A stretch of DNA of 25,975 nucleotides, taken from Thermoplasmatales archaeon (lineage in GTDB: Archaea; Thermoplasmatota; E2; DHVEG-1). Of the stretch, positions 1-25,975 are shown piece by piece (positions within the stretch are counted from its first letter, which is position 1; every line of letters starts with the position of its first letter). The notes under the pieces were generated by a model. That model made no database searches. It was not told where the DNA came from and was given only the letters and a program-made list of their open reading frames with translations. The position numbers were made by a program, and so were the translations under genes. The stretch covers positions 1 through 25,975 of the forward strand of contig JAGLML010000001.1 in assembly GCA_023140035.1 (NCBI GenBank). The letters are read 5' to 3'.

Positions 1-144
1 TTAAACCTTTCTTGATGAGGTTATTTCCTTCCATGTTCCCCCTCTTCATATTAATAATGTAGAACTGATATATTTGTTTATCCCTGCCGTAGGTAGCATT
101 TATATACCCAATCATCTATAGATATAATTGGGAGGAACTATAAA

Positions 145-1758
145 GTGAAGCATATCATCCCGATACTGATAGTCCTGTTACTTCTTTCATCTGGGTTTGT
201 AGGTGTGTCAAATACCACAGAGGAGTTAACAGTTGATACTGAGCAGATGGAGCAGACAACAGCAACTTCTGCGGGTCCAATGAATTCTTCCTGGCCGATG
301 TTTGGTCATGATGTTCGTCATACTGGAAGGAGTCCTTATAGTACTGCTAACAATGAGTATATACTTAAATGGACATATTGGGTTGACTTTGGAATCGATT
401 CGTCTCCCGCCATTGATGAAAACAATATAATTTATGTGTCAAGTAAGGATAATTATTTGCATGCACTCTATCCAAATGGGACCGAGAAATGGCGGTTTGA
501 CTGTCATGATTGGGTAACTTCTTCTCCAGCAATCGATGAAGATGGAGTAGTTTATGTTGGCTCATGGGCCGACAGACTATTTGCAATCAATCCAAATGGA
601 TCACTTAAATGGCGTTTTGATACCCATGATACTATAACGTCTTCCCCTACAATTGCGAAAGACGGAACCATCTACTTTGGAGTGTTAGGAGCAGGGTCAA
701 ATAAGGGGTTGGTTTATGCCCTAAATCCAAATGGTACTGTTAAATGGCATTTTGACACAGGTGATAGGGTGTATTTTTCTCCAGCCATTGGTGATGATGG
801 GACTGTCTATGTAACTTCGAATTCTATGCTTCTTTATGCGTTATATCCCAATAATGGCACTATGAAATGGAGTCGGAGTATGGGCGCCTGGTGTGGAAGC
901 CCTACTATAGCTGATGATGGAACCATATATGTTGCTACAATGGCAGGTGATCTAAAAGCAATATATCCAAACAATGGGACAATTAAATGGACTAGCGGTA
1001 TTGACTGGGGAAGTGCAAATACCCCGTCCATTGCAGAGGATGGAACGATATACATAGGACAAAAATACTTCTATGCTATCAACCCTGATGGAACAAGAAA
1101 ATGGACTTTTGACCCTGAAGGAGATCTCCATGTTACAACATCTAGTGCAATTTCCGCTGATGGTACAATCTACTTTGGAGTAACAAGGGGCATCTACCGA
1201 GGGGATATTATCGCTCTTAATCCCGATGGAACCGAAAAATGGCAAAAGGTAATTGCTGATGATTGGGTGTATTCTTCGCCAGTAATTGACAGTGAGGGCA
1301 CAGTATATATTGGTTCACAATCAAGGGTAAGTGGAATATCATATGGCTATCTTTATGCGTTTGGCGAAGTAGATTCAAATGCACCTGATGCACCTGATAT
1401 TGATGGTCGAACCAATGGACGGGTCAGAAGGTCATATGATTACACGTTTATGTCTACAGACCCCAATGGCGATGATGTCTACTATTATATTGAATGGGGA
1501 GACGGTGCTGTAGAAGACTGGCTTGGTCCCTATAGTTCTGGTGAAGAAATAACACTAAGTCATACATGGAATGAGAAAGGAACGTATACAATTAGAGCCA
1601 GAGCTAAAGACACCTATAATTTGTGGGGCCCGTGGGGTGAACTTGAGGTCACTATGCCGATGAACCAACAATCACAGAACTGGTGGTTTTTACAGTTCTT
1701 ACAGAACCATCCACGGATGTTTCCGATACTAAGACAGCTACTAGGATTACATTATTGA
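145..1758 (+). CDS. Secreted PQQ-like (BamB-type) beta-propeller repeat protein with C-terminal PKD-like domain
   Basis: GTG start with GGAGGA RBS at 131-136; hydrophobic signal peptide; WPMFGHDVRHTG motif; about 7-8 repeats of SSPAIxxDGTIY..LYAxNPxGTxKW; PKD-like YYYIEWGDG...HTWNEKGTYTIRARAKD. Confidence 0.88.
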   Translation: MKHIIPILIVLLLLSSGFVGVSNTTEELTVDTEQMEQTTATSAGPMNSSWPMFGHDVRHTGRSPYSTANNEYILKWTYWVDFGIDSSPAIDENNIIYVSSKDNYLHALYPNGTEKWRFDCHDWVTSSPAIDEDGVVYVGSWADRLFAINPNGSLKWRFDTHDTITSSPTIAKDGTIYFGVLGAGSNKGLVYALNPNGTVKWHFDTGDRVYFSPAIGDDGTVYVTSNSMLLYALYPNNGTMKWSRSMGAWCGSPTIADDGTIYVATMAGDLKAIYPNNGTIKWTSGIDWGSANTPSIAEDGTIYIGQKYFYAINPDGTRKWTFDPEGDLHVTTSSAISADGTIYFGVTRGIYRGDIIALNPDGTEKWQKVIADDWVYSSPVIDSEGTVYIGSQSRVSGISYGYLYAFGEVDSNAPDAPDIDGRTNGRVRRSYDYTFMSTDPNGDDVYYYIEWGDGAVEDWLGPYSSGEEITLSHTWNEKGTYTIRARAKDTYNLWGPWGELEVTMPMNQQSQNWWFLQFLQNHPRMFPILRQLLGLHY

Positions 1759-1867
1759 TTTCTGCCAGAATTTGGTAAAGATTGTGAATATTGTAAATGG
1801 AGAGAAGAGACGCTAAAAATTAGATGATGCAGAAAGTAATATAAAACCATCTATTATTTTTCAAATC

Positions 1868-2458
1868 ATGACATCACCAAACGTTTTCATTATCGAATCT
1901 CTATTTTTTGATGACGAAGAAAATGATAGATACGAAGGAAAATTTTTATCTCATATATTAAACCTTGATCGAGAAAAAAAAGCTTCAATTTATTATTATA
2001 TCAGAACAAAAAAAGAACTAGAAAAGATATTAAATAAATTTGATTTGAGTAATTATCGATACCTCCATATTTCCTGTCATGGAAATGATAAAAATTTGTA
2101 TACGACGTTAGATAGAATTTCATATGAGGAATTTGGAAAAATTATCAAACCACATCTTAACAAAAGGCGTTTGTTTCTCTCTGCCTGTGAATCAGTTAAT
2201 ATTAGTATGGCAAAAGTAATTATTCCTGACACTGAGTGTTATTCGTTAATTGGTTTTGGGAAGGCTATAGAATTTGCGGATGCTGCGGTAATGTGGGCTT
2301 CTTTTTATCATCTAATGTTTAAAAAGGATTCTAAAGCAATGAAACGAGAATATATACTTCCTATTCTTAAAAAAATTAAAAAAACTTATGATATTTCCAT
2401 GAGATTTTTCTCAAAAACTCCTAGAATCAAGGAAGGTGTAAGAGAGTATCTTGTTTGA
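1868..2458 (+). CDS. Standalone caspase-fold (CHAT/HetF-like) putative cysteine protease
   Basis: 196 aa; YLHISCHG and RLFLSACE match the His-Gly and Ser-Ala-Cys catalytic-dyad motifs of CHAT/caspase-hemoglobinase proteins. Confidence 0.62.
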   Translation: MTSPNVFIIESLFFDDEENDRYEGKFLSHILNLDREKKASIYYYIRTKKELEKILNKFDLSNYRYLHISCHGNDKNLYTTLDRISYEEFGKIIKPHLNKRRLFLSACESVNISMAKVIIPDTECYSLIGFGKAIEFADAAVMWASFYHLMFKKDSKAMKREYILPILKKIKKTYDISMRFFSKTPRIKEGVREYLV

Positions 2459-2565
2459 TAATTATACTGCAGTATGAAAAATTTAATATAGTATAAATTA
2501 CATACATAAATATAGAATGGAGGAGAGGAGGAAGGAAAACAGACTGCAGTACAAAAAACGCAAAC

Positions 2566-2573
2566 TTTATAAA
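2566..2573 (+). promoter_or_regulatory. Putative TATA box (TTTATAAA) for the 2615 wHTH gene
   Basis: TTTATAAA preceded by an A-rich BRE-like stretch; GGAGTGA RBS at 2602-2608; ATG at 2615. Confidence 0.45.
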
Positions 2574-2614
2574 CACCAAAATTTTTCACTCTCCGAAATA
2601 AGGAGTGAAAATAG

Positions 2615-2908
2615 ATGACGAATTGGGAATTACTTTCACCAGAATTAAAAGCTTGTAGTGTCATCTATGAATTTACACAAATCAAAAAAGAGAAGATATG
2701 GTTTAATAAAATAGTCAAGATTCTGGAAAAAGATGTTTCTAGATCTACTATATCAAAGAGCTTGGACAAACTATTCGACTTGGGCGTAATAGATGGTAAT
2801 TGGAAAAAGGCAGAAGGGAAATGGACTAGAGTTTTTAATATCTCTGGAGAGGCAAAAGATTTTGTCAAGAGTATTTATAATAATACTAGGCGCCTTTCTA
2901 AATCCTAG
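2615..2908 (+). CDS. Small winged-helix DNA-binding protein
   Basis: 97 aa; helix-turn-helix (FNKIVKIL..VSRSTISKSLDKLFDLGVI) plus beta-wing (WKKAEGKWTRVFNIS); good RBS. Confidence 0.7.
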   Translation: MTNWELLSPELKACSVIYEFTQIKKEKIWFNKIVKILEKDVSRSTISKSLDKLFDLGVIDGNWKKAEGKWTRVFNISGEAKDFVKSIYNNTRRLSKS

Positions 2909-3932
2909 AGAAACGTCGAAATTCAGGGGATCTAAGTTCTACATTGTCAATTAATATTCCTTTTTTTCTTATTTCTGGTAATACTTTAGTCTGAATACTT
3001 TCTAAAAATTTTTGGTTTAAAAGAAATGGTACACATATCTTACAAATAATTTCTGATTTTTTGGTATTTGCTAGCTTGTAAAGACAAAAATCAGGGGAAT
3101 TTTTCCAAATTTGGCATTTACTGGGATCGTATCGTGGATTTAACAATGGCACCATTTTAATTTCTGTATTTCCATCATAACATGCCATAAAACATCTTAT
3201 TTTGTATCCATCTATCTCTGTAATTATTGAATCATAAGGAACGAGAATGGATTTATCATTTGAATTTATCTCAATTGATATATCGAGTGAATGTCTAGTA
3301 TCAGCAATTGAGTCAACAATAAAATCATCATATATATTCACAATTTTTCTACTAAATGATTCAACCAAATACTCGTATATTTTATCTAGGTTGGTATAGG
3401 ATGTTGTAAGCTTTAATATTGGATAATCTGGATTGTCTTTTACTCTAAGTCCTGAGAGATAAATAATCTCCCAATCCATATATTTCTTTGCTTGCGCTTC
3501 ATATGTAGAGAATTTTTTGCATGCCTCAATTTCAATCTGATGTTTTATATTAATATTATCAAAAGCTTTGTCATTTATTAACAGACAAGCAACTTTTATG
3601 CTCTGAGGTTTATGATTTTTGAGATCTCTAACTGTCCTAAGTATAGTTGCTCCAGAGCGAACTGAATTATCGAAAAGCAAAATTCTTAATCCTTTTATTA
3701 AAGGTGGTAAAATTTGGTTGTCTGAAATAATATTGAATTTTGCTAAGTCAGGATTATCATGAAAAAAATCATGTAATATCCACGTACCTTTTCTATCAAC
3801 GCCTACAATTGTATCAATTTTACCAATACATTTTTCCATTACTTTCCTTAAAAAATCATCTATTTCTTGTTTTATCTTGGGATATTTCTCGGGTTTTATT
3901 ATATCGTCCAGAGAAGTGACGTTTTCATACAT
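2898..3932 (-). CDS. Type I phosphoribosyltransferase-domain protein with unknown C-terminal domain
   Basis: IVGVDRKG and ILLFDNSVRSGAT (PRPP-binding-loop-like), followed by IKVACLL; about 190 C-terminal residues not recognised; TATA-like TTATATA at 3955-3961 on the minus strand, about 23 nt upstream of the ATG. Confidence 0.65.
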   Translation of the reverse strand: MYENVTSLDDIIKPEKYPKIKQEIDDFLRKVMEKCIGKIDTIVGVDRKGTWILHDFFHDNPDLAKFNIISDNQILPPLIKGLRILLFDNSVRSGATILRTVRDLKNHKPQSIKVACLLINDKAFDNINIKHQIEIEACKKFSTYEAQAKKYMDWEIIYLSGLRVKDNPDYPILKLTTSYTNLDKIYEYLVESFSRKIVNIYDDFIVDSIADTRHSLDISIEINSNDKSILVPYDSIITEIDGYKIRCFMACYDGNTEIKMVPLLNPRYDPSKCQIWKNSPDFCLYKLANTKKSEIICKICVPFLLNQKFLESIQTKVLPEIRKKGILIDNVELRSPEFRRFSRI

Positions 3933-3985
3933 TGGTTTTGGATAATTATCAGAGTATATAATGTTATGGAGGGGATTAGATGAGT

Positions 3986-4360
3986 CTATTTCTTGTTTTC
4001 AATTTCAACAATTTTTTGTTGCTCTGATGGTAATTTGATTTCTTTCTCATAGTCTTTTAAGAAAGTCATAAGACGCTCACCACGTAGTGTAAAATCATAA
4101 ACATGTGTTTCACGTCGTTCTGATCTTTTTGGATGTTGTTTGATTATGTTAAGATTCTGAAGGATTTTTAATCGGCGGGATAATGATGATTGTGATAGCT
4201 GTTTTTCTAGGGTTTTATCAAGATCCTTATAGCGTCGAGGTTCTTCTTCTAAAAGATACAATAGTTCTAGAGTGCCATCTTTCCCCAGTGTTCTACCGAG
4301 TTCCTTGCACTTTCCATAAGGACAGATTTTAATAACCTTGGAGTTTTTATTGTTATACAT
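3986..4360 (-). CDS. HxlR/ArsR-like winged-helix transcriptional regulator
   Basis: LELLYLLEEEPRRYKDL...SQSSLSRRLKILQNLNII...VYDFTLRG is a typical HxlR-type wHTH pattern. Confidence 0.78.
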   Translation of the reverse strand: MYNNKNSKVIKICPYGKCKELGRTLGKDGTLELLYLLEEEPRRYKDLDKTLEKQLSQSSLSRRLKILQNLNIIKQHPKRSERRETHVYDFTLRGERLMTFLKDYEKEIKLPSEQQKIVEIENKK

Positions 4361-4384
4361 TTAAAATTCTAAATAGATTTATTA

Positions 4385-4392
4385 TTAATAAA
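4385..4392 (-). promoter_or_regulatory. Putative TATA box (TTTATTAA) for a leaderless wHTH transcript
   Basis: 25 nt upstream of the ATG at 4360; no RBS visible. Confidence 0.45.
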
Positions 4393-4398
4393 CGTTCA

Positions 4399-4478
4399 GT
4401 TTTTGACTGTGTCAGAATTTGATTGTGTCAAATTTTGAATGTATCAGTTTTTGACACGGTCATTTTTTGATACAATCA
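4399..4478. repeat. Five tandem imperfect 16-bp repeats, each with a palindromic TGA-N5-TCA core (operator/iteron-like)
   Basis: gtttttgactgtgtca / gaatttgattgtgtca / aattttgaatgtatca / gtttttgacacggtca / ttttttgatacaatca, in exact 16-bp register. Confidence 0.85.
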
Positions 4479-4542
4479 AGTTTTGTTCGAAAAATCATAT
4501 ATAAAATTGAAATTATGTCATATTCCCGTGAGTAGATTGTGA

Positions 4543-4698
4543 TTATTTACTATTTACGGGGGTTTTCCTAGGTTTATCCCAGTACGGGCTTTTGCATTTC
4601 GGGCATACTCTCGGTTTTTCCTCCCAGTTTCTTGGTATCCATTCGTGTTCGCATCGTTCGCATTTGTATCCATCAACGGTGATTTTGACTTTTCCCAT
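4543..4698 (-). CDS. Small zinc-ribbon protein (51 aa), absent from the ORF track
   Basis: Manual translation MGKVKITVDGYKCERCEHEWIPRNWEEKPRVCPKCKSPYWDKPRKTPVNSK*; two CxxC pairs; TTTATATA box at 4724-4731 (minus strand) 26 nt upstream. Confidence 0.8.
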   Translation of the reverse strand: MGKVKITVDGYKCERCEHEWIPRNWEEKPRVCPKCKSPYWDKPRKTPVNSK

Positions 4699-4720
4699 AC
4701 GTATAGAGTATACTATTTAC

Positions 4721-4770
4721 GGGTATATAAATTTTAGGTATATTATTTCAAAGGTAAAGTTTATATACCC
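4721..4770. promoter_or_regulatory. Divergent TATA boxes forming an 11-bp inverted repeat
   Basis: GGGTATATAAA (4721-4731) and TTTATATACCC (4760-4770) are exact reverse complements; they point toward the zinc-ribbon gene and the transposase respectively. Confidence 0.6.
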
Positions 4771-4811
4771 CTGAAGTATATACTTTAATAGTAATATACT
4801 TTAAAAGTAAG

Positions 4812-4841
4812 TGCCAAGGGTTGTTGGTCCTCCCCTTGGCA
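4812..4841 (+). promoter_or_regulatory. GC-rich 9-bp stem-loop abutting the transposase RBS
   Basis: TGCCAAGGG (4812-4820) / CCCTTGGCA (4833-4841), 12-nt loop; AGGAGA starts at 4841; ATG at 4855. Confidence 0.5.
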
Positions 4842-4854
4842 GGAGATATAACGA

Positions 4855-6405
4855 ATGCGGTCTAGCAAACAAAACATCTCCAAATCGTACATAGAAAAGG
4901 AGATATATAACACATTTGAAATAATCGAAAATAAAAAGAAAATTTGCATAGCTGATTTTCTAAATAAATTAGAAATTAACTCATTAGTTCCCATCAATTA
5001 TAGATCAATTAAATTCTCTTGTGAATCCCTTATTAAGCTTATTATATTTCAGAAGCTTAAAGGAATGAAATTCCAAACACAACTAATAAGATACCTAAAA
5101 AGACATAGAAACGAACTGAAACTCCTCGGACTTGATGAAATACCTGATCAGACAACAATCAGCTACTTCATCAACCACATTCTCGATAACGAAACAAAAG
5201 AACTATTGAACTATACTACGAAAAAGATTGAAGAAATATCAGAAAAATTCGACATTATTCTAGATATACAAATACCACAATCAGAAAAACCAAAAACACA
5301 AGATAGAAACAGAAACTTCTATTACAAGAAAAACCAAAAAACAACAGAAGTTAGCAGGATGTTCAAAAAACGATTTTCATCTGTAATAGACCTGAACATC
5401 CACCACAACGCAATTTACACTAAAAAGGATTTTATAGACTTAATCCTGCATATGATATGGACAGGAGACTATGCAGAGAGCGGATCAGAAACATTAAAAC
5501 AAAAAAGAAACAAAACACCTGATGCTGACACATTCCTATATCATCTGAAAAACTACCAAAACATAGGACAGATTCAACGGATGTATCAGACATACTTTGA
5601 GATGATATGGGAATCAGCAAGGAAAGCAAACATGTTCCGCAAGCCAGTGGATGTGGCAATAGATTTCACCGACTGGTTCTTCTATGGAGATAAGAATGCA
5701 CCGATGGTCGTAGAAAAGAAACCAGAACGGGGAACTACACACTGCTATCGATTCGCCACCATCTCAATAGTAGAGCCAAAACAGAGATTTACATTACTTG
5801 CAATACCAGTTGGACCATTTGACAGAAAAGAGACAATCATCAGAACACTCCTTAACTATGCATCAAAGCGAGTTAAGATAAAACGATTGTATGCTGACAG
5901 GGGATTCTTCGATTCAAACTCCATTGAGATATTCAAAAGATTCAATATCAAATTCATTATGCCCTGCTCAGCTAACTCAAGAATAAAAAGAGTTCTTGAG
6001 GTTATGCCCGCTCCAAAAGTTATTACTAATTACGTGATGAAAAACAGCAGGTTCAATGTTGTATTGGTTGAAGATGAATACGGGATTAAAAGAGCATTTG
6101 CTACAAACATCGACTTTGATGAGAACGATGTAGGATTATCAAAAAGACTGTTCTACCTTTACAGTAAAAGGTGGGGGATTGAAACAGGTTATAGGGTGAA
6201 GAAGCATTCTTTCAGAGCGAAAACAACATCAAAGAATTATTTCATTCGGCTCTTCTACTTCTTGTTTTCTGCTTTGTTGTATAACCTGTGGATACTTGCT
6301 AGTATCATCATTAGCCTGGCTTTGTTTGGGTTTGTAAAGGATGTCCGTATTGTTAAATCGAAGTTTTTTGTTTCTGTTCTTCTCACGATTGACCCAGGGG
6401 GTTGA
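4855..6405 (+). mobile_element. IS4-superfamily (ISH3-like) DDE transposase, apparently intact, 516 aa; element ends not resolved
   Basis: VAIDFTD (D1), YADRGFF (D2) and YSKRWGIETGYR (E, YREK-like); C-terminal FYFLFSALLYNLW. Confidence 0.88.
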
Positions 6406-6680
6406 CATTATGATATTGGGAAGCCAAACCAATAACCTTTTTTCCTATTGTTAATCAGAGTTTATTAGAACAAAATCTCTTTATTTTCTGATTTTGATTT
6501 GTTTTCTTACTAATTTTCGATATTTTTGTCTCAAATTTCTATGATGGATATGTCTTGAAAAATGAATTTTAGACCGATTTTGTGATTTCCCAGGTTACTT
6601 TCGGAACTACTGCTTTCTTAGCAAAAATTATATATGATTAATGCATTACATATGTTAACAATTAACCAGGAGGTATTTAT

Positions 6681-7001
6681 TTGGAAGAGAAAATCAAGAG
6701 TCAAATCCATATCACTAATGTTGCAGAGAAAGAATTAGACCTGCTTTCTAGACATATCGACGTTCTAAACACGGTTAAAGAGCATGGGCCCATAGGGATT
6801 ATACGACTATCACAAATAACCGGTCAGCCACAACATATGATTAGATACTCATTAAGAACTTTAGAAAAAGGTGGAATAATCAAACCTTCATCCCAAGGGG
6901 CCGTAGTCACAGGGAATATACATGAAACATTAGGTACATTGGAATCTACATTGGATGAAATAATCACAACTATGGGTGAACTAAAAAAGAAACTAAAATA
7001 G
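6681..7001 (+). CDS. Conserved archaeal winged-helix protein (predicted transcriptional regulator)
   Basis: TTG start with strong AGGAGGT RBS at about 6668-6674; RHIDVLNTVKEHGPIGIIRLSQ..GQPQHMIRYSLRTLEK wHTH. Confidence 0.72.
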   Translation: MEEKIKSQIHITNVAEKELDLLSRHIDVLNTVKEHGPIGIIRLSQITGQPQHMIRYSLRTLEKGGIIKPSSQGAVVTGNIHETLGTLESTLDEIITTMGELKKKLK

Positions 7002-7111
7002 AAAATAAAAGTAACTTTTAGTAAAGATACATAGGTAATCGTTGAAAATTTGGCAATATTCTTAAATAGTATTATTAAATTGCCCTACTGAACTATAAAG
7101 GGGTAATAGCC

Positions 7112-8098
7112 ATGAAAATAGGGAAAATATTGATACTTGTGATGATAGTGGGTAGCCTTCTCGGTGTTTCAATCTATTCTGTTGGAGCTGTTGAGGAAAA
7201 TGAAACTATAACAGATGGAGTGGGAGATGTTATTGACTTTCTAACCCAAGAAGTTGTAGAAGAACATCCGGAAATTGATGAGAAAAATATCGATATAACC
7301 ATGTTAGAATATAAGAGAGAGGGCAAAAGGGCAACGTTAACGTTAACAGTAGATGGAATTATCGAAGATAGAGGAAATATAAGCGATGTAAGCGACTTTG
7401 GATTTGTGGAACCCTCATTTGATGATGTAAATACAGTAGCATATACTTTTACATTAATAACATCGGTTGAATCTTACCAAATAACATATGCAAATACTAC
7501 TTGCCAACTTATTTATTTTACAGATTTTGAGATTATAAATCTTACGGAAGATGATTTTTCTGTATTGTATGATACTCTTACGATTTCATTTGATTTGAAA
7601 ACTGACAATGAAACCTATGAAGAAGTTTCTGTCCGGACAATTTATCAAAAATTTTCTTTTTCTGATTGGGAAGAGTGGGATGAAGAGGATTTAGAAGGAC
7701 TTGAAGATTTAATAATCTTTTTGACTGATGAAGCTCCAAATTCACCCATACAAGCTGATGCATTTGCACCAAATTTAGGCGAGGTGGGCAAATCTGTTGA
7801 GTTCGAAGGATTTCCTTCTTTCGGTCAACCTCCCTATACATACCAGTGGGAATTCGACGATGGTTCTGCACCATCATCAGAAAAAAGCCCAACTCACATT
7901 TATGATGAACCTGGAGAATATGAGTACACATTCACGGTAACAGATAATTCAGGTGCGTCAGCGAGTTATTCAGATACTATCGAAATTAGTGGGGATGCCG
8001 GAGATGATGAGGGTATTCCCATCATCATGTTCGTTGTAGTAATAGTAATAATAGCATCAATTGGCATTATTGCATTGGTTTATATAATAAGACGATAA
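7112..8098 (+). CDS. Acidic membrane-anchored surface protein with PKD domain
   Basis: Signal peptide; PKD motif YQWEFDDG...PTHIYDEPGEYEYTFTVTD; C-terminal transmembrane helix ending in RR. Confidence 0.82.
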   Translation: MKIGKILILVMIVGSLLGVSIYSVGAVEENETITDGVGDVIDFLTQEVVEEHPEIDEKNIDITMLEYKREGKRATLTLTVDGIIEDRGNISDVSDFGFVEPSFDDVNTVAYTFTLITSVESYQITYANTTCQLIYFTDFEIINLTEDDFSVLYDTLTISFDLKTDNETYEEVSVRTIYQKFSFSDWEEWDEEDLEGLEDLIIFLTDEAPNSPIQADAFAPNLGEVGKSVEFEGFPSFGQPPYTYQWEFDDGSAPSSEKSPTHIYDEPGEYEYTFTVTDNSGASASYSDTIEISGDAGDDEGIPIIMFVVVIVIIASIGIIALVYIIRR

Positions 8099-8099
8099 A

Positions 8100-8152
8100 G
8101 TAACATCTTTATCTTTCTTCTTTATTGCCTGTTTTTAGTTATCTTTTTATTT
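8100..8152 (+). terminator. T-rich archaeal terminator-like tract
   Basis: Several oligo-T runs immediately after the 8098 stop. Confidence 0.3.
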
Positions 8153-8186
8153 AGCCATCATATGACTTTCAAAAAGAGGAGTCTAA

Positions 8187-9530
8187 ATGACAGAGAAAGA
8201 GAGTGAATATGCCTATAAGAAGAAGTCTGCGTGGGAGATCCTAACTAAAACTCAGATCAAAAAAGCCTTTGATTTTGCTGAGGAGTACAAAACATTTTTG
8301 AATGATGTGAAAACAGAAAGGGAAGCGGTACAACGAATAAACGAGATGGCAAAAACAAGTAAGAAAAAAATCATAATGAACAGGGGAAAGGAAGCTGCCA
8401 TTATTGTACCTGGTAAAAAACCTGTACATGAAGGGCTCCGTATTATAATATCTCATATAGATTCTCCTCGACTGGATTTAAAACAAGTTCCACTGTACGA
8501 GGATTCAGAAAGTAATCTCGCACTTTTTGAGACGCATTACTATGGTGGAATAAAAAAATTCCAATGGGTAGTTATTCCTCTTGCGTTACATGGAGTCGTC
8601 GTTAAAAAAGATGGAGGAAAAATTACTTTTACATTGGGTGAAAATGAAAACGAGCCCGTTTTTTCTGTACCTGATTTGCTACCTCATCTGTCCCATGAAG
8701 TACAAGATACGAAAAAAATTGATGAAGCTATAAAAGGAGAAAGTTTAGATATAATGGTGGGAAGTAGACCGGCGGCAGGTGATTTTAAAGAAAAAATCAA
8801 AACCGCAATTCTTGATAAATTGCATAAAGATTATGGAATAACGGAAGAGGATTTTATTTCTGCTGAACTTGAGGCAGTTCCTGCTCACAAAGCAAGGGAC
8901 ATGGGATTCGATAAATCACTTATAGGTGCATATGGGCAAGATGACAGAGCTTGTGCCTTTGCATCATTAAAGGCAATACTCGATGTAAAAAACCCTGGAC
9001 ACACTGCACTATCGCTTTTTGTTGATAAGGAAGAAATAGGCAGTGAAGGGAGTGCCACCGCTCAGGTTACAACTTTTCTAAGATCAATTTTAAAAAAGTT
9101 AGATCCATCTATTGATGTAGATAGTGTTATGCTAAAATCTAAGGTAGTATCAGCTGATGTGAACGCCGCAGTAACGCCCAACTATACAGATGTTTTCGAA
9201 CTTAAAAACGCTTCATCTCTGGGAAACGGTATAGTCATGTCTAAATATACTGGTCATGGCGGTAAATACGCTGCAAACGATGCCTCTGCAGAGTATGTTG
9301 CAGAGATTAGAACAATGCTTAACAAGGCAAAAATACCGTGGCAAACTGGAGAACTGGGCAAGGTTGACAAAGGCGGTGGAGGTACCGTTGCAAAGTATTT
9401 CTCCAGATTGGGTATGGAAGTTATTGACCTTGGGCCAGCTGTAATGTCTATGCATTCGCCTTTTGAAGTTACAAGTAAGGCAGATATTTATTCTTCATAC
9501 TTGGCATATTACGCGTTCCTAAAAACCTGA
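8187..9530 (+). CDS. M18-family aminopeptidase (ApeA/aspartyl aminopeptidase-like)
   Basis: SHIDSPRLDLK, HYYGGIKKFQW, GQDDRAC, DKEEIGS, SADV and MSMHSPFE zinc-ligand motifs. Confidence 0.93.
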   Translation: MTEKESEYAYKKKSAWEILTKTQIKKAFDFAEEYKTFLNDVKTEREAVQRINEMAKTSKKKIIMNRGKEAAIIVPGKKPVHEGLRIIISHIDSPRLDLKQVPLYEDSESNLALFETHYYGGIKKFQWVVIPLALHGVVVKKDGGKITFTLGENENEPVFSVPDLLPHLSHEVQDTKKIDEAIKGESLDIMVGSRPAAGDFKEKIKTAILDKLHKDYGITEEDFISAELEAVPAHKARDMGFDKSLIGAYGQDDRACAFASLKAILDVKNPGHTALSLFVDKEEIGSEGSATAQVTTFLRSILKKLDPSIDVDSVMLKSKVVSADVNAAVTPNYTDVFELKNASSLGNGIVMSKYTGHGGKYAANDASAEYVAEIRTMLNKAKIPWQTGELGKVDKGGGGTVAKYFSRLGMEVIDLGPAVMSMHSPFEVTSKADIYSSYLAYYAFLKT

Positions 9531-9538
9531 TATGGGCC

Positions 9539-9552
9539 TTGCCCATGGGCAA
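9539..9552. repeat. Perfect 14-bp palindrome TTGCCCATGGGCAA
   Basis: 8 nt after the aminopeptidase stop; related copies at 12194-12206 and 12217-12230. Confidence 0.8.
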
Positions 9553-9700
9553 CTTTGATTTTTCATAGAATATAAAGTCAACTATTTTCTGAATAGGCTT
9601 GTAGTATTAGTCAAAGCCGTCTCGCTAAGGCCATATCATTATAAACAATCGTTGAGATGTTAAATTGGTACTCAAAAAAAGAAATAATCTTAGGGTGAAT

Positions 9701-10459
9701 ATGATGACTGAAAATAAACGATTTGCGATTGTGACGGGTGGAGTTTCTGGAATTGGGAAATCTATTGTTTCACGTTTAAAAGAAGAGCATTATAGAATAT
9801 TTGTAATTGATAAAAACAAACCTCCAAAAGAAGAAAAAGATGAAGTGAAATATTTTCAAGCTGATATTTCTGATTACGATAAAATCAAGAAAGTATTCCT
9901 TAAAATTTCCGATAAAACAAGCAAAAAGCTTCATTTATTGGTCAATAATGCCGCTATAACTGGTGCCGCTATAACCGATGATATGAAGTCTATTGAAAAG
10001 ATAGCACAAGAAGACATCAAAAATTTGATTGATGTTAACATCATCGGGACAATAAATTGTTGTAAAGAAGCAATTCCTTTATTGCGGAAGTGTAAATATG
10101 AAAACCCATCGATAATTATTATTTCTTCTGTTGAAGGGGTGAGAGGTAAGGATGATTCAAGCGAAATATATGCAGTTACTAAAGGTGCATTATTTGCACT
10201 TGGGCGCTCATTATCTATCAAATATGCACCAGCTAATATAAGAGTCAATTGTATATCTCCTGGAGCAATACTAACAAATGGGGATAAAGAAGAACATCGT
10301 TACTTTCAACCATTGAAGCAAATAGGTAAACCTTTAGATATTGCAAATGCAGTTGAATTTCTAGCATCTGAAAATGCGAAGTTTATTACAGGAATCAATT
10401 TGGTTATAGATGGAGGTGTTACTGCAAAGCTCGGTTATGGACAAAAAAAAGGTACCTAG
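9701..10459 (+). CDS. Classical short-chain dehydrogenase/reductase (FabG-like SDR)
   Basis: TGGVSGIG, NNAAI, YAVTK (YxxxK) and NCISPG; start placed at ATG 9701 (or 9704) behind GGGTGA at 9693-9698 rather than at TTG 9665. Confidence 0.9.
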   Translation: MMTENKRFAIVTGGVSGIGKSIVSRLKEEHYRIFVIDKNKPPKEEKDEVKYFQADISDYDKIKKVFLKISDKTSKKLHLLVNNAAITGAAITDDMKSIEKIAQEDIKNLIDVNIIGTINCCKEAIPLLRKCKYENPSIIIISSVEGVRGKDDSSEIYAVTKGALFALGRSLSIKYAPANIRVNCISPGAILTNGDKEEHRYFQPLKQIGKPLDIANAVEFLASENAKFITGINLVIDGGVTAKLGYGQKKGT

Positions 10460-10483
10460 ATGATACATTTGAATAGCAACGTT

Positions 10484-11272
10484 TCACTCAATATCGCTAA
10501 ATTCCAGTTTTGCCCTAAATTTTTTTAGTTTGACATCATCAGACTTTGCAGCCTTTTTAACCCTAGGTGAAAAGTCCTCAGCTATTAACATCCCATAAAC
10601 GTCTTTTTTCTCTTTATCTCTGATTGCATTCATATACCCAAGAAGTTGACCAATGGCACCATCTTGTGCTGTACCCATCTTTACCTCGATTACAACTGTT
10701 TTTTTTCCATCGCTGGCAACAAAATCTGCATCCCCTACAGAAGTTGGGTATTCATCATCTATAAGTTTTAATCCATCTCCAATTTCCCCGAAATTATTTT
10801 TTATATATCGCTGAACTTCTGGTTCTTTAAAATCTAGAAAAACATCTTTTGCAAGATCAACTTTCTCAACTTCTCTCATCACTTCTATAAGTTCATCAAG
10901 AATTTCTTCAGTTCCACTAAAACTTTGTAGAGTACAAGGGAGATGAAGAGAATAATCGCCACCTTGTTGAAATTTTTCAGGAAGATCCCTTATTCTAACT
11001 GGGCCAATATCACGATAATCAACATCTCTCCAGTATGTATGCGTACTGCCTTCGGTTAAAGCATCTTTTTCGTAAATAAATTCTTTTATATCTGCAACAT
11101 CCAAAACGGTCGCAGGACCAAAAACAATGACTACATCGTCTTTCTCAATATTTTTCTCTTGGTCTTCTCGTAAACCTACAAAAGTTCTGAGAAAACCAGC
11201 TACACGTGCTGAATCATAAGTAGGATATTCATTTTCAATTCTTTGTTTTATTTCCCTGCCGTCGAGGTATTT
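10484..11272 (-). CDS. NucS-like PD-(D/E)xK endonuclease-domain protein; 5' end lacks a clear start (possible frameshifted or pseudogene fragment)
   Basis: EYPTSVGDADFVA...VVIEVK...AIGQLLGY NucS C-terminal motif; the frame stays open 56 codons upstream of the TTG at 11104, up to a TAA at 11275-11273. Confidence 0.72.
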   Translation of the reverse strand, partial: KYLDGREIKQRIENEYPTYDSARVAGFLRTFVGLREDQEKNIEKDDVVIVFGPATVLDVADIKEFIYEKDALTEGSTHTYWRDVDYRDIGPVRIRDLPEKFQQGGDYSLHLPCTLQSFSGTEEILDELIEVMREVEKVDLAKDVFLDFKEPEVQRYIKNNFGEIGDGLKLIDDEYPTSVGDADFVASDGKKTVVIEVKMGTAQDGAIGQLLGYMNAIRDKEKKDVYGMLIAEDFSPRVKKAAKSDDVKLKKFRAKLEFSDIE

Positions 11273-12011
11273 TTAATTTAATAAAAAAATCAATCCAATT
11301 ATTACAATTTTCATTTTTCATATGAGGACCAAGAATCATATTATCATGGCTCCAAGCAGATTTTGACAAAGTATCTATTATACTTTCTACACGGGTTTTA
11401 TCTAATGTCCTGGTCTTTCCACTAGCAAACTCTCTAATTGATCGCTGGTCACTCCAATTCGGATCAAGTTTTAGAGCGTTAAGCAAAGTCATAAAAGTAA
11501 TCCAAAGTTGTTCATATCTTATAAATGGATCTTCTTGCATATGTGCAATTCTACATTGTCTTAAAATAGTGTGAACAGCATGTTTTTTTTCACTCGAATT
11601 TAATGTTTTAATTCTTTCTGGAAATTTATCTAATAATTCTTTAGAAAATATTGAATCTGTGTGTGTAGAAAAAGTGATTTTTGCGGGTACTTGAATATCT
11701 GCATCTTCCAATTCTTTTCTATTATCTATCGAATAATCATATTTTTCTAGAACAAATGTTGGATTAATTTCAATACCAGATTGATAAATTGCAATTATAT
11801 TCAAAAATTCATTCAGTTTTCCTTCAACATCATCAATTATTCTTTTATCACAATAGTCTGTCTCAAAAAATAATTCTCCTCGGACATGACGTTTTCCAAT
11901 CTGTTTGATATTTACATCTTTACTTACAATTTCTTCTCCGTTTTCTATCACAGTATTTTTTAATTCAAATGATATTTTCCATTTATATTTTGGAGCGGAT
12001 TTTTTTACCAT
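11235..12011 (-). CDS. Hypothetical protein, possibly a truncated HEPN/ApeA-MauJ-like protein
   Basis: 258-aa ORF; DPFIRYEQLWITFMTLLN...DQRSIREF resembles the N-terminal helices of HEPN domains; no RxxxxH motif present. Confidence 0.45.
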   Translation of the reverse strand: MVKKSAPKYKWKISFELKNTVIENGEEIVSKDVNIKQIGKRHVRGELFFETDYCDKRIIDDVEGKLNEFLNIIAIYQSGIEINPTFVLEKYDYSIDNRKELEDADIQVPAKITFSTHTDSIFSKELLDKFPERIKTLNSSEKKHAVHTILRQCRIAHMQEDPFIRYEQLWITFMTLLNALKLDPNWSDQRSIREFASGKTRTLDKTRVESIIDTLSKSAWSHDNMILGPHMKNENCNNWIDFFIKLKIPRRQGNKTKN

Positions 12012-12104
12012 GTTATTAATCCGTTGTATAATATCATCTATTTTCTTAAAAGATGTTGCATTCGCCAGTCACTTCATTCTGAAAGGAGAATTTATTCAGC
12101 ACTT

Positions 12105-12235
12105 ATCACCAAAAAATCGGTGGAAACACCGTGCCTGCAACACCGTGTTTGCATCACCGTTTGATGCACCGACACTAAACTCGCCCACGAGAACTTGCCC
12201 ATGGGCGAGTTTTTTCTGCCTATGGGCAACCCCCG
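12105..12235. repeat. GC-rich intergenic element with direct repeats, hairpins and palindromes
   Basis: CACCG at 12127, 12141, 12155 and 12167; CGGTG-GAAA-CACCG hairpin at 12118-12131; 7-bp IR at 12150-12168; 11-bp IR at 12177-12187/12202-12212 followed by a T-run. Confidence 0.7.
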
Positions 12236-12334
12236 ATATAAAAGAGACAGTGATAGAAATATTTATATATGAGTTACTTCATTGCCTTTAAAAGCGTATC
12301 GAAAAGTATAAAAGATTTATGGGGGAATTAATCA

Positions 12335-13291
12335 ATGATTCCTATTCAATCAAAAAAGAAGAAAGATAAACGGCAGAATATAGAAGAAATCATTGAATGT
12401 CCTGAATGTAGTAGTACACATCTTAGTAGGGATTATTCCAGAGCAGAATTAGTTTGTGAAGATTGCGGACTTGTCATAGATGAGGCTTTTATTGATCATG
12501 GTCCTGAATGGAGAGCATTTGACAGTGATCAGCGAGAAAAGAGAGCTCGAGTAGGGGCCCCGATGACCTATACAATTCACGATAAGGGTCTTAGTACAAT
12601 GATCGGTTGGAAAAACAGAGATTCTTATGGAAAATCTATTCCAACCAGAAACAGGGCTCAGTTGTATCGTCTCAGAAAATGGCAGAGAAGAATTAGAATT
12701 AGTGATGCTACAGAAAGAAACCTTGCCTTTGCATTATCGGAACTTGACAGAATGGCTTCTGGAATGAGCCTTCCTAGAACGGTAAGGGAAACAGCAGCCA
12801 TGATCTACCGAAAGGCAGTTCTGAAGAACCTCATCAGAGGAAGGAGTATAGAAGGTGTCTCGGCCTCTGCCCTTTATGCAGCCTGCAGGCAATGTAATGT
12901 GCCAAGGACACTTGATGAAATTGCAGCATCATCACGCGTGTCAAGAAAGGAAATCGGTAGGACATACAGATTTATCGCAAGAGAGTTAGGACTGAAACTC
13001 ATGCCTACATCACCGCAGGATTATATATCAAGATTTTGCAGTGAATTAAAACTAAGTGGAGATGTACAAGCAAAATCAATTGAAATTTTGAAAGATGCAG
13101 CTGATAAGGAGCTTACAAGCGGTCGTGGACCAACGGGCGTTGCAGCAGCTTCTATTTATATTTCATCCATACTATGTGGAGAACGACGAACGCAAAGAGA
13201 AGTGGCAGATGTGGCAGGAGTAACAGAAGTAACAATTCGAAACAGATACAAAGAACTTGCTGAGCGATTAGACATTGATATCATTCTCTAA
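12335..13291 (+). CDS. tfb: Transcription initiation factor IIB (TFB)
   Basis: Zinc ribbon CPEC..CEDCG; [11 protein letters not shown]; two cyclin repeats with GRSIEG and GRGPTG; [10 protein letters not shown]. Confidence 0.98.
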
Positions 13292-13296
13292 ATACA

Positions 13297-13908
13297 ATGA
13301 CTCGTTGGTATAGCGAAAAAAAGAGAGAGCATTTCTACAAAGAAGCAAAGCGGCTCGGGTATCGAGCTCGCTCTGCATTTAAATTAAAACAGATTCAAAA
13401 GAGATTTGGTGTTTTTTCAAAGAAAGATATTGTTATAGATCTCGGTGCAGCTCCAGGTGGATGGAGTCAGGTCGCAAAAGAATATGTTGACAAACAAGGG
13501 ATTGTTATTGGTGCAGATATTCTACCAATTAAACCTCTTGATAATGTGCAATTCATCCAAGGGGACATTGCAGATAATGAAACAGTAGAGAAAATCAAAC
13601 AAATATTGAACGATACCAAAGCAGATGTTGTTCTATCAGATATGTCGCCAGATATTTCTGGGAATTACTCTGTTGATCAGGCTCGAAGTCTCTGGCTGTG
13701 CGAGCGAGCGTTAGAAGTAGCAGAACAAATACTACACCCTAACGGAACTTTTGTTTGTAAAATTTTCGAAGGAGCGGACACTAAAGAATTTATTGAAAAG
13801 GTGAAACAATGCTTTTCTTCAGTAAGAACGTTTACTCCTGATGCATCACGGAAAAGCAGCTCAGAGATTTATATAATAGCGAAATCATTAAAAAATACCC
13901 TTACATAA
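13297..13908 (+). CDS. rlmE: 23S rRNA 2'-O-methyltransferase RlmE/FtsJ
   Basis: GYRARSAFKL, DLGAAPGGWSQV, VLSDMSP, CKIF and ASRKSSSEIY. Confidence 0.96.
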   Translation: MTRWYSEKKREHFYKEAKRLGYRARSAFKLKQIQKRFGVFSKKDIVIDLGAAPGGWSQVAKEYVDKQGIVIGADILPIKPLDNVQFIQGDIADNETVEKIKQILNDTKADVVLSDMSPDISGNYSVDQARSLWLCERALEVAEQILHPNGTFVCKIFEGADTKEFIEKVKQCFSSVRTFTPDASRKSSSEIYIIAKSLKNTLT

Positions 13909-14004
13909 GGTATTTAATAAGTTCAACTAAACAACAGGTAAACAATAGAAGAATATATTATGTAGTAATTGATACCAAAGTCACTTCGCATAAACTGAAC
14001 TTAC

Positions 14005-14979
14005 ATGGGAGACATAATGTTGGAACAACCGGCTTCACTAGACATGTTTCTACAAAACACCTTCGAGGACATAGAAAATAAGATGAAGGAGATGATCTCT
14101 GACGAGAAAATACTATCAATTCTAAAGGGAGGGAAACGGTTAAGGCCATTGTTGGGCTCTATTGCTTTCAAAGTTTGTACTGGAGGAAAGGAGCCGTCTG
14201 AGAGGTATCAAAAGTTTTTAGAGGGATGTGTTGGTGTAGAACTTGCTCATGGTGCATCTCTCGTCCATGATGATATTATCGATGGCGATTTGAACCGCAG
14301 AGGCGAACCTGCCTTTTATATCAAAACAGGCATAGATAATGCAATTTTAATTGGGCATAAAATGCTTGTAACAGGATTTGATCTTGCCGTGGCCCATGGA
14401 GAAAAGATTGCGAAATTATATATGGAGGGCTGGCGTGGAACGCTTGACGGGCAACTAAGAGAAATAAATTTCAACAGTAAAGATCTTAACGATGCAAAAT
14501 TATCTGCAGATTCGAAATTTTTCCAAATTTACAGCAAAATTATTGATTTGAAAACTGCCACCTTGTTTTCTTCAGCTTGTAAAGCCGCTGCAATCTGGGC
14601 AGATGTCTCTGAAGATCTTTCAAATGTCCTTGCAAACTATGGGAGAGAGGTCGGGTTTGCCTATCAACTTGCTGACGATCTGGTAGATCTTGAAAAAGGT
14701 GAAATGATCGACAGTGTGGTACTCCCCTTACTCTCAAGACTAGAGAGAAGATCCATTAAAAATGGTAGTATAAAAGCGAGAGCGCTTAAGAAAAAATTAG
14801 AGAGAAATTCCTCCGATATCAAAAAACTCTACCTTGATGAAATTAAAAAACATGTTATAAATGCACAACGACTCAGCACAGAAGGAATCGTTCCAACTAA
14901 TTACTATAAACCGTTCCTTAAAGAGGTACCAGTATATATTATAAATAAAATGTTAAAAGAAATAAACATTACAATTTAG
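14005..14979 (+). CDS. trans-polyprenyl diphosphate synthase family protein (divergent)
   Basis: GKRLRP, first Asp-rich motif DDIIDGDLNRRG, GQ, KTATLF, second motif DDLVD. Confidence 0.88.
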   Translation: MGDIMLEQPASLDMFLQNTFEDIENKMKEMISDEKILSILKGGKRLRPLLGSIAFKVCTGGKEPSERYQKFLEGCVGVELAHGASLVHDDIIDGDLNRRGEPAFYIKTGIDNAILIGHKMLVTGFDLAVAHGEKIAKLYMEGWRGTLDGQLREINFNSKDLNDAKLSADSKFFQIYSKIIDLKTATLFSSACKAAAIWADVSEDLSNVLANYGREVGFAYQLADDLVDLEKGEMIDSVVLPLLSRLERRSIKNGSIKARALKKKLERNSSDIKKLYLDEIKKHVINAQRLSTEGIVPTNYYKPFLKEVPVYIINKMLKEINITI

Positions 14980-14987
14980 GTATTTTA

Positions 14988-15635
14988 TTATTTCTTTCGT
15001 TTTTTGATAACAAAATAAAGTATTATTACTACGACAATGACGCCAACCAGAACGAGTGTGAGCAGGGTATTTATTTCAGCAAAAATAAGGAATGCTTGTG
15101 CAAACGTAGCGATGAGGAGACAGCCGATAACTGCTCCAAGTGATATCGCAAAAAATATATTCCAGGGCTTCATGCCAATTAAACGTCCAACAATTGATCC
15201 GACAAGACCTCCAGACCCTTGAAATGGGATCATAACAAAAAGAATGATCCCGATAAACCTAAGCGGTTTAATCCAGCCGTATTTCTGTTCAACGTTTCTT
15301 CCTTTTTCTTCAACTTTGGTTATAAATTTTCCTACGAAGGGAATTTTTTTTGCAAGGTCGTAATTCCATACAAGAAAGAGAGCCACAACTATATCAACAA
15401 AAGCAATTGATAAGGCCATTACTAAAGGGTGAATTCCAAATCCTATGCCGAGTGGGATAATCGATTCTTTTCCCAATGGTGGAAAAAAATATCCAGTGAT
15501 AAGTGGCCAATATTTTACTCGCATCGCCTCTTCTAGAAGTAAACCAATAATGGCAAATGCGCCTGATCCAAGTATAATTGGTGCAAAGAATTTGGCTAGT
15601 CGAATCGATAGTTTTGATTCCAGCTTTCTGTTCAT
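14988..15635 (-). CDS. Small multidrug export-type membrane protein (COG2426-like)
   Basis: Multiple transmembrane segments; PPLGKESIIP and FVMIPFQGSGGLVG motifs. Confidence 0.78.
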   Translation of the reverse strand: MNRKLESKLSIRLAKFFAPIILGSGAFAIIGLLLEEAMRVKYWPLITGYFFPPLGKESIIPLGIGFGIHPLVMALSIAFVDIVVALFLVWNYDLAKKIPFVGKFITKVEEKGRNVEQKYGWIKPLRFIGIILFVMIPFQGSGGLVGSIVGRLIGMKPWNIFFAISLGAVIGCLLIATFAQAFLIFAEINTLLTLVLVGVIVVVIILYFVIKKRKK

Positions 15636-15684
15636 GATTCTGGCACCTTAATGTCGTATGGTAATAAAGAGTATTTCGATTACA

Positions 15685-16344
15685 TTAGATGGATACAAAG
15701 ATTGCTGCATGATCCTTTTCGTACGGTGCCAAATCTATTATTTTAATAATTTTTAGGGCATGATCTTCAAGTTGTGAACATGCAAGCTTGTACGCTTGTT
15801 TTGGCTGTAGAGAAACATCAATACTCCGTGCCTTCACCATGAAAATGCCGGTGCCTTTCTTCTTTAAATATCTGTTCACATTTGCTATGAAAATTTCTGC
15901 TTGATTCCTCTGAGATATATCTTGATAAATGAGATCAACAGAAGGAACAAGAGAGCTATACTGATCTGGATGATTTGCATCTCCTAAAATAGGGATGACA
16001 TTCGTTCTTTTTTCACTTACTTTTATCAAATCATGAACAGCAACTGGTGAATTTTCAACTGCATACACAATGCCTTTTTTTATTATATCTGAAATATGAC
16101 TTACGGTTGTTCCTGTTGCCGCACCAAGGTATAAGATATAGTCATCGGGTTTTATGTCCACTATAAATCCTTTGAGAATTGCCGCAGCAAGTTTGCTTCT
16201 GTATGGATTCCATGATCGGAATTCTCTCTTTTTATAAGTTATTAATTTTTCATTGTATACTTTGATTCCTCTACACGAATCGAGATTTTCTGTAAAAATC
16301 CTGTTTTTTTCTTTGAAAACACCCTCTATTTCGGTAGGTTTCAT
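15685..16344 (-). CDS. flpA: Fibrillarin-like rRNA/tRNA 2'-O-methyltransferase
   Basis: VYNEK, RSWNPYRSKLAAAI, LYLGAATGTTVSH, YQDISQRNQA and PYEKDH. Confidence 0.97.
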   Translation of the reverse strand: MKPTEIEGVFKEKNRIFTENLDSCRGIKVYNEKLITYKKREFRSWNPYRSKLAAAILKGFIVDIKPDDYILYLGAATGTTVSHISDIIKKGIVYAVENSPVAVHDLIKVSEKRTNVIPILGDANHPDQYSSLVPSVDLIYQDISQRNQAEIFIANVNRYLKKKGTGIFMVKARSIDVSLQPKQAYKLACSQLEDHALKIIKIIDLAPYEKDHAAIFVSI

Positions 16345-16426
16345 TACTGTATGTTATAAGATGTGTTCGATAAATAATTTGTCGAAATGTTTTACTATAA
16401 CAATAATATACACGTGGTCGATAGAT

Positions 16427-17533
16427 ATGGTGTTGAGATCCCCATTATTAAATATTCAGAAAGGTCTTGGAGCAAAATTTACTAAGTTTGCTGACTTTGA
16501 AATGCCAATACAGTATTCGTCAATAAAAGACGAACATTTAGCTGTAAGAAGATCTGTTGGTCTTTTTGACGTCTCTCATATGAGTAATGTATGGATTACA
16601 GGAAAAGATGCGGAAAAACTGATTAGTCTGACTACTGTAGAAGATGCGTCAAGAATTGGAGATGGTTTAAGCCAGTATACTGCCATATTGCGAGAAGATG
16701 GTACGGTCATCGATGATACGATTTTTATGCACTTGGGGGAGAAATACATGATAATTCCAAATGCAGGGATGGCAACTACTGTTACTAAATGGCTTAATGA
16801 GAAAGCCAAAGAATATAATCTCAATGCAAAAGCTGAAGATGTTTCTCGAGATTTTGTGATTCTTGCGATACAAGGTCCAAAATCAAGAGATACCTTACAG
16901 AAACTAACTGATACAGATCTCAATACTGTGAAATTTTTTGGCTGCCAGTATATTGATATCAGTGGTGTACACTGCATCATTTCACATACAGGATATACTG
17001 GAGAATTAGGATTTGAGTTGCAAATAACTCCGCCTAAAGAAGCAGAAGACCCGTTTTATAAAATTCTTGACGCTGGAAAAGAATTCAATATAAAACCAAT
17101 CGGTCTTGGTGCACGTGATACTCTACGACTTGAGAAATGTTTCATTCTCGCAGGTAATGAATTTGAAGGAGGAAGAACACCCCTTGAAGCTATTATGTCT
17201 TGGACGATAAACTGGGATCATGCGTTCATAGGAAAAGACGCTCTTCTAAAGCAAAAGGAGCAGGGAGATTATGAACGGTTGACCTCCCTGGAATGCGTTG
17301 ACAAAGGTATACCACGACATGGATGTGAAATACGAAAAGATGGGGAAAAGGTAGGTGTTGTCTCAAGTGGAACATTGTCTCCGTGTTTAAACAGAGGTAT
17401 AGCAATGGGATACGTTCGTCCTGAATTTAGAGACGCAGGCAATATACTTGAGATTGTTGTGAGAAATAAGCCAATGAAAGCTAGGGTGGTGAAACCACCG
17501 TTTGTTAAGAAAGACTGGGCACAGCAACATTAG
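16427..17533 (+). CDS. gcvT: Glycine cleavage system T protein (aminomethyltransferase)
   Basis: FADFEMPIQY, EHLAVR..VGLFDVSHM, TGYTGELGFE and GLGARDTLRLE; start moved to ATG 16427 because the track start overlaps flpA. Confidence 0.95.
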   Translation: MVLRSPLLNIQKGLGAKFTKFADFEMPIQYSSIKDEHLAVRRSVGLFDVSHMSNVWITGKDAEKLISLTTVEDASRIGDGLSQYTAILREDGTVIDDTIFMHLGEKYMIIPNAGMATTVTKWLNEKAKEYNLNAKAEDVSRDFVILAIQGPKSRDTLQKLTDTDLNTVKFFGCQYIDISGVHCIISHTGYTGELGFELQITPPKEAEDPFYKILDAGKEFNIKPIGLGARDTLRLEKCFILAGNEFEGGRTPLEAIMSWTINWDHAFIGKDALLKQKEQGDYERLTSLECVDKGIPRHGCEIRKDGEKVGVVSSGTLSPCLNRGIAMGYVRPEFRDAGNILEIVVRNKPMKARVVKPPFVKKDWAQQH

Positions 17534-17576
17534 AAAATGTTTAAAACACATTCGAAAATAACAAGGTTTGATAAAT

Positions 17577-17960
17577 ATGGCAGAAGAAGTGAGAGATGGT
17601 TTGAAATATACTGAGGCACATGAATGGCTGAAAATACAAAACAATATCGCCATCATAGGGATTACTGATCATGCTCAAGCTGAACTAACAGATATTGTAT
17701 TTGTAGAATTACCTGAGATTGGTAAAGAAATTAAAAAAGGTGAAGAGCTCTGTGTTGTAGAGTCAGTGAAATCTGTTTCGGAGATATATTCACCAATTAG
17801 CGGAAATGTTGTTGATGTAAATAAAAAACTTGATGATTCTCCAGAAGTTATCAATGAAAGCCCATATGATGATGGGTGGCTCGTTAAATTAGAAATAGAA
17901 GATAAGTCAGAAATTGATAGCTTGCTCGATGTAAAATCTTATAAAAAAATATTAAAATAA
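17577..17960 (+). CDS. gcvH: Glycine cleavage system H protein
   Basis: YTEAHEW, GITDHAQAELTDIVFVELP, lipoyl-lysine motif ESVKSVSEIYSP and INESPYDDGW; probable ATG at 17577. Confidence 0.95.
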   Translation: MAEEVRDGLKYTEAHEWLKIQNNIAIIGITDHAQAELTDIVFVELPEIGKEIKKGEELCVVESVKSVSEIYSPISGNVVDVNKKLDDSPEVINESPYDDGWLVKLEIEDKSEIDSLLDVKSYKKILK

Positions 17961-18088
17961 TGGTTCTTTAATAACGCGATAATTGTAGAATTTACTAAGT
18001 GGTAGACAGTTTGATTTTTCTGATATATACCCATATATCTAGTGAAAGATTTATTAACCACTTATTTCATTTGTTTTTAAACTAGGAG

Positions 18089-18502
18089 ATGGTGGTTAGG
18101 ATGAGAGATGACCCTATTGCAAATGTTTTAGATGATCTTTTGAAGCTTGATGATATCCTGGCATGTATGGTTGCTAGGCAAAACATGATTAGTGTGATGC
18201 CAAGTAATGATAGTTTTAAAGCTGAAATTAACCAGATATGGGATATTATACATCGAGCTATGGATGATGTGTTTACTGTTATCAGTGAATATTCTCAGAC
18301 GGGACTAGGCGAAATGGAGTTTCGTATGCAGGAGTACGAGGCGTTGTTTTATGTGTTCCCAGACACGGAGAATGCTCTCGTATCTATTATTCCAGCATTT
18401 GCTAACAAAGGTCTAATAGAAGTTGAAATGGAAAATGCAAGACGTGAGATACTAGCAATCATGGATGAACAAGAGAAGGCTAAAATAGAAGTTACTGCTT
18501 AG
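18089..18502 (+). CDS. Roadblock/LC7 (MglB-like) domain protein
   Basis: Helix-strand pattern ILACMVA...ALFYVF...ALVSII...NKGLIEVEM typical of the fold; true start may be ATG 18101. Confidence 0.55.
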   Translation: MVVRMRDDPIANVLDDLLKLDDILACMVARQNMISVMPSNDSFKAEINQIWDIIHRAMDDVFTVISEYSQTGLGEMEFRMQEYEALFYVFPDTENALVSIIPAFANKGLIEVEMENARREILAIMDEQEKAKIEVTA

Positions 18503-18602
18503 ATTCCAAAAACTATTGAAAAGTTTAAAATGTGAATAAGAAAGTGATGGATGCACTTTGACTTTAAAATATATATAATCAAGATGTGGTTGTGAGTAGA
18601 TT

Positions 18603-19850
18603 ATGGGTGAATCAAAGTTAGAAGCTGCTATAGGGATGTCTCGAAAATGGGATGCACGGGAGGCAGGGAGAGAAGTTACTAGATCTACAATTGAAAAATT
18701 AACTCGACCTCCAGATTTTTTCCTATTATTTTCTACGATTCATTATGAAAAAAATGGTGGTTTTGAGGAGCTTCTAAACGGGGTCTGGGACGTATTGCCA
18801 AAAGGAACGCCTCTCGCTGGTGGTACTGTTGCTGGGTTTATGAATAATTATGGGTGTTATGCGAGGGGGGCAACTGCATTAGCTTTTTCTTATCCAAATA
18901 TTAATGTGGCTGTTGGTGTTGGGAATAATACAAAAAGAAATCCAAAGAAAGCTGCTAAAGAATGCGCTGAAATGATTATGAAACAAAATATCAAGGTTGA
19001 CTTTTATTTTGAATTTATCTCTGGTCCAATAATTCCAACATTTCCTGGAATTGGAAAACAAACTGTAATAAGGTCAAAAACCTCAGGGAATTTAATGAAA
19101 AAGATGATACCCGCCCTTTTTAGGGCCAATAGGGGTACGGATAGAGCCGATGAATTTCTAGAGCATTTAGTTAAATATATTGATAGCCCATTAATTGGTG
19201 CTGTATGTTATGATGATGGAAAACTTTCAAAAAATTATCAATTCTTCAATAAAGAAATATTAAAAAATTCTGCAATACTTCTAGGCATATCTACAGATAT
19301 GGTTCCAGAATTTCAAACTGTTTCTGCTCTCAAATCACGGGGAGTTAAGATAAAAGTTAAACGTGAAAAAGACAATAGAACCGTAACCAAGATCGATGAT
19401 AAAATCGCCACTCCAGAATTATTTAGAATATTGAATTGGAAAGAAGGAAATGTAAAAGAAGTTGAAAAATTCTACTCTCAGGCATTTTATTATCCATTTT
19501 GTTATAAGAAAGAAGATAAGATTCATGCTGTTATGTTGGGTCTTATACTAGGAGAAAATATCTATTTTGCAAACAAAATAGAATCAGATGAATTGGAATT
19601 GTTTGGTTTAACAGGAAATAAAATAATATCCGAATGCAAAAAGGCTTTTTCAAAAAAAAGTGATCTGGTATATGGCGTAATTTGTGAGACTTACATAGAG
19701 ACACTTGGTAGCAGTGTTTATAAAATAAAGGACATAATAGATAATTCCACAAAAGATTATTTGCTTTTGTTTGCTGGAGGAGAAAGTATAGTTTATAAAA
19801 ATATGGTTCCTCATCATTTGTATGAAAGTATAAATATTCTAAGAATCTGA
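18603..19850 (+). CDS. Standalone FIST-domain sensory protein
   Basis: SRKWDAREAGREV, PDFFLLFST, PLAGGTVAG and LIGAVCYDDG; no output domain recognised. Confidence 0.78.
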   Translation: MGESKLEAAIGMSRKWDAREAGREVTRSTIEKLTRPPDFFLLFSTIHYEKNGGFEELLNGVWDVLPKGTPLAGGTVAGFMNNYGCYARGATALAFSYPNINVAVGVGNNTKRNPKKAAKECAEMIMKQNIKVDFYFEFISGPIIPTFPGIGKQTVIRSKTSGNLMKKMIPALFRANRGTDRADEFLEHLVKYIDSPLIGAVCYDDGKLSKNYQFFNKEILKNSAILLGISTDMVPEFQTVSALKSRGVKIKVKREKDNRTVTKIDDKIATPELFRILNWKEGNVKEVEKFYSQAFYYPFCYKKEDKIHAVMLGLILGENIYFANKIESDELELFGLTGNKIISECKKAFSKKSDLVYGVICETYIETLGSSVYKIKDIIDNSTKDYLLLFAGGESIVYKNMVPHHLYESINILRI

Positions 19851-21017
19851 ACTTAATTTTTTCTTTATATAACTTTCTGCTTCTTTCTCCTTAAGTTTCT
19901 TTAATTTTTTAAGATCTTTGTAATTAAGTTTATCTGAAAAAATACCAAGCTCTAAGAAAAATCTTTCTTTCGCTTTATTTTCATATGCTGTAACTAGAGC
20001 ATTACCTATTTCATTAGATTCAATAAAAAATTCCCCCATTTTTTCTTTAATCAATTTTTTATAAGTAGATTCTATTTTACTAATACAGTTCATGCATATT
20101 GCAGCAGACTTACCAGCCAATGAACCACATATTATTCCGGGTATAACTCCTTCGACAAAAGGTTTTAAGTTTTGATTGGCGGTATCTCCTACAAACATTA
20201 TATTTCCATAAGAAATTTTTTCAGATGGATTTTTTACCGGTGCTTCCCCACTTCTATCTATGACCATTTTAGAGCCGTGTATTTGATTCTTAATTATTTT
20301 GAGGAAATCATCAAATTTTGCGTCAATGTTTTTGTTACTTAGAGTGGCTATTCCAATATTCGCAGAAGTTTCAGATTTTGGGAAAATATAACCATATGCT
20401 CCATCTGCAAATTCTCCAAAGAATACATGTCCATATTGGAAATCATCCAGAGAAAGATCATGAAACTCATAGCTTTTTATATATCCTATAGAAGTTTGTT
20501 GTTTTTTTAATTTACCTATCGATTTTAAGACATTTGACTCGACACCGTCTGCAGCAATTAGAATCTTGGGTTTAATTCTAATTGATTCATTATTTTCAGT
20601 ATTTTGGGCAATTATTTTATCCACCATAAAATTATTATCATATCTCAAATCAATGAATTCTGTGAGAGGTGAAAATGTAGCTCCTTCATTAATTGCTAGA
20701 TCTAAAACGAAAGGATCAAATTCATTTCTGTTCAACGGATGGGATTTCCACCAAATATCCTCATCTCTTGTTATAATAAAATCATTATAATAAAATTTAA
20801 GACCATTTAACTCCCACTTTAAAAATCTATCAGGAATTTTGAAAGGCAAGTATTCTAGAAATGCTTTACTCAGTGTTTCAGCACATGCATCTTTTGTAGG
20901 CATCTCTTTCTTTTCAATAATTACTACATCCAAATCTTCTTTTGCAGATGCCCATGCTGCGGAACTTCCAGCAGGTCCAGCTCCAACCACCAGTATATCA
21001 CATTCAATATCCTTCAT
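19839..21017 (-). CDS. Geranylgeranyl reductase-family FAD-dependent oxidoreductase
   Basis: VVGAGPAGSSAA, RNEFD..L, IAADGVES, YGYIFPK and VGDTA. Confidence 0.87.
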   Translation of the reverse strand: MKDIECDILVVGAGPAGSSAAWASAKEDLDVVIIEKKEMPTKDACAETLSKAFLEYLPFKIPDRFLKWELNGLKFYYNDFIITRDEDIWWKSHPLNRNEFDPFVLDLAINEGATFSPLTEFIDLRYDNNFMVDKIIAQNTENNESIRIKPKILIAADGVESNVLKSIGKLKKQQTSIGYIKSYEFHDLSLDDFQYGHVFFGEFADGAYGYIFPKSETSANIGIATLSNKNIDAKFDDFLKIIKNQIHGSKMVIDRSGEAPVKNPSEKISYGNIMFVGDTANQNLKPFVEGVIPGIICGSLAGKSAAICMNCISKIESTYKKLIKEKMGEFFIESNEIGNALVTAYENKAKERFFLELGIFSDKLNYKDLKKLKKLKEKEAESYIKKKLSSDS

Positions 21018-21043
21018 AATGGATCGCTCTTTTTTTCTACATT

Positions 21044-22144
21044 TTAATTTTCATTAAATAAATCTAATATTTTGTTTATCTTTTCATCACTATTATCATA
21101 TTCGCCATTAAACGCCCTTATTAATTTATCAAAAAAATTATTATTGGCTTTTCTCCATATTTCCCTTGCAAAAAAAATATCTTTAAACTCTTTCTGAATC
21201 CTATTTGCATATTCAGTATATATACTAAGGTCATTTTTCTTTATTGCATTTGCTGCAAAATAAGCAGATTCTATTGCATAATTTAGCCCATAACCTAAAA
21301 ATGGATCATAAAAAAGAGCGGCTCCCCCTATGAATAGAGTATTTCCTAAAAGAACTTCTTGAATACCAGAAATTCCAATGCCGCCAAAATAGTTTTTAAC
21401 AGTGAACTTTTCCTTCGTGTTTCTCTCTAAGAAAAAGTTTAGACGCTGTTTTAATGATTCGTTCTTAGTGAATTTATCATCAGTCATTAAGCAGAAGAAA
21501 ATTTCCTTACCAACTGACCCTGAATATATATAGCCGCCAGGAGCGATTTTTTCATCAAGATATATTTTTGCATGAGGGATAACATCGCTTTGGCATGACT
21601 CGATTAATACCCCAAAACCATTGAATTTAGCAAAATTCTCTGTGTCGATATTTAATCTTTTTCTGAACTCTGACTCAGGACCATCTGCAACGATAACATA
21701 CCTTGGTTTTATCTCGATTTTTTTACTGTCTTTATTAACCTTAACCGTCGCAATTTCTTTCTTCTTTAATTCAATAAAATTCACTTTCGCTTTGAAAAAA
21801 ACATCTGCTTTATTGTTCAATTTTTTCAACAAAACATTTTCAAGCGAATCCTCACCTGGCCCTCTTTTAAAATAAAAATCCTCAATTTCAGATTCAATGA
21901 TATGGCTATAATTAGGGGAAAGCCACTCTGATCTAGAAGATGTTTTATTTGTGTTTATACCTATTTCATCAATTATCTCACGTATTCTATTACCTTCGGT
22001 TATATCATATTTAGTGTGTTTTGGTCCACAAGTTTTGCTTTTTTCCAGAACAATCGTAGAAAAACTCTTGTTGGATAAAAATAAAGCTGCTGATAAACCG
22101 GCAGGCCCACCGCCAACTACTAGTACATCACATTTAATTGACAT
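21044..22144 (-). CDS. Geranylgeranyl reductase-family FAD-dependent oxidoreductase (divergent)
   Basis: VVGGGPAGLSAA, VADGPES, APGGYIY and IGGAALFYDPFLGYGLNYA. Confidence 0.83.
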   Translation of the reverse strand: MSIKCDVLVVGGGPAGLSAALFLSNKSFSTIVLEKSKTCGPKHTKYDITEGNRIREIIDEIGINTNKTSSRSEWLSPNYSHIIESEIEDFYFKRGPGEDSLENVLLKKLNNKADVFFKAKVNFIELKKKEIATVKVNKDSKKIEIKPRYVIVADGPESEFRKRLNIDTENFAKFNGFGVLIESCQSDVIPHAKIYLDEKIAPGGYIYSGSVGKEIFFCLMTDDKFTKNESLKQRLNFFLERNTKEKFTVKNYFGGIGISGIQEVLLGNTLFIGGAALFYDPFLGYGLNYAIESAYFAANAIKKNDLSIYTEYANRIQKEFKDIFFAREIWRKANNNFFDKLIRAFNGEYDNSDEKINKILDLFNEN

Positions 22145-22331
22145 ATGAATAAACTCATATTATTGATTTTATTTAAATACATCTCTGAATTATTAATAAT
22201 ATTTTATGAATTCGAGCTTCTTCCTGAAATGTTTTAGATAGATCAAGATACCGGTCATTTCCTCATTTCTAAAGATAACTTTAGGGGGAAAATATTGTTT
22301 CATATAATTTAAAAATTGCATTGTTCTTTAA

Positions 22332-22925
22332 TTATGTCGTCTCTACGCTTCTTGTTGAAAGAGGGAAAATACCCGACCTTCTTTGTTGACCATACCAACG
22401 CATCACTAGGTATGCTCCATCGAAAAGTAACATTGCCAGGAGAAAATAGAAAGGTACAATACCCAATAGTACGAAACCGAAAATTGCAATTTTTAATAAC
22501 CATCTCTGGTCAAAAAAATATTTTACAAAATTATGCCAAAGCCTGTCACCGTTAAAGTATTTTTTATTGTAGTCTATAACATCATTCCCTACTTCATCTA
22601 AAAGAGCGAACGGTGCAAGAAATAGTAAGGGAATGATCATCAATTCGACGCCCGCTAGAACGATTATGATCAGTATAGCTAATAATCCAGCTAAGTGTGC
22701 ATGATTGTCAATTTTGCCTTTAAAAAGAACACCACATAAAACAGCTAAAAGGATAGTGGCCGAAATTCTATCAATGAGCATTGTATATGCCCATAAAATA
22801 CCAAGCAGAGGAGCAATAACCAAGGCTATTTTTTTATTGAATCTTTTTTCATCAAACGCATCGTCTATATATTTTATACCAGCGCCCAGGAGGGGGTAAG
22901 ATAATAAAAAGAAATACATACTCAT
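22332..22925 (-). CDS. Integral membrane protein with Asp-rich motifs, function unknown
   Basis: About 6-7 hydrophobic segments; KYIDDAFD, GKIDNHAH and LLDEVGND; ATG overlaps the upstream stop (ATGA). Confidence 0.75.
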   Translation of the reverse strand: MSMYFFLLSYPLLGAGIKYIDDAFDEKRFNKKIALVIAPLLGILWAYTMLIDRISATILLAVLCGVLFKGKIDNHAHLAGLLAILIIIVLAGVELMIIPLLFLAPFALLDEVGNDVIDYNKKYFNGDRLWHNFVKYFFDQRWLLKIAIFGFVLLGIVPFYFLLAMLLFDGAYLVMRWYGQQRRSGIFPLSTRSVETT

Positions 22926-23116
22926 TCTCTCCCCTTTTTTATCCTTTCATTGACGTCACGTTTTAACCTTTTTTTATTGAATGACCACCTTTTATCTCCC
23001 ATTTCTGTGTCAAAACAGATGGTACCATAAATACATTTTTCGCACCTAGGTATGCAAGTGGACATGTTGGTAACGAGCAGCCTTTCATCTTGGACTAACC
23101 CACTTACTTTATTCAT
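22922..23116 (-). CDS. Small Cys-rich peptide (about 64 aa; Cx3Cx2Cx5C)
   Basis: MNKVSGLVQDERLLVTNMSTCIPRCEKCIYGTICFD...; stop coupled to the next gene by an ATGA overlap; TTATATAA at 23149-23156 upstream; start uncertain (track gives 23167). Confidence 0.6.
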   Translation of the reverse strand: MNKVSGLVQDERLLVTNMSTCIPRCEKCIYGTICFDTEMGDKRWSFNKKRLKRDVNERIKKGRE

Positions 23117-23176
23117 TTCTTCTATGTCTCCAATTTTGTAAAAAGAAATTATATAATAAAGCCCCAATATGAAAAA

Positions 23177-23224
23177 TTCCTACAAAACACTAAAATAGTA
23201 GGTGAATTTTTACTATTGTAGGAA
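23177..23224. promoter_or_regulatory. Nested inverted repeats in the divergent promoter upstream of the Lrp gene (putative operator)
   Basis: TTCCTACAA (23177-23185) / TTGTAGGAA (23216-23224); AATAGTA (23194-23200) / TACTATT (23211-23217). Confidence 0.5.
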
Positions 23225-23226
23225 AT

Positions 23227-24198
23227 ATGGTAAAAATAGATTTGAAAGATAGAAGAATACTATATCAGTTAGATTTGGATTCAAGGCAACCATTAACCCA
23301 AATTGGAAGGAAAGTTGGTTTAAAAAAAGATGTAGTATCGTACAGAATAAAAAGACTTTGGGATGAGGGTGTTATAAAAAAATTTTACGCCGTTATTGAC
23401 GCGTATAAACTAGGGTATAATGTTTTTAGATTCTATTTGGAATTCCAATATGTAGCTCCCGAAATTAAAAATGAAATAATTGAACATTTTGTAAATTATA
23501 AAAACACCTGGGTTGTTTACTCAATTAGAGAAAAATACGATCTGGGACTCGTTCTTTGGGTAAAAAATATTCAGGAATTCCATAATTTTTGGGATAACAC
23601 ACTAGATAAGTATGGAGATTATTTTGCTAAAAAAATATTTTCTATTTATATGCAGGCATTTTCTTATAGACCTTCATATTTGTTATTGGATAAATATAAA
23701 AAATCTGATAGATCAGATTATGAAATTGTTGGAATGGGGAAAAAAGTTGACATTGATGCTTTGGATTATAATTTATTAAATAAATTGGCGGTGAACGCTC
23801 GGACATCGCTTATTGAGCTTGCGGAGGAACTCGGTTGTTCACCACAAGCAGTAAATTATAGAATAAAGAATCTGATCAAATCAAGGGTGATTCAAGCGTT
23901 TAGAACTGCAATTGACATTTCAAAACTAGGTCTTCATCAGTATAAAATTGATATATACCTTAAAGAACATAAACAGAGGAAAAATATAATTAATTATGTA
24001 AAATACAATCCAAATTTGATGTTTATAAGCACTTCTGCAGGTTTCTCTGATTTAGAGCTGGAATTTCATTTAGAAAATGCAGATAAAGTAAATCATGTTA
24101 TGGAGGAAATTTCGAAGAAATTTCCTGGAGCTATTCGCAATTATGATTATATAAGTGCTAACAGGTTTTATAAGGTGCGCTTAATGCCAGAATTATGA
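23227..24198 (+). CDS. Tandem (double) Lrp/AsnC-family transcriptional regulator
   Basis: Two AsnC HTH units (DLKDRRILYQL..SRQPLTQIG..VSYRIKRL and DALDYNLLNKL..ARTSLIELA..VNYRIKNL), each followed by a RAM-like domain. Confidence 0.92.
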   Translation: MVKIDLKDRRILYQLDLDSRQPLTQIGRKVGLKKDVVSYRIKRLWDEGVIKKFYAVIDAYKLGYNVFRFYLEFQYVAPEIKNEIIEHFVNYKNTWVVYSIREKYDLGLVLWVKNIQEFHNFWDNTLDKYGDYFAKKIFSIYMQAFSYRPSYLLLDKYKKSDRSDYEIVGMGKKVDIDALDYNLLNKLAVNARTSLIELAEELGCSPQAVNYRIKNLIKSRVIQAFRTAIDISKLGLHQYKIDIYLKEHKQRKNIINYVKYNPNLMFISTSAGFSDLELEFHLENADKVNHVMEEISKKFPGAIRNYDYISANRFYKVRLMPEL

Positions 24199-25975
24199 AG
24201 CAAACTCTCTGATTCTTTCTTTGGTTTTTTAGAAGAAATAAGACTATATCGTAACGGTAGACCTAAAAACTTCTCATTCTCCCTAAAAACAATTCCATTT
24301 TGCACAAAGTTTTGTAAAATCTCTAGGAGTTTATCTTCAGAAACATATGAAAATTTCTCTCTTACCTCCTGAAAAGTAATAACATCCATACAAGAAAGAA
24401 AGAGTTCTCTTTCAAGTTCATTTAGTATATAAATCATAATATTCTCAGGATTTCTCTTATCATAAATTTTAATAAATTCTTCGCCGTCTACAAAATAAAA
24501 AATAAGTGTATCAATTTCTTTTTGTGTTTTAATCCCTATCATTTGTAGTTTTTCCCGTTCATCTATCCAATTCTTCACAAACTGATCCCATTCATTCTCA
24601 CAGACAGCAATTTTTTTCTTATAGCTATAAAAGAAGCTCAAGCCCTTTTCCAAATACTCAATAGGAAACATAAGCTTATCAATAGTAGTGTACTCTAATC
24701 GTTCAATATTAAATAGGGCGGGATTTTCATAAATAGGACTACCAAAGCTCACTACGAAATGGCTTATATGAGGTGGATCTAGAAACTGCTTAAAAAGCTG
24801 AACATTTTTCTTTGTCTCCTCAAAATCAATTTCTTCCTCATTAGGATAATTAACAATGATATTATAACTATTTTTAATATCATTTTCCTTACAAAATTTT
24901 AAAGCAGCTATATTATCAATTACGCGAACGCCCTTATTGATTTTCTCTAGGTAATGCTGACTAAAGGTTTCAATACCTGTCTGAATTGTACTAAAGCCAG
25001 CATTCTTTAATAAAGTGTAATCCTCGCTTTTCAACTTACCTGCACGTGCTTCTACGTAGAAAGTAAAATCTCTACCAAGCTCCCTAAGTTTTTCAAATAA
25101 AGCCCGATAATTCTTTTTTGGAAGAGTGTTTCCAAGCAGTTGAAAAGTCAACATCTTGTACTCGTCTGACAAGAATATTATTTCTTCAATTAATCGGTCA
25201 AAATCTTTCTCCCGATACATCTTATGATAAGCTTTAAGATTACAAAAACTACATCGATTCCACCAACAACCGCGTGAAATTTCTATGGGAATTCTCCCGT
25301 AGAGGTAGAAATATTGTTGTATTTCCTCGGATGTTGATGTCAACTCCGAATAAAAAGAGGAAAAAGATGGAAAAGGAAGATTATTCAAATCAATGAAATC
25401 ATCTGATTTGTTCCAAATAATCTCCTCTCCAGCCCGATAAATTAAATTTGGAAGGAATTTATGATTTTGAAAATCAGAGGCGAGACGATAAAGAGGCTCT
25501 TCACCTTCTCCTGATACAATAAAATCCACGTATTCGAATGCCTCCAAGGTTTTAATTCCAATTTCATTTATGGTTCTACTACCACCAAAAATAATCTTCT
25601 TTTCTGGATCTAATTCTTTGATTTTTTTGGCAATTGCCAACGATGGAAGGAATTGTCCATAATTTAACGTAAATCCAATAATATCATAATCTCTCCATTC
25701 AACAGTTTCTATAGCCCAATTGTAAAAATTATCCGTCTGTTGTACATACCTTTCAAAAGTAAAATCCTTTTTGATGCCTTTGGATTCAGAGACCTGTTTT
25801 TCAAAATATTCTCGAAATTTATGCTCATTGGTTGTCCAATGATCTGGAAAAACATACTTTGCAAAAACCATCTGAGCAGTATATGAATCATTGGGGCTGT
25901 TAATTAATAAGTTGTAATTTTTTAACCCATAAAACTCAGCAGCCTTTAGATATAGATGCCTTGTTTTTATGTTGA
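24168..25975 (-). CDS. B12-binding radical SAM enzyme resembling RiPP-maturation C-methyltransferases; 5' end outside the window
   Basis: B12-binding-like GFTLNYGQ..SLAIAKKIK..IIFGG..VSGEGE; SRGCWWNRCSFC; QTGIETFS; C-terminal IYDKR..E..LF winged-helix-like segment; the frame is open for 34 more codons from 25871 to the window end. Confidence 0.85.
   Translation of the reverse strand, partial: NIKTRHLYLKAAEFYGLKNYNLLINSPNDSYTAQMVFAKYVFPDHWTTNEHKFREYFEKQVSESKGIKKDFTFERYVQQTDNFYNWAIETVEWRDYDIIGFTLNYGQFLPSLAIAKKIKELDPEKKIIFGGSRTINEIGIKTLEAFEYVDFIVSGEGEEPLYRLASDFQNHKFLPNLIYRAGEEIIWNKSDDFIDLNNLPFPSFSSFYSELTSTSEEIQQYFYLYGRIPIEISRGCWWNRCSFCNLKAYHKMYREKDFDRLIEEIIFLSDEYKMLTFQLLGNTLPKKNYRALFEKLRELGRDFTFYVEARAGKLKSEDYTLLKNAGFSTIQTGIETFSQHYLEKINKGVRVIDNIAALKFCKENDIKNSYNIIVNYPNEEEIDFEETKKNVQLFKQFLDPPHISHFVVSFGSPIYENPALFNIERLEYTTIDKLMFPIEYLEKGLSFFYSYKKKIAVCENEWDQFVKNWIDEREKLQMIGIKTQKEIDTLIFYFVDGEEFIKIYDKRNPENIMIYILNELERELFLSCMDVITFQEVREKFSYVSEDKLLEILQNFVQNGIVFRENEKFLGLPLRYSLISSKKPKKESESLLHNSGIKRTL

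Follow-up and report, generated by a model that had tools for sequence, protein, structure and literature searches.

The window, the whole stretch of 25,975 nucleotides analysed here, is contig C1 of a 1.38-Mb metagenome-assembled genome (260 contigs, 64% complete, 35% GC), and its DNA occurs in cold-seep metagenomes and was found in no RNA run. It contains a row of five phased palindromic boxes between a gene for a 124-aa HxlR-like protein and a gene for a 51-aa zinc-ribbon protein, beyond which a transposase is encoded on the opposite strand (Table 1). Each of these three genes is single-copy in the assembly.

The box cores, TGACTGTGTCA at 4404, TGATTGTGTCA at 4420, TGAATGTATCA at 4436, TGACACGGTCA at 4452 and TGATACAATCA at 4468, all have the form TGA-N5-TCA; they start exactly 16 bp apart and are separated by A/T-rich linkers of 5 bp. 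Two programs (Tandem Repeats Finder and a second repeat search) return a period of 16 for the array, and the two-box word TGA-N5-TCA-N5-TGA-N5-TCA occurs four times in the window, always within the array, and not once in 100 dinucleotide-preserving shuffles. The cores, linkers and period described in the original prediction are thus borne out. So are two further points of it: on the + strand the box centres read TGT, TGT, TGT and then ACG and ACA, a reversal of orientation after the third box, and the array starts 7 bp beyond the TATA of the HxlR-like gene, a TATA-like stretch that ends at 4392. The intervening bases form a sixth half-box in phase with the others, which receives a low matrix score when scored as a full box.

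Scanning the entire 1.38-Mb assembly, we found single TGA-N5-TCA words at chance level (531 versus about 470 expected), and the window array was the only cluster of at least three. A 13-bp weight matrix (consensus TTGAYACARTCAA), built from the window array and the homologous arrays described below, placed the window's five boxes within the genome's six best sites. Isolated high-scoring matrix sites were not above expectation genome-wide, and none fell inside the mobile element that carries the array.

The 28-bp distance from TATA to ATG implies a leaderless or near-leaderless HxlR mRNA. On the other side of the array, 8 bp from the distal box, an alignment of 11 loci shows an invariant CGAAAAATC followed by a variable TATA-like run, with the conserved ATATGACATAT and a hairpin a further 20–25 bp away. 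The stems of this hairpin vary by locus (CCCGTG/CACGGG versus CCCGAGGA/TCCTCGGG), and the conserved palindrome ATATGACATA is not enriched elsewhere in the window. As a side observation, palindrome and zinc-ribbon-stop hairpin together (window 4510–4563) are conserved in all the cassette classes defined below; a conserved factor, perhaps the zinc-ribbon protein, may bind there, or an antisense RNA may have its 5' end at this place. The hairpin before the transposase gene is likewise found at the same place in loci L003 to L038; at L038 its stem differs (CCTAAAGGAG/CTCCTTTAGG), and a different stem in the same place suggests translational or read-through control of the transposase.

Table 1. Coordinates of array, genes and flanking features in the window.
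Feature	Position	Strand	Basis and remarks
Candidate far end of the element, CAGTAC...	2547..2566	+	Uncertain; no matching 5-bp duplication
124-aa HxlR/DUF24-type winged-helix protein, proposed array binder	3986..4360	-	Pfam PF01638; AF2 model; homologues
TATA-like element, 28 bp from the start codon of the HxlR-like gene (ATG, 4360)	4381..4392	-	Sequence; A/T-rich TATA-like stretch in the same place in all loci; putative promoter
Half-degenerate sixth box (gene strand TGAACG), in phase at 16 bp, directly adjoining the TATA, at the BRE position	4393..4398	-	Sequence; block (C/G)TGAA(C/T)GTTTA kept in all TGA..TCA-class loci
Array of five 16-bp units, 11-bp cores, extended box TTGAY-ACA-RTCAA	4399..4478	.	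Sequence; repeat finders; homologous loci in register
Junction block common to all specificity classes: invariant CGAAAAATC, TATA-like run, palindrome ATATGACATAT	4485..4530	.	Alignment of 11 loci
Hairpin over the 3' end and stop codon of the zinc-ribbon gene	4522..4563	.	-16.5 kcal/mol, z -2.6; kept in all cassette classes
51-aa CxxC...CxxC zinc-ribbon protein, conserved module member	4543..4698	-	Family and homology searches; 62–91% identity across loci
Inverted repeat with two back-to-back TTTATATACCC promoter-like elements, putatively of the zinc-ribbon gene and the transposase	4704..4787	.	Repeat search; sequence
Hairpin GCCAAGGG...CCCTTGGC, directly 5' of the transposase AGGAG and ATG	4812..4841	+	Sequence; folding
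516-aa DDE transposase, ISH3-like, DUF772-type N-terminus	4855..6405	+	NCBIfam ISH3, below cutoff
Transposase-side terminus, ...TACTTTCGGAACTACTG	6596..6612	+	Kept in 10 loci; flanks diverge right after

The 124-aa protein clearly belongs to the HxlR/DUF24 winged helices. It matches PF01638 with 29.5 bits (cutoff 20.8), and its AF2 model (pLDDT 78; H16-25, H28-39, H44-50, H57-69, E73-76, E87-90, H92-106) predicts a helix-turn-helix, a beta wing and a long C-terminal helix. With this model, the top five Foldseek hits are chains of YodB (5hs7–5hs9; TM 0.53–0.72), and further fold matches include PadR, MarR, DNA-bound QsrR (4hqe), CzrA/SmtB and HypR; a profile of 20 homologues searched against the PDB likewise finds YodB (5.6e-6) and HxlR (1.5e-3). 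Proteins of the HxlR/DUF24 family act as dimers on palindromic operators. The two cysteines near the N-terminus of the window protein, C13 and C18, are not conserved among the 20 homologues, which makes a YodB-type thiol switch unlikely and probably places the protein outside the YodB/QsrR/HypR subgroup of thiol sensors. A C-terminal tail, YEKEIxLPxxQQKI, is strictly conserved throughout all specificity classes.

Homologous modules and their box classes

A search of 5.8 billion proteins yielded 21 homologues of the 124-aa protein (53–98% identity), and we compared the DNA of those retrievable on longer contigs from metagenomes and MAGs. Read from the transposase side, each compared locus presents a divergent transposase of about 518 aa, the GCCAAGGG...CCCTTGGC hairpin, back-to-back TTTATATA elements and the zinc-ribbon ORF; toward the regulator these are followed by the hairpin over the zinc-ribbon stop, a conserved block ending GATTTTTCG, the boxes, a TATA and the HxlR gene. 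Array, zinc-ribbon gene and 'IS' are parts of a single mobile module that is conserved as a whole. The original prediction had also put forward a nearby 97-aa wHTH protein as a binder of the array. Its gene is missing from the conserved module at every other locus examined, and we rejected it, so that the 124-aa protein alone stands as the candidate binder.

Upstream of all close homologues of the 124-aa protein, where the original prediction had proposed to look, lies the same array. Loci whose HxlR is 55–86% identical to that of the window have five TGA-N5-TCA boxes (in one locus four and a decayed one), and they keep the 16-bp pitch, the distance to the ATG, the orientation pattern of two distal and three proximal boxes and the half-box on the TATA. 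Linker and centre bases vary among these loci while half-sites and pitch stay the same, which points to purifying selection on half-sites and spacing.

More distant modules, retrieved by searching species-representative genomes, have four to six boxes at a pitch of about 16 bp in the same slot and with other half-sites. Six TGG-N5-CCA boxes are found in genomes G175 and G295, TTGG-N5-CCAA boxes in G130 and G325, a TCG..CGA-like set at locus L015 and GATAGGCTAA-like boxes in G322. The orientation patterns of these classes differ from that of the TGA class; in the alignment of 11 loci the proximal-most box reaches the BRE/TATA of the HxlR gene in every class. The recognition helix reads LSQ(S/T)SLSRR in the TGA class and (T/K)TTLVR(Q/R) in the TGG..CCA class, and the remaining classes have other motifs. 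The TTGG..CCAA and TGG..CCA classes each contain two HxlR proteins that are only 33–38% identical to each other, so the code from helix to box is not simple.

The boxes change together with HxlR. In G325, a complete genome of the same genus, the transposase is 88% and the zinc ribbon 91% identical to those of the window, whereas the HxlR protein is only about 28–30% identical and the boxes are unrelated. At the DNA level the two loci are homologous (85%) from 4477, which is the final base of the distal box and hence the distal edge of the array, up to 6647, and no DNA alignment extends across array and HxlR. This swap, in which near-identical transposases and zinc ribbons adjoin a different HxlR and different boxes, indicates that the boxes follow HxlR. 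The converse is seen at locus L003, where HxlR is 85% identical and the boxes are the same while the transposase is 53% identical. Over all locus pairs, mean HxlR identity is 66% within a box class versus 40% between classes, and mean transposase identity is 60% versus 58%; these pairs come from about 11 loci that are not phylogenetically independent. Comparisons in both directions thus assign the boxes to HxlR, and speak against their being read specifically by the transposase or the zinc ribbon. On these sequence comparisons, we regard HxlR plus array as an exchangeable specificity cassette in the control region of ISH3-like, cargo-carrying transposons of Thermoplasmatota.

Two zinc-ribbon homologues elsewhere (L058 in G376; L070 in G130, contig 106) are followed by GAAnTTTC boxes at a pitch of about 15 bp and a different small HTH gene, and other zinc-ribbon homologues have no array beside them; combining a zinc ribbon with an array and a regulator may be a more general design.

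Carrier transposons and their cargo

Unit transposons carry the module (ISH3-like transposase, zinc ribbon, array and HxlR) at one of their ends. For the window transposase, ISH3 is the best-matching family by a wide margin (NCBIfam ISH3: 1.3e-46, 159 bits, below the cutoff of 225). Two complete elements were delimited in relatives. The G175 element (L028, 6008–17016) measures 11,009 bp, lies within a TctA gene, is flanked by a 5-bp duplication, TCATC, and has imperfectly inverted termini, CAGTAG.../CAGTAC...; the same site is uninterrupted in G167, a genome of the same genus, which supplies the empty site. The G322 element (L030, 744–11746) measures 11,003 bp, has CAGTA termini and is flanked by TCTCC. 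The cargo, up to 8 kb in these relatives, includes surface proteins with PQQ-propeller/PKD and M28/PKD domains, a NosD-like protein, an AAA_14/DUF4143 ATPase and HTH proteins. The PQQ-propeller/PKD cargo resembles the window gene at 145–1758. The spread of the module is patchy, the HxlR type being present in 9 and the zinc-ribbon type in 24 of the 401 genomes of the phylum sampled per search (G000 included).

One end of the window element is defined. A tail of about 200 bp downstream of the transposase is common to ten loci and ends ...ACTTTCGGAACTACTG at window 6612, and synteny with two genomes of the same genus, G325 and G397, starts at 6603–6618. This right end, fixed by three comparisons, is located upstream of the next gene, which encodes a 106-aa wHTH protein, at about 14 bp from its TATA. 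The comparison with G325 and G397 gave this right junction and no clean empty site for the window element. The syntenic, element-free site of G325 (L036, G325:922000–925555) keeps a stretch of about 60 bp that resembles the transposon end (window 6597–6647) and may be a remnant or a preferred target.

At the far end, no copy of the 6596–6612 terminus with up to 4 mismatches and no CTTTC-flanked CAGTA was found in the window, which leaves position 2547 as only a candidate left end; cold-seep contigs from four runs gave no joint that defines it. Alternatively, the window element may take in the PQQ/PKD gene and extend beyond the start of the contig. Abutted end-like motifs at window 2460–2552, TACTG/CAGTA (2469/2470) and GACTG/CAGTAC (2546/2547), bracket a 77-bp piece between the caspase-like and 97-aa wHTH genes and may be nested or decayed transposon ends. 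Just upstream of the latter gene, a perfect 10-bp inverted repeat, TTTTCACTCC...GGAGTGAAAA (window 2583–2612), is a candidate operator of the 97-aa protein itself.

Two further observations concern relatives of the transposase and of the cargo. Locus L038 (G325:1879897–1884366) holds a full-length transposase paralogue (56% identity) without zinc ribbon and HxlR; it is divergent from a small ORF that by eye looks ribbon-helix-helix-like, and its right terminus, TACTTTCGGAAGTACTG, matches that of the window. In four cold-seep runs, contig depth over the two ends of the PQQ-propeller/PKD gene (window 1–300 and 1501–1800) exceeds that of the rest 10- to 20-fold, and G325 and G397 contain many partial matches to these ends, which are the conserved modules, leader and anchor, of a large family of paralogous surface proteins.

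Proposed function and alternative readings

We propose that the neighbouring 124-aa HxlR/DUF24 protein has its cognate, multi-site operator in the array, and put the probability of this reading, with its mechanism and cassette context, at roughly 0.7. The cooperative autoregulatory operator of the original prediction is well supported by comparative evidence, as the array recurs and co-varies with HxlR; of the two binders it had considered, the 124-aa protein alone is retained. We infer that binding is by dimers and cooperative. Each dimer would recognise the 13-bp near-palindrome TTGAY-ACA-RTCAA, and the fixed pitch of 16 bp (about 1.5 turns by B-DNA geometry) would place dimers side by side on alternating faces, so that five full boxes and the half-box could carry a continuous dimer filament from the conserved junction block to the gene's own BRE/TATA.

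Occupancy of the promoter-proximal site, which overlaps the BRE position, should shut off the HxlR promoter. Archaeal repressors such as MDR1, LrpA and Phr classically sit at BRE/TATA. That the proximal box lies there in all classes makes autorepression the likeliest output.

At the other edge, CGAAAAATC and the TATA-like element could constitute a second promoter that points outward, toward zinc ribbon and transposase, and runs antisense to the former's gene; an invariant A-rich element beside a variable TATA fits a BRE/TATA that fires away from the array. Between an outward promoter and a second inward one, we lean slightly toward the former. Transposase expression, too, may be gated by the dimer filament.

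Whether HxlR represses or activates bears on one alternative, in which it binds the array as an activator or architectural factor and recruits TBP/TFB to its own or to the outward promoter. Most of the array is upstream of BRE/TATA, in general the position of archaeal activators, and a site upstream of or beside the TATA can serve an activator, as with Ptr2. In every class, however, the proximal site and the BRE position overlap, and HxlR/DUF24 relatives of solved structure are mostly repressors, although HxlR itself is an activator; we infer repression and consider activation unlikely. The boxes could also be bound by the transposase or by the zinc-ribbon protein and help, as an internal enhancer or a subterminal array, to build a transposition complex, for which the Mu IAS and the Tn7 ends are models. 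In keeping with this, the array is at every locus part of a DDE transposon and lies about 380 bp away from the start of the transposase, and between window and G325 the transposase is least conserved over its first 125 residues (60–76% versus 88–100%). But the N-terminal sequences do not sort by box class, proteins 88% (transposase) and 91% (zinc ribbon) identical adjoin completely different boxes in G325, transposases 52–54% identical adjoin the same boxes, and no box-like site lies at or near either transposon terminus, which together make such a role very unlikely.

A third alternative is that the array works as nucleic-acid structure, either a long hairpin RNA (antisense or a processed small RNA) or a DNA cruciform, boxes 1–2 being inverted relative to boxes 4–5. 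Its + strand folds into one 31-pair hairpin of -35.9 kcal/mol (z -6.7) and its - strand reaches -22.8 kcal/mol (z -4.4), but any row of similar palindromes folds trivially. In an alignment of five TGA-class arrays the covariation term was unfavourable (+1.32), with a double change in 1 of 31 pairs and several pairs broken; Rfam returned two sub-threshold matches to miRNA models and none above noise; orientation patterns differ in other classes; and the better-folding strand has no evident promoter. We hold a structural role to be highly improbable. To the suggestion, made as an alternative in the original prediction, that the array is an iteron or centromere-like partition site of a former plasmid or virus, we give next to no credence. 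Phased repeats beside a small DNA-binding protein do resemble iterons and parC/parH-type centromeres, and the array region is A/T-rich and accessory. Yet neither the window's island nor the 11-kb elements of G175 and G322 have a Rep, Orc/Cdc6, ParA or ParM gene; Rep-like Pfam matches were likewise lacking in the island and the relatives' elements, a ParA/ParM/TubZ NTPase was absent from window 1868–6612 and from the G175 and G322 elements, and no Rep, ParA or ParM was seen at any locus examined. The boxes are palindromes of mixed orientation and not direct iterons. What carries the array is a DDE transposon; elements of this kind end in CAGTA termini between 5-bp target duplications, and one empty site has been identified.

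Beyond an operator read by HxlR, we advance a more speculative idea, which on balance we think may well be wrong. HxlR and array might form an element-specific identity or 'immunity' cassette of an undescribed archaeal unit-transposon family, in which the filament holds down an outward promoter feeding the transposase. Transposition would then burst only in cells lacking that repressor type, and selection against cross-repression could drive cassettes to diversify and to be swapped by recombination at the conserved junction block.

Comparison with known systems

The protein side of the proposed operator has clear counterparts. HxlR/DUF24 regulators (YodB, HypR and HxlR of B. subtilis; QsrR of S. 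aureus) share the PF01638 family, the fold, the small size and, if the proposed operator holds, the palindromic target. In known members an N-terminal cysteine senses electrophiles and the operators number one or two, whereas the window has five to six close-packed sites at a 16-bp pitch, an added conserved C-terminal tail and a transposon-borne gene.

As a functional analogy, the arrangement of the locus recalls res and TnpR of Tn3/gamma-delta, where a region for several dimers, the putative counterpart of the array, lies between a divergent transposase and a small DNA-binding gene. Occupancy of res represses both flanking genes. TnpR is a serine recombinase and res has three subsites with unequal spacing, whereas the window HxlR is a winged helix only, without a catalytic domain; its locus has an ISH3-like transposase and an additional zinc-ribbon gene in between. 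Another likeness is to the immunity regions of phages and Mu-type elements: there, as here, repressor and operators co-vary and are swapped as a block with a sharp homology boundary, and an immunity function likened to theirs is putative for the window. Unlike them, the window module comes without phage genes and has four to six equal sites at fixed pitch instead of O1–O3 of graded affinity. Type Ib/II centromeres (parC of R1, parH of TP228) and pNOB8 AspA likewise have rows of short repeats upstream of a gene for a small dimeric protein that regulates itself and forms a filament on them, as proposed for HxlR; the array differs in lacking a partition NTPase and in being carried by a transposon instead of a replicon.

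In itself, a repressor that has several operator sites is commonplace. What is unusual is that a fixed architecture of four to six sites at 16 bp is kept over at least five specificities, that cassettes are cleanly exchanged between near-identical elements, and that all this is located in the control region of archaeal unit transposons with cargo. To our knowledge, few archaeal transcription factors have a defined protein-to-site code. The modules provide a natural series in which one scaffold and one 16-bp architecture serve at least five half-site specificities, and one near-identical pair of elements differs in the cassette only; with these, recognition rules and cooperative filament formation on archaeal promoters become directly testable.

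Among insertion sequences, ISH3 (ISfinder; De Palmenaer et al. 2008, PMC2266710) is the best model for the transposase, and the relatives' elements share with it 5-bp duplications (TCATC, TCTCC) and imperfect terminal inverted repeats; in the window one end is defined. ISH3 elements are 1.2–1.5 kb long with one ORF, whereas those described here have a 516-aa transposase with an extra N-terminal domain, extend to 11 kb and carry a regulator, a zinc ribbon and cargo. Archaeal IS are treated as one- or two-gene elements (PMC6563490, PMC13343696), and we found no description of the module in the literature searched on archaeal IS and integrated elements (PMC6563490, PMC13343696). Against that literature, transposon-encoded control of this kind would be new, and the elements document regulated, cargo-carrying unit transposons in archaea.

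Follow-up and report, generated by a model that had tools for sequence, protein, structure and literature searches.

A conserved and apparently undescribed two-layered archaeal gene cluster around an orphan membrane protein in Thermoplasmatales

Genes and control elements of the locus

The window analysed here is the whole of contig JAGLML010000001.1 (25,975 nt) in the Thermoplasmatales archaeon assembly GCA_023140035.1, whose host belongs to a cold-seep sediment lineage of Thermoplasmatota, with the MAG SM1-50 in the same family. ORF calls bore out every gene (Table 1) that a preliminary description had placed between 18603 and 25975, but the start of that span has to be moved to 18089, as the Roadblock-like gene that forms the left edge of the module had been missed. 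The expectation that the cluster continues past the window was barely borne out: all that the contig end cuts off from the radical SAM gene is about 37 N-terminal codons, and the next genes in the nearest relative encode a CBS-domain membrane protein (recognised by eye from the translation) and then an acetyl-CoA synthetase. Glycine-cleavage genes border the module in the host locus.

Table 1. Features of the locus, numbered from the first nucleotide of the window
Feature	Coordinates	Strand	Evidence and remarks
Roadblock/LC7-like small protein, 137 aa	18089..18502	+	language-model neighbours; conserved synteny
Stand-alone FIST protein, 415 aa	18603..19850	+	PF08495 FIST_N 57.3 bits (cut-off 23.2); convergent with reductase genes
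GGR-family flavoreductase 1 (GGR1), 392 aa	19839..21017	-	TIGR02032 146.5 bits; PF22578 29.4 bits
GGR-family flavoreductase 2 (GGR2), 366 aa	21044..22144	-	more divergent; TIGR02032 98.9 bits; FAD_binding_3 72.9 bits
Integral membrane protein, 197 aa, ~7-8 helices	22332..22925	-	invariant acidic motifs; orphan
Small ORF, 64 aa (ATG 23116; likelier) or 81 aa (TTG 23167)	22922..23116 or 22922..23167	-	stop overlaps membrane gene start
Nucleotide-level conserved element TGCATA-N6-TGCGAAAAA-N-TATTTAT	23023..23070	-	inside small ORF; promoter- or operator-like
Divergent control region, palindromic operator TTCCTACAA ... TTGTAGGAA	23165..23224	.	TATA-like boxes in both directions
Tandem (double) Lrp/AsnC regulator, 323 aa	23227..24198	+	two HTH_24/HTH_AsnC domains
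B12-type radical SAM enzyme	24168..25975	-	5'-truncated at contig end; TIGR03975 295.9 bits (cut-off 281.85)

The Roadblock-like protein matched no Pfam family, and PF03259 in particular gave nothing at E values up to 10; its language-model neighbours include Robl_LC7 clusters, and PF03259 is carried by those neighbours only. In the FIST protein, FIST_C was not reported by the Pfam search, the NosP equivalog scored 30 bits where its cut-off is 450, and no solved relative was found.

Both reductases carry the GxGxxG signature of the FAD dinucleotide fold (GAGPAG in GGR1, GGGPAG in GGR2), and the best solved relative of each is 3OZ2, the lipid reductase of T. acidophilum (E 3e-23 for GGR1 and 9e-17 for GGR2). 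The PF22578 (GGR_cat) cut-off of 27 bits is exceeded by GGR1 only, and both proteins stay below the TIGR02032 cut-off of 158.8 bits. Since a six-frame search of the genome gave them 147.1 and 99.2 bits and found better GGR copies elsewhere, at 248 and 217 bits, the two are not the standard archaeal lipid reductases, in line with the preliminary description. Furthermore, they score at most 106.5 bits against the digeranylgeranylglycerophospholipid reductase equivalogs NF041160, NF041080 and NF041385, for which the cut-offs are 580-780. Of the catalytic Cys and the substrate-anchoring motifs RxxFD and YxWxFP, as defined from the structures of the S. acidocaldarius and T. acidophilum enzymes, GGR1 has Cys45, RNEFD and YGYIFP; GGR2 has Cys39 and lacks the RxxFD, YxWxFP-like and GD motifs.

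The alignment of the membrane protein, for which a profile search collected 399 representatives, contains the motifs YIDDAFDE, KGKxDN, LDExGNDxxD, FDQRW and LFDxxY, and 44 columns, four acidic motifs included, are invariant among sequences of 48-83% identity. Pfam and NCBIfam gave no match even at E 10. Its AlphaFold model (pLDDT 85) resembles no PDB fold, as the best Foldseek E value was 0.9 and VIA aligned partial helices only, at Z below 8; the ESM Atlas gave no match, and AFDB returned members of its own family only; in particular, none of Pfam, NCBIfam, Foldseek and VIA connected it with UbiA, CDP-alcohol phosphotransferase, CarS or dolichol kinase. The positively charged loops, as read from sequence and model, suggest that the acidic motifs face the cytoplasm. 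It is motif conservation alone that leads us to call this protein a putative enzyme, no relative of known function being detectable.

The family of the radical SAM enzyme is clearer from its 93% identical full-length orthologue (638 aa), which matches TIGR03975, the family of the polytheonamide methylases, at 341.7 bits over profile positions 1-606 of 606. The motif Cx4Cx2C (RGCWWNxCxFCN) occurs in 120 of 120 orthologues and Cx3Cx2C in none; three cysteines still remain for a cluster. The cobalamin-binding family PF02310 reached 21.7 bits against a cut-off of 32.1, in a region that the TIGR03975 match covers. The C-terminal domain is modelled as three beta strands plus a winged helix, in beta3-alpha3 order, and has no PqqD match in Pfam.

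In the double Lrp regulator the HTH matches (residues 5-51 and 176-216) are strong, at 75 bits, and the RAM domain PF01037 is weak, at 17.8 bits against a cut-off of 25. The 59-bp divergent intergenic region contains a perfect 9-nt inverted repeat (23177-23185 and 23216-23224) inside longer imperfect arms and is 91% identical in four genomes of the genus. In addition, about 20 loci of Thermoplasmatota have the operator 10-mer as an inverted pair 5' of the small-ORF operon, with 30 matches where about five were expected. The inverted-repeat promoter proposed earlier is thus a real, conserved operator-like element.

The small ORF is open, with its stop overlapping the next gene, in at least 12 relatives' loci. 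Its sequence is poorly conserved save for one central motif, C-E-K-x-x-Y, in which the Glu-x3-Tyr spacing is kept in 12 of 13 loci, and only one of its four Cys is invariant among relatives; no family match was found in Pfam or NCBIfam, and no leader was recognisable. A DNA alignment of the embedded element shows that even the third codon positions are invariant, copies were also found by nhmmer in non-ORF settings, and the nearest relative keeps the element but reads it in a different frame. What had been described as a Cys peptide is thus a real ORF, but because the motif is constrained at the nucleotide level and a single Cys is invariant, it speaks only weakly for a RiPP core.

Two layers and their distribution across archaea

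Synteny was examined in 80 loci retrieved by way of the membrane protein. Of these, 52 have GGR genes; counted by adjacency, membrane and GGR genes are neighbours in 52 of 76 loci, from at least five phyla. A Roadblock-like gene lies beside the FIST or membrane gene in half of the loci (40 of 80), again across phyla. FIST and KaiC genes are present in 36 and 30 of the 80, respectively; 23 have the radical SAM gene, 22 have the double Lrp gene, and in 22 loci these two are paired. This co-localisation, which the preliminary description had proposed to check across archaea, is far beyond chance, so that its absence, named there as a ground for rejecting the proposal, is clearly contradicted. The majority of relatives have the order Lrp< >rSAM>(small ORF)>membrane>GGR. 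That the genes are mere neighbours without functional relation is barely credible: in the host's genus the radical SAM and Lrp genes are indeed convergent and glycine-cleavage genes abut the module, but the gene order survives rearrangements across families and phyla, and this synteny contradicts such a reading. We found no published description of the cluster, which is conserved and apparently undescribed.

The locus consists of two layers, a pan-archaeal module and an added part. The first comprises the Asp-rich membrane protein, one or two GGR-family flavoreductases, the Roadblock-like protein, FIST and usually a KaiC-like ATPase, and is found in Thermoplasmatota, DPANN lineages, Methanomicrobia/ANME-1 and Hydrothermarchaeota. 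In the host's genus the KaiC gene is not adjacent, its nearest homologue lying on a different contig. The second layer, limited to Thermoplasmatota relatives among the loci examined, comprises the TIGR03975-type B12 radical SAM enzyme, the double Lrp, and the palindromic operator/promoter 5' of the enzyme-coupled small ORF. It is also seen with other enzyme sets: in loci without the membrane gene the radical SAM/Lrp/operator unit precedes lipid-type enzymes of other kinds, an acyl-ACP-reductase-like dehydrogenase and an FAD-type N-terminus with GxGxxG at a contig end (by eye only). Furthermore, it occurs on its own, the radical SAM/Lrp pair standing alone beside purA.

Possible functions of the cluster

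The preliminary description favoured a modified peptide or prenylated small molecule that is made and sensed at the locus, as in quorum sensing. In a RiPP-like version of this idea, the radical SAM enzyme would bind the small-ORF peptide through an RRE-like winged helix and C-methylate it, the membrane protein and flavoenzymes would tailor it (e.g. by lipidation or oxidation) or export it, and FIST and Lrp would sense it. The full-profile TIGR03975 match above its cut-off speaks for this, and the public annotation, 'RiPP maturation radical SAM C-methyltransferase', agrees. The C-terminal domain has the RRE regions of TigE, CteB and MibB among its top VIA matches (Z 6.6-6.7), but generic winged helices score equally; one relative encodes it in a gene of its own (118 aa), which lies after the radical SAM gene and before the small ORF. 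In many loci a small ORF comes 3' of the radical SAM gene, also where the membrane protein has given way to other enzymes, and in one genome it is fused in frame with the next enzyme. On the other hand, about half of the radical SAM loci lack the motif-bearing ORF, the pair can stand alone, and the motif is constrained as DNA, recurring outside ORFs and out of frame. There is also no NHLP- or Nif11-type leader, and neither a protease nor a transporter in the window or the relatives' flanks. Above all, DPANN and Methanomicrobia have the FIST/membrane protein/reductase module without radical SAM, Lrp or small peptide, so making a peptide cannot be what the module does in general. We consider a RiPP-like route for the radical SAM part unlikely, and a diffusible quorum-sensing signal is not borne out either, as the locus has no exporter, no protease and no receptor kinase.

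A narrower variant, which we hold to be very improbable, is a peptide-derived redox cofactor, as in the PQQ and mycofactocin pathways, with the radical SAM enzyme and flavoenzymes converting the Glu-x3-Tyr/Cys motif of the small ORF. That motif, with its near-constant spacing, may resemble PqqA, and there are weak matches, far below cut-off, of GGR2 to LodB and of GGR1 to QhpG, both peptide-quinone maturases. However, all objections to a RiPP-like product apply here, the radical SAM enzyme is of the B12 class and not of the SPASM class found in those pathways, and nucleotide-level constraint accounts for the motif.

Quite unlikely, in our estimate, is a cluster that is mainly a signalling device, with a switch made up of the KaiC-like ATPase, the Roadblock-like protein and FIST, a membrane protein that serves this switch as sensor or anchor, and GGR-like flavoproteins that sense redox state or a ligand instead of acting in biosynthesis. 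KaiC, Roadblock-like and FIST genes do stay together even in genomes without membrane and GGR genes, and Methanomicrobia encode the KaiC domain in one chain with a large membrane domain, next to genes for a FilR1-type regulator and a histidine kinase/receiver. But catalytic hallmarks are kept in GGR1, the invariant acidic clusters of the membrane protein suggest metal-dependent catalysis rather than ligand sensing, and varied enzyme sets stand beside the same regulators, as in biosynthetic loci.

The best explanation, which we put forward tentatively and at somewhat less than an even chance, is that the locus is the Thermoplasmatota version of an old pan-archaeal module for regulated membrane-isoprenoid tailoring; lipid or quinone tailoring, the alternative in the preliminary description, is the better of its two readings. 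The genes present, their conservation and families and the cis-elements are shown directly; the substrate class, the catalytic roles and the protein at the operator are what we infer, as follows. The DDxxDE and NDxxD motifs of the putative membrane enzyme, at cytoplasmic helix ends, would coordinate Mg2+ and bind a lipid with a phosphate or diphosphate group, for example polyprenyl phosphate or a precursor of archaeal lipids, and the two GGR paralogues would saturate double bonds in its substrate or product. FIST and the Roadblock-like protein, with the KaiC-like ATPase in most other lineages, would sense or switch the pathway. In the added layer, the radical SAM enzyme would methylate an unactivated carbon of that product or of the small peptide, and the double Lrp, as the presumed operator-binding protein, would control the promoter of the coupled small ORF and enzyme genes.

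Isoprenoid tailoring is supported by the adjacency of membrane and GGR genes with Roadblock-like, FIST and KaiC partners, by the archaeal lipid reductase structures that both reductases match best, and by the invariant acidic motifs of the membrane protein. The lipid-type enzymes that replace the membrane gene behind the radical SAM/Lrp/operator unit and the additional phytoene-desaturase-like flavoenzyme of the DPANN versions also support it, as do the conserved operator and the recurring gene order. Against it stand the peptide-methylation family name of the radical SAM enzyme with its winged-helix domain of a peptide-binding kind, the loss of hallmark motifs from GGR2, and the lack of any isoprenoid synthase, UbiA-type transferase or lipid head-group gene in the cluster; KaiC, Roadblock and FIST could, moreover, stand for signalling that has nothing to do with lipids. 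According to PMC11868695, no assessment of lipids has ever been made in sedimentary Thermoplasmatales.

A bolder form of the idea, which we judge unlikely, makes the membrane protein an integral-membrane prenyl or lipid transferase of a new type, with which the cluster would produce a novel membrane compound in these sediment archaea, while FIST/Roadblock/KaiC and the double Lrp would read the level of that compound. The product would then be either an isoprenoid lipid that is saturated and C-methylated, or a small ribosomal peptide that the radical SAM enzyme methylates before it is lipidated. No characterised system would be a counterpart to such sensor-controlled production of a lipid or lipopeptide.

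Comparison with known systems

The radical SAM enzyme resembles the TIGR03975 RiPP C-methyltransferases in its full-length match over the curated cut-off, C-terminal domain included, but differs from them in being archaeal, in having Cx4Cx2C for the usual Cx3Cx2C, in lacking an NHLP/Nif11-type precursor and in its partners, a double Lrp and lipid-type enzymes. With the B12 radical SAM lipid methylases (hopanoid HpnP/HpnR and ladderane-type TIGR04072) it shares the enzyme class and an isoprenoid-type enzyme context, whereas its scores of 53-57 bits lie far under their cut-offs.

Archaeal KaiC-like ATPases reportedly form 'signal transduction hub' neighbourhoods, as Makarova, Galperin and Koonin are said to have set out in mBio in 2017. 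Most versions of the module are like these hubs in pairing a single-domain KaiC-like ATPase with Roadblock-fold and sensor-like genes; the host's genus is unlike them, with its KaiC gene away from the module. Archaeal Lrp/AsnC regulators, e.g. Ss-LrpB, recognise palindromic TTGYA...TRCAA-type boxes, and the regulator described here is similar in its HTH_AsnC domains and in a putative palindromic operator with TACAA/TTGTA half-sites at a divergent promoter; unlike them, it has two complete Lrp units per chain, with RAM domains that are only weakly recognisable.

The two flavoreductases, finally, share the FAD Rossmann fold and their best matches with the archaeal GGRs (Ta0516m, 3OZ2; S. acidocaldarius, 3ATQ; and the quinone/dolichol prenyl reductase paralogues), and GGR1 further shares the GGR catalytic domain, the Cys at the catalytic position, RxxFD and YxYxFP. 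Unlike those enzymes, neither reaches the family cut-off or comes near that of any lipid-reductase equivalog, GGR2 is without the key motifs, and the pair are extra copies whose partners are sensor-like genes and an orphan membrane protein.

Gene content and limits of the locus

The window comprises the complete 25,975-bp contig (GC 0.345) of a MAG that is 64% complete. Related records and public run labels put it among sedimentary Thermoplasmatota of cold seeps and marine sediments, in one family with the published MAG SM1-50. All of the genes that the preliminary description had assigned to a biosynthesis-and-sensing cluster were found at the locus, while the span given for the cluster has to be extended, as it had overlooked the gene of a Roadblock-like protein, which forms one boundary of the module.

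Genes of the module and the adjoining regulator and radical SAM genes in the window
Feature	Position	Strand	Remark
Roadblock/LC7-like protein, 137 aa	18089-18502		no Pfam match; language-model neighbours Roadblock/LC7
FIST	18603-19850	+	
GGR-family flavoreductase, GGR1	19839-21017	-	
GGR-family flavoreductase, GGR2	21044-22144	-	
Membrane protein, 197 aa	22332-22925	-	
Small ORF	22922-23167	-	terminates on the start codon of the membrane gene
Double Lrp, 323 aa	23227-24198	+	two complete Lrp/AsnC units
B12-type radical SAM gene	24168-25975	-	interrupted by the contig end

At the other boundary, the source assembly contains no continuation contig. In the nearest relative (proteins 93-99% identical), the radical SAM gene encodes 638 aa, and has on its 5' side some 950 bp that hold a few small ORFs restricted to the genus, beyond which lie genes for a CBS-domain membrane protein, acetyl-CoA synthetase, Alba and ThiD (each of the four assigned by eye in the ORF translations). 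The cluster therefore effectively ends there, and does not continue far past the window; the preliminary description had expected it to continue. The small ORFs 5' of the radical SAM gene in the same-genus relatives (L012:14350-14965 (-), L011:9240-9876 (+) and L013:6920-7224 (+), the L-numbers denoting loci from related genomes) include two soluble families of ~40-45 aa, kept in all three of these genomes, and two hydrophobic ORFs of 32-41 aa, present in only two of the three; both kinds are absent in other genera. A 33-aa hydrophobic ORF at this position in two relatives was set aside, being genus-specific and outside this contig. The gcvT and gcvH genes are neighbours unrelated to the module. 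In the region 16253-16430, the gcvT ORF, if begun at the TTG at 16253, shares 92 bases with the end of the minus-strand ORF upstream of it; as GcvT homology starts near residue 60, its true start is probably downstream.

A conserved membrane-associated module

The same genes recur jointly within the genus and the family. Using a pattern search with the membrane-protein alignment, we retrieved 80 loci with flanks of up to 10 kb and clustered all of their ORFs. The membrane protein was present in 76 loci, the geranylgeranyl reductase (GGR) family in 52, the Roadblock-like protein in 40, FIST in 36, a single-domain KaiC-like ATPase in 30, the radical SAM enzyme in 23 and the double Lrp in 22. In the DPANN lineages (Iain-, Micr- and Aenigmarchaeota) the order is KaiC > membrane > Roadblock-like > GGR (> GGR) < FIST, often with a phytoene-desaturase-like flavoenzyme as well. 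Methanomicrobia, ANME-1 and Hydrothermarchaeota have a FilR1-type regulator, the membrane gene, a protein of ~1000 aa and two GGR genes. The ~1000-aa protein consists of a large membrane domain and a C-terminal KaiC domain; FIST or Roadblock domains, considered for it in Methanomicrobia, were rejected, since only the KaiC part finds a match. The Thermoplasmatota order is Lrp < > rSAM > (small ORF) > membrane (> membrane) > GGR (> GGR) < FIST < Roadblock-like (< KaiC), rSAM denoting the radical SAM gene. In the source genus the Lrp gene has been relocated and now stands divergent to the small ORF and convergent with the radical SAM gene. The KaiC homologue is found on a different contig. As co-localization is conserved across lineages, the families are not the unlinked ones, nor the reductases standard lipid enzymes among unrelated neighbours, that the preliminary description had allowed for; chance adjacency we consider highly improbable.

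Two further associations were observed. The source-genome protein most similar to the module's KaiC-like ATPase (49% identity; contig C200, L105:1520-5035) is encoded after a second KaiC gene and ahead of a 155-aa membrane methyltransferase of the PEMT/ICMT family and a radical SAM protein of 371 aa, and this locus is another pairing of KaiC with a membrane-lipid-type enzyme. In four Hydrothermarchaeota loci (L076, L081, L084 and L089) the membrane and KaiC-fusion genes lie directly upstream of genes of the cobalamin lower pathway (CobD-type aminotransferase, CobQ and CbiB); this may be coincidence, yet the Thermoplasmatota version recruits a B12 enzyme.

The membrane protein, whose family has 399 representatives in a library of 1.8 billion proteins, matches nothing in Pfam or NCBIfam up to an E-value of 10. 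Its AlphaFold model (pLDDT 85) contains about eight helices, with no fold match in the PDB (Foldseek; VIA wide) or the ESM Atlas; the search of AFDB returned family members only, for one of which the annotation gives a fusion with an AdoMet-decarboxylase-like protein. A Pfam scan of the longer members of the family, made to find fusions, revealed chimeric artefacts only. Four acidic motifs, YIDDAFDE, KGKxDN, LDExGNDxxD and FDQRW, are made up of its invariant residues, and by the positive-inside rule would face the cytoplasm at the membrane. Their layout may be likened to that of Mg2+-dependent enzymes for prenyl diphosphates or nucleotide-activated lipids. Both flavoreductases have the lipid reductases of T. 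acidophilum and S. acidocaldarius as best matches; GGR1 keeps the catalytic domain and its motifs and GGR2 is degenerate, both score under the family cut-off, and better GGR copies exist elsewhere in the genome.

Our tentative reading, plausible though far from assured, is that the locus carries out regulated isoprenoid tailoring. A membrane isoprenoid would be the substrate of the older module, given the GGR chemistry, the putative membrane enzyme with its candidate metal-binding motifs and the lipid-type enzymes in variant loci, and the part of sensor and switch would fall to the FIST, Roadblock-like and KaiC proteins. That the locus serves signalling purely is distinctly improbable, and the quorum sensing proposed earlier was rejected because export and receptor components are absent.

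The radical SAM/double Lrp layer, its putative operator and the small ORF

Radical SAM orthologues occur in 18 of the 24 genomes of the family, in several of which the membrane protein has no match; the radical SAM/double Lrp layer is thus separable from the older module. In these genomes the Lrp/radical SAM pair is followed by a 400-430-aa protein of unassigned family, an acyl-ACP-reductase-like dehydrogenase and an FAD-type enzyme (by eye), or by a 319-aa uncharacterized protein, or by nothing related, purA adjoining; KaiC, Roadblock-like and FIST genes are sometimes still present nearby. One relative carries a second radical SAM copy, broken by a stop or frameshift, next to the intact one (L100:8449-9758 (-)). 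The double Lrp is a multi-copy family in the source genome, as contig C190 (L104:3163-7301) encodes three more paralogues of 324 aa, 47% identical to the window copy and all on the same strand, two adjacent and the third ~1 kb further; they adjoin an amino-acid permease fused to a PTS EIIA domain.

The enzyme is a bona fide member of TIGR03975, the complete orthologue scoring 342 bits over the full profile, and the Cx4Cx2C motif is present in 120/120 orthologues examined, which public databases label RiPP maturation C-methyltransferases. The C-terminal ~110 residues are modelled as three strands, three helices and a wing, and have no PqqD match in Pfam; their best structural matches include the RRE regions of TigE, CteB and MibB, with generic winged helices scoring equally. 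A relative without the membrane gene encodes this domain a second time, in a 118-aa gene of its own (L103:2619-2975 (+)) that is flanked by the radical SAM gene and the small motif ORF. Both the family assignment and the winged-helix domain point to a peptide or protein as the favoured substrate. A complex prediction for the orthologue with the small ORF bears neither way (score 0.00, partner pLDDT 26).

In most Thermoplasmatota loci, the stop of the small ORF and the start of the enzyme gene next downstream overlap, and the frame is free of stops over 40-90 codons in AT-rich DNA, a point in favour of translation; in the window, the ATG at 23116 is its more likely start. About 14 loci have in common the motif IS[TN][CY]IxxCEK[GCD][IF]Y, in which the second Cys alone is invariant. 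The codons TGC, GAA, AAA and TAT show zero synonymous variation across genera, while the adjoining Ser and Thr codons vary. A DNA-profile search also located the motif away from such ORFs, namely in the gap separating tandem membrane genes, immediately 5' of other genes, and ahead of a non-coding stretch that is itself conserved. In the closest relative, the loss of 1 nt and the gain of 10 nt shift the frame of the motif, with the ORF still open and the DNA motif intact. As judged from these patterns, the motif is constrained as DNA, and in its 3' half it resembles an archaeal BRE/TATA promoter. The Cys peptide of the preliminary description stands as an open ORF, and is weak evidence for a RiPP core. 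This constraint and the distribution of the small ORF argue against a simple RiPP picture, and we regard a RiPP-like route as unlikely and a peptide-derived cofactor as highly improbable. The automatic RiPP-maturation label that hundreds of archaeal proteins carry may be mistaken or incomplete.

Two genomes of the genus (L018:276-400 and L019:420-540) have a copy of the element, TGCATA-N6-TGCGAAAAA, ahead of a near-identical stretch closed in all frames, a possible small RNA gene under a promoter of this type. In another relative (L101:7435-8736 (-)) the motif, as TCIPRCEKDIY, is in frame with a 433-aa protein of unassigned family that replaces the membrane protein, a possible fusion. The public runs that contain the sequence are DNA runs only.

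Upstream of the small ORF lies the palindrome TTCCTACAAAA...TTTTGTAGGAA, followed by GGGGCTTTAT(G/T)T and also written TTCCTACAA...TTGTAGGAA, a candidate double-Lrp site. The inverted repeat noticed at the outset was borne out: it is 91% conserved in the genus, and recurs as an inverted pair ahead of the small-ORF operon in ~20 loci, irrespective of the enzymes that follow. The 10-mer has 30 matches in 2.44 Mb, against ~5 expected. As the sole regulator that travels with the palindrome, the double Lrp is likely to bind it.

Possible implications for archaeal membrane lipids

Among the GGR paralogues of archaea are many without an assigned role, and we know of no account of how archaea sense and adjust membrane composition. 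The module, which joins a highly conserved membrane protein and several GGR-type enzymes with FIST, Roadblock-fold and KaiC-like proteins, is a candidate for such control. It is found in at least five phyla, including small-genome DPANN lineages that, to our knowledge from published accounts, are without lipid biosynthesis of their own; besides those in Methanomicrobia, homologues are also present in Methanobacteriota. Under the isoprenoid-tailoring reading, the added radical SAM enzyme would methylate the module's product or a peptide; this B12 methylase, the double Lrp and the well-defined operator offer experimental entry points.

These sedimentary Thermoplasmatota are present in cold-seep and marine-sediment metagenomes. 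A 2025 paper (PMC11868695) states that lipids have never been examined in sedimentary Thermoplasmatales. New lipid modifications in this group, if true, would affect the reading of sedimentary archaeal lipid biomarkers. The accessible parts of the literature retrieved on BDGT lipids and radical SAM enzymes assign no methylase to BDGT lipids. Our literature search found no paper linking FIST, GGR and archaea, and, with the 2017 KaiC-hub paper outside its coverage, no published description of the module. Beyond the core module, this analysis adds the radical SAM/double Lrp layer and its use in modular form, along with the operator and a revised view of the small ORF.
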